From Laetmonice hystrix (lineage: Eukaryota), in the NCBI GenBank assembly GCA_965235115.1, contig OZ249436.1:23996001-24060000 (forward strand): a stretch of DNA of 64,000 nt, given 5' to 3'. The stretch's first letter is position 1. Each line of letters starts with the position of its first letter. Of the stretch, positions 1-64,000 are shown one piece after another. Both the position numbers and the translations under genes were made by a program. The notes beneath the pieces are model-generated. The model worked only from the letters and a program-made list of their open reading frames with translations, ran no database searches and was not told the DNA's origin.

Positions 1-1832
1 AACATGACGAACATATCAATTTCAAACGCTCTTAACAAAAAAACTAACCTGGTGAGGTATCATTTTTTTGGTGAATTTTGAAAGAGGACAACATACTCTG
101 TTTATCTGCAAAATTTAAAAAAAATCTGTCAAAAAAATTTTTTTGGCCTAACACTAGCACTTGTCCTTAACCGTTTTCGAGGTATCACTGATGTTTGGTT
201 GAAAATAACCTAAAAAGGCCAACTTTGAGGGGCCATAAGATGGAAACTATCGAATTTAGGGGAGCCATCTCGGTGTCAGAGATAGTGGACCTATTACCCA
301 ATCCAATGGTGCTGAAATTGGAAATTAGGTCAACTTGGCCGCCATCTTGGATTTTTCAAATTCGCTGAGGATGGGTCAAGTTTTTGATCCTAAACCCAGA
401 CATTGATATCTTTAACCGTTTTCGAGATATACGCCCACCACTGGGCGGAATGGACAAGGTCTCTGTTCTTGAAGGAGTGGAGACTAACGCCAGTCTCTCT
501 TCTTGAAGAAGAGGAGACCATGCCTATTGGGTGTGTTTTTCATATAGGCCTATGCCACCGCTGTGAGTGTGTTGTAGAGAGTATGGTGTAGAAAGATGTC
601 AAGTGTCAGTCCTTTGACACCGGCTGTGGTGGTGGAGGTAGCCGCCACATGTCCTCTTGTAACGAATTTCAGAGGCCTGTAACTTTTATAACTCATAAGC
701 GAAGCTAGATACAGCCATATTTACTATTTACATATAGGAAGTCATACCTGCCTTTTCAGTTGACACCATTCATGATGTAGCGTGAGGTCATAATCATCTC
801 ATTAATATGTCATTAATATTTTTAAGGCCCATAACTCAAAAAACGGGGCGACATAGAGCCATGGTTACCACTGAACATGAATAGGAAGTCGTCATTACGT
901 TCTTTTAATTGACACCAAGATTTATCATGTTGTTTGATCTATTACATCATTATGACGTAATCGACCCCTTCTAAGGATTGGTAGAAGCCTGTAACTAGAT
1001 AGGCCTACATAGTTACTTTTGAACATGAATAGGAAGTCATGCATGTTCTTTCCATTGATAACGGGTCACGGGTGAAAGATAGTACCATAGTTATCCCTAC
1101 TCCGAACATGTTAGACGGGACACCCCGGGGATGGGATCCATTGTGGTACTCCACAACGTACCTAGTTTAATAAGATATTTGCAATTTATTTTACAGAGCA
1201 CATTGGCGGATCCAGGGGGGGGGGGGGCAAGGGGGCCTTGCCACCCCCCCACCAAAACAAAAAATGGCATGTGTTTGGACCAATAGGCCTAGGCTGACTC
1301 TGGCCAATGATGTGGCCAGGGGGCGTTGAACGAGGGTGAGGGGACCGATACCAGAGTCATTGGGCTGATGCTTACGCAAATTAGCAATAATATATCATAT
1401 AAAACCGATTATTTGCCCACATTTGGATGATGCTAGGGCCAGGAGGTCTAAAATTTGGGTGAGGGGGCCAATACCCGAGGTAGGGGGGCAATACTTGAGC
1501 AAAATAACCTAGGCCTAAATTATCATGTAATATTAATATACATTTACTTTTGTATAGTAGGAGCCAGGGAGCACGATGCTAGGGCCAGGGGGCTTGAAAC
1601 TAGGCTGAGGGAGGCCGATACTTAGGTCTACGCAAAATAGTATATAATATGATAACACCGTTATATTTATATATTAATATGTTCCAGGGCCGGGGCCGAT
1701 ACTAGGGCCTGGAAGCCAATACTTGGGCTAGGGGGCCGGAAACTAGGCTAAGGGGCGCCGATTCCAGAAGCAGGGAGTCTATGGCATGCTTATGCAAAAA
1801 TAGCAATAATCTATAATAATATAGGCCTATCA

Positions 1833-4800
1833 TTATTATCCCATTTCCCTTACAGGGAAATGGGATGTTGTTCTTGTGTGCGGTCGTCTTCTCTATTTTT
1901 TTATTATCCCATTTCCCTTACGGGGAAATGGGATGTTGTTCTTGTGCACTGAAAACTTTAGGTCGTCAAGAATTCGTCACATGCTTGTCAAAGTAACAAC
2001 TTTAGCCTCGTCAGTGACACTGACAAACTATTGACAAGGTCATTGTCACAAACTCGTCATAAAGTCCGTTGTAACTGCTTAGAATGTCGCTTACTTGACA
2101 CGTGTTTTACACTTTCGTAACGGATGCCGACAGGAGTACACGAAAGAAGGTAAGCACTGCTTACAGTAATCTAAATAATCTGGTATATAAATGGTGTTAT
2201 ATTGTGTCAGATTATCTGTATATCATAGTAGAATGTTCTTTAGACTTGGGTGGGATGTTAATTTTTGTAAAGAATAGAAGGATGCCCCTAAAATTTATTG
2301 ATTGAAAATGGGCCTCTTGCAAAAAGCCTGACAGTAGAGGCCTTTGTCTGGTATGACAGGTTTGGCGGGACGGAATAAGGGGAGGGCCTAACACTGATTA
2401 GGCCTGGGCTAGGGTTTAGGGAATTCTTGGATCCGCACCTGGTTATAGCCCAATATAGGCGGGGGAATAATAATCGAGCCCTCCTCACATTTGGGGGGGG
2501 GGGCATGGGCCCCCAGTTCCTCAGTTCCATCACCCCTGTTAATAAGTCCCCTGTCTCGTTTTGTTGTAACCAGAACCTTCCCGGTCATTTGTCTGTTCTG
2601 TTAAAGTAATCTTCCAGTTTACCAAAAAATTTAGATAGCCTCCTCGAATTAACAGGGTCGGCCAAGATAAGTAAGGCCAGTTTCTTTAAATGACATGAAA
2701 ATTGAAGGTCCAGAACATATACCGATATTAACATTTTACTTGTGTATTTCAGGACTGAGAAAGCCGTGGAAGAACAAGCATGAGCAAATCGTCTGCAAAA
2801 AGCTGCAGAAGATTAGTGTGAGACTGTCGATGTATTGCAGTTAAAATTACTATTTCTTCACATCTACTATACAGTTTGTGAACTAATATGGACGTGTTTA
2901 ACGGGGGCGGGGGGTCTTTGATTTTATACTTCATGGAAAAAAAGAGTAGTGTGAGACTGTTGATGATGTCTGAAAGTTAAAAAGACAAACTCGCTATTTT
3001 ATTAGTTATAAAGGATATCCCAGCGTCAAAGCAGTGTATATGGAAAAAGTGAAATATAGGCATTTTACCATATCTGTCAAGTTGTTTGTTTTGTCTTAAA
3101 AACCTTTAAATAGTTTAATTGAATGTTTTAATTCTCAGTGTGTTGCAGACGTATTTTTCTTTTCAGACATTGGCATGGATAACAGGTCAATGATTTATGG
3201 AGTGTATCCAGTGTAATTTTTGACAAGGTAGTGTTCTCGACGAGTTTTTGACAAGGTGACGAGTTAAAACTTGTTGTTTTAGGCACCGTCAGATTGACAA
3301 GCCAAAACTTATGTCTGTGTTTTCAGTGTGTGCGTTCGTCTTCTCTATTTTTTTTATTATTATTATCGTCGTAGTTAGACAATCGCAGTTTCTCAGTCAG
3401 TTTTTAAGGTATCTGGATGAAACTTGCACGGTATGTTGGCCATGTCATGACTACCTCTCCATATCAAGCAGTACGTCATGGGCCGTCATGCTTCCGAGTT
3501 ATGACGTGTTACACACGTCAAAAAGCACTTCACATTTTCAACTGTCAAGACCAAAGAAATAGCAATAGGGTAAAGGAAAAGGAATAGTTCCTTAATACTT
3601 TTTTATCAAAATTTAGCTGATGACCTTCTTAAGGACTGGGTCACAGGTCACATCTCACATCTCACATAAATCTACGATTTTGAAGTAGCTTTCTTCAAAT
3701 GAGGGCCAAATTGCACAGAATGATTGCTGGTAGATATGCGCAGAAGTTGTAGCATGGATTTAGCGATATGACGTATATTGACGAAGTCACGTGACATCAA
3801 AATTTGATTCTGTGGCCAGTTTCTTAGGCATCGGTCAAATCTTTAATGAAAATTGTTGTGCTTAAAGAGGGTAGGGTGATAAGCCACATTTATGAAAATT
3901 TTCTCCTGTGACGTCACTTTTTCGTGTCATGACGTCATTCACCTATTCTAGATAGGACCTTCGTACTCTTGGGTTCATGTGTCTCAATAGCTGAGTGGGT
4001 AACATACCCGACCGAAAAGCTGGAGATCACGGGTTCGAAGGAATTTTTATCTGAAATTTTTCGTATTCTTAACGTAAAATGCAAATTTTGTAATTTAGAA
4101 AAAGTATTGAGCTATATTATCTTTTTCTATTTGATGGTCAGTCATATGACCTAAAAGTTGGATTCTATGGCCATTATACCAGAAATCAATCATATCTCTT
4201 GCAGTTTTCAACAGATTTGTATGAAACTAGTTGGGCTTAAAGCAGGTGGGATGTTAAGCCAAATTTATGACAATGTTCTCATGTGACGTCACTGTTATGT
4301 GTTGCGACTTCATCCATCTATTTTAGATATGATCTTAGTACAGCATCAGGTGTGAGTCTCAATAGCTGAATGTGTAACATACCCGTCAAACAGGCTGTTG
4401 ATCATGGGTTCGAATCCCAGTATGAAACAGTATTTTTTATCATATACTTTTCATAATGTAAACGTCCAAATACAAATTTACATTTTTAGTAAAACTATTC
4501 AGCTATATATTTTTTTCAATTTGATAGTCACTCATAGGACCTAAAAGAGGGGTTCTGTGGCCCTTTCACCAGAAATCAGTCATATCTCTTGCAGTTTTCA
4601 ACAGATCTTTATGAAACTTTAAAAGCAGGTGGTATGTTGACCCAAATTTTAGCACACAATATTATTGAACTACAAATTATTCGGAAAACCAAACCCACAG
4701 CTGAACGGTGACTCAGCTAGAATACTCCTTCCAATGAGTTCCCATACACTGTGGGGTTTAGCCCAATTTGGTTTAAATTTGTTGATATAAGTTACGTGAC

Positions 4801-5135
4801 CTAGAATTTTCACTATTTCAAGGGCTCTGACCACACAACTGAATGCAAGTAAAATATGTGGGCTGGTTCCTTAGTAAATTTTTTTACCAATATTTTACAG
4901 ATGACTTTTGACCTTCGTAAGGACTGGGTCACAGGTCACATCTCACATAAATGTATGATTTTGAAGTAAATCTCTTCCAATTATCCTGGTCAAATTTGAC
5001 ATAATGGTTCCACAACAAAATTGCTCTGTATATCAATCTTCATCGTGTAGCCTAAGGGTCAACAGGCTTACAAAAATGTCTGTATCTATTTTAGGGAAAT
5101 GGGATCAATGATTGCAGGCAATCATGCTGACTAGT
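1833..5135 (+). mobile_element. Helentron-associated non-autonomous element (HINE/DINE-like)
   Basis: 5' ttattATCCCATTTCCC...GGGAAATGGGAT subterminal inverted repeat; 3' GGGAAATGGGAT + hairpin (atgattgc-ag-gcaatcat) + CTAGT. A similar 3' end lies at about 1120-1168 and a similar 5' end at about 43180. Confidence 0.6.
1947..3328. mobile_element. Non-autonomous CACTG-type (EnSpm/CACTA-like) DNA transposon
   Basis: Termini CACTGAAAAC...GTTTTCAGTG, 2-bp TSD (TG). Subterminal ttgacaag repeats also recur at about 35050-35345. Confidence 0.7.
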
Positions 5136-5436
5136 TTTTATATTAGGCCTATGTTCCAGGGGCCGCACTGGCGGATCTAGGGGGTTCGGGGGTTCGAACC
5201 CCCACTAAAATTTTGCAGATACACACATTTTAACTTAAGGGGGTTCAAACATTATAATTTAGAAGGTTTTTTTTTTCAGTCGCAAGATAAAAACCACATA
5301 AACTTTTTTTTGCCTCGCTACGCTCGGCATGATACAATTTTGCAGATACACACATTTTAACTTAAGGGGATTCAAACATTAAAACAAACGTTCAAACATT
5401 AAAAAAGATTCATCCTATAGCCAAAGTTGCTGTTGG

Positions 5437-5941
5437 CAGCCGATACGCATGTTCTCCTCTTCTTCAAGAAGAGAGACTGGCGTTAGTCTCCACTCCTTCA
5501 AGAACAGAGACCTTGCCCATTCCGCCCAGTGGTGGGCGTAAGAAATGGAGACTTTCTTCTTGAAAAATGAGAGCAGGTGTATACATTTTGACAAGGAAAC
5601 TAAATTCTATCCTATCCCTATCCCTGACCTTAACCCTAACCCCTATCCCTATCCCTGACCTTAACCCTAACCCCTGCCCAAACATTTCGTGGAAAGTTAT
5701 CATGGGGGAAGAACCCATTGGCTTAACTACCTAAGTGAGATATTCACCTGCTGACCTGCTCGCTGAAGCGGAACCGAGGCGGCAAGGTGATTGGACACCT
5801 AGCTAGTCTCCATTGGAAGAAGAAAGTCTCCATTTCTTACGCCCTCCACTGGGCGGAATGGACAAGGTCTCTGTTCTTGAAGGAGTGGAGACTAACGCCA
5901 GTCTCTCTTCTTGAAGAAGAGGAGAACATGCGTATCGGGTG
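5437..5941. mobile_element. MITE with about 125-bp TIRs and 7-bp TSD
   Basis: TIR CA(G/C)CCGATACGCATGTTCTCCTCTTCTTCAAG...; TSD CTGTTGG at 5430-5436 and 5942-5948. A lone arm of the same TIR lies at about 432-532. Confidence 0.8.
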
Positions 5942-6347
5942 CTGTTGGACTTGAGGAGACCCTTTTGTCCTTGGTCAGGTCATATTGGTCATTGAATAGC
6001 TTATTAGGGCCCTATATGTAGGATCTAGATGGATATGGTGGGTCGCTTTTACGGTAGGCCTAGGCCTACTGTCTATTTTTATTGCAATTCTGGATGTCTC
6101 ACGTCGAATTTTATCAGCCATTTGGGAGCTGTGTCCGTCGCACGTTAAGAAGAGGATGTCACAATGTCGCCCTTCATTTTACGGCCGTGTCCACAGAATG
6201 TCTTCATGTAAACCCATACTAACACCACATTTATGTGGGTGACATTGGTAGAGAAATGCTACCTTCAATTTAATTTGCAGCTATCCACAATACTACACAA
6301 AACATTGGCAGTACAAGGTCTTTGTAAGTAAATTAACAGAATCTCAC

Positions 6348-6395
6348 CTTTTCTTTGTCCTCCTCCTCATCATCATCATCTTCATCTACATATTC
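6348..6395 (-). CDS. MCTP: MCTP coding exon (acidic linker)
   Basis: ctgcag|GAA...AAG|gtgag, 48 bp; EYVDEDDDDEEEDKEK, the acidic stretch between the MCTP TM segments. Downstream exons were not found in 1-6347. Confidence 0.88.
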
Positions 6396-6540
6396 CTGCA
6401 GATTAAAAGATGAAAATCACAAATTACTCACCCAAGACCCGATCAAGATGACTATATGAACTGTATGACTGTATCTGAATATCATGATTTTGAGATTCAC
6501 CGGATGCATGAACTGAACCAGTATGCAAAGAGGCACTCAC

Positions 6541-6666
6541 ATCAACTTCTTTGTCCTTTACGAGGTTTCCAGTGATGTGAACAACTAGGAGGTTCTTGGA
6601 GAATACAATTAGTAGAGTCACCGGCAACATGTAGAGTTCAAAGTTCCAAACGATTATCATGAACAC
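6541..6666 (-). CDS. MCTP: MCTP coding exon (first transmembrane region)
   Basis: ttcaag|GTG...GAT|gtgagt, 126 bp; VFMIIVWNFELYMLPVTLLIVFSKNLLVVHITGNLVKDKEVD (VWNFELYMxP motif). Confidence 0.93.
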
Positions 6667-7530
6667 CTTGAAGAGAACAATTGGTATGGTGGCTATTCAG
6701 GGTGAAACAACAAACTGTGAAACTTGTTCATTACTGTATCCCTTGGTCCATTGGGGTTATAATGAGGATGAGGATGAACAAGAACCCCCCCCACACACAC
6801 ACACACACACACCCACCCACCCACACACCCACACACACTGGGAGACAATCTCCTGCTCTTTAAAAGTTCTGTCATATGCCCAGTTCCAAAGATATTGTGA
6901 TGTGTGTGAGGTAGAATTCCTTTGTGAGCAAGACTAATCCGTCAGGCGGCGCTGTGGTCTGGTAGTTGTTAAATGTTCCGCCAGAGGAAGCTAAGGTGGT
7001 GGGACCTTCCGGTACACTAGCACTAACATTGGAGGTTCCGGTTTTCTCAGTGAGACCAGAAAGTTCCGGTAATAGTCGGAAACTAGAAAGTTCTCGGACA
7101 TCTGAACGTATATATAAGCCAGGTAGAAGTGTTGATGGAGGAGACTTGCATTGATATCTAACAGAGAGTGTTGTTTAGTGTCTACGTTAGAACAAGACCT
7201 GATTGACGATTGTGAAACTGTGGATTATTTTTTTTTTTTTTTTAGATTCGTTTATTTATCCTGGAAAAGTTTTCGGTACAAGTACAGAGAGTACCGGTTT
7301 TCAAAACCGTCCAGCTGCGGGTTTAACATTATAGCGATATGTGGTAAAATTAACTAATAACTAGTAGATGGCGTCAGTAAAGACTTGCTGGCGCTTAATA
7401 TAGTCAGTTAAATTAAACAATTGATGATGGCATTGTTAACCAAGTGTAGTACATGTATACATATAAACCCATTTTGAAATGAGATGAGATGTGTTTGATG
7501 AAAAGTTTAGAAATGATAACACGGCCGTTT

Positions 7531-9440
7531 TCAGGTATCCATAAGATTTGCGAGTTTAGATCGTAGTAATCTTTTCTGGGCATTTTTAAACGGCTTAATG
7601 TCCGAGATCTGCTTTAGGTTTGTGTCCATTGCATTCCACATGACTGCTCCTCTAAATCCAACACTTCTTTTGAGTACATTCTTTTTTGGCCGAGGAACTA
7701 TTAGCGTTTTATTGTCATGAAGCCTAGTATGGAGTAACCGCCTGTCCACATAGTCAGGATCAGCGGATCTGGTATGCATAAGGATTAGTAGGTGCGAGTC
7801 CCTTCTATCTTTAAGAAGATTCATGTTAGCTTTGCGATGTACTTCTAAGGTGTCGGTATCACGTGGCAAGCTTAAGGCTATTTTTAGTCCTTTATTTTGT
7901 ATTCGTTGAATCTTATTCAGAAGGGTCACATTTGTGCCTGCATACAGAGTGTCACCATATTCTATGTAAGGAAGTACCATGGTTTTGTACATTTTAAGAC
8001 AGGCATCATTGGTAAGGTACGGTCGTATTTTGGATAACAGGTATACTTTGTGACTAGCCTTTTTTATTGTGTTGTTTGCATGTTTGGTAAAGGAGAGGGA
8101 CTTGTCAAGGATGACACCTAGATATTTATAGTCTTGCACTGGCTCCAGGTTGTTGTTCGCAATCTTTAAGGATGGGTCTTTTAGGTTTTTGAGCTTATGG
8201 GGTGTACCAAAAGTCATAAATTTAGTTTTCTTAGCGTTGATTGTTAGGCTATTTTCATTACACCAATTGGAGATGGAGTCAAGGTCTCTTTGAAGGTGAG
8301 AGTTCAAGGAGATGACGTCATGACCAGAAATATACAATATGGTGTCATCAGCGTGGAGTTTAATTTTAGAATGAAGGACTGAGGAGGACAGATCATTTAT
8401 GTAGCAGAGGAAGAGGAGCGGCCCCAGGACTGAGCCCTGGGGAACCCCGCATGTCACCCGCAGTGGATCAGAGGTTAAGCCGTTTGCACAGGTAGTTTGT
8501 GTCCTGTCGTTCAAGTAATTCTGTATCCAACCTACAGCATTTCTTGATAGGCCCAGCCTAGATAGCTTCTTTAGCAGTATAGCGTGGTTAATAGTATCAA
8601 AGGCCTTCCTGAAGTCGATAAAAACGTCAAAGGTCACTTGGGAATCATTCATTGCTTCGTAGATGTCGTCCGTAACCTTTGCTATGGTTGAGATAGTAGA
8701 CCGGCCCTCCCTGAATCCACCTTGATTATTATCCAGTATGTTGTGCGTTGTTAAGTATTGGGTGATTTGGTGATGTATTATTTTCTCCAGTAGTTTTCCA
8801 GGGAGTGGTAGTAATGAGATGGGCCTTAGATTATTGACATCTGCTGGATTGCCGTCTTTCGGTAGTGGTATCACAGTTGCCGATTTCCATGTTTTTGGGA
8901 TAACGTTGGAAGTAATTGACAGATTGAATAGGAAAGTTAACTTTGGGATAAGTACAGAGAAGGCGTCTTTTAGGATTCTTGTAGACAAGTCTGTTAAGGC
9001 AGATGATTTGTGTATGTTAATTGCTTTAACCAGTGTAGTAGTTGTTTCATCGTCAATCGGTTTAAAATCTAGACTTGATTTAAAGTTAGGTCCCCGATAG
9101 GCCCAGTGTTTGTCAAAGGCCTCTGCGAGTCTTGGCCCTATGGAGACAAAGAATTTATTAATGAAGTCCGCGGTTTTTGCTGGTTCAATTGGGGTGCCGG
9201 AGTCGTTCATAAGATTGATTGTATGGTTGTGTTTTTTCCCATCCGGCAGAATCTCCTTAATCGCTTTCCAATACTTGTTAGGATCGTCTTTATGTAATTC
9301 AAGTTTCCTTTTATGTAGTCAGCTTTAGCATATTTTACTAAGTTTATTACCATGTTTTTCAAGCGACGTGCGATGCGCCAGTCATCAGGGTTATTTGTAC
9401 ATTTTGCTTTATTCATAAAGTAGTCTTTGTCCTTTATTTT
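7531..9440 (-). pseudogene. LINE ORF2 reverse transcriptase, APE endonuclease domain absent
   Basis: NLRPISLL, DFRKAFDTI, GVPQGSVLGPLLF, HADDT (YADD changed to HADD), YKYLGV. 1-nt frameshift near 9310; no APE-coding sequence upstream. Confidence 0.9.
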
Positions 9441-9532
9441 AGCCTTTCGGACACCTCATAGTTCGAGTGGGGTGATAAGGCAGTACGTTGCTAGCGAGAG
9501 ACGTTACACAATACTGTATGTTACATATTCGT

Positions 9533-10225
9533 TTAGATTAATTTCAAGTTTTGTAAGTTGAGATGGATGCCTTTTGTCAGCACCCGTGCCCATAAGTCCA
9601 CTGTTTCATGGTCTGGGTGCAACCCGTCTCTGAATCTAATGTACTTATGTACTCTCTTCCCTCTCACAAGGCAGTGGATAGTATCTTGCAGAAAGGGAGA
9701 CTGAAGTTTATAATCGCTGTTTATGAGAGTTATCGTTTGGTTTAGAGTAACACAAATGTCGTTTATCAGGTCCTGGTCGCCAGCTGCGTTTAAGGCTATG
9801 GCTGTAGTACTGGGGGTTTGGTGTTGACCTTTGATGTGGTTATTGTATTTATCAAGGTCAAGGCCAATGAGGTGACAAATAATCACATTGTTGGCAAAAC
9901 ATTTCAGAAAGGTTTTAGCAAAGGTTAATTCATCTGTGAGTCTATCAACAGCCTCAGGAATCTCGTCGAAGACTGGAGAGACACGTTTGTCGGCGTTCTT
10001 CCTGGTAAGGTTATTGACCCCAGCAAAAAGCAAAACTAAGTCATAGTGATTATGTCTTCCAGAAAGGATCTCTTTAGATGCGGATTGAAGTGTTGCGCCT
10101 GGTTTAAAGATGACTTCGAAATCACAGGAAAAGTTATGCTTTAAGAGTTCTGAGTCCATTGCCTGACGTAGTTGCTTTCCTCTTGAGTCCATTAGGAGTA
10201 GCACACTTGGGATTTTACGGGACAT
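9533..10225 (-). CDS. LINE-encoded SGNH/GDSL esterase
   Basis: Blocks I MDSRG, II KPGATL, III AGVNNL and V DGLHP (Ser and D-x-x-H retained). The ATG overlaps the ORF1 end (ATGTCCCGTAA). Confidence 0.85.
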   Translation of the reverse strand: MSRKIPSVLLLMDSRGKQLRQAMDSELLKHNFSCDFEVIFKPGATLQSASKEILSGRHNHYDLVLLFAGVNNLTRKNADKRVSPVFDEIPEAVDRLTDELTFAKTFLKCFANNVIICHLIGLDLDKYNNHIKGQHQTPSTTAIALNAAGDQDLINDICVTLNQTITLINSDYKLQSPFLQDTIHCLVRGKRVHKYIRFRDGLHPDHETVDLWARVLTKGIHLNLQNLKLI

Positions 10226-11561
10226 TACCTTGGGTGGTTGCTTGTCCTCTCAATTGTGACCTCACCTTCTCGAGGATCTCTCCCAGCTTGTTTTGGCCTG
10301 GGTTGTTGGGACCTATGGTTTGGTATCTAGAGAAGGGAATTCCTACTCCGAAGAGCCGGTCACTTGTTCCCTCATACAATTTGGCGTCGCCTGTGGCAAG
10401 GAGCTTGTCAGCTAGTGAGGGGTTTTGTGCGAATTTCGCTCTCACTAACTGCTCTAGTACCGAGATCTTGGCTTTGTCCCAGTCTGAGGTGGTTTCGATT
10501 TGTTTGCCAATTTGTTTGCATGCGTATGGGTCAAGTGTTTTCAGTACCTCGAAGGCAGCCGCAGGTGATTGACAGCGTGTCGCCCATGCGTGTACATAGG
10601 CTTGCTCTACATGTTGAAATTTACCAGTTGGTAACTCTATTGGGGCCCTGTAAAAGTTCGATAGGAAGGAGTGTTCGCCTTGGAACACTATTCCCCCATT
10701 GATGTGAACTGTTTTGGCGTTCTCTAAGCTTAGCTCTTGGGGCAGGTCATTGAGCGTTCCGTGTGTGTACCTTGTGTTTTGTACGACTATGCCTTGCCCA
10801 CTCCACCTGGCGCTAATACCCTTTTTCTTTGCAAGGTGTATGACTGAACGGAGATCAGCTTTGCGACGGGAGGCTTCAGGGGTTAGGTCGTCAGAGATTG
10901 TAACACGTTTCCACTTAGGTAGATCTTGAAGTAGCTTTATTTGCCTAAAAATAAGCCCTTTGTGATGTATCTTATCCAACTGCACGAGAATAGGCCTGGG
11001 TAGCTGGCCGGATTCCTTTGGCTGACCTATTCGGTAAATAATCCCGCAGTCATTTGTGGTCAGGCCCGTCTTCAAATCAGAAAATAAACTGTTAACAATG
11101 GATCTAACATCCTTTTCATTTTCTGTGAACCCATGTATGATTCGATTGGATCTGCGTTTGTTCGACTCCATATCCTCTATTTTCTTTTCTAGTTTAGAAA
11201 CTCGAGACTCGTTATGTATAAGTTCCTGCTCCATAGATGAGACCTTGTTACTTAGTTCAGTAATGGTGTTCTGTTGGTCAGCGATAGTGCTAAGTAGGTC
11301 CTCAGTAGTTCTGGTGTTGTTGTCCAGCGCTAGTTGAATTCCGTCAATTTTGGTATTCAGGGACTGTTGCAGTTTAGCTGTGTCCTCCTTGGAGGACAGG
11401 GTTAGCATGGTCTTGTAAATCATGTCAAGCGTTACCTTTGACTCCTTGTCCATGGTCGGGGGATTAGTTGTTGGAGAAGGTGGCTCACCTGTTATGGCCG
11501 CTGTGGGTTCCTGGTAGGACGAGGACCGCTGCTTTCCACTTCGAAGTGTGTTGTAATTCAT
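10215..11561 (-). CDS. LINE ORF1: coiled coil + L1-type RRM/CTD + C-terminal NADAR (YbiA-like) domain
   Basis: aa 60-135 heptads; RRSNRIIHG...YRIG...RPILV...ISDDLT (ORF1p RRM); aa 291-437 FLSNFY...VEQAY...KQIGK...W...AKFAQNPSLADKLLATGDAKLYE..DRLFGVG...GQNKLGEILEKVR (NADAR signature). Confidence 0.88.
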   Translation of the reverse strand: MNYNTLRSGKQRSSSYQEPTAAITGEPPSPTTNPPTMDKESKVTLDMIYKTMLTLSSKEDTAKLQQSLNTKIDGIQLALDNNTRTTEDLLSTIADQQNTITELSNKVSSMEQELIHNESRVSKLEKKIEDMESNKRRSNRIIHGFTENEKDVRSIVNSLFSDLKTGLTTNDCGIIYRIGQPKESGQLPRPILVQLDKIHHKGLIFRQIKLLQDLPKWKRVTISDDLTPEASRRKADLRSVIHLAKKKGISARWSGQGIVVQNTRYTHGTLNDLPQELSLENAKTVHINGGIVFQGEHSFLSNFYRAPIELPTGKFQHVEQAYVHAWATRCQSPAAAFEVLKTLDPYACKQIGKQIETTSDWDKAKISVLEQLVRAKFAQNPSLADKLLATGDAKLYEGTSDRLFGVGIPFSRYQTIGPNNPGQNKLGEILEKVRSQLRGQATTQGNVP

Positions 11562-11708
11562 TACACAGTGACATCCAGTATATATCCAGGTGGTTCCTGA
11601 TGATGTGTCGGTAATTATAAGCCAATTTTTTTCCTCCCCTCTAAGCGCAATCCCGGGTTAACTACAGATTATCACAGAGCTCAATATCAGTCGTCACTCT
11701 TTGGTCGA

Positions 11709-11718
11709 CGCCATCTTG
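11709..11718 (-). promoter_or_regulatory. YY1-type motif CAAGATGGCG near LINE 5' end (putative internal promoter)
   Basis: CAAGATGGCG at +15 to +24 from the inferred element start. Confidence 0.45.
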
Positions 11719-12156
11719 TTCCGAGTCAATCGCTGTGGGATTACGAAAGCTGTCATATTTGCGCGGTGAGCCGTGTAGGCCTACAAGTCTTCAATTCGTG
11801 TGCTTATGAAGTGTTGGCAACTTCAGTGAAAGACTAATCTGCGGATTCCTGTAGTATCTGGACGTGTGCTGTGGGCATTGTGCTTGTGAAATCAACAGAG
11901 GAAACCCAACTGGAACTTTATTTGAACTCTCACTTGGATTTACGTGTGGACTGGGAACGTTCTGGAATTGCAGACAGGACAATAGACCACAATAGAGAGT
12001 AAGCCAGTAGGAACCTTCTGGAAGGTAAAACACTGAGTTTTGTGATTGTAAATCAAACCTTATTTGTCATCGTTGTGTAACTGTGAGGATTCATTAAACT
12101 GTTAAAATTAAATTCTGGTGTTTGTCATCTACTGCCATTGGCTACGTAACATAAAT

Positions 12157-12174
12157 TGGGGGCTCGTCCGGGAT
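12157..12174 (+). other. Primer-binding site, tRNA-Pro
   Basis: TGGGGGCTCGTCCGGGAT, 18-nt complement of the tRNA-Pro 3' end, 5 nt after the LTR end. Confidence 0.92.
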
Positions 12175-12252
12175 CTGAGCAAATTTGGCATCATTGAGCC
12201 ATTATTTTAGAAATTGTCTGCCATCTTTGTTTCAAGAACATTCTTACTCAAA

Positions 12253-13283
12253 ATGTCAGCGGCCGTAGATGATTTTGTGGCAGCGCCAACTGTAGACGAG
12301 TTGAGGAAGCTTAGGAAGTCTGAGTTGTTTGCAGTTGCTGAGAAGTATGAGTTAGATGAGGTGACGAAAGGTATGACAAAGGCAGTTATCCAAAGGAAAA
12401 TAGCTGAGTTTTATTATGAGGAAGATATCTTCACCGTAGATCAGTTAAATCAGTTTGTGGACATTGAGAAGGGGAAACCCATGTCAGACAAGGAATTAAA
12501 ACTCAAAATGAGTTAGAAGAGAAAGAGAAACAGAGACAGTCCGACTTAGACAAAGAAAAGCTTGAGTTAGCGAAAATGAGAGAGAAGGAACAGTTTGAGT
12601 TAGAGAAACTTAGGTTGAGTGGAGGAGGAAGAAGCCATTCAGATGACTCCCAGAGGTTTTCTGCTAGCCGAGAAGTTAGGTTAGTTCCTCCATTCGATGA
12701 AAAAGAAGTAGACAACTACTTTCAACATTTTGAAAAGGTAGCTGAGAGTTTGGAATGGCCACCGCAATACTGGCCTCTGATGTTGCAGAGTGTTATCAAA
12801 GAAAAAGCACAACAGGCATATTCTGCATTGTCGGTTCACGATTCCTCAGATTATGAGATTGTCAAGAAAGCCATTCTAACTGCATATGAGTTAGTTCCAG
12901 AAGCTTACAGGCAAAAGTTTAGAAATTGGAAAAAGAGGGACAGTCAGACTTATGTGGAGTTTGCTCATGACAAAGAGGTGTTCTTTAAACGTTGGTGAAA
13001 CTCAATGTCAGTTGACAAGGACTTTGACAAGTTGAAGGACTTGATGTTGGTTGAGGAGTTCAAATGCTGTGTCAAAGATGATATTAAGTCCTATCTTGAT
13101 GAAATAGATGCCGTCACACTTCAGAAAGCTGCAAAATTAGCAGATGAGTATGCACCACTCATAAGTCCAAATTTGGGTCCGGTGATAAGTCTCAGTTCTA
13201 CAAGAAGAAAGACAATGGTACCAAACCAAGTTTCCAGAGAAATGACAGCAGAAACAAGAGCAACTAGAAACACTGATTGCTGA
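12253..13283 (+). pseudogene. Gmr1-like gypsy gag (SCAN-like capsid region), frameshifted and truncated
   Basis: LVPPFDEKEVDNYFQHFEKVAESLEWP...AYELVPEAYRQKFR...LMLVEEFK; frameshift at about 12505, stop at 12998, no pol. Confidence 0.8.
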
Positions 13284-13499
13284 AGCAATACAGGGATCCC
13301 ATCCCCCTGGTTATCATCACTTGTCAACAGGTTGTGAACCCTGATGCAGTGCACACTGGGAAACTGTCGTGCCAAGCCACCTCTCAGATTCCCTCCACTC
13401 ATTCGCGATTTATCTCTCAGTGCTCACCAAATATGTGCAGTGGGCAGAGATTAATGCTGGTGTGACGTATGACATGACGCTATGTCATAAATCTTGGTG

Positions 13500-14172
13500 T
13501 CACTTGAGCATACATGACTTGGCCGCCATCTTGGATTTGTCAAATTCGGGGAAAATGGGTGCAGTTTTCCATCCTAACTCCAATGGTGAAAACCCGACAT
13601 TGATATCTTTAACCATTTTTAAGATATCACTGATGTTGGGTTGAAAATGGCCTAAAGGGGCCAACTTTGAGGGGCCATAGCATTGAAACTATTGATTTTA
13701 AATAGGGAAGCCATCTTGGTGTCACAGACAGTTGACCTATTACCCAATCCAATGGTGCAGAAATCGGAAATTAGGTCAACTTGGCCGCCATCTTGGATTT
13801 TTAAAATTCGGGTCAAATGGTTCAATTTTTTATCCTAACCCCCATGGAGAAAACCAGACATTGATATCTTTAACCGTTTTTGAGATATCATTGATCTTTG
13901 TTTGAAAATGACCTAAAGCGGGTCAACTTTGAGGGGCCATAGCATAGAAACTATTGATTTTGGGGAAGCCATCTTGGAGTCACAGACAGCGGACCTATTC
14001 CCCAATCCAATGGTGCTGAAATCCAAAATTGGGTCAACTTGGCGGCCATATTGGATTTTTCAAATTGGGTCAATTGGGTCAATTTTTTAATCCTAACTCC
14101 CATAGGGGCCATAGCATGAAAACTATTGAGAGAAGCCATCGTGGTATCACAGACAGTTGACCTATTAACCAA
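13500..14172 (+). repeat. About 260-bp tandem repeat (ggccgccatcttggattt units); related copy at about 170-430
   Basis: Unit marker recurs at about 13521, 13783 and 14041. Confidence 0.75.
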
Positions 14173-14656
14173 TCTTGGATTGGTCTATTTGAATGCAATT
14201 ACAAAATATAGCCCTGGGACAATAGTGGTGATCTCATTATGACGTCATAGGTCACGCAACCTAAAAAATAATGCTGTCAAAAGAAATAGCATATAAAATT
14301 ATATACGACTCCCTATTAGTGTTAAAGGAAGCCTTTGTTCCCTAATAGGCATTTAGAGACAAATCACTTATGTAACTAAATATACATAAGATCTTCATTT
14401 AGACTGCAAAATAATTACACAGTTTCAACTCCAAGAATGAGTAAATTGTGATTTTTATTCAAAATTGCCGCTACTTTCTTATCTGGGTCAGCGACCCAGA
14501 TAATCCCCACTCCAAATCAGCCAGCCATTCATCCTCCGTCACCAGTGCTTAACTTCTTGACCTACTTAGGCACCCCCGGGGATGACAGCTGCCGAACATT
14601 CTTGGAGCGTTCTGTTGTATCCAGGCTCTTTATTTACGATCTACTAGCTATAACTA

Positions 14657-15035
14657 TGCCCATTGAAGGTTACGCCTTTGAGCCTGAGTACTCAGACACA
14701 GAACTTAATGAGTTGAGCAGGATTGAGGGGGACAGTCCTAAAGAGTCAGTAACAGATTCGTCCCAGACAGGCCATAGCGAACATCGACTTGACTCAAACG
14801 ACTGGTGCCTATGTTCCAAATGTGAAATCATGCCGACAGTCATAGAATGCCAGTGTTGCCGGGAATTTTCCCAGATCAAGGACAAGATGGATCAGATTGG
14901 ATTAGATCCAGATGTTCAAGTGTGTATCACTTCTTCTGAGAGATTTGAGATTGTTACGGACATCCTGCACATCACACTTCTGATGATTCACGACAGCCTG
15001 CTAAAAGGTCTCCTTCCAAATCCAGTGCTAAATAG
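14657..15035 (+). pseudogene. P2X7-ballast-like Cys-rich exon (KolX-like, Kolobok accessory gene remnant)
   Basis: MPIEGYAFEPEY...WCLCSKCEIMPTVIECQCCRE...CIT, ending at an AG|gtaag donor; TTAA|AGG possible Kolobok end at 14322. Confidence 0.65.
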
Positions 15036-17263
15036 GTAAGGCCTAGATCTATACTCGAGCGGTTACTAAAGACTGTGTGCCAGGGAAAATGGGTGAAATA
15101 TATAAATTGCTACAAGGCATGGAAATAAATAGTTTATTCACAATGGAGGGGATTTTGAAGGGGTTGCTCAGCAGGAAAAAAGTACCAGCCCAGTGCCGTG
15201 GCGGATCCAGGGGGTGCTGGGGGTGCACCCCCTCTTGCAGCCCAAATGCCCTTTTTGGACCAAAGTGCCCTTTTGGGGGACCCCAAGTGCCCTTTTTCCA
15301 CACTAAGGGTCTTTTATTTTTACGAAACATTTTTTTAAATTTAAATGAAAATACAGTAGAAGTGGCATAAGTCGGACCAAGTGGGCCAGAAATTTTATCC
15401 GACTTAGAGAAAATCTGTCTTATGTGTCAGTCGGGTTTTCTCTGACATATACATATAAAGGAGGGGCCGGGGGGCATGGCCCCCCAATCACTAGATGGGG
15501 ATGCCAGAGTATGTTTTGCCCCCCCCCCAATATTAATGCCCTTGGAAAAGAGGCACTAATATTGGGGGGGGGGCGCAAACCCCCAATATTAATCCCTAAT
15601 ATTATTATTATTTTTGGGGGGTTGCTTGTCAGATGAGGGGGGCCAAGGCTTGTGCCCCCCCTCCCCCAATGCTAGCCACCTTCCTATGCCCCTGCAAACT
15701 GCTGAAAAGATCAGGGACCTTATTCATAAAGCACACTTGAGCATAGGCGTCGGAAATAATTCTTCCAGGGGGGCTGAAGCAGAACAAAAGTATGTCATGC
15801 TGTCAGTCATCAGGATGTAAAAGTCGGGTTCCCTCATCCGACTTATGTGACAAGATTTTAATGGAAATGTATTACACTGGGACTCAAATTTTCATCCGAC
15901 TCGGAGAAAATCCGACTTGCAGTATCCGAGTTATCCGATGATTTTTTAATGGAATTATCGTTGGAAAAAATCGGGACCTCAGGAGGTCATCCGAGTTATG
16001 TGATTATCCGAGTTATGCGACTTCGACTTATGCGACTTCTACTTTAGATCTAATTTTTCTGCAGTAGGCTCTCCACTGCCTGCCTTTGTGGGTCTCCGCT
16101 AGGTGCCTACCCTGGGTACAGGCAAGGAGAACATGAGGTGGCACCCGTGTAACCTAAGTTTGCAAAAATGCCCTTTTTCCATAGCAACCCCCCCCCCCCC
16201 CCCCCCCCCACAGCATGGCCAGGAGCGTGACATCGGTGAAGATGTGTTATTCCACTGCTAAACTTTGAAAGTATCCCGGAATTGTTTTCCAAAGCCCACT
16301 GACTCGCGAAAATAATATGCTGCGAATTTGTTTTACAAAGGTCATTTGCAAAATTTCACTGCCGCAAAATTTTCCCGATCTACAGTACCTAATGCCTGCA
16401 GATAACTTTGTTAGTCATAATTAGTAACAGAATGATGATTCTAGCTTTAAATATTCTGAATTCAGATACTTTGAATTTTTGTCCCTCCGTTGCCGGTAGC
16501 GCAGGGACAGATTTCACCCCGGCCCTCAAAATCATCGTTTAGCAAACTTTTTTCAAAACTGATTATATCATATTACTACACATAGAAAAATGCTTTCTTT
16601 TAGAAAGTTTCCTCTTTCTGGATAGAAGATTGATATTTCAAAAATTCAAAAATGATGTGCCTCAGTCACACATTCAGGATTTTTACTCACCACTCATGTT
16701 CTACCACCCTGCTAAGTAGTTCCAACAGATCGCGGAATCTGATGAATCGGACACAGAGACGGAGACGATTAAAGAAAGGAGTGATCCCCTCTGTATCTGT
16801 GTGGACTAACACCCCTTCGAAATCTCAGGAGGCCAGGAAAATTAGAGCCCAAACAAGAACACATCTATTAGCCCTTAGACCTGACATTGATTGTGTACAG
16901 CAGGAGATGGAAGTCATCACATCCTCCTGAGCATGATGATCCAGATACGTCACAAGAAACCCAGACTGCTAGTATGCTAAGTGTAGAGACCCAGGTGAAT
17001 CTAGAAAAAGAGCTGCCTCCACTCTGTGTAGAAAGATACTGGAACAATGATGCTGTCATCAAAATGTACCCTGGATTGGAAACGTTTGCAAAATTCGTAA
17101 GTGTGCTTGTGTCTCTGGGACCAGCAGCAGGCTGCCTTATGTACCGATTGGGGGGGTGGACCAAATATATCGATAGAGAACCAGTTTTTTATGACGCTGA
17201 TTAAGCTCCGCATGTACAAGTCCAATGAAGAACACTTTGTGTCCTTTGCAACATCTACCAACA

Positions 17264-17626
17264 CAGAGGCGTAGGAAGCACTTTAAAAGTGGGGGGCCAA
17301 CAGGGCCATGCGCAGGATTTTTCGAAGGGGGATTACAGTTTGGCGGGGGGACTGGGCGAGCGCCGAAGGCGCAAAGCCATGCTAGGGGAGTCCGGGGGCA
17401 TGCCCCCCCCAAAAAATTGAAATTTATAGTGTAATCTGGTGGCATTTGGTGCATCTTAGAGCACAAAATAAGGTCTGAAATGTGAGAAAATACCCTCCTT
17501 CTCCTTCTTCCAATGGCAAATTCAAGGGGAGGGAAAAAAGTGGGGGGGGGGCAAAAGATACTCTGGCCCCCCTCATTTCAAAGTGGGAGGCCATGGCCCC
17601 CCTGGCCCCCTTTTCCTACGCCCCTG
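17264..17626. mobile_element. G/C-tract MITE (hAT6-like), 6-bp TSD
   Basis: CAGAGGCGTAGGAA...TTCCTACGCCCCTG; TSD CCAACA. Confidence 0.75.
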
Positions 17627-17642
17627 CCAACACCGTTGCTAA

Positions 17643-18962
17643 TGGCCCTGTCACACTTTGACGATTTAGCCAGCGTATGCCGACGTACGAGGAATTTGGC
17701 GAATACTCTGGCATACGTTGAATAAGTTATGGGTAAGTTAGGAGCACGCTGATGAACGCTGATATACGTCGTAGTACGGTGAGGTCATCGAGAAATTATG
17801 TGCATGCACAAAATTTTCGACATATGCCAACGTATGGCTCATACGTCCCGCGTACGCGGGACATATGTTGTAGGTAAGTTATGCGATCGTTGAGACACGT
17901 TTAGACACGTTACTTGTAAGTTACTCATTTATAAGTCGACATACGTCAAGATAATGTTTAGCGTACCCACAACTTATGTCCAAAGTATGAGTAACGTGCT
18001 TTGAACGTATTTGTAACTTATCTCCAACGCATATTGACGTATGTAGACGTATTGGACGTGTTCCGGACGACCACAGAACTTACTGAACGTGTTTCTAACT
18101 TACAGGTACCGTATAATAGCGTACTTGCAGCGTTTAGAGAAATTGGTATAGGCCTATAAAAATGGGGTTCACAGGAGGAAACCGGCAGTACTCCTCAAGA
18201 CTCCATGGTGCCAAATAAAAAAAGTTACTTGTTTAGCGTTTAGCCCGACCTGTGAAATGCCCCCAACCTGGATTTTTTAAAAAATATTTTTTATTTAAAA
18301 AAACAAACAAAATATAGTGTAAAAACTGTCAAAACAACGTCTTCCCGCCTAAGAACAGTGTATAATGCGCTTTGTAAACCCATTAACGACCTGTGAAATT
18401 TAAAATTAGCCTCATGTTTTGAACTGTCGTCTGTGTGGAACATGTGCACAAGTTTAACTTTCACTTGAACAAAGACTTTAATAGAATTTTCATGTTTTCT
18501 TCTTAAAATTCTAGCTTGGAAGTGTTCATAGTCTTCTATACCTTCCTATCTTGCCGTTTGACCATGAATACCGTGTGTATCTTTTTCCTACAGCCATGCC
18601 GCCACTCCATTCATAGAATATAAAAAAATAAACATAAACCCCCCCACCTGAAAAAAATTGACGTCAAGTGATCGTCGGCGATTCGCTGCCACACGCTATG
18701 GATACGTTAGACTATCGTTGGGCATACGTTGTGAACGCCGGCGACACGCTACACATTCGTTGGTCTAAGTTGTCTATAAGTTATCGGAACGTTCTATATA
18801 AGTTACTAATACGTTATGTATACGTCCAACTCATTATGAATACGCTATGTATACGTTTAACTTTGAAAAAAAACACATCGAAAGTTCAGCGTATGCCAGC
18901 GTTTCAGAGAAATCCTATATGTCGGCATACGCTGGCTAAATCGTCAAGGTGTGACAGGGCCA
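17643..18962. mobile_element. PIF/Harbinger MITE
   Basis: TIR TGGCCCTGTCACAC(T/C)TTGACGATTTAGCCAGCGTATGCCGAC; TSD TAA. Confidence 0.88.
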
Positions 18963-18997
18963 TAACACTGTTGTTAGAAGGATAAACTTTATGTTAA

Positions 18998-19526
18998 AGG
19001 GGCATACTATGAAACACGTTTTGGAGGATTTCCGGCAATTATCCAACATGACCGTGTACTACGGATCCAAGTAAATAATCCTACCACAACATTTTGTCCT
19101 CCGACGTGTTTTCACTGCGTGTGCAGCACAAGTAGGTTCTATACGACCAAACTTATAGATTTCTCCCAATAGCACATCTCCCGGCATAATTTTGATAGAC
19201 AACCTCCCATCAACCCATGTAATTGCATACTGCGTCATATCCTGCGTGTGCACTCCCTGCATGTGCTTAGTCACGTGCTTCGCTTAGTTGTAAACAATTC
19301 AGCAGTTGCACTCGATCGTCCGGCATCAGAATGCCACCCAAAAAATATTTTACGAAATTGGCAGGGAAACGGGCAAGGGAGCTTCATAAACTTCGATTGC
19401 TCACGCAAAATGAAACTGATAAGTCTGTCTTTGTTTACCAAGCAATTTTAATAAAGGATCTCTTTATGAAAACAGCAAAAGTTCTTTGAAATAAAGATTT
19501 TTCACGTTTCCTCATAATATGCCTCT
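18998..19526. mobile_element. Kolobok-type MITE
   Basis: TTAA TSD; TIR AG(G/A)GGCATA(C/T)TATGA. Confidence 0.8.
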
Positions 19527-21418
19527 TTAAGAGGTAGCCATATAAAAAGAGGTAGCCATATGGCCCTCTAAAGAACTAGTATACAAATGTATGTCATACG
19601 ACTTTGCAAAAAGAATTCCCAAGACATGTATCGTTCTTGATGGTAACAGAGGTCCCCATAAGAAAGCCAAAGCAAACCCCTTGCCCAGCAGGTTACATTC
19701 TCCAGCTACAAGAACAGGAGTACCCTGAAAATTATTGTTGGTGCAACACCTGGCAGTCTGATTTCCTAAATCCCAGCAGTTTTTGGTGGGTCTGCAAGTG
19801 ACAGAGCTTTGATGGATTACAGCGATTTCTTCATGAACTTTCATATGAAGATTGAATCCAAGGATGAAGTCATGGTTGATAAGGGTTTCAACATACAGGA
19901 TCTTCTTGCACCGTATAAAGTCCAGCTACCTTCCTAAAGAAGAGAAATCAGTTCAAGTCATCAAGATCAAGTGATAACTAGACCTCCAGATTGCAAGCAA
20001 CCGGGTATCCCGTTCCTCTGTGGATGTACCTGGAAAGGCTCTGTATGGCATAAAAGCAAGTCAACCATACCAATAATGAGCATAGGGTTCCAAGAGAAAG
20101 ATTACCAGCCACCTGTGCACACATGCCAAATGGTGTCCCTATCCTTGACCTTGAATGCCCTTGAAAGGTCAAAGTCAAGGTCACACAGGGGTTTAGGAGT
20201 TCTAGAATATTTATTGTGGGATAAGCTACTGTTGATGGGATGATAATTCATGTATGTTACTATCGGATTTTCTATTCAATTACAGAAGCTGTATTTGGTC
20301 TGTCCAGGTACAAGAGAAAATCTGACATGACCAGTGCGAACATGTGGTTCCTCTATTTATATAAAACTGCTGTGATGAAGCATGCACTTATTTATACATG
20401 TATATTATATTATATTGCAGATTAGTTGCTGTGTCGATGCATGATCATACAAGACACCATTTGCATGCAGACAGCTCTCTAGTGTGCAGTGCTAGTACTA
20501 ACACAGCCACTGATGGACTCACATCATCTGCTTTTAGAATAGTAACTCGTTGTAGCTGGTGGTTGGTTAGATTTCCCTTGCCATCATGGCCAAACGCTTC
20601 ATGCTTATAGATCCTTCCGAGCCAAGCACATCCAAACAGCTAAAGACTGCTTCAAGTACTAATTGGTAACTGTGTACTCTGCCAGAAAGACACCGGAGAA
20701 ACCCTACAGTGTCCAGCTAACAGTACTAATAAAGAAACGAAAGGTATTGGGTACAAAACATTAGCAGAAGACTTGCAGCAGTTCAGAGAATTTGACTATA
20801 TGCCCTATCCATTTGACTTCAGCAGGCTTGATGACGGCCATGGCATTGAATCAACACTGATGAACCATCATGCTGCATGGCATAAGACATGTCGTGCCCG
20901 ATTTAACAAGACAAAACTCCAGCAGGCAGCAATGAAGCAATCCACCGAAGGAAGATCTACCAGCTCACCCACTGTGGGTGGAAGACGGTCGAGCCAGAGA
21001 ACCATCAAGTCTGAGCATCAAGAAGCAGTCTGTTTCTTTTGTGATCACCCAGCCAGCAACTCCATCCTGCATGAGGCTGCTACCTTTGACATTGATTTTC
21101 AGGTACGCAAATGTGCCAGAGAACTGGAAGGTACAATCCTGCTAGGTAAGCTGGCAGCTGGAGATATGATTGCTCTGAAAGCAAAATACTGGGCGGGGGG
21201 GGGGGGGGGTTCTGTTTCTTTGTTTTATATTGTTTTTGTTGTTTTGTGGTTTTGGTGTTCGTATATCTCCTGTTAAGTCCTTTTGGGGAGGCTAGTCGAA
21301 TAGCCGTTAGAATTCGCCACAATTAAGTAATTGTTCGATAATTACGAGAGGTACTTGTAACGAGTCCCAACACAAGGTAGCTAGCTCCTGAAGTCCATTT
21401 GGGGAAATAGGTAGAGTC

Positions 21419-21865
21419 CAGGGTTTCCGCCAGAAAATAATTAATGGAGGGGAGGGGCGAGCCCACCAAAGGCGGACCGGAAGGGGGGGTCTGGGGGCCC
21501 TCACCCAGAAATTTTTTTTTCAGGAACTCCGGAGATGCATTTTCCTGGCCTCTCAGAGCGAGAATCTTCACTAAATCTACCACCAAAAAAATCCACAATT
21601 TTTACGCCAAAAACACAAAATTGGCAGTGACAGCAAACAGAATCATACCGACGTTTTAAATAAATGCATCATTACAATATTATTCGACATCAGAAGGGAG
21701 GATTGTCAGGATTATTCATAGACTTTTCGTTGTCGACGTTGAAACTATGTTCAGATACCTTTAAAAAAAACATTGCTCTGCAGATTGATGGGGGGATATC
21801 CCCCTCATGTCCCAATCTTGGGGGGGTTAAATCCCCCCCGTCCCCCCCCTCTGTATGAAACCCTG
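21419..21865. mobile_element. G/C-tract MITE (hAT5-like), 5-bp TSD
   Basis: CAGGGTTTC...GAAACCCTG; TSD GAGTC. Confidence 0.75.
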
Positions 21866-23388
21866 GAGTCTTATATTGATAGCGACGGTTGAGTTGAGGA
21901 ATCCAACATCTGAATACGTCCAGGTAGATTTCAACTATTTATTTCACAAGTCCACAATACTCTCAAGTGCGTGACCAAGCATACGTATAATCCGCAGTAA
22001 TTGACTAAGTCCACCAAGTACACCATAAACTTATGATAATACCTGTCTTTGATCCTTTCGTCCCTCCTGGCTACCGCTTTCACTGTCTTCTATCACGATC
22101 GTATTTCCTCCTCAATCTTTCTATCTGCTGATCTCGCCTCCAACTCTCTAGCTGTTTCCGACAGTAAAGAGCTATCTGTCAGTGATTCCCGCACAACTCC
22201 GACGCGCTAGCCCTTCGACTATCACCCGGGGCGTATATTTCCTTCCCTAGTTGCTAGCCGCTCCTCGCTCTCTCTCCGTTCCTCCAGATCTGATCTCCGT
22301 ATCTACCTTTTATACCTACAGCTGTTCCATTTACTTGCCTAAGCTGTTATCTCCTACCTGCTTCCACTCTTACCTGCTTTTTTTCTTTGCTGTTCTCACC
22401 ATTCTATCTACCTGCCTGCACTCGCTGTTCCCGCCATTCTATCAACCTGCTTGCGCTCGCTGTTCTCGCCATTCCATCCACTCGTCTGCTCTAGGTGTAA
22501 CCTAATCTCCACTCTCCTCCTGTGAGATGTTTTATTGCTCGCCAGCTGGGCCTCGTCTGGGTTCCCTGTCTCGACTCCGACTCTATATTCTATGTGTTAA
22601 CCAACACAATGCCATCGAAAATGTCTTGTGAATTCATAATCGTTCATGTGCGGCTCCAAGCCAGGAGGATGAGCCAGATTGTTACCTACATGGCATTCCT
22701 TTTGCTGAACTAGTGACGTACCTGAAAGATGCACATTTGCAGCCGCAGCCACACCCTTGTAGAGACACTGTTCAACCTGGGTCTGTGTGTATCTTACGAC
22801 CGTCTTCTCCAGCTGACAGCCGACATGGCCAATAGTTGTTGCAGGAGATTTTAGATGGAACAGCTGGTGTGCCCACCAAAGATGCGACAGGGGGTGTTCA
22901 CCACATGGGCGGTTGACAACATCGACCATTATCCGAGTTAATCAACAGCTCATGATTCATTCCATGGCACTGCTATATCAGCAATACAGCATCCTACACG
23001 TGACTGCCCAGGAACTGATCGTGGTGTGCTTGTCTTGGACAAAGGCACAGCTGTCAGAACAGTGGCCCCTCTGCCGTCAAGTTACACAAAAGTACCACCT
23101 GCTGCCCTGAAGAGCAAGCAGTTCACAGTTCCTCCACTCCAAGGACCCATCAAACCACCCAGCCTGCAGACAGGGATCCAAGGTCAAGAGGATGGGCTTG
23201 ACTGGCTAAAGGCAGTCCAGGGGCGCGTTTCACAAAGCGCTTGCAAGGCTAAAGACCATCACTGCCCACTCGCAACTGCAACCTGGTGTTGCACAAAGCT
23301 CTCGCACATTTTGCGAGCAGTCTCAACAGCCGCAAAATCTGCGATTGCCAAATACTACTCGTAGAGTTTCTGTGTGGGGTTCGACAAA

Positions 23389-24830
23389 ATGGCAGCCCTG
23401 TTGGTCTTGCAAGAAGATCAGAAGCTCAGTGATCAAGAAATAATATCCATGTACAGATTAAACCGAACAGCTATCTTGGATCCAGTGCTTGCCGTTTGAA
23501 ATCTTTACGGGAGCGATCCATCACTCTCCTTGGTTATCCGAGGAGAGCTAAATCACTCTCCTAGAAATCGTTCCTGTCCCACGTTTGGGTATTTCCAGGT
23601 AAACTCAGGGTAGTTTATAAGGCTTGGCATATATATAAAGAGGTCCTGGGAGCCGTCTAGGAAATGATTGACTCATTAATGACTGAGGGACAAGGAGGAG
23701 ACAGAGAGCGTTTTTGAGGTTGCCTCAGACATGGCTGAGGGTTCACATCAGTCAGTGAAGTTGAGGGGCGCGATAAACAGCGCTTCTGAAACAGGTTTTG
23801 CGGGCGCTTAGGGGCGCAAGCGCGATCGCGCCCGTCAAACGGCAAGGCCTGAATCTGTGCAATTTGCTCCATGAACACCCAACAGCCCGTAGCGACGCAT
23901 TGTCCACGAGCACCCAAGCCTTCACGGCCTTGCGGTACCTGGCAACAGGCAGCTTTCAGCAGGTCGTGGGTGACACCCATGGGATAAGCAAGTCATCCGT
24001 ATCTCGAACACTCCATCAGTTCACTGAGGCACTGTGTGAACATGCACGTGAATACATCACTTTTCCTAGCCAGGCACAGGAATGGCAATCAATTATACAG
24101 GACTATGAACTGTCAGGCTTTCCGAACACAATAGGTGCCATAGATGTGCCCATCATAGCTCCATCAGAGGATGAACATTTATATGTATGTAGGAAAGGCT
24201 ACCACGCCATTAATGTTCAAGCCTTATGTGATACTCACCTCCAATTCACAGATATCGTGGCAAGATAAGTTTGAAGATGGGCAGTACAATGGCTGGCTGG
24301 TTGGTGATTCCGGTTACCCAATACGGCCATATATGATGACACCCTTCACAAACCCAATGACACCACCACAAGAACGGTACAATGCTGCACAAATGAGGGC
24401 AAGGAATGTCATTGAAAGAACTTTCGGTATCCTCAAGATGCGCTTTCGCTGTCTGAGCAAAACAGGTAAAGTTCTTTTACATATGCCACAAAAATATGAA
24501 TATCAGCCAAAGATATTGAAATAATGGTATAATGAATGGTGCCAATTTTATTTTAATCAGACAATCATTTTACCAGGATCACTCTTTACACGAACTTTCT
24601 AACAGTGTAAAACATTTTGCCTATGATTTCAGGTGGATGTCTCTTGTTCTCACCCCAACGATGTTTGCGTGTCATTGTAGCGACATGCATTCTACACAAC
24701 ATCTGCATCAAAATGGGCCTCCCAAATGATGAAGAGAGGTGGCAAGTTGCTGATGAAGAAGGACAAGATAGAGATGGTGGATTAGATGCTGACGGATAGA
24801 TGGACGGGCAGTTAGGGATGAGGTTGTGAG
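23389..24830 (+). pseudogene. HARBI1-like DDE transposase
   Basis: TALRYLATGSFQ, GFPNTIGAID, RKGYHAINVQ, LVGDSGY, RNVIERTFGILKMRFRCL, CILHNICI. Intron at about 24467-24632; a 369-bp CAG...CTG insertion at 23483-23851. Confidence 0.88.
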
Positions 24831-25391
24831 GGGTGGATTTACCCATTGAATTGTTACTGGGAAGTAACCCCAGGATTTCCATGTGTTACTTTGTCATCAT
24901 GATGACATGTGGAATAAACATATGTTCCAACACGGGCTGTAGAGACATTTCTTGTCTTACTATTAGAGGATGACCATGTTACAGTTACATTTATCACCCA
25001 ATCCCGGGTGGGGGGGGGGGGGGTCATAGTAAAGTGCATCAATGTTCATGAGATTTATTTCCAGACAAGCCAGTACCAGGATCCATCATGGATCAGGACC
25101 ATTCATACATGATATAATTAGCCAGTGTCATAGTAGGATCATTTACCCTGTTTACCCTGCATTAACATTGTTGGTTTATTGCACATTCCATCACTGAACT
25201 TAAAAATAGAAATAAAATAGCAATAAAATACAATAAAATAAAAACATAAATAAAATACAATAAGAAAATAAAAATAAATAAAATAAAAACGAAAATAAAA
25301 TAAGAAAATAAAAATGAAAATAAAAAGCTGGCTTTTTCAAATATAAGTCTCATGACTGGAGTGCTCGACAATGACAGACATGCTAACAGTC

Positions 25392-27949
25392 TCATGGTTG
25401 GGGTCGGTCCACGGCTTCATGGATAAGTCTCAAGTATTCCACTGCTTCCCTCATCACTGACAGTTTCTGTCTTTCAATGTCAAGCCGTTGCCTCTCCACC
25501 ACAGAATAGGTAGATACAGAAGTTTCACTGTCATTGAGCTCTATTGTGACGTTACATTCAGTCAGCCACCTAGCGGCGTGGATGACGGTAGCCCAGAAAC
25601 GGCCGGCCCCAACAGCCGCCCAGGCAAAATGCACGACTTTTAAGACGGTGCACACTCTATCACAATACAATCTAAACAAGTATGGTATCATTCCCTTCCT
25701 CATACAATTTCCTTTCATAGTATATAGGTGACTTTTCTTTTAAACACATTATTTTGCTGTTACGAGAGTGTGAATAAGAACATTTGAAGAAATCTTTTAC
25801 ACAAACTGTTCGCCTCGGTACATTTGCCAATAATGTAGTGAAACCCCTAGACTCTGAAGGCTAAAAAAGTTAAGATATACAGTCTGAATCCCCATAACAT
25901 TAGCTTTGTGTCAATACCAAATTTGTCAAGATAATTTATATAGGCCTACCACAAATATAATCCTGAAAAGAACTGCTGAATTTAAAAAAAACACCATTAA
26001 TTGCCTTGAGGCCTAAAATCACGCAACGTGACGTCGAATAACCGCTGAAGATGGTAAGAAGCATGACAGTCAGTGTCTATAGAACGAGAGCTGGGGAGGT
26101 GTAGGCAGTCCAAAGGTGGTTGGTATAGGGCTATCTATGTAGGCCTATACTATGTATAATGTAGTTCATACTGATCTGATGACAAAATCGTCAGTAAATC
26201 TAGTCACAACTGCCAGTTGTGGCAGATTGAGAGATCTTTGCGGGTCGCTTTAGAGCGCTGCTGCTCAAAAACCTGTACTGGCCGGGTGGCTTGGCCTTGG
26301 GCTGGACGTCAACACGTCCTCGTAATCCGCACTGGCTACAATTTTATAGCCTGGATTGGATCTGTTTGTGCTTTTATTGTCACTTGTGACATCATAGTAT
26401 AGTTAACTACGTATTTTGATACTTGATATTACAATGTTACACTATCAAAAAGACAGTGTGTGCCTCGTTAAATCAGTGTCTGTTACGTCATAGAGAAGAC
26501 GTGCGGAACAACAGACAGAAGAAGGCTAGATCTAACGTAGACTGCACTATTTTTCTCTCTAGCTCTCGTTTTATGATAAGATAAATTAAAATACTACAGA
26601 AGCAGAGATTACAAAGGTCAGCAGATATTCTCAGAAAATTACAGCATTATAATACATCAGATTCTGTAAACATCACTGTAGCCTACAGAGTACAGTGCAG
26701 CCCCTGATCCACGGCTACACTGTGCAGAGCTTAGATTCTGCTGGATATTTAACGTCATTAACAAAGTTTTGGGAACTTTTAAATTTCCAAACAAACCTTG
26801 CTGTATCCAAAACTATAAGGAGTCTCGCTAAAAGAAGGGCATTTGTGAAGACCTTACGATGTGGGGAATAATTCTGGAAACTTTTTTGTATAGGTCGTCG
26901 CGACCGATTTTGCGTGGCAAGCACTGCTAGGTAGAACGTTTTTCTAGGTCACAAGTTTTACGGGGTTTTTAATACTTTTTTGATGGTTTTCAAATGGCCG
27001 TAAGAAAAAGAATTCTTTGATCTACTTGTATAAATTTCAGACTAGACAATTATCTCTAGTTTTCTTTGCAACAATTTCCAAGTGAATTGATTCATTATTT
27101 CCACCGCGGGGGCGTTTTAAGCACCCAAGGTGAGAAAAACTAAGCTTTTAGTCCCCAACGTAGAGCCAGCAGCGTCATCCACCCCGATAGTTGGCGCTGC
27201 GATGGCCTAGAACGCATTTTGACGTAAGTGAAACCTCTGTATGTAGGGTACTCTGTGTCTCCACTTCTAGCCGCTGTTTTTCCACATCGAGGAGGCTCTC
27301 ATATTCACAGTGTTCAGGCTGTCCTCTCTTCCTCTTTATGGGCGGTGGGCCTCCTTGAACATCATCTCCACGAGTTGGGCTCTGAGCAACAGAGGATGCT
27401 GCACTGACAGCTTTGGAGGATGATGGTGTGACAGTGCTGGGAGTGAATCCGGTTGGCCTTGATTTGCTGCATCCAGTATCAGTCATGTCAATATTACCAT
27501 CTCTTCCATGTCCAGCATTGTCTCCAGTGTCATCTTGATTCACAGCTTACATGTGGGGAGGTGGTTCTCTGATGTCACTGGTGTCAATGGCACCAGGGAT
27601 TTCATCCAGCGCTACCACTCCCATGATGTCTAGGGTCTTTTGCTCCAAGGTTGGCAATGGGGGTGGCTGCGGCCCACCACCAGTAGCCCTTGCACATCTT
27701 TTTCTTTCAGCCTCCTTTGTCTTAGTGCATTTTTTATAGTGCTGCCACTTCTTACAGACCTCAGCCCCAGTGCGTGTGACCTTGCTGACCGCGTTGACCT
27801 TCGTGGCTATTTCTGCCCATGCTTCTTGCTTGGCCTTGTTGGTCACTGTCGAACACAGGCTACTGAATAGCAAATCTTTTTTCGGCCCGACTTCCTCAAC
27901 GAGGACCTCAATTTCGGTTTGAGTAAAGACTGCCTTTTTCCCCTTGGAC
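25392..27949 (-). pseudogene. Harbinger Myb/SANT-like DNA-binding protein, interrupted
   Basis: FTQTEIEVLVEEV...KQEAWAEIATKVNAVSKVTRTGAEVCKKW...ATGGGP; C-terminal coiled coil LLDVEKQRLEVE / VERQRLDIERQKL split by an insertion at about 25510-27250. Confidence 0.82.
25720..27150. repeat. Dispersed non-coding repeat family (copies at about 45130-46050 inverted and about 51890-52242)
   Basis: Shared blocks such as ttgcaacaatttccaagtgaattgattcattatttccaccgcg and gagtctcgctaaaa. Confidence 0.7.
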
Positions 27950-30049
27950 ATTCCCCTGTTGGCAACACTGCTTCTCTTGTCTGTTTTTGCTTCTCCACTT
28001 CCACACCTTATTTTCAATGGTGTAAGCTACACGTGAGAGGGTTGATCAGCGACCAGTCGCAGCTTTGCGAGAGGGTCACCTGTTTGTGGTTGTGTTTTGT
28101 GAAACGCAGGCAGTCGCTCACTGCGATCACTCGTTAGAAGTCAGTCACGAATCTGCGAGCGCTTTGTGAAACGCGCCCCTGGTAAGCCTGGAAAAGGAGA
28201 GACCTGAGAAAGACGAGTGGCTGTCCTGGGCTGCCTATCATGCCAGCCTACAAAATGCAGAGGTTCAAGCCTGGAACTGGAAATTAATGAAGCCAGAAAG
28301 GAGTTCTCCTAGAATATTCCTCCCACACAAGCAGCTCTGACACAAAGCGTGCCAGTATGCAGGGTCAAAGCTGGATCAAAGCAACTGATCTGGACCAGCA
28401 GTTACCAAATCCAGGTGACTATGGGTGGAGCAAAGACAATGATGGTTGGCAGCCACTCTGGACGACACTTCCTCAGGCACAGCAGACCTGTTATGAACTC
28501 AAATGTAAATGTGCAAGGGCAGCTCTAAAATGCACCGCACTCTGTGCATGTTCAGGGGACTGCTAAACATGCGTCTATCGTGCAACACCTACACTTGAAG
28601 AACAGGTGTATTGTCTTGGGACTCTGGACAGTGACACTGCCAGTTAACATTAATTACTGCTTCTCGTTCTCAATAGTGGAAATAGCCTTCGGGTTCATTT
28701 CTCGATTGTTTGTATTTATCCATTCCTCTGCTGGCACGACCTAGCACCCTAAATGTAACCATGGTTTGAGGTACCAAGATCGCTCGTGGTCAGATCCAGA
28801 AAATAATATGAATGTTCCCACATTTTACATTTTCAGTAAATTTGACTTATTATATGACCTTGACTTTTACTTTCAGGGAAATCCATGGTCATATCTCGAG
28901 CCTCTCTGTATGACCAAACTCCAATGGGTCATTTTTAATCAATACGATCTGCGAGTGAAGTGGCCAGAAAAGGGGCAAAAATCTACTCAATGTCCACATG
29001 ACCTTAATTTTGACCGTTGAAGGTTACCCAGGGTCAAATGTAAGGCCATAATCTGATAGTCATAAATAACTTCCTGTGACCATTCAAAAGTATACTAGTA
29101 AACAACAACTACATTTCTGCCAGATTAAAAGGGTAAATGCACTAAAATCCCTGTGACCCTGACCCTGATCTTTCAAGGTCGCCAAGGTCAAATTCAATAC
29201 ACTAGCTTTAGAGTCATATATGACTTTCTATAGGTCACTGATGTTATAGTAAGGTCTGTCTTCAAGGAGAAAGTCGCTAACTGCAGGAAAACCACACATG
29301 ATCAAGAGCTAAATGTTGAAGGTCACTCAAGGTCACCAAAGGTCACGCCGAAGGTGGTTCCACATCTGAAAGTCATCTACAGCTGTTTTGTGGAAAGTTT
29401 CATGCTTTTATCATAAAATGCACAATTGTTCGGCTTATCTGCTCCACTTGTACCCTAAGTTAAGACCTTATACAGAACAATTGTGTATTTTGTTATAAAA
29501 GCATGAAATTTTGTATAAAGTAACCTGGGACCATAATCTTTATTTTGAGATAGGGAGGCATCCTGGATCCTGCCTGTGAGGGTTGTTTTATGGTCCTGTT
29601 GCCTAGCAACAGTAACATGCTTAGCAACTGACCTCATATAGTTCCAAGGAGAAAAAGAAACACACCTACCCACACTAAAGTCATATCAAGGGTTAACCTG
29701 GTAATAGTAATCATTCCGTAGCAACTTCCTTAGCAACGGGCTACCCCACCCTAATAAATGTAGCTTTAGGCAGAGAAACCAGAGCCCCCCCCCCCCCCAG
29801 TGAGTAGCCTAAACAGTCAAATAAAAGTGGCATATACTAGGCCTATGCACATATCAACAGGGCCGTAGTTAGAAATTTCTGAGCGTGGGGGCAGTCAGGG
29901 GCGGTTACAGGAATTTGGTAAAGGGGGTGTCCCCCATGATGCGAGGCGCATTCGGGACATTCTGGCAGGACAATGTCCCTTGGAGGATCTATTCACAAAC
30001 CTCAAAGGAAGAACAAGGTTCGCAAAACTAGATCTGTGACACGCGTATG

Positions 30050-30325
30050 AACAATTCTGCCTGAATGAGGAGTCAAAAAATTACATGGTGATAAACACAC
30101 ATAAAGGGTTGTTTCAATATCAGAGACTGACCTATGGTGTTTCGTCAGCTCCTGCGATTTTCCAAAAGGCACTGGAAAATCCCCAACAAGGCATTCCACA
30201 CACAGGAAATTGGCTCGATGATGTCATAGTAATGGAACACGGAGACAAGGAGCAGGATGAGAATTTATGGGAAGTTCTCAACTGGCTGCAGATGGCCGGT
30301 CTTAGACTGAGGGAAGACAAGGGAT
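30050..30325 (+). pseudogene. Gypsy reverse transcriptase fragment
   Basis: INTHKGLFQYQRLTYGVSSAPAIFQK...WLDDVIV...LQMAGLRL. Confidence 0.85.
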
Positions 30326-30406
30326 AAACTACTATTATGGTTATAGACGGATGGAAATATTGTGAATGCATAGGATAGGGGAATGGGTACAAGCGGGAAG
30401 GGGGCC

Positions 30407-30734
30407 TGTATAATTAAGTGATTATATTTTGTCTAGCCACGTAGATCACGTCATGCTTTTATCCAGTTAAAAGTGTACACGCTTCCCTCACGATAGAGCA
30501 TTATTTAGGACGCATGCGCAATTAAAATAGGAGGCGGGGACATGAGAAGAATTGGGATATAAATATATGTATTGGATTGATAATAAAGGAGAGAGAGTAG
30601 AGTGGAGAGATTGGCGACTACTGTATGTGAGTTTGCGTTGTTCCATCCCCAACGACTGGGAGGCCGGCCGCTGAGCTAGGAATATGGCAGTCTTGGCTTA
30701 GCTGGCCGGCACCTCAAACATTATATACTTTACA
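30407..30734 (+). mobile_element. LTR (TGTA...TACA, 328 bp) of env-bearing gypsy element
   Basis: Preceded by polypurine tract AAGCGGGAAGGGGG (30391-30404); contains TATAAA and AATAAA; followed by PBS TGGCGCCCGA (30736-30745, tRNA-Lys-like). Confidence 0.75.
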
Positions 30735-30844
30735 CTGGCGCCCGAGGAGTGTGGCTGACGGGCGGCCACACTGGCCTGAACCCGGGAGGAGAATGGCCGA
30801 CGCGGCCCGTCACCGTGAGCGTCACCTGGCCGGATTCCTCCGTG

Positions 30845-31927
30845 ATGTGGCCTCCACGGATTATTTTGACCGATCAAGGTATCGAGTTTAAAGGTGTCGA
30901 AATGGCGGCATATATGAGGTCGATGGGGATCGAACACAGGAGGTCTACACCATTTCACCCCCAAACCAACGGCCGGTTGCAGCGGGCCCATCGTTCATTA
31001 AAGGGGATTCTGCGGGAACTTACTGACACCAGAGCTGAGGAATGGGAGGACTGTCTGGCGGGTGCTCTCATGGCGTATCGTTGCACGCCCGGTGTCAGTG
31101 GGTTCACCCCCTATTTTTTGTTGTACGGCAGGACTCCTGAAGCTCCTACCCAGCGGTTGCTGCACCCACCCCCTGATGCGGAGCGGGACGCGGTGTTGCG
31201 CTTTGACCATCTCGCCACAGCGTTTCAGCAAGCTACGCGGGACACGAGGGAGTCGAGGACTCACAACTATGCGCGGCTGACACGTCAGGCGAATGCCGCC
31301 CCTTTATCAGTGGGAGATTTTGTTGTTTTGAAGGTGTCTGAGCGGGTGACACTCGACCCCCGCTGGGATCATCTGTACCTGGTGACAGCATTGCGGGACC
31401 CCGTTATCTCTATCACGGACCAACGTACCGGTCATCGGCGAGTGGTGAATAGGGACAAGCTGCTCCTTGTGGATGCCGATGACTGGGAGGGTGTACGGCC
31501 GAGGGTCAAGCAGGGCAGTCGCCCTCCACGCCGTACTGTGCCCCCTTCCCCTGATCAGGGATTGGCTCCTCGGGAACGTCCAAATATCAACTTGGACCGG
31601 GTGGCTCCGGGTGTTTTTGCGCGCCAGGGTACAACATTGGATCGCTCTGCCCCCTGACCGTCAACATTGCGGGCTCGAACCGGGCCCCAGCCGTCAACAT
31701 CAGATGCCGCTGCACCTTCTGTCGGGGTGCGTCCGGTGCCCATGGCCACGGGGGAGGGTGCGCCGTCAGAGACGCCCGTGGATACCGAACCGATTGGTAT
31801 GCGCACGCGTAAACGGTTACGTCAGCGGTTCAATGAGGGGGATCCCCGTTTAGTTAAGAGGCGTTGTTCTGAAGCGTTTCTTTCTGTCATAGCTGCCTTG
31901 TCACCATGGAATGCTCATTTTGTTTAG
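30845..31927 (+). pseudogene. Gypsy integrase core + C-terminal tail (gag/PR/RT/RH deleted)
   Basis: ILTDQGIEF...STPFHPQTNGRLQR (catalytic E changed to Q)...AYRCTP...TPYFLLYGR; in-frame stop at 31655-31657, frame continues to 31927. Confidence 0.88.
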
Positions 31928-33604
31928 CTGCGCTGCTGCTTTGTCAGTTTTGTTTCATGGATGTGTCGGGCCAACTTCGCCATCCTATACCGAACGGAGT
32001 CTTGTTGTCCCGCGACGCGGACGTGTGGGTGCTCAACGCCAGGTGGACGGTGGTTACTTCCATCTCCAGGCCCGAGGAGCCTCCCATGCTGGGATGGATC
32101 GCATTCGCCTTGGGCCGTCTTTCGGACGCTGCAGCGGTGGTCCCACCTGGTCATCGTGCAGTGATGGAGGCTAGGCTTCGTAGCCTGCAATTGTTATATA
32201 CGGATAATGATGTCTCCCCACCGTCATCACCCTCGCGTCTGAGGCGGGGATTGCTGGACTTCGTCGGCGAGCTGTCATCAGCACTGTTTGGTACCGCCAT
32301 GACGGGTCAGGTTGAGGCTGTTAGGCGACAACTTGCTTTGGCTGTCCGCCGGCAGGAGGTTTTATTTCGTGACCAAGTTAAGTTTGTATCGGTTTTGAAC
32401 GCTACGAGGTGGCAGGCGGTGCGTAACCATGGTGACATTGTTGTTTTGGCGGCGAATATTTCACGGCTTTTGGAGCAGGAAGATGTGCTGGCTTTTCGCC
32501 TGGATCAGCTGGAGGTGTGGATTTCTGCATATTTTGGAGCAGCTGGATCAACTTAGTATGATCGTCCAGCTACGTCGCCGGGCCTATGTTGCGGCCTGTG
32601 AAGCCATGAGGTCGGGCCACCTTTCCAGGGATGTAATAGAGGACGACCCTCTACAGGATATTTTGAATATTTTGTCGCGTCACGGTTTCATCATGCGATT
32701 AGACTGGTACAGAGCGTATACTCCTGTTCGCACCTTGTGGGATACTGCGGATTCCTTGACGTGTGTATTTACCTTGTGGTCTGCTGATGGGAAGCAGTAT
32801 GTGTTATGGTCTTTGAGACCACTGTGGTTCCGGAGTGGTGGTCTAGTGATTCGATATAGGACCCGCTCCCCTGTGATTACCGACGGAGTTTTTTCTACCC
32901 AGCTTGTGCCGGACCATTGCCAGGGTAATACTAACAAGATTTGTTTTGTTTCACAATCAGACTATGATACTTGTGAACTTGATCTTATCCAAGGCCGTCC
33001 TGTGACTTGTCCGTTTGACGTGTCCGCGACCGAGCGGCCCCACCTTGACTTTCTGGCGACTGGGGCATGGCTTGTTTCGGTAGCGCGGTGTGTGAACTTT
33101 ACCGTTCGTTGCCCAGATCGTGCGCCGCGAGACTTTGCTGTGTGTGAGCCGGAGAGGTGGAATATCTCCACCGAATGTGTTATTGACTGGCCTTTTGGCA
33201 GATCTATCCGTACTAGCCATTTGTTCTTGACTGTGGAACCAAGGTATTATGCGCCGTTGAAGTGGCATAACTTTTCAATTCCGTCGGTGAAGCGTCGGCA
33301 GATTTCAGCCGCTTTGGCCATGCATGCCCGTCTCATTGTTGATCCTCGAGCGGACTTATCAATCTCGTCGCCCAGTGTCGTTGCGGGTGGAATTGTTTTG
33401 GATAGTTTGCCTTTGACTTTATCTGCGGTGTCACTTTTTGTTGCTGTAGTAGCGAGTGTTGTCGCCTGTTATTGTTATATCCGATGTAACATTGATTCTG
33501 TGTGCTGCTGGGGAGGGCGGGGACAGGAGGCGGAGGCACGTCCGCCCCACCTGGATGATGTCGCTGCTGGTCTCGCTCTGCCATTGCCGGGGCCAGAGCA
33601 GTGA
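31906..33604 (+). pseudogene. F-type (errantivirus/baculovirus-F-like) envelope glycoprotein, one frameshift at about 32525
   Basis: Signal peptide; furin site RLRR then GLLDFVGELSSALFGTA fusion-peptide motif; heptads; Cys-rich ectodomain; TM LTLSAVSLFVAVVASVVACYCYI. Confidence 0.85.
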
Positions 33605-35364
33605 TCCATTACCGGGTCGCCGGGATATCTAGTAGTGGGGTTTATTTTGCTTGTTTTACTGGGGTTGTTTATGGTTTATGCTGGTTAGGTTGATGTATTG
33701 CGGGGGAAAGTTTTTGAGCAGCGAAACAGTTACTACAAAAAGCTCCAGTGCTGGTACACTATGACCCATCACAGCTGTATGGATTAGGCGCGGTCTTAGC
33801 GCACCCGGGAAAAAGCCAGGATGGGGTTATCTATCACTGATCAGTAGATGGGAATTATTGGAAAAAAACGTAATATTCCTTCCACCTGAAGAAAGTAGGC
33901 CTAAGTGTGCAGATTATTCAGAAGCCTGACACTGTTATGGACTCCCATGTTAAAACTTATGCCTTGTGCGAGCAATGTCATGTATTGTATAGCCATGTAG
34001 GACTACAGCATAGAGTGGCAGATTCAGGAGGGGGGATAGGGGGGCTTAAGCCCTCTCCCCGCATCTAAGAGGACTTACATACACCCCATCTAGCCCCTCC
34101 CCCCCCCACCCCGTTGCAAAACCCTGGATCCGCCTCTGAGCATGCCCCTAATATATTTTTCTGGACAAGCTGTTCATACCATTTGTATGCCCAGCACTGC
34201 AGTGTTGAGTTTTTTCAGCAACCAATAGCCCGGTGTAACAGGCCGGATTATAACCCCGGCCCAAAGTATACCGGGGTATAAAACCCATTAGAGGAAATTG
34301 TAGCGTCCTTGATCATGGATGATCGAAGAGTGTGTCTATAGAATATATCAATATCATGCGATACTTTCATATTTCTAAGTTCATGGGTCTAGGCCAGTTT
34401 ACACCCGGAGGTTATTCTGGGCTAGGCCAGAACATACCTCTAACCCATTTTAACCCCCCCCCCCAACCAGAAGAAGTGGAATAAGGGGAAGAAGAGGCAG
34501 AAGTAGAGGAAGATGAGGAATTAAGAAGAGGAAGAAGCAAAGGAAGAGGAAGAAGAAAACATGAAAAAGAGGAAGCAGAGCAATCAGCAGAAGAAAGGAG
34601 GAGAAAGAGAAGGAGAAGAAGACATTGGGCCAGGGGGATATAGTCTGGCCTATAGCCAAAAATAACCCCGGGGTGTAAACTGGACTAGGCCATGCAGAAT
34701 AGTTATTGTATGGCGGCCCATTATATACCCAGATTTGATCAGGAGGTTATTCGGGCCTTTCACACCTGGAGTAGGCAGCAGTGGAGAATCTAGGCCCAAC
34801 TAGCCAAAAATTTGTGTTTACTAACTCAAACTTTGTGGTCTGGCCCAGCAAGAACAGAAGTACACTTATAGCTGAGGTAGACTAAACATGATCTCTAGGG
34901 TGGCAGGCTTCTCAAAGTCATGGACAATGGAAATACACTTCTGTTTGAGAATTGTACGGATACACTGCATGCTGAAGAAATGAAGAAACTGATAGGCCTA
35001 TTGTGACTGACTTCAGTTTATTCTCTTACAGGAAGAGACAAGTGATCCAGTCGTCCCATTGACGAAGCGAGAGTCGCCAGTTTGACAACTTTTTGCCAGG
35101 CACCCTGGCAAGTCGCCATGTTGACAAGGCTAAACTTGTTACTTATAATGACCGTCACTTTGACAAGGGAAACCTTGTCTGATGAGGCGACGTCCCATTG
35201 ACAAGGCTAAACTTGTCAGTTTGACAAGTTTTCGTCAGGCACCCTGGCAGGTTGTCATGTTGACAAGGCTTAACTTGTTAATTTTATGACCGTCACTTTG
35301 ACAAGGCAAAACTTGTAACAGTAGAAGACTTTGTGACAAGTTTGAGGAGCTTGATTTTTTCAGT

Positions 35365-35590
35365 GAAGGAAGTTAACGCAAACGGAACGAAACTATGCGC
35401 AGCTAGACAAGGAAGGTTTGGCAATAGTGTTCGCAGTAAAGAAGTTTCACAAGTATGTGGCAGGTCGACATTTTGGAAATTCAGACGGATCACATACCAC
35501 TCCTGGGTTTGTTCGGAGAGAAGAAAGTACTTCCACAGATGGCTTCTCCACGAGTACAGAGATGGGCAATTACTCTAGCAGGGTATTGTA
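35365..35590 (+). pseudogene. Gypsy RNase H fragment
   Basis: [28 protein letters not shown]...TDH..LLGLFGE...[12 protein letters not shown]; probably the same element as the RT at 30050. Confidence 0.82.
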
Positions 35591-38500
35591 GCAGCCAAGC
35601 CTGACAGCTGTATTGTCAAGATTAGGTACCAGCAGCCTGCGTTATGTTACGGCGGAATGGCCACATAGTTCTTGCAATTAGACCTTACTTTAAAATGAAA
35701 TAGGTCTCAAATTGGCTAAGGTAATTTTACCATTGGAGGCAAACCTGCATTCACTTCTGTTGGGAAATACCAACCGTATGACCTGCCCTACAGTTTACCC
35801 TTGGAGGCATACTTTCATTCATTTCTATTGAAAACTTTTTATTTTATGACCTGTTGCATACGTCCATATTTTGGCGATTTACGGAGTTTTAGTTCCATTG
35901 TCAAAAAACAGCCTGGAAGGGTTTTTGGAACCCTATATTAAAAAAAATAAACAAGAGAGGGGCCTGAAAAAAATAGAGTCATACTCATTGGGTAGTTGTA
36001 CGAGCAAAATGATGTTTCGGGCTTCACAAAAGCCTGATGATCAAAATATGGGGTCTCAGAAATGCTATCGGAGTCTTTTTGACACAAGTAAAATTTGCCG
36101 AGGTAGCATATTTAGATTCCTGCCATTTGAAAATTAGATGGGCTACATACCTGCATTTTCTTGTGTGTGTTCTGCCCATGGATATGGATGAGGAAATAGT
36201 AATAAATCTATGTCAACTCTCATACTTTTTGAATTATTGCCATGTAAATACCACTTCTGGAGCTAATTTTTGTGTTTCCGAAGGGAGGGGGGGTTACCAC
36301 AAACGGCCAAATAAAAAAAAAACGTACTAGATGATGAGCTGAAATCTTGTGTGGCTTTATTTGATACCACAGAGATATGAAAACACGACAAAGATGGCTA
36401 CTATAATGATTTTCAATTTTTCACTGCCGGTACCTACTAACATACCGTCAAAAAGTGTAGGACGATAAGAGAGGGCTAACCCTAATTTTGATGAAGTGGC
36501 CGACAGTGATACAGACAGTACGTGTCACTGACACTAGTGACAGTGCAGTCTGGCTCGCCGTGACTGTCGTCTCACTCAGTCTGTCCACATGGTGATGGTC
36601 TGTCTGACCAACGAGATCTGACTCAGTCATCGACTGACGGCAGTGACGGATCGAACAGGGTTGGGGGGCATGGGGGGCAAAAAATTGAGAAACCCCCCCC
36701 CCCCGTCAGGGTTCATATTTTCCGTTCGGCATTCACCCAAACCCGGTGCCCCCTCCGTGTGTCTGTCTGTTTTCTCCACCGCACCGGGGTCTGCAATCTC
36801 CGCCGGACTCTGGTTGGGTACCCCTGCAGCGCCAGAGGCAGTGCAGGGCCCGGGGCGTAGGTAGGCTAGCCGTAGCCGTAGGAAGTATTGAAGGGTGGGG
36901 GGAGGCAACTCTCTCTGATCATGCCCCTTTTGAATTGAGATTCGCACAATTTCCTTTTTTAAGCAGTCCTGTTGATCCTATTGTTTTGATGTCAGCGCAT
37001 TACACTTTGGTTCATTCTAATAATTGACTAGCTATAGTATACTCTGACTACAGATATATGTGGAAAGTTTAGTGTTTCCTCCATTGAGAAGCACTTGTAT
37101 GGATACCCCTATAAAGTTACTACTTGGTACATATTTTATAAAATAAAAGAAGGGAACTGAAAATAATTCCTTGATTATATTTTCAGGGGAGATATTGTTT
37201 AACTGCAGCCATCCAGAGGAGCCACCAGCCCACAAGATAAGGACTTCAACCCAGACATAGCAGATATACAGGTGAGATCTACCATGAAGGTTTAACCCTA
37301 AATTGTAATGTTTTCATATAGTTTGTGAAGGATAAAATATATACATAGATTTCATCAACTGGTATTAATTAGAATTAGGATGACTGGTTTTTAAAACATT
37401 TCTCATTTTTACCGTCTTCATTTACAGAGCCTTATAAAATGGAATGCGATTAATGCTCAGTCCCTGTTGTGGGCAACTGAAAAACTGCTAGAGAAGTACA
37501 GACAACACCAACAGGAAGGTTCTGAAATTCAGCCAACTCTGAACTAGTATACTACTAGTAAAGGATACACTGACGGGAAACCAAATCCATCAAATTTTCC
37601 AGAGATAACTTCTGTCTTTTATAATTATGTAATGAAAATGTATAATATTACAATGATGTATGGTCAATTTACTTTTAACGACAGAAGAACATGACGAGTA
37701 GACATACTTGTTAGTTTGACAGCAATGACAGGTGATTACTGTTCGCAAGTACTCCAGTGTACTACAAAGGAACAGTTTTATATGCAGCATTCATTATTGG
37801 CTACATATGATTATCTGTACCAGTATGATCCACTACCAAAAATAGCGGTACAAATTTGTAAATATTAGTAGGATAATTTACGGATTAAGTATAAAGGGAA
37901 TTATCAAGGTTTCTAAAACACCAACAGTAATTGATAACATAAAATATAATATTTTTAAAACGAATATGTATAATCAACAGCTGAAATGGAAAAATTAATT
38001 TAAGCACTTTTCTTCTCAAAATGTAAATAATGTGAAAAGAATAAGTATATTTTTTAGGTGCTAGTCAGTAAGGAAATGGATGATCTGATTCTTATAGAAT
38101 CCCCACAAACTTGGCAATGGGATGGTTCCTTATTGTGACTTTAGCTCAGTGACCATAAACGTAAAATGGATGAATAATGATAGATTTCTTAAGTTTGCAG
38201 CAATCCATGTTCATGAAATTTTTCTCAGGACCCCCCTGACGCTTGCCTGAGGGTGACTTCAACCGCTCGCTAGTCGGTCTGCTCACACTGTGCCTAATCA
38301 CCTGTACCAACCTCGCCAAATTGGGCGCTCTATTTCAGATGGGCCTGAAATTTCTCATTTGGCCACTGGGGAAGGTGTGTGTCCTACTGGTATATGACGC
38401 GTACATTTCTCTTTCAACAATATCAAGTGCACTGTCTGCAAGGCAGTGGGGCGTCCGCTCGAGGGTTCGTCACGCTTGGCTGCATGGCTGTAACGTCAGC

Positions 38501-41500
38501 CGCTCGCTGGTCAAGCTGTCCATGCTGTGCCAAATAACCTGTAATAACATTCGCAAAATTGGGCAGTCTAGAAGTTTCAGATCGGCCTGAAATTTCTAGG
38601 GTGGCCACTCGGGAAGGCGTGTGTCCTACCGGTATATTTCGATAAACACCCGATGCCCCGTCCGTGTCTACCTACACTTGAAGTGCACTGTCTGTCACGC
38701 TCCAGTGAACGCCACCGGCACCAGATTTCTGGCCGTCAGCCAGGCTATTGGCGGCCCAGTAGACGCTAGGCTGGTTCCCACTTTCCCAAGCTAAATTCCC
38801 CGTGTTAAAAGTGTGGACGGCACGCCAGACTGTGGTGGGCCTGGAACTAGCCTAGGTGGCACTTGCTAATTGCGGCTAATTTATGAAAAACCATACGGTT
38901 ACTGGGAGAGTTTTCGAGCACAGCTCAAGGGATCATAATCGGTAATGATGCAAGATTCTGTGGGCTGGGCTGCGTCTATTTTTTCTCGACCTGGCAGTGG
39001 CACTGAAGGATTCTTTTCTTCAATTTTTGGTCTATTAAGGGTGAAAAGGAAGACCCTCATTTTCAACTAACGTGTATAAGATATTTCTTTTTTTTTTCTA
39101 ATCGTGAACATGAATCATTAGAACAGGAACACTGAATGGTAGAAATAATACCTTCTGCAAAAAAAAAAATTCAGAACGAAATTTATTGTATATTTGGTAC
39201 GCTTCACATAAAATGTGCTTACCATTAATAAAGGTAGGGTGGGTGGGTATTAATTTTTTGGCAGGTCTGCACGATCAGCTCAGCCTAGCGGCTTTGCTGA
39301 CGCGCATCCCTGTATCAGCCACTATTCATAATATTCACCGCTAGATGTAGGAACATTTCATTTCCTTTCACTCATAGAGCTGTGCTATTTATCACTTAGG
39401 CAATAACGCTAATCCATAAAAGAAAGGCAGTCGTTATTCTAAGTTCCCCCAGCGACGGTGGCGATATACCGTTATAGTACAGGGCCGTCGGAACCGGGGG
39501 GGGGGGGGGGCGGGGGGCCATGCCCCCCCCCCCCCCACTTTTTCACCCAGGATGAAAATCTTGAAGAGCCATTTTTTCAAGCTTCTGTTATTTCCAGAGG
39601 GTGGATACTAGCCTACATGTTAGGCCTAATATTGTGTTCGCTGTGGTGATTATGACGATCAGGTGACAGAGTCTCTGAGGCCTGGCACTGAACTTCCCGG
39701 CGTAGGATAGGCCTATGCAACTTTGGAAGTCGATAAAATTACATAAAATCGCTTTCAGGGTTTCTTCAAGGATTTTCAAACTGGGAGGGGGGGGGAGACC
39801 CCCCAAGTGACCTGCATCTGGCACCAAAACCTGGCCTATCCCCCCCCCCCACATCATGAGTTGGGGCTTCAACCCCCCCAGCAGGGGCGCCGCTGCCGGG
39901 GGGACGGGGGGACATGTCCCCCCCCACTTTTGCTGGCGACCTAAAAAGGTCAAAGGCTCCTTGAAGTTGAAGCTAGGCCTAATAGATAGATCTATAGGTC
40001 TTCTTATACTCCCTATGCCTAGCTTTTTAAGGTGAATTGCCCATGGGAGGCAAATTAAAGATAGATTTTCATCATTTTTAATCTTGGCCTTCGCAGGCCT
40101 AAGCCTATGTCATGTGTTTAGGAGATAGGTCTATGCTTTGCTGTTCTATAATTAATATGGGCCTAACCGCGGCCTAGATCCCCTGCAGCTTCCCTGTGTA
40201 CCTTAGTCCTACCACACTGGCGGATCCAGGGTAGGGGGTCACATAGGGTCTGGACCCCCCTAAAATATATATATTTCATGGCGCCCCTCCTGCCGTTCAT
40301 GGCGCCTCACGGCATTGTAGGGCTACATAAGACTTTTGTTTTGACATCATTGGTCTTTAAATAGCTTTGTGCTCCAAAATGCATCAGATTTCACCAAATT
40401 ACACCTTGAATTTGAAAAATTTCCGGCGGGCATGCCCCCCGGACCCCCTAGCAAGGCTTTGTGCCTTCGGCGCTCGTACAGTCACACCGGTTGCGTCCCT
40501 AAAAACATTGGCCCCCCTACTTGAAAAAGCTGGATCTGCCCCTGTACCGTCTCTTGCTTAGCTCATAGACCTGAATATTCAGGTCAATCTTAAGCTCTAG
40601 GAAATCTAGGCCACGCTTTAATTATTGTCTGACAGCGTTAGGCCTGCGGCCGTCAACATTTTTTACCCCCATGTTGGGCCTTCCTATTTGATTTTGAAGA
40701 AAAAGACCTCATGCGTGAATGTATTCAAATAATGAGTGAGGTTTACCAATTTTTACTAGGCCTAGTGTGGTAGAATAGAAAGTGGCAAGTAGGATGGGGA
40801 CGGTCTCTATTTTATTTGGTAAAAGTGGGTTTTAGGCCTAATCGCCTAAAAATCCGGGGTCCGCCCCTTGCGGGTGGGGGGGGGGGGGGGGTGGGGGTGA
40901 ATACACTGTTATTTTGCAATTCTTATGGTACATAAATCTCTGGGGAAAACGTCAAACACACCAAGATTGTCCCCCCCCCCCCAGTTTGAAATAGGCAGCG
41001 GCGCCCAGGCTTGCCCCCCCCCCCCCCCACTTCCAAATACGTTCCGACGGCCCTGTAGTAGACAGGAATTGCAGGATCAGAGAGTTGAACAAGTACAGGA
41101 TCAACAGGAGATGGTTCGAGAGGAAGCAAAATTTGTTAGAACATAGACGAAAACCATCGATCATAGTCATGAGGAATGGCTAGGAATTAAGCCTACCGAT
41201 GTCAGGGGATATATCAGGGTGGACACGGATCTGGGCAAGCTCCAGCCGTGGGTTTCGGCCGCCTGAATTCAATTCGTCCCGCTCGAAGATGTGATGTTGA
41301 CGGAGGTCCACTGCCACTGGGCCGGGGGGGCCGGGCCCTGACTCCGACCCGTCACCGCGGGCGGGTGCTGGCAGTGTCAGACTCCTGTGGTCAGTTCAGC
41401 ACAGACCTGTTGTGACTGTGACTGTGGGACTGACCCCCATTGAGTTGCCGACCCGCCTCGGCTGCCTTTACTTTAGTCTAGTCTAGCCTAGCCCCGGCAT

Positions 41501-42399
41501 GCAATAGATTAGCCCCGGAACGTTACTTCCGGCCAGCCCAATAGCAACAAATGGCTGCGCCGCTGAAGCCAGTGATTTCGACAGGGTTGTCATGTTCAAC
41601 TTATGACTTCTTGGAATAGGGGGACATTTATTTCCAACCAATACTCTGAAAGGTGAGTGTATATAGAGGCCTTGCAGCTGTCCAAATGTGATTTTTGACT
41701 GGACTTTAAAAGTAATCGAAGATCACAGTAGTGACAGATTTCAGTTAGCTCACGGTTAAGAGCTATAAATGGACGATTTGGATGAACAATAGTAACTGTT
41801 ATAAATGGGAACTATGAGAGTATTATTCTTTCTCTACAGGTTAAAACTAAAGGGGGGGTGTAGTTATACAAAACTATCCACGGACTGTTTAGATAGAAAA
41901 GTACGAAACTAGTACGGGAACGGGGAGCTAGAGGGAGCCATGAACGCGGCGTCATGAGTGAAGGACGGCATTAAAGAGATCATAAAGAATCGGTCTTAGG
42001 AGTATGATTTAGGAGGCCATCATCGTTAATACACCACATTGACTTTTTCACTTTTCATGTTGTAGCACTGTCTGATCTCAAACGGGAGCCACAACCAGCA
42101 CTGTGTGAGTCCTACTCCGGATATTTTAGATAGCCAGGATGGAACTCATTCTTGTTTCACTTAGGACATTTTAATTTATTTTGGACCATTGGGAATCGAG
42201 AAACTGTAAGTCTCTCATACGTAGAAGTAGTAAGTAGAAGTGTATGTAATTAACACAGTAATTTTATGATATGGCAGGGTTCTTTCAGAGGGAAATAAAA
42301 GGCAGCCCAGCGAACCATGGAGTTACGTTGTGTGTGCAAACGTTATCCCTGTATCCTTTGCTTCATTGAATATATTGAGGTGTCTTCCAAACCACTTAC

Positions 42400-42519
42400 T
42401 GCACATGCTGACGAGCTCCGAATTTTTGACTCCCAGTCAAAACAGCTTTGGACGAACTTCCCAGATTCCACAGCTGCTTCAACCAGCTTGCTGACACGAT
42501 CAATGTTCCGCTTCATCAC
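42400..42519 (-). CDS. MCTP: MCTP coding exon
   Basis: atctag|GTG...GCA|gtaagt, 120 bp; VMKRNIDRVSKLVEAAVESGKFVQSCFDWESKIRSSSACA (SCFDWE motif of MCTP). Confidence 0.92.
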
Positions 42520-43253
42520 CTAGATTGCCAAAAAGAAAATAGATTGGTGTACTCCTTCCAATTTACGATAGCAGGTTTTCTGCCACGTTCATGTTAAAAG
42601 TTTTCTTCTTTTTCTGCCGAGTCTCATCTCCAGTTATATAGGGAGCCGAAGTAGGTCACGAGATATTGCGTTACAACGCGATAAACGTCGATTTTGTTGA
42701 CACGTCATTATCGCTCACGCTTGTTTAGCATTGCGCCGGCCATAGGGAACGGCGACTGTCAACTTCAACTTGTGATTTCTCTGTAATTATGCTGCCCCTA
42801 GTAATAAAACCTTCCCAGATATTTGTATCAACCTGTTTTATGCTTGAATAGATAATTTTTATATATAACAACACAAAAATCTTCAAGACTAGGCCGATCT
42901 TTGGAACGATGTCTCTTCATCCTATGTTAAACCAATGGGGAAATTTGTGACGTAACATTTGGGTGTCAACATTGACGCTCCATTTGTACCTCCTATCCAG
43001 AAAATCCGTAACTGTGTCACGAGACTTCGGCGCCCTATTATCCCATGCCTATTTTGCAGGGGATACGTAATGTCTGCCAATCCATTATCATTATAGCTGA
43101 GACATTGAAGTCTTACCAATGCAAGTTAATGGAAAAGAGGTATGACCTTAATTGACCTTTTAAATACTGTGGACTGGGTTTTATTATCCCATCCCCTACG
43201 GAGGGGATGGGATTTTGAAATTGTGTGGTTTCGTCTTCTGTATTATATTTGGC

Positions 43254-43295
<42 letters not shown>

Positions 43296-46200
43296 TGTCT
43301 AACTCAGGCAATTTTCAACATATCTAAATGAAATTTGGTACACATGTTGACAATGACAAAGTCTGGTCAGGCATCAAATCATGACGTCATGTGACGTCAC
43401 GTCATGACGTGATGACGTCAAACATATTATTAACATTGAGGCCATTTTTTAAGTTCAGATTGAAATTTTTTTCAAAAACGTGTTATGGTTTCATAATCGG
43501 CCAAGGGTGCTTCTTTAATTTGAACCTTCATTTAAACTTTGACCTTTGACCATAGAGAGAACTAGGTTCTAGGTCAGAAATCGGTTAAATCGCTTCTCCT
43601 TCTCTATTTTTTTTTGTAAAATTCGACAATTTTCGGCAGAAACACTCTCTAAGGAAAGGTCCACAGGATTATTGCAGGGATTAGCGATTTGACCTATTTT
43701 CGCTGAACCACGTGACTTTAAAGTTTGTCAATTTTGACTTTTTTTTTTAAAACTGCTTCAGTCATATAGGAATCGTGTATTTGGTCACTAGATATGTGCT
43801 GCTATTGACGATTGATCACTTTGCATATTTCTTTTCATAAATTTACCAATTTTTTTTTTATTTATGATGAAATAATGTAATCTGACGTTGACAGGCTCTA
43901 CCTTGAAACGTGTTTAAGATAGCCATATACAAATACAACAATTACAAAGTGTATAGATTCAGGTATACCACTGACTGTTTAGGTCTTTTTTTGGAAAGGT
44001 AATATGGCCAGAATTGTAAGTTTTAATGGGTATAGTCTTCACAATAATATTTTTACACTCTGACAGGTGGCATCTCTGAATACACAAATCACCCGCTGTG
44101 AGGCCAGGGCCAGGGTCGGCAGAGGGTTACGTAAGCGCTGGTGATAAGGGCCGGCCGGGCGGCCGCCGGGTCTGTTGTGACTACCCCCCCCCCTGCCTCC
44201 CAGTCAGGGGGTTCTTCCCCCATGATAACTTTCCACGAAATGTTTGGGCAGGGGTTAGGGTTAAGGTCAAGGATAGGGATAGGGATAGGATAGGGATATG
44301 TTTTTGGGAGGTGTAGGGACTGGGGTTAGGGGTTAGGGATAAGGTCAGGGCCATGGATCTTTACTTTCCAACAAATTTCGTGGGGTTTAAGTTATCATGG
44401 TCGATATGCCAGTCAGGGTGGGGTTGGAGGAATATGATTGTGTATTCATAACTGACATAACTGAATTAGCTGCGCCTTTGAACTGTAGGTGTAACTGCCT
44501 AATGCATTTGTTTTTGAATCTTACATAGAAGAGCTGAATAAAACAATACTATTGATTGTTGGTTGTGGAGTTCAAGTGACACGAAAAATTTTTGGTCAGC
44601 TGCACTTGGTTTCAGCCTGAGCCAACAGTCTGGTGTGGATGACATTCGCACCTAATGGTAAAGTTTCATGATGTATGACTACGTGTTGGCTAAATGGCGA
44701 GAGATAGAAGTGAACGAACAGTGTGCACAGTAGACAGGTATGCAGTCGTCCTGGCGAGCGGCACACACAATAGATGCAGCCATCACTTGAGCGGGTCTGC
44801 GGGTCGCACTGTGAGACTGTTTATAGAAGAGGTACCTTCTCAGTCATATAACATGCCAGCCATCCGGCGGCAGCTCTCAATCAAAGGAGCCGGTCAGGAG
44901 GCGGTCAGTTAATTGGACGTGGGTCACCGGTCAATGACCAGTGGCCATCCTTTAGACTGGGACTGGGGCAAAAACGTGAACGAGGGGATATATAAGAGCA
45001 CCAAGAGAGAGAGAGACTAGGGAAGAAGGAGGAGAGAAAGGACAGAGATATAGATTTGACTATGAGGAACATATAGACACTGACTGCCTATAGACCTTTG
45101 CACCAAGTCGGGAACTAGATGTGTAACCATAAGTAAGCTTAGCTTTTCTGACCTCGGGTGCTTCAAAATGCGCTCGTGGTGGGAATTATGAATCAATTCA
45201 CATGAAAATTGTTGCAAAAGAAAATAGAGATATTTTCCTTTTGTCCAGTATGAAATTTAATAAGTAGATTTAAGGGATCTTTCTTGTACGACCATGTGAA
45301 AACCACCAAAAAAGTATAAAAACCGTCAAAACTTTTGACCTTTCTACCTGGCAACGGTTGCCATGCAAAATCTGTCGCCACGACCTATACAAAAAGTAAC
45401 CAGAATTATTCCCCACATCGTAAGGTCTCCATATATATGTCTTTCTTTTAGCAAGACTCCTGATAGTTATGAATACAGCGAGCTTTGTTTGTCAATTTAA
45501 AAGTTTCAAAAACTGTGATAATGACATTAAAAACAGCCACTGAGCCTGTTCCAATCTAATTTAGCTCTTTCACATAGTGTCTGATCAGGAGCCTGCTATG
45601 GTTTACTGGGGTAAATTATGATGCTATAATATTCTGAGAATATCTACTGGCCATTTTATTGTTTGCTTCTGTAGTATTTTAATCCATCTTTCGATAGAAC
45701 GAGAGCTAGACCGCAAAATAGTCTACTGTTTACATTAGATCTACCCTTATTCAGAGCTCTGCTGCACGTCGTCTCTATGACGTCACAGCCACTGTTGATT
45801 TAATTTTAATGAGGCACGTCTTTTTGCCAGTGTAACATTGTAATAATTATGTATCAAAATATGTAGTTAACTGTACTATGATGTCACAATTGACAATGAA
45901 AGAACAAACAGGTGGAATCCAGGCGAGTGTGGAGGAGGTTATCGCCGGCCAGTCTCTGTTGCAGACGGTCAGAATCTTGAACATGTTCACGGTTGTCCCA
46001 GCCCCAGACACCCGACCAGTAGCCTAGGCTGGAGGCTTTTGAGCAGCAGCGCTTTACAATAATACGGTTTTATATAAAATTAGGATTGATTTTTATGGCA
46101 GTTAGGTTTACATAAATATTGAAAAGATTGACTGCTCACACTAGACTCTATCAACTAGAACAATATAACATTTCTGTTAAGTTGGGGTGGTGGTGAACTG

Positions 46201-46977
46201 GATAACCTCCCAAGTTCCCAACTCGCGGTACCGATCTAGAAAATGTAAAAACATCAGAAATGGAACATTCTGCGTGCATCGTTTGTTCATGTTAAAATCG
46301 ACACTGTTTCAGGTAAGAATTAAATTTTAATAGCATCTGACGTGGAATTTTATTCTTACGTAGGAAACAAAGAAAGAACTTGATAAGATGAGTATTGTAT
46401 TTGTTATGATAGATTTACTGTCACAAAGACGCGATTTTTTCCCCATTTCGACACATCTTCCGGCATGTTCACAAACTCCCCCCTAATTCATTCTTGTGTT
46501 TCAGCGAAGGACAGTTCCTCAGCGATGTAGACCATGATCTTAGCTCTGCAATGCTGTTAGTTTCACTTCTGTGGACCAATTATTTAGAGAGTAAACAGTT
46601 AAAGTGCCGGAAATGCGCATAAACTATCATAATTTAGTTCCCGACTTGGTCCATATTCGCTAAGAACCATGTGTGCTAATCAATGGAATACAATATAGAC
46701 AAACGAATACAATAGGCCTATGGGCCTTGGCTGTCTCAAGAGACCGGCTTTTGACCCAGTGTGTACCAAATTCCAGAGAATGGCCCATCTACGTTTTCCT
46801 GACTGGCATGGATGATTTCCTGACCCAGGCACAGAATTCTCGCCTATTGACGACTCAGAAAAGCCATTTTCATTTTCTTGACTTTTTTCTGATTTCCCAA
46901 CTAACCCTGTTTAAATCTAAAAATGATAAAGAAGCCTTCACACCTCTTACTGACGCCAATGGAAGAGATATACCTAC

Positions 46978-47052
46978 GGAGATTTTGAATTTTGGCTCTG
47001 GCTGCATGTATTTCTCTTCTCTTGGGTTGAATGTCCGCACAGCAGCCTTAAC
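46978..47052 (-). CDS. MCTP: MCTP coding exon
   Basis: tctcag|GTT...TCC|gtaggt, 75 bp; VKAAVRTFNPREEKYMQPEPKFKIS. Confidence 0.9.
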
Positions 47053-47139
47053 CTGAGATGTGAAAAAAATCACTTTAAAAAGGTACTGTACAAAACGTGA
47101 ATATTACTAAATTACAGTGTCATTATGCGTTAGTTGAAT

Positions 47140-47620
47140 GACAGGAACACGAAAAAGACCAAAGCAAATTCTGGAAGGATATAAAATCATTAATACCTGA
47201 TATGAAAAGAAAAAATGTTGATGCTATATTTAACCCTGCTACTGAAAGACTGTGCACAGGCAAATAGGCAACGTGCAACACAGATTATAACCATGATGAT
47301 ACATGCATATTTGAGGAATTACTAAAGACTATCTGTTCAAAATTTTTTTTTAAAATCCATTAACAAAATCATCAAGTCTAAAATAAATCAGCTCCAGATT
47401 ATTGGTGGATGATGCATTTACCACTATTTCTGAAATTTTGGTTAAATTTCACAATCTCTGTCTTAAAAATGCCCAAATAGCAGCCTGCTTTAAAGTATCC
47501 AAGCTCATGCCACTGCCCAAAAAAGATGATATTACACTCATGAGCAATCTACGTCCGATATGAAATACCTGCTTCTTGCTAAAATTTTAGAAAAGCATGT
47601 AAATAATGAAATTTACAAAT
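47140..47620 (+). pseudogene. Highly decayed LINE RT fragment
   Basis: KFWKDIKSLIP...FKVSKLMPLPKKDDITLMSNLRPI...LAKILEKHV; colinear with the RT at 7531-9440. Confidence 0.65.
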
Positions 47621-50255
47621 ATACGGAAAGCAATAACCTATTTTCATAGAAATAAACAATTCGGACAGTAAATAATATTGCTAATAACTTATACGAGTTC
47701 AGAAACAATGGTGAATATAGTATACAGGGTCTGCGCTTACGCCGTCCGATATACCAATTTACATGAAATTGAAATGAATGAAATGAAATTGGGATCGAGG
47801 GACACAAAAATAAAGAAGCTGGCTGTCAACTGTACATATGTATATCCTTATTATTTGAAAAAGTTTGGAGACAGTACTTTCAATCCCTTTTGTGTGACAA
47901 TTTTTCATATGTGGGGCCCGATACCATATTTTTCATTTTTTTGCCATTTTTGATAGGACTTCAGTAAAAATCTAATCCAACTTCGAAACTTGTAATATAT
48001 TTTCTTAAAAGAACTCCCCATAGACTATCCATGTGCCAAATTAAAAATAAAAATATTGAAAACTGACTTTTCTAGAGCACTTTAAACTTTCCGAAATATC
48101 CATCTCCTCCAAAAAGTTAGATATCACTATGCTTAATGTCAAAGAACTAGGATTTTTTAGCATAAGTGAACCATTTTGGACTATGTTTATATAGGAATGT
48201 GGCCACTAAGCATTCCCTGAAAGCTTTGTGAAGATCTATAAAGAATTAAAGAAAATATACCTTTTCAAATAGAAAAAAAACCCTGTTGCGCAGCCAAATA
48301 TTTTAGGTAAAAATTGGCCAAACGCCATTTTGGCACCACTCGTACAGAAGAAATATTCCCAGGATGAACCTGTTGTCTAGTATTTTGCATATACCCACCA
48401 AGGATAGTAAGTTAATGAAATATGGGAATGGTCACTGTTATAATTGTGCTGTTATACGTCCTCAGATCGGCACAAAAATAAGCGAAACTTAAGTCTGGAA
48501 AGGGTCCAAGGGGGTGAACAATTTAAAAAGCCATATCTCGAAAACTATTAGGAGTACAGAAATAAACTTTTGCATGGTTCCATGAATAGGATCAAAGTAT
48601 TTATGAGCAAAATTTCATCAAAATCTATGATTTGAACTGGGAAAATTTCCTTTTTCTGGAATGACCCACATGATTTCATTGTTATATTTAACGGATTTGG
48701 AGATACAGCCCATTGAAAAGGCAAGGCCTTCATTGGCCTTTCCCTGCCCCACAATGTCATGGAAAACGAAAATTCATAAATGACTTCCTATCAGTCAAGG
48801 TAACTACTGCATTATGTTGCACCATTTTCGAAATATGAGCCAAAAAAGTATGTGTTACTTTGAGCAAACAAACAAATATGGGCGGCATGTCCCCATATTT
48901 GCTCTGAACTGAGAATACATTGGCATGCATATAGGGTGTGCAAGTGGGTCAAGAGAAAACATGAGAAAACACCAGAACAACTGAGTTTGGTCTTAATCTC
49001 GTCACTTTAGCATTGTGAATTGAGGAGCCCATAGGAACTGTCAACTTCTAAATATTATTTTATGGTTAGGGCGCTTTCATTTTTCATTTTTTAGATGTCA
49101 AAATTGACAAAAATCTGGTCAACGTTTGAAAATGCGTTTTCTCATCCCATGTTAAACCAATGGAAAAATTGAGACGTAACAATTAATTAAGGACCAAAGT
49201 GCCGCATTTCGAGGCTATTTCTGTTCATTTACATGTCAAGGACACAAGACTTGCACTCCCTCATATGAGTCTTTTTCAAAAGAAATCGGGATTTTGTTTG
49301 AAATGTTTTAACATCCAAAATTTTTGAATGCTATCAAAAATCCATTTGATGTGCAACATCCTCATGTCTCATTCAATTTATGGATTATGGACGTACGCAA
49401 GTTAAATTAATGGCCCACCCCTTTCGTTTGAGGGGTAAAAAAGTATTTACACTGGAAAAAAGTATGATCCCCCTAAAGTATAATACTTAAATAATATAGT
49501 GGAGCACTGGAAGAGAAAATAAGAAGAAGTAGGAGGAGGAGGAGGATCAGTTGATCAATTGGTATCATCTGTTATGGAAACCAATAATTATCCCAGCACC
49601 TTTTGAGCTAATCAACAAAATTTGTTTCAGTATCCCCAAGTTATGCAAAAGGACAATAATGAACTTCCAACATCACTGTCACTCAAAACATAATGCATCT
49701 CACGTGGTTAAAAACCAATGCCATATCCAGCAGGATTGCCCCTTTGACTCGAACCATGGTTTTCTTGTCTTTTAACTGATACCATCGCCTCTCCCCTCGA
49801 TGGATCTGCAATTATTTAAGCGTAGCTGAGTGAGTACCACCCTCCCTATTGTTAAGATGCTGCAGGACACAAGCCAAAATACCAACGACTCTTCCCAGCA
49901 ACACTAACATTCACATACATTTCATGCAGTAACAAGCAGACCTATTTGGAACCACCTGACAGATGAGTGTTACTCTATGTATTTAAGCATTGAACATGTT
50001 TCAGAAGCTACACCTTCCATAAGCAGGAAATAAAACATGTTCAAAGAAAATTTCAGAACAGCCATAATTTGCTAATGTTTTTTTAATGTGCTAATTGGCT
50101 AGACCTCCTGCTTATTTCATTCTGATATTGCATGTAACATCGTCCATAACACACAAAGACTGTCAGGTGATTTCATAGCTACTAGAGGCAACACAACAGG
50201 TGGCACCAAAGTCGTACTGTGCTCATGCTGAAACAGTGCATTTATAAACACATAC

Positions 50256-50357
50256 ATGATTGTAGATAAAATCCAGTTCCAGCTGGATTGAGCCTTTGAC
50301 ACGACCTGTCAGCTTCTTGTCTTTAAGAGCATACCATCTCCGCTCTCCATACCGGAT
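50256..50357 (-). CDS. MCTP: MCTP coding exon
   Basis: tttcag|ATC...CAT|gtatgt, 102 bp, phase 0/0; IRYGERRWYALKDKKLTGRVKGSIQLELDFIYNH continues the previous exon in frame. Confidence 0.92.
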
Positions 50358-53329
50358 CTGAAAAATGGTTCTATTATATCTTGCACATAATAGGTAAGTA
50401 CACATTCGTCTGGTAAAAACGTACTTTGTACCAGCTTATAATATTTGGCTCTATGTATGTGTCTCAAAATGATCATACATATTATGAGTTACCCCTCATG
50501 TAGTTCTGTTGCAGACCTAGTGGTGAGCTGGCCCGCGCAGCGCGCGGGCCAGTCCCATCACTAGGTCCGGGTGCTGGCCCTAGTGGTGCGCTGGCCCGCG
50601 TGTTGCGCACCACTAGGGCAGCCCTAGTGAAGGGAGGTGCGACTCCGCTCTAACTTGCCCATTCCAGTAAATATGTTTTAGCTGTATCTTCCCTAGCACT
50701 CATTAGGGGAAGCAAAGGTAATTTTACATATAGTTTGAACCTTCCAACACGTTTAACTCCAATTTCAGGACCTCTTTTCCACATGCTTCATGTGTAAAGT
50801 TCTATGCAGCACCAGGGCCAGCCATCACTAGGGCCAGCACCCGGACCTAGTGGTGGGCTGGCCCTAGTGAAGGGAGAAGCGATCTTAAACATCCGGGATA
50901 AAAGGAATATATACCGTACTCGGGACCATTGCTGCAATGATCCAGCCCTTTTACCTCTATCTGTGTTGGATGGATCCCACCACAGCCTTTCACCATTCAC
51001 CTAGAAATCATGGGCCGGCCCTATATAATCTAGCGAAAATTTCAACAGAACAATTTTATTTTACGTTAAGACCTAGGATATGCAGATACAATTATTTATG
51101 TCTATAGACCTATTTATAATAGGCGTACACATACCCCTTTGTTTCATTTCAGGACATAATATTCATTCTATACTATTGTAAATGATTGGTTCCTGTCAAG
51201 TCCCAGGCAGCGTAATATACCGACTGCCCCTCCCCCCTCCCCCCTCCCCAATTATGCGTGGCCACCGGCCTTGGTCAGAGCCATCTCTGGCGCGCAAATA
51301 TATCCGATTCACAATACCTGATACATACCTAGGTAACTACATACGAAGTCCCGACCCGCACATTACTATATAGTGCCAGCGCACCACGCGGGCCAGGCAT
51401 CGGCCCTAGAGTGGCGCGCTGGCCCTAGTAATGCGAGAGTCGATTTAAGGGCGTCTAAATGAACAAAAAAAATATAAAAATACAGTTATGTTCTTTCCCT
51501 GAAGTGTGTAGCTACATGCACTATTTCGTATACGCAGACATGCAAACAATATCATGCCACTTGTCAAACAAAGAGCTGTAGAAAAAGAGGCCACTTCAAT
51601 AAGTTCTCCATTGACAAACACAGTAGGCTCCAAATATTTGGTCCCTTTATCAAAACATATATCATTGAATATATCATAACCTGCACTGAAAACTTTTCAC
51701 ATATTCTTATCATCTCCCTTAGGATATACAAACACGGGACGATGTGCCTTCACAGCGCGAAGTATGGAACGAGATGCTGGCGCATGGATACGGCACGACA
51801 CCGAAGGTGGAGTGCCGTATGTGTGCGCCAGCATGACCCTGATCCGACAGAGCATAGTTTGCAACCTGGCATGTCTATTGTGCATGATATTTAACGTCAT
51901 TATCAAAGTTTTGGGAACTATTAAATTACCAAACAAAGCTCGCTGTATTCATAACTATCAGGAGTCTCGCTAAAACAAAGACATCGGCGGAGACCTTTGA
52001 CGTGGGGAATAATTCTTGGTTCTTTTTTGTATATGTCATCGCGACAAATTTTGCTTGGTAAGCTCTGCTAGGTGGAAGAGTCACAAACTTTCAGGTTTTA
52101 ATACTACATTTGTTAATGATTTGAAATGGTTGTACGAAAAAGAATCATTGAATCTATTTATTAAATTTCATACTGAACAAAGGCCAAATATGTCTAGTTT
52201 CTTTTGCAATAATTTCTTGATTCATTATTGCCACCGCGAGCGAAAAAAATACTGGCTAGGCATATTCCATATTGCTGAAAAGATGTCAAGTCCTATATAG
52301 TTGAATAGCCTACAGTATAGGCCTATAGGCCTATATTTGCTGTCCGTTTTAGTAGCCCTTATAGCGAAGTATAAATGTTAGGGTTTCAGGGTTCGGGTTA
52401 ACATCATGGAGCTACAGAAAAAGAGGCCACTTCAATAAGTCATATCATTCTTTGAAAAGCGCGGCGGCCAAAGGTGTCATTTTATTTGGTGGCTTCCTCA
52501 AAGACGGCAGGCATCGGCTGGAGACATGGGTTTAAACTTTGTCACTTAGCAGAAATATGAATGGTTGTTTAATTTCTTTGAGGATGCCACTACAGATATA
52601 TGTAGACATAGCGCCTAATGCCGGCGGTGTAGCAAGAACGACTTCCCCGTTACCAGACCCCACACCTTGGCGTCGGAAGCCACTTTACGTGTGTCCTTTG
52701 CCCTGGCCTCCAGGCAGCGTCATGCACTAACCAGGCCTATATAAGCGACAGAAGCCAGGGGTTCTTTCCACATTCTCTCTAGCTTGTTACTTGTAACAAC
52801 TCTGAGCGAAACACTATTGCATTCAACGCGATTTCTACCTGACCAATTCACATTGATAATGATGGAGCAGTCTCACGGCAAAGGTGACGTTACGTCTACC
52901 TCATCAGATCGTCATCGACAAGTCATGAATGATTTGTGCCATCAGCAAATAGAGGCGCCCAATTCCATGGTCCTCTCCGACCCAAAATTCGACGCCATCG
53001 TTGACTACTTGAAAGATCCAAGTGACAAAGTAAGTCGATGTACTCATTGCTGCTATGGTCATTCATTTACAGCAAGACTCCAAGAAATCTTTGTGTGCAC
53101 AGGTGGCTGCCCGTAGGCAGCTATCCAGAGGGGGTGGTTCGTTGGAGGGCCAAAGGGGGACCGACAGGAAGCCCGGCGTCGGGGGGTCTGAGGGAAAGTG
53201 TTTTTAGGGGCGCCAAAGGCTCGCATCCTTGCTGGGGGGTCCGGGGGCATGTCCCCCAGGAAAATGTTGAAATTCAAGGTGTAATTTGGTAAAATCTGAT
53301 GCATTTTGGAGCACAAAATAAGCTATTCA

Positions 53330-53578
53330 ATGACCAGTGTAAATAGTGACCAACTGACGCTCAAGGTCATGAACGTACAGATGCAGCCAAACTCCTATGA
53401 TTGTGGTGTCTATGCTTTGGCATTTGCGACATCCCTGGTTCACCGAGAAGACCCGACGACCCTCAGCTACAGTGGAGTTCGACGTCACGTTAGCAACGCA
53501 ATGAAGGTGGGCCACCTGACGCCCTTTCCATCCCGGGGATGCCGTCGGTCACCTCGAGTCCTGACCACAATACCCTGA
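53330..53578 (+). pseudogene. Ulp1/C48 (SUMO-protease-like) C-terminal fragment
   Basis: VQMQPNSYDCGVYALAFA...RRHV...LTPFP: the Q-x-N-x-x-DCG catalytic Cys motif. Confidence 0.75.
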
Positions 53579-53582
53579 CAAC

Positions 53583-54705
53583 TGCCTCGCCATCTTCCAC
53601 CTGATGATCAGTTGGCATGTGTCGGGGTCCCCGCACATGTCACCTGACCACCCTGACCATCTGCCTCGCCATCATCCACTGACCACCTTGACAACAGCAT
53701 CTTCCTCGCCATCCTCCATCGACCACCTTGACAACAGCATCTTCCTCGCCATCTTGTACCTGGTGATCAGTTGGCATGTGTCGGGGTCCCCGCACATGTC
53801 ACCTGACCACCCTGACCATCTGCCTCGCCATCCTCCATCGACCACCTTGACAACAGCATCTTCCTCGCCATCTTCCACCTGATGATCAGTTGGCATGTGT
53901 CGGGGTCCCCGCACATGTCAACTGACCACCCTGACCATCTGCCTCGCCATCCTCCATCGACCACCTTGACAACAGCATCTTCCTCGCCATCTTCCACCTG
54001 ATGATCAGTTGGCATGTGTCGGGGTCCCCGCACATGTCAACTGACCACCCTGACCAACAGCATCTTCCTCGCCATCCTCCATCGACCACCTTGACATCAG
54101 CATCTTCCTCGCCATCTTCCACCTGATGATCAGTTGGCATGTGTCGGGGTCCCCGCACATGTCAAGTGACCACCCTGATCATCTGCCTCGCCATCCTCCA
54201 TCGACCACCTTGACAACAGCATCTTCCTCGCCATCTTCCACCTGATGATTAGTTGGCATGTGTCGGGGTCCCCGCACATGTCAACTGACCACCCTGACCA
54301 TCTGCCTCGCCATCCTCCATCGACCACCTTTACAACAGCATCTTCCTCGCCATCTTCCACCTGATGATCAGTTGGCATGTGTCGGGGTCCCCGCACATGT
54401 CAACTGACCACCCTGACCATCTGCCTCGCCATCTTCCATCTACCACCTTGACAACAGCATCTTTCTCGCCATCCTCCATCGACCACCTTGAAAACAGCAT
54501 CTTCCTCGCCATCTTCTACCTGGTGATCAGTTGGCATGTGTCGGAGTCCCCGCACATGTTAACTGACCACCCTGACCATCTGCCTCGCCATCTTCCATCG
54601 ACCACCTTGACAACAGCATCTTCCTCGCCATCTTCTACCTGGTGATCAGTTGGCATGTGTCGGGGTCCCCGCACATGTCACCTGACCACCCTGACCATCT
54701 GCCAT
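53583..54705. repeat. Minisatellite, 9 units of about 119 bp (some about 159 bp), each with a 40-nt palindrome
   Basis: gttggcatgtgtcgg recurs nine times, at about 53611, 53770, 53888, 54008, 54133, 54252, 54371, 54530 and 54649. Confidence 0.92.
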
Positions 54706-56080
54706 CTGCCGATCACAAAAGAAGAGATAAATGCTTGTGTCTTCATAGCTCTTTATATGCTCTCTACTAACTGATACACGCATATAATAATGGCAAGGCC
54801 CATACTTTTCTGTTTTTTTTCTGTTGGTTGCTAGGTCGAAAACAACGACCTAGCAACCATTCACTTCTATGTTAAATTATCGACGTCGTTATTATCGACC
54901 TTTGAAAAACCGGCCCCTGGCAGGGTAGCATACTGACTTGGGTGCTATACGGTGTATAACGGGTTATATATGTAACAGAGATACATATAATATCGGGGTA
55001 CGGGTAATACATAAGGATATCTGGCAACTCTAAATCACTAGAATTACATATATAATTTTAATGTCACATTACTATCTTATTTTTACTACTAATTTTGTAA
55101 AATTAGTAGTCAGGGGTACTGACTTCGGTGCTATAGGGTGCCTTCATAAGTATGCGGGGTTGATGACTTGGATGCTACGGTGTAGGCCTATTGAGGCGAT
55201 ATAACGTGTAGTACCGTCCATGTAACGTATAGGCCAAGTATCATTGAAGTGATATACGTGAAATATATACATATGTAATATGTGCAGGCATACGGTACAG
55301 TATATATTCCGAGTACGGTATATATTCCTTTTATCCCGGATGTTTAAGATCGCTTCTCCCTTCACTAGGGCCAGCCCACCACTAGGTCCGGGTGCTGGCC
55401 CTAGTGATGGCTGGCCCTGGTGCTGCATAGGACTTTACACATGAAGCATGTGGAAAAGAGGTACTGAAATTGGAGTTAAACGTGTTGGAAGGTTCAAACT
55501 ATATGTACAATTACCTTTGCTTCCCCTAATGAGTGCTAGGGAAGATACAGCTAAAACAAATTTACTGGAATGGGCAAGTTAGAGCGGAGTCGCACCTCCC
55601 TTCACTAGGGCTGCCCTAGTGGTGCGCAACACGCGGGCCAGCGCACCACTAGGGCCAGCACCCGGACCTAGTGATGGGACTGGCCCGCGCGCCGCGCGGG
55701 CCAGCTTACCACTAGGTCCGCAACAGTACTACTGACAAAGGCTATGTATAAATCAGTATGACATAAAAGCAAAAATGGGGCAACAATTTGATCATGGCTC
55801 CAGTAACAACGAGACTGATGATGAGCAAACCCCTAAAAAACTGTCCATTATTGCTACCTGAAACCAAAAAAGAGGAATAAACATTGGCTGCACAAAAACA
55901 GTGGAAATCCGCCAATCGGCAGAAAAATCTCATTCCTGAATAACAGACCTGAACTTGAAGAAATATTTTAATGTAAAGAAAGGTTTGAGAAAGCTACATG
56001 ACCACGTGATGGTATGATGTCTCTTTTGAACACGCCAGTATTTTAAATAGCACAAAGTTATGTGACTTTTGAAGTCATAA

Positions 56081-56604
56081 AGCCCCTTTCCCACCTTCAC
56101 ACAATTTTTTATGCCGATGTCAGATCATGGCAAGTCAGAGGGAAGCCTTGGGGTGTTGTAAATGTAGTCAAGGGAAGTCCTGAACAGTCGCAAAAGTTTT
56201 CGCAACCAAGTCATCATCTCGTTTTTGACAAGGCGCAAGTTTCAAAATGTTCATATGTAGTCACGATATGCTTTGAATACCCATGACATAACATAACATG
56301 ACCAAGAAACGACTGAGACAGATAGTCTTGAATAGTCGTAGCTAAGTTGTAAGTTGTAAGGTCATGGGAGATCGTAGTAATTTGTGGCACATCGTGATAC
56401 ACCGCTATTGTATCAAATTACTGGTACCATGCCAGTGTCATGGCACATCAGACTGGCGTCCTACTAGCTTCGTATATTTCGTAACATAATCATGGCTGTG
56501 ACAGAATTTTGAGCTCGACAGGCAGACGGATCATGACTCACTACGATTGATAGATCTTGGTATATCGAATCGGGGGTAAAAATCATAAAAGTGGGAAAGG
56601 GGCT
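56081..56604. mobile_element. PIF/Harbinger MITE
   Basis: TIR AGCCCCTTTCCCAC; TSD TAA. Confidence 0.82.
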
Positions 56605-56702
56605 TAACAGCTGATAAGTTGCATAAAATCTCCTAAAATACCCTCCACACTGACTTGTTATATTACAGCCATTATTATATAAATTTGAGTTTTAGTACTT
56701 AA

Positions 56703-57551
56703 GGAGGTATGATCATGACGTAGTTTGGGCCACTGTGCAATGTTTGCGCACCATCAGTCAGTTCGGACATCTAGTTTACGACAGTCCAAGACTGGTTGTC
56801 AATATCAATAAAATTAGAAGATTATCACATTATTTTAACACCACTCTCTCTTAAACGCCATTTTATGCACTATATAGGTATATATACAAATACAACTTGT
56901 CATAAGTGTGCATTGAATCCGATTATGACAACGCGATCGAGAGGGAACACGCGGCTGACGAGTGTCAACACAGGACCCTCGTCCGTTGGCGGGCTGTGTG
57001 CTGTGTGCACACACACACAGACCCACACCCCGCCCAACCCGAACAGACGAGGCTCCTGTGGTGTCAGTGACGGTGTCAGGCAGGGAGGCGCTGGGCGGGA
57101 GGACCGGCCGACTGCTTAAATATAGCCCTGGCTATACACAGGAAGAAAATGGGGAATATTACAATATGAGAACATTGTTAAAATATATAATTAACATAAA
57201 AAGTATTTATACTTTAATATTTTTAAATTTTAAAAGGTCCAAGAAAAATATAAAAACAGGCATGAACTACTCCAAATCGATACTGTTTAAAAGTTTGATG
57301 TGTCTAGATGACTTTGTGACAGAAGAAACATGTTAATAAAATATATTTGGGTGTCGAAATGAGAAAAATCGAAAATATGTATATTTTGCCATTTTTTACA
57401 CACCTGAATATATAAATGTTGCTATGGAAACCAAATTAGGATGGTGACACATATTTTTTTGACATATATTTCGACTATCCTATTAGAGTAGTTGAATTTG
57501 GAAGCTTTTCAGAGGTTTTGCAATACTTTCATTTCTGACGATCATACCTCC
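56703..57551. mobile_element. Kolobok-type MITE
   Basis: TTAA|GGAGGTATGATC...GATCATACCTCC|TTAA. Confidence 0.82.
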
Positions 57552-58172
57552 TTAAATTCACAAAGAAAGGTGCTGCGCTAATGGCAAGTCAGTATAGATA
57601 GTTTAGGTTTTTCTCCTAAACAAGACCCCATCAGAGTCACAGCTCCCCAAAGGACTATGGACTAATTATATGTGGGTATAGAAACAATTGTGTATTTTTG
57701 AGATACATTCCATGTGAAAACATCTTTAGCCTGACTCTGACTGACCTCACGAGGTAACTAAATGAAATAGTTTTGTCACATACATGGGATTGATTCCGGA
57801 GGGGGGGGGGAGGGGGCAGTTGGCCCCTTGAGATTTCCAGTTTTCTTTATGGAATCCCCAACATTAACACTGTTATTCACACCTCGGTGGTACTTGCTCA
57901 GGAGGCACGGCACCCCCTCGTATTTGGGCCACGCTTTAGCCATGGCATAGCACCCATTCTTATGAGGCTAGCAAGTTACCCATACTAGATTCCTTGAATA
58001 TAATGGGCGTTTCCAAAGAAAAGGAAACCATGAATAAAGTACTGATCACAGCAAATGGGCTGAACATTGAGGAAAGATAGATAATCCTGTTAAATGTATT
58101 CATATTCCTGTTCCCTGGCTACGAAATCCACTGCACGGCCCTGAACAATGCAGTCAATATACGTTTTTCTCA

Positions 58173-59854
58173 GACCCTAGTCACACTAGAGGCGGAATGA
58201 GCCTGAATGCTGTCGGAATGAAAATTCTTGGTATATTCCTGGATATTCGAAGTGCATTCTAAAAGTTCTGACTGCATTCTGAATGCATTCCAAATATTCG
58301 GGCCCATTCTTGTGGCCGGCCCGAATGTTTTGCTCATGCTCAAAACTTTCAAGGTGCATTCGAAGTGGAAAAGAATCGAACGGCATTCGAAGTGTATTCT
58401 AAATACACTCTGACTGCATTCTAAATATTCTTACGGCATTCCAACAGCATTCGAAACATTCTGATCGCATTCGAGGGAGAATCGAAACGGCAAGCCACTT
58501 CAAATCCTGCCAGAATGTTCCGAATGCGCCTCGAATGAGCCGGAATGCACCTAGAATGCATCTCGATTGCTGCCGGAATCTATACTCGGGACATTCGAAT
58601 TACATTCTTAGTACATTCTTAGTACATTCGAAGTATTCGCGCTGCATTCTGTTTGAATTCTTGGACGTTCGAACCATATTCGGCTGCCATTTTGGGAGCG
58701 TTCTGACTGCATTCGAAGTGAATTCGTACAGCATTCGAGGCACCTTCCAACCAGACTTCGGGCAGTATTTGGGAAGCAATGGAACCACACTCGTACGGCA
58801 TTCGAGGTGCATTCTAAATATTCTGACTGCATTCTAACAGCATTCTAAATATTCCTACTGTGTTCCAACTACATCCGAGCTGCATTCCAGAGCTAATACA
58901 CCCGGAATGTGCTAGAATCATTCGAGGCGGGTTCGAAGCGCATTCTAAGTATTCGAACGCCATTCTTACAAAGCTGTAAGAATTTTGGTCAATTTGAAAT
59001 TCCCTCCCGAATGTGGCGCGAATTTTGAGAATTCTTCATTCCAGCTGGTTCTGCTTGATTCCTGTTGATTCTGAATAGGGCGTGCAAGTCTCGCGTCCTT
59101 GACCCCTAAATGACCCGAAATAGCCTCGAAACGCGTCACTTTGGTCCCTAAACGACTGTTACGTCACAATTTCTCCATTGGTTTAACATGAGATGAGAAA
59201 ACACACTTTCAAACATCGACCAGATTTTTGTCAGTTTTGACATCTAAGACATGAAATGTATTCTTTCATACGTAAAACAGGTTGGTGCTCTTGTTTTGTA
59301 AGTTACAAGAATAAAAGCGCCCTAACTATGAAATAAATAATATTTAGAAGTGGAGAGTTGCCGGCTCCTATGGGAGTCGCAATGCTAAAGTGACGAGGTT
59401 ACGACACGTTAGGACCAAAGCCGGCCGTTCTCGGGTTGAAGACCCACTTGCACACCCTATAAGTGTGACAGGGGCATAATCGAGATGCATTCGAGGTGCA
59501 TTCCGGCTCATTTGAGGTGCTTTTGGGACATTCTGGCAGGATTTGAAGTGCCTTGCCATTTTGATTCTCCCTCAGAATGCTGTTGAAATGCCATAGGAAT
59601 ATTTCGAATGCAGTCAGAGTGCATTTAGAATACATTTCGAATGCCATTCGATATTTCTTCACTTCAAATCCACCTCGAAAGTTTTGAGCAAGAGCAAATC
59701 ATTCAGGCCGGCCACAAGAATGGGCCCAAATATTTGGAATGCATTCAGAATACAATCAGAATTTTTAGAATGCACTTCAAATATCCAGGAATGTACAAAG
59801 AATTTTCATTCCGACGCCATTCCGGCTGATTCCACCTCTAGTGTGACTAGGGTT
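58173..59854. mobile_element. PIF/Harbinger MITE with long TIRs and gcattc/gaatgc subrepeats (contains a nested insertion)
   Basis: TIR ACCCTAGTCACACTAGAGG; flanks TCA/TAA. Confidence 0.8.
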
Positions 59855-59857
59855 TAA

Positions 59858-60197
59858 AGGTGCTATTCGTCTCGCACAGAATGGCATTTCTCCTATCATA
59901 CATTGTGCACATAGTACTAGAAACAATTCCTACCGATACCATTGGCCTGATAAACCTTCTATTAGTTTGTGTGCAGCATTTGAAACCTATCTCGGTGCGC
60001 ACCGAGATAGAGCCATTTCCTATGGTGGGGCGTGTCAGGATCTCCACAGGCCTTCTGAGAGAGTCCCATTTGTGCCGTTATCCATGAAAAAGTTTGATTT
60101 CCTTTGTTGTGAATCTATTTCCATGATAGGTGGGATCACATAAACGTCAACAAAATTAAAAATAAAAAAATTGAATTTTTGTTCACGAATAGCACCT
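59858..60197. mobile_element. Kolobok-type MITE abutting the Harbinger MITE
   Basis: TTAA|AGGTGCTATTCGT...ACGAATAGCACCT|TTAA. Confidence 0.82.
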
Positions 60198-61001
60198 TTA
60201 ACACTGACCGGGCCAAATCAAACACAACGTCATATTGGACACACTGGTTTTATACGTACCAGTTTAATCATAAGTTTGGTACGAATGGTAAGAGAAAAGA
60301 AGTATGTACCAAATAATCTTTGCCTTTTATGGCAATAATTATTAGGCTTTCCTAGTACTTTACTAATGGCATTGTTTTAGCACGTTTTTTTTGCTGGCTG
60401 CACGTTGCATGGCATGCAAATTGAACACAAGCGCGCCTTACAGGGTGTCTTAAAGAGGAATTTCGTGACACAAAATAAATTTTCAGCACAACAAGGAGGG
60501 CGAACTTGAGTGTGTCTTAGCCAGAACTGGATAAGGTGCGTGCGCAGACTGGCGCGGGATGTTGCTAAGGGGCAAAGTTTGAAGGCCAGTTTGAGTTGAG
60601 AAGGCACGTGAACAGTTTGCTGCCCGCCTCCATCCCCGACGCCTCCCGGGTTCCTTTGGTCACCTGTTTGGCCGTAGGGCCCAACAAATAATGATGGTTC
60701 TCGGTTCTGCCCGTAGCCACGGGGAACTAGAACTAAGAAGACTTACGTTATGGACAAGAAATTTATATCCTGGTCCTTTCCCGTAGCCAGGGGAGGGCGA
60801 GAAGGACATTGACATTAAATCACTTGAGCAGATTTCCCGCATCGATTTACCCTTTCCCAAATTATACATATTTGCTCCATGATATGATTTATCATCCATC
60901 ATCTGTTCATGTACTAATAAATGGCTTAAATATTCACTTCAATAATAACAGACTACTGGTATCCTCTATGCTCTTCCTATAATACTAAACGGGAGACTTA
61001 C

Positions 61002-61104
61002 CCTCAGAAGTGGAATGGCAACTTTACCAAGGAATTCAGCCTTCTTGTCTCTATCCTCATCATACACAGTCACCTCCAGTACTGAGTGTATGTCCTTAAC
61101 GTTG
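61002..61104 (-). CDS. MCTP: MCTP coding exon (end of third C2 domain)
   Basis: ttcag|C-AAC...AGG|gtaagt; translates [34 protein letters not shown], matching the MCTP1/2 C2C segment ([16 protein letters not shown]...[10 protein letters not shown]). Confidence 0.93.
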
Positions 61105-61678
61105 CTGAACAAAAATCATCACAATTATTTACATACTGCAATATTCTTTGAACACTTCCAAAGTGTACTATGATCCTAGCATAAATACAAAGTGCTCAAA
61201 AGGGACCGTCACACTTAATGGGGAACATGGTCGCCGCTTTTTCCGCATGGCGGCAGCACTGTGCAAGCGGTTCAGGAGGCGACATTTTAGCATAGAATTA
61301 GAAAGGCTGATATCTGCTCATCTGTGGCTGGTTGCCATACCGACATTTGTTCTAAAAAGTTATGACAAGTTTTAAACTTCTTTCATTCACTTTAGCCCAA
61401 ATGAGTTATTATTATTAATTAATGATGACTCATGAGGTTAGGTCATTCTACAGCACATTAGCATTTCTTCGTCCTATCTAAACTTATGCTAACGTACTGC
61501 AGCAAGGACTGCTTGCACAGTGCTGCCGCCTTGCGGATTTGACTTGAAATCCCCATTGCGCATGCGTCTAATATACCCCATTCATAGTGTGAATGTGACA
61601 CTCTTCACGAGTGTTCCTAAAGGCTAAATTAACAACTACATGTAGGTAGGGACTAATTATTTGTTGCCATAGAAACTG

Positions 61679-61934
61679 GAAGTAGAATTATAATTTTACC
61701 GAGGACACGTAGTGTTATAGGGAATATCTGAGGAGAGCACGTGCTCGGGAAGATGGCAGACTTGAACTAAGTGCGAGTTAAAGAAGCAAAGAATCCCCCT
61801 AACTGTACGAGACTGACCTTGTCTAAGTCTCTAAGTCCCCAGTATCAACCCCTTGAGACCAGCGGTCGGTGGGAAAGGGCAGATATTCCCTACAACACTA
61901 CGTGTTGTCCTCAGTAAAATTATAATTCTACTTC
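61679..61934. repeat. Fold-back element with about 50-bp inverted arms
   Basis: gaagtagaattataattttac...gggaatatctg / cagatattccc...gtaaaattataattctacttc. Confidence 0.65.
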
Positions 61935-62599
61935 AACTTGTACCAAGGTAAGTCTCATTTAATTTTAATATTTTACTGAGGACAACACTGACGTGTTTCC
62001 GGAAATATCTGAGACTTTTAGAAATTATTTGCGTCTTAACTCGCTTATGGGCATGACAAGAAGACAAATGCATTATTACATAAAGAACACACTTTATTTA
62101 GGTCAATGCTTTATTTAACAATCTCTGTACGCAACCTCTTGGTCTTCATCGATATCCTTATTATATACAGAGCGAATGACCGTACATTTCGCCATCTAGC
62201 TATCGAAGCTCCCAATCTATAAGGGAAAACGTTGTTTACAAACAAAGCTGCGCGTCACGTGCATGCACGACTCTCGCAGGGCAAGACAGCTTCCGGTACA
62301 CAACATCAACAAACCAAACGTCGAAGAGACTGCTCACGGACCCGTCTGCTTAAATGTTGCTGGTTAGATTACACACGGTCACCTATGCTGTCTGTCAGCA
62401 GGCATGTAGCAGGTCTAAAGATTAGCTAACACTTATTGTAGCTACCGCAACTCATATAATAGACGGACGTGAAGTTTAATACTGATGGGTTTATTTTGAA
62501 GCGCAACACGAGTACATCATGGATGTAGAAACTTCTTGATAAAGACCACAGTAAACCTGTAAGGACAAGACAACTGTCTTAGTTATCAGTTTACTACTA

Positions 62600-63034
62600 C
62601 GTCATCCCGCGGGCACACGAACGCGCACCGCTGGATGCTAGGTGGGACACCCCCCGGGAGGTCACGTGCATTAGGGGAGCTGTGGTGTGGTGCCGGCCAA
62701 AGGACGGAGGACCGGTGCGGTCCTACAACTGGCAGCACCCACGACGAGTTGAGCGGGAGCTACCGTGGGATACCATTCAACCACGGGTCAGTAGGGCATC
62801 GAGGGCGCCAGTGCTCCTCTGACCGCCCAGTCAACCCGGATGCCCTGCATTCCCCCCGCCCCAGCAACCACTCAGTTGGTTCCGGCTGACGACAGCCAAA
62901 TGGACACGGCTGACCCGGAGGTCGGCCGTGGTATTAAGAGACCCACGGGAGAGGGACCTGTCACTCGACTACAGGCTAAGCGCGCACAACAATCATGCAG
63001 CTACCTCTCTACGTTCTGGTGGCCTGCGCCATAG
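62600..63034 (+). pseudogene. Integrase C-terminal tail of second env-bearing gypsy element
   Basis: VIPRAHERAPLDARWD...IRGAVV aligns with VVLKVSERVTLDPRWD...LRDPVI of the element at 31 kb. Confidence 0.7.
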
Positions 63035-64000
63035 CCAATGGCGCATCGGTCAACCGCACGGCTATTCCTAACGGGGTAACCGTGGAAAAGCTGGCGGACG
63101 TCTGGCCCCTGTCTGCGAAGTGGAATGTGTTTATTATGATCGACGCACCGGAGGCTCCTCCAATGCGCAGGTGGGTGGCCGCGGCAAGGATGGCCATGGC
63201 GAAGCGGGCGTCGATGCTGCGGGCCGTGGACCGGATCGGCTTGGAGGCGCGAGTGGCCGCATTGGACCTGGGCGGGGGCGGCCGGCCCCGCACTGGTCCA
63301 GGGCGGACCAGGCAGCGTCGCGGGCTGGTCAACGTCATCGGTGACCTGGCATCGGCCCTGTTCGGGACAGCCACCCAAGCGGAGGTGGACCAACTCCGGC
63401 TACGGAGGCAGTGCAGCAGGTATTGTACCACAATCAGGAGGTGATGGCGAGTGTCATCAACGCCACAAGGCAGTACCTGCAGCAAAACCAGCAGGACATG
63501 CTTCTCCTACAGAACCAGACGGACCAGCTAGAAGCGACGTTAGTGGGCTTGACGGGCAGAGTTCGAGCACTTGCAGGCCGAGTGAACACTCTGTACCTAA
63601 CACGCGACTTGAATCGGTGGGTCGACCAGCTGGAAGCAATATCGTCCGGCTACACTCGACAGTATGACCACTTCAGGGTGGTGCGGCTGCACCTACAAGG
63701 GGGCCGGCTGTCAGAGTACATCGTACCCCGGGCACACCTGCTTGGGATCGTCCAGGCGTTACAGCGTCACGCGCACGTAATGCACCTGGACTGGTACTAC
63801 GCGTTCACGCCAGTGAAGGTGTTGTGGGACCGGGAAGATCGCCTGGTGGCGGCCGCAGAAATCTGGGCCGGCCAGGCAGAGGAATTTCAACTGTGGCGAT
63901 TGACGGCGTACCCAGTGGCTATGGCGGGAGCATTGATCAAGCTCCAGGTGCGCCCCCTGGTGGCCGTCAATGTGAGGCGAACGGAGGCGTTCGAGGCGCG
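62995..64000 (+). pseudogene. Second F-type env gene (frameshift at about 63400, runs off window)
   Basis: Signal peptide MQLPLYVLVACAIANG; RQRR then GLVNVIGDLASALFGTAT; VINATR; MHLDWYYAFTPVKVLWD homologous to MRLDWYRAYTPVRTLWD of env 1. Confidence 0.85.

Follow-up and report, generated by a model that had tools for sequence, protein, structure and literature searches.

The LINE described here encodes, in its first open reading frame, an L1-type ORF1 protein (ORF1p) joined to a NADAR domain of the YbiA type, and the same architecture was found at many places in this genome and among public proteins. Lists of accessory domains in LINE ORF1 usually name PHD, zinc knuckle, RRM and esterase. The initial annotation had assumed that NADAR was not known in this role, a premise that has been overtaken: NADAR domains in ORF1 of Crassostrea gigas 'Tx1' LINEs from Repbase are reported in PMC12477816 (Genome Biol 2025), the available text of which treats them in two sentences and an alignment. 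The novelty is thus limited, since the fusion is already published, and the feature itself stands. A literature search on NADAR in LINE or retrotransposon ORF1 gave nothing relevant beyond that paper; beyond what its available text covers, we examined how many copies there are, which catalytic residues are kept, how selection has acted and where the linked esterase occurs.

Organisation of the element

The window is the whole stretch of Laetmonice hystrix DNA that was analysed (64,000 nucleotides). The LINE copy within it is about 4.5 kb long, lies on the minus strand, and is young and internally deleted. From 5′ to 3′ it consists of the following parts:

11562..11728, minus strand: 5′ UTR of about 167 nt, the probable 5′ boundary being placed from empty-site-like contig joints that end at 11729-11738 (sides 20-21 nt)
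10215..11561, minus strand: ORF1, 448 aa, ORF1p-NADAR fusion (uninterrupted ATG-to-stop frame, Pfam, AlphaFold, Foldseek)
11151..11432, minus strand: predicted coiled coil, aa 44-137 (single long AlphaFold helix at aa 58-136, alignment with the L1 ORF1p coiled coil, weak coiled-coil Pfam matches)
10707..11150, minus strand: L1-type RRM and CTD, aa 138-285 (profile matches to 2YKP and 2LDY, Foldseek match to 2YKP)
10248..10676, minus strand: NADAR domain, YbiA type, aa 296-438 (Pfam, 8BAU and 2B3W matches, fold, residue map)
9533..10225, minus strand: second ORF, 230 aa, putative SGNH/GDSL-type hydrolase (conserved residues, model, PDB matches)
9439..9440, minus strand: internal junction at which about 2.2 kb (spacer, endonuclease and start of ORF2) is missing, by comparison with full-length relatives
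7531..9455, minus strand: ORF2 remnant without endonuclease, composed of a linker (9207-9455) and the RT ORF (7531-9318) (RVT_1, 5e-39; ORF list)
7244..7530, minus strand: 3′ UTR (96-99% identity to 5′-truncated copies)
7228..7243, minus strand: poly(A) tail of 16 A (sequence)

The initial annotation had described an uninterrupted 448-aa ORF at the ORF1 position of a TSD-flanked, poly(A)-tailed LINE. Both the frame and its position agree with what we found: it runs unbroken from ATG to stop, and the SGNH-type ORF, the RT ORF and the 16-A tail lie downstream on the same strand. The ORF1 stop and the ATG of the SGNH ORF, which lie in different frames, overlap by 11 nt.

The target-site duplication, on the other hand, was not borne out. 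No exact flanking repeat of 9 nt or longer was found around the element by an exact-repeat search. Both 'TGTGG(G)ATTA' words are already present in contigs where the surrounding repeat is uninterrupted, so the duplication left is 2 bp at most ('AT'), an estimate that we hold with moderate confidence, the joint sides being only 20-21 nt long. Two candidates were rejected, namely an 8-mer shared by the flanks, which is a chance match, and the likeness of 'TAATCC(C)ACAG' at both ends, which belongs to the target repeat itself.

The deletion was recognised from the relatives of the element. Near-identical relatives and those of 63-70% identity all begin aligning at 9439, and in four elements (L032, L033, L031 and L035) ORF2 sequence extends upstream of the equivalent point. 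In the window copy, no ORF or Pfam match for an endonuclease was found between 9455 and 9533. With the endonuclease missing, this copy fails as an autonomous APE-type LINE, although RT and poly(A) are present.

Intact ORF1 and esterase frames beside a crippled ORF2 could indicate that the window ORF has been domesticated as a LINE-derived host gene. There is also no close second copy of this ORF1 (the next has 62% amino acid identity), and read depth is 51-67 over ORF1 vs 325-700 over the RT part. We consider domestication very improbable, however: the insertion is poly(A)-tailed and sits within a high-copy repeat, and its RT part and 3′ UTR share 96-99% identity with other copies, so that intact frames are expected from youth alone.

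The ORF1p half

In line with the initial reading of the first ~280 aa as a coiled coil plus L1-type RRM/CTD, a family profile matched human L1 ORF1p (2YKP, E 4.7e-12, profile positions 92-258) and 2LDY (E 5.9e-6). The AlphaFold model of the 448-aa ORF, which was of the monomer only, had an overall pLDDT of 85, with the N-terminal coiled coil as a long helix; Foldseek aligned it with 2YKP (E 1.7e-7, TM 0.64-0.68). The Pfam profile Transposase_22, which had been named as a further check on this half, gave no match at E≤0.01 in the window ORF and the nine relatives scanned. By profile and predicted fold, ORF1 is the nucleic-acid-binding ORF1 protein of a LINE. It resembles mammalian L1 ORF1p (2YKP, 2YKO, 2LDY, 2W7A) in its coiled coil followed by RRM and then CTD; L1 ORF1p stops after the CTD, whereas the window ORF1 adds an enzyme fold of ~160 aa.

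The NADAR domain and its active site

Pfam NADAR (PF08719) matched aa 296-438 of the window ORF with E 2.7e-25, covering profile positions 9-163 of 163, and the score of 90 bits lies far above the curated cut-off of 35.1. The sequence also matched 8BAU (E 1.6e-10 as a single sequence, 3.3e-27 as a profile) and 2B3W (E 8.5e-23). Across the domain the AlphaFold pLDDT was 93-97, and Foldseek placed the model on 8BAU (E 2.4e-11) and on the YbiA structure 2B3W (E 9.5e-9), both with a target-normalised TM of 0.72, so that the annotated likeness to YbiA holds in both sequence and fold. All the motifs that had been listed were found at their residues: SFLSNFY at 298-304, E319-x-x-Y322, K349-x-x-G-K353, W361, K376-F-x-Q-N380, L387-L388-x-T390-G391, E397, D401-x-x-F404-G-x-G407 and G422-x-N424-x-L-G427...V-R434.

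For the active site we compared 28 aligned ORF1 proteins, which share as little as 21-35% identity, with the Phytophthora enzyme (8BAU) at the 13 residues by which it contacts ADP-ribose. Residues were mapped by hand from the printed 8BAU alignment, and a constant offset of 2 fitted 13 of 13 named residues. The equivalents of E43 (E88 of E. coli C7) and E125 are E319 and E397; each is glutamate in all 28 proteins, and by this mapping they are the predicted pair that holds the distal ribose. The D130 equivalent, D401, is aspartate in 26 of 28, the W133 equivalent is aromatic throughout (28/28), and all but one of the 28 have K or R at the R93 equivalent. The equivalent of K50 (K95 of C7) varies, with K in 13 proteins, R in 10, C in 4 and W in one; the window ORF has W326 here in place of the phosphate-/adenine-binding lysine, and three of the four cysteines belong to its close relatives L035, L005 and L006. 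The adenine-stacking Y84 is replaced by T, S or D family-wide.

Mutation of the lysine in the E. coli C7 NADAR is reported to abolish efficient hydrolysis (PMC11543638). The window copy and its closest relatives have W or C in place of this phosphate-binding residue, so their domain may be less active or may act on a different target. The description of the NADAR domain as intact holds with one reservation, the W326 at the K50 position.

Distribution of the fusion

Searching the genome for the ORF1-NADAR architecture gave 94 scored matches from 872 candidates, most of them spanning aa ~40-440 at 27-64% identity and many free of stops; the PF08719 cut-off was passed by 9/9 other ORF1s tested. 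In a library of 1.84 billion public proteins, 142 of the best 150 clusters (50% identity) matched continuously, from the RRM through to the NADAR end. The joining of ORF1 to an unrelated NADAR gene by a chance chimera or an assembly artefact, the case in which the fusion would exist in this copy alone, is refuted by the genome-wide matches, the Pfam results and the public clusters: the fusion occurs at 94 genomic places at least. In addition, contigs from independent runs span 9410-11758 in one piece, and we give an artefact practically no credence. The sequencing runs found were three DNA runs, all from one sample.

A search for homologous proteins returned 19 ORF1 and 403 ORF2 matches, none of them usefully named. 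The taxonomy of the public relatives reads 'Eukaryota, commonest Annelida', the phylum being known for 1-3 members. Longer public relatives (600-780 aa) were considered as fused esterases and rejected, their C-terminal extensions being low-complexity Q/P/S-rich tails.

In the full-length relatives L035, L037, L039, L041, L043 and L045, an ORF2 of 905-1039 aa comes after ORF1-NADAR, and Pfam found Exo_endo_phos and RVT_1 in the five ORF2s scanned (L035, L037, L039, L041 and L043). The expected position of NADAR upstream of SGNH and APE-RT ORFs was thus seen for the APE-RT ORF2 in full-length relatives, and for SGNH only in some families.

The class of ORF2 was examined in 11 elements and was assigned from PDB scores, Pfam zf-RVT and a C-terminal motif. 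The ORF2 of L035, the closest full-length relative of the window copy, scored about equally against L1 ORF2p (3.9e-14) and R2 (2.8e-12) and had no zf-RVT match in Pfam. The C-terminus of the family's ORF2 we take, by its motif, to be CR1/jockey-like. On these sequence features the window family is classed as a non-L1, CR1/jockey-like LINE outside the Tx1/L1 group. The family of L040 and L044, by comparison, is L1/Tx1-like, its ORF2 matching human L1 ORF2p with E 7.6e-86 and zf-RVT with 1.6e-6. The branch of L040 has an ordinary length in the ORF1 tree (0.91) vs 5.57 for ORF2. As judged from sequence, the ORF1-NADAR module is common to many diverged LINE families, one L1/Tx1-like family among them, and it may have moved between L1/Tx1-like and CR1-like lineages.

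The second ORF

Among 11 copies of the second ORF, S14, G43 and H203 are invariant and N71 is nearly so. Its model had a pLDDT of 84 and 116 PDB matches at E≤0.001, all those listed being SGNH/GDSL enzymes. Pfam gave no match for the window SGNH ORF, and the L040 copy scored 24.5 vs a cut-off of 32.9. The Ser-Gly-Asn-His blocks and the modelled fold identify the product as a predicted SGNH/GDSL-type hydrolase. CR1/L2-type LINEs have an esterase-bearing ORF1, and the likeness is that in both cases the SGNH/GDSL hydrolase is placed 5′ of ORF2; here, by contrast, the esterase is a separate ORF behind an L1-type ORF1p-NADAR and is present only in some NADAR families.

A match to the SGNH ORF lies at most 1.5 kb downstream of 31 of the 94 ORF1 matches. 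At six further NADAR-bearing loci the esterase was missing from five, and the sixth (L035) retained a 38-aa remnant; NADAR and esterase therefore need not act together.

Selection and apparent recent activity

Between L035 and L006, dN/dS (NG86) was 0.07 overall and 0.10 in the NADAR part. In most other inter-family pairs dS was saturated, with dN of 0.2-0.7 (NG86), and within-family pairs, with dS of about 0.01, were too close to inform. The dN/dS check proposed at the outset thus points to purifying selection on ORF1-NADAR, at about 0.1 where measurable. One lysine-less family looks recently active, as four of its copies are ~99% identical and the 955-aa ORF2 of L035 is intact, which suggests that the lysine, and perhaps catalysis, would be dispensable for spread.

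Possible function of the NADAR domain

As ORF1p would coat the RNA of the element, the NADAR domain would ride in the retrotransposition particle. There it would most likely be an N-glycosidic hydrolase that takes a ribosyl adduct off nucleic acid, with ADP-ribose attached to guanine (or cytosine) in the LINE RNA, the cDNA or the nicked target DNA as the leading candidate substrate. Its removal would reverse a host modification that stands in the way of reverse transcription or integration, and viral macrodomains and the NADARs of invertebrate nidoviruses are thought to act likewise. Taken as a whole, an ORF1p-NADAR protein whose in-particle hydrolase undoes host ADP-ribosylation is the best explanation that we can offer; we hold it tentatively, as somewhat short of an even chance.

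An eraser or counter-defence function is plausible and fits the invariant glutamates and the purifying selection deduced from the sequences. Eukaryotic NADARs that are not linked to toxins are described as stripping ADP-ribose from guanine in DNA (PMC11543638). Some NADARs, on the other hand, act on small molecules, riboflavin intermediates, according to PMC9303266 and PMC11543638, and the nematode SNA-3 NADAR domains are without known substrate (PMC9303266). Also against an eraser are W326 here and C in 4/28 at a lysine needed in E. coli C7 (PMC11543638), and the family-wide change at Y84. A genome search for a host writer with Pfam PF01375, the family of pierisin/CARP-1-type DNA ADP-ribosyltransferases, gave no match, but the controls of that search gave none either, so the negative carries no weight.

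These same substitutions would suit a non-catalytic reader, in which the NADAR fold binds ADP-ribose, NAD or a nucleotide and steers the particle, possibly towards ADP-ribosylated chromatin or sites of DNA breakage, or adds affinity for nucleic acid: the phosphate-binding lysine is lost in the window copy and four other aligned proteins while the lineage still looks active, and the stacking tyrosine is changed throughout. Yet both glutamates are kept in 28/28 and D401 in 26/28 even at the lowest identities, a pattern typical of retained catalysis, and a reader seems to us rather unlikely.

An active N-glycosidase or hydrolase could also have a different substrate, such as a nucleotide that is damaged or unusual, an adduct at an RNA end (NAD cap, ADP-ribose-phosphate), or an acetylated ADP-ribose product, which it would process jointly with the SGNH esterase. 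YbiA-type enzymes are reported to hydrolyse ribosylamines of the riboflavin pathway, and NADAR was first tied by context to RNA processing (both PMC9303266, PMC11543638); the esterase ORF behind about a third of the ORF1 matches points the same way. Its absence from five of the six further loci counts against such an activity, which we regard as unlikely.

Returning to the eraser, a wider and doubtful extension would be that lophotrochozoan LINE particles carry a NADAR-ORF1p kit, often with an SGNH esterase, that erases a host ADP-ribose mark on RNA, cDNA or the integration site and is mobile between L1/Tx1-like and CR1-like lineages. If true, this would be the earliest proposal of a catalytic counter-defence in a LINE particle, nucleic-acid ADP-ribosylation would be an antiretroelement weapon in animals, and invertebrates would restrict retroelements and RNA viruses alike by means of ADP-ribosylation; nidoviruses that share these hosts, an oyster nidovirus included, are described as carrying NADAR and macro domains as well. 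Elsewhere in animals, NADAR domains are reported to be scarce (PMC9303266). Dozens of intact, diverged natural copies, some of which have the phosphate-binding lysine while others lack it, make the function testable.

Comparison with known NADAR systems

The C. gigas Tx1 elements share with the window copy a YbiA-type NADAR within a lophotrochozoan LINE ORF1, and the ORF2 of L040/L044 is likewise L1/Tx1-like; the oyster families are called Tx1 in PMC12477816, whereas the window family's own ORF2 is of non-L1 type. The P. nicotianae NADAR (8BAU), E. coli YbiA (2B3W) and the DarT1-linked NADAR antitoxins have the same fold, glutamate pair and most of the ADP-ribose contacts (PMC11543638). In contrast to these, the window NADAR is joined to a retrotransposon RNA-binding protein, has no partner toxin and carries W for K50. 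We also noticed that the NADAR part alone groups with phage-rich NADAR clusters at 0.91, which is no evidence of origin.

Repeated insertions of NADAR are described for invertebrate nidoviruses, Pacific oyster nidovirus 1 among them (PMC11848433, PMC12377751), and an Ectocarpus Gypsy Pol bears an N-terminal NADAR (PMC12477816). As described in these sources, they resemble the present LINE in that an RNA-based genetic parasite has independently gained NADAR. The nidovirus and Gypsy domains (with macro domains too in nidoviruses) lie within replicase or Pol polyproteins, whereas here the domain is part of a nucleic-acid chaperone; they were compared at the level of the domain family.

Domain architecture of the ORF1 protein

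The LINE copy in the window lies on the minus strand and contains the following features.

Features of the LINE copy in the window
10215..11561, minus: ORF1, 448 aa, from ATG to stop (ORF reading)
9533..10225, minus: second ORF, 230 aa; from its ATG it shares 11 nt with the end of ORF1, in a different frame
9207..9455, minus: linker fragment, 82 aa (ORF list)
7531..9318, minus: reverse transcriptase (RT) ORF (RVT_1, 5e-39)
7228-7243, minus: run of 16 A following the 3' UTR (sequence reading)

A Pfam search placed NADAR (PF08719) at aa 296-438 of ORF1 with an E-value of 2.7e-25 and 90 bits (curated cut-off, 35.1 bits), covering profile positions 9-163 of 163, and every NADAR motif read in the initial annotation was present at its residue. 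As a single sequence, ORF1 matched the solved NADARs of Phytophthora nicotianae (8BAU, E 1.6e-10) and E. coli (YbiA, 2B3W, 1.1e-5); with a profile of 28 aligned family members (A1), the values for the same structures were 3.3e-27 and 8.5e-23. The profile also matched human L1 ORF1p (2YKP/2YKO, E 4.7e-12, profile positions 92-258) and, more weakly, the L1 ORF1p RRM-CTD entry 2LDY (5.9e-6) and the RRM entry 2W7A (0.0068). The Pfam model Transposase_22 gave no match to window ORF1 at E 0.01.

In an AlphaFold model of ORF1 built on A1 (mean pLDDT 85, pTM 0.66), aa 58-136 form a long helix, 139-293 fold into a mixed alpha/beta region and 296-444 make up a compact domain. When the model was compared with the PDB using Foldseek, 8BAU came first (E 2.4e-11, TM 0.72 on the target), 2B3W came second (TM 0.72), and chains of the L1 ORF1p trimer ranked third (TM 0.53-0.68). 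The profile, model and fold matches therefore confirm the proposed order of coiled coil, L1-type RRM/CTD and NADAR.

Extent of the family

The ORF1-NADAR fusion is a family and not, as had been considered, a chance chimera in this copy. Across the 627-Mb genome, the ORF1 protein gave at least 94 scored matches out of 872 first-look candidates. Most cover aa ~40-440, with 27-64% identity, and many lack a stop; the closest relative among the matches listed was 62-64% identical. The NADAR cut-off was passed by all nine other ORF1s scanned with Pfam, RVT_1 was found in all six ORF2 frames scanned (905-1098 aa), and five of these six had an Exo_endo_phos endonuclease domain. Searching 1.84 billion cluster representatives with the A1 profile yielded 2852 proteins at E<=1e-30, and 142 of the best 150 were matched in one stretch from the RRM start or earlier to the NADAR end (profile start <=147, end >=417). 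The other eight are either truncated or carry several NADAR repeats. Domestication or artefact has little probability as an explanation. In the protein atlas, eukaryotic NADAR clusters of 415-489 aa are marked 'commonest Annelida', with very few labelled members.

The supposed novelty of NADAR as a LINE ORF1 accessory domain did not hold, as a YbiA-type NADAR has already been reported in ORF1 of Pacific oyster Tx1 LINEs from Repbase, and also in Ectocarpus Gypsy Pol (PMC12477816). The window contributes the size of the family, its occurrence in both non-L1 LINEs and an L1/Tx1-like one, a linked SGNH ORF, evidence from single residues and from selection, and natural variants without the lysine.

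Among the public proteins, P0024 (1075 aa) has five NADAR-matching stretches and P0020 (4240 aa) seven; the explanation is either a tandem arrangement of NADAR or the fusion of several LINE copies in one gene model. Q/P/S-rich low-complexity tails of 250-350 aa follow NADAR in P0046, P0056, P0069, P0078, P0074 and others, and P0092, P0099, P0110 and P0130 carry ~240 extra N-terminal residues.

Active site, selection and possible function

Thirteen ADP-ribose contacts have been named for the Phytophthora enzyme, and in the E. coli C7 NADAR the residues corresponding to E43, K50 and E125 are important (Schuller et al. 2023, PMC11543638). The contacts were mapped by hand from the alignment of ORF1 with 8BAU, in which all 13 fall at one constant offset of 2.

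Phytophthora contacts, window residues and counts over the 28 sequences of A1
E43: E319; E 28/28
E125: E397; E 28/28
D130: D401; D 26/28
W133: F404; aromatic 28/28
W89: W361; W 21, F 5 of 28
R93: K365; K or R 27/28
R79: K353; K or R 21/28
K75: K349; K 21/28
K50: W326; K 13, R 10, C 4, W 1 of 28
Y84: T358; T 18, S 7, D 3 of 28

Judging from these residues, the family as a whole retains a catalytic-looking site. The phosphate-binding lysine is lost in the window copy and in four C-bearing proteins, including its close relatives at loci L035, L005 and L006. This lysine-less sub-lineage still looks active, because it has four ~99%-identical copies and L035 has an intact 955-aa ORF2. That the NADAR domain is a non-catalytic reader seems rather unlikely.

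The suggested dN/dS comparison across ORF1 copies (NG86) gave 0.07 overall and 0.10 in NADAR for L035 against L006; window ORF1 against L006 gave 0.10 in RRM/CTD. For most other inter-family pairs dS was saturated, with dN of 0.2-0.7, and within-family pairs were too close for informative dN/dS.

Family-wide and under constraint, the LINE RNA-coating protein thus carries a fused NADAR fold whose catalytic glutamates are conserved. The domain would travel in the retrotransposition particle and may hydrolyse a ribosyl adduct on nucleic acid. By analogy, base-linked de-ADP-ribosylation could serve as counter-defence, a reading that we hold tentatively: eukaryotic NADARs de-ADP-ribosylate guanine in DNA (PMC11543638), cytidine ADP-ribosylation is likewise reversed by NADARs (PMC12945103), and invertebrate nidoviruses, including an oyster virus, have acquired NADAR repeatedly, often with macrodomains (PMC11848433, PMC12377751). 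Action on another substrate seems unlikely. An RNA-processing role has been suggested for the oyster and Ectocarpus domains (PMC12477816).

The linked SGNH esterase ORF

In 11 aligned copies of the second ORF, S14, G43 and H203 are invariant and N71 nearly so; the motifs DSRG, GVNN and DGLHP hold these residues, which form the Ser-Gly-Asn-His signature. The window ORF and the relatives scanned did not reach Pfam cut-offs. Against the PDB, the structural model (pLDDT 84, pTM 0.84) had 116 chain matches at E<=0.001; among those listed, every one is an SGNH/GDSL enzyme. The genome holds at least 123 matches to this ORF. Such a match follows within 1.5 kb, in the same orientation, for no fewer than 31 of the 94 ORF1 matches; with both match lists incomplete, this number is a minimum. 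At six further NADAR-bearing loci, the esterase is absent from five and reduced to a 38-aa remnant in L035.

Spacers of 1.1-1.5 kb separate ORF1 or the esterase from ORF2 in the otherwise intact-looking elements L035 (5236-6399), L037 (5141-6311), L039 (3397-4937) and L031 (3898-5267). These spacers contain no ORF of >=150 aa, and in that of L035 the esterase remnant alone was recognised.

LINE lineages carrying ORF1-NADAR

Eleven ORF2s, named by locus, fell into three groups.

Groups of ORF2
Group A: window, L031, L035, L037, L038, L039, L043
Group B: L041, L045, L046
Group C: L040

L1/Tx1-like LINE copies of 7 kb, with ORF1-NADAR, a separate SGNH ORF and ORF2 with zf-RVT
L040: 808-7804
L044: 357-7245

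Over 7 kb, L040 and L044 align collinearly with 99.6% identity, and their ORF1-NADAR, esterase and ORF2 therefore belong to one young element; ORF2 has one frame break in each copy, at different places. This ORF2 is L1-like (human L1 ORF2p, E 7.6e-86 over 700 aa; zf-RVT, 1.6e-6), whereas that of L035 scored about equally against L1 (3.9e-14) and R2 (2.8e-12) and has a C-terminal motif which we take to be typical of CR1/jockey-group elements. In maximum-likelihood trees, ORF1 and ORF2 agree within groups A and B. The end branch of L040 is 5.57 for ORF2 and an ordinary 0.91 for ORF1 (median 0.71), which suggests, in trees that are small, unrooted and without reference clades, that the ORF1-NADAR module (plus esterase) has been shared between deeply separate LINE lineages.

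Structure and surroundings of the window copy

No endonuclease was found on the minus strand downstream of ORF1 in the window copy (ORF list, Pfam). A DNA search of the genome found near-identical copies (96-99%) for 9439 down to 7228 only, and several matches, near and distant alike, start exactly at 9439. Upstream of this point, ORF2 sequence runs on in the near-identical copies as well as in L031 and L035, which are full-length relatives, whereas the window copy switches there to the end of the esterase region. The copy in the window thus lacks ~2.2 kb, through internal deletion (or template switching).

In contigs from three public DNA runs, all of one sample, 9410-11758 is covered without a break; these contigs have seven single-base differences, and both ORF1 and the esterase ORF stay open. 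Contig depth was 51-67 across ORF1 and the esterase, rose to 325-700 in the RT part and reached 1000-8000 in the flanks, so the 5' half of the element is low-copy and the element lies inside a high-copy repeat. Four contig joints, with sides of only 20-21 nt, connect 7184-7228 straight to 11729-11738; they look like uninterrupted copies of the surrounding repeat and put the limits of the element at about 7228 and 11728 (4.5 kb).

The element had been described as TSD-flanked. The likeness of its ends is not a target-site duplication, because contigs of uninterrupted repeat copies already hold both 'TGTGG(G)ATTA' words; it belongs to the target repeat, and any duplication is 'AT' at most, as read from joint sides of 20-21 nt. 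An exact-repeat search found no exact flanking repeat of >=9 nt around the element.

The repeat around the LINE corresponds to window 7100-7227 and 11729-12200, and the adjoining ORFs at 12253-12998 (+) have no Pfam match. At 8421 the window copy has 28 nt that other RT-part copies lack, as seen in contigs at full depth in each of the three runs. A CA/TG-type microsatellite lies at 6700-6900, just 3' of the LINE flank, and reads as His-Thr repeats in the ORF lists. At 30680-33604 (+), three ORFs of 227-401 aa, the first with a weak rve integrase-core match (E 3e-4, below cut-off), probably represent another transposable element.
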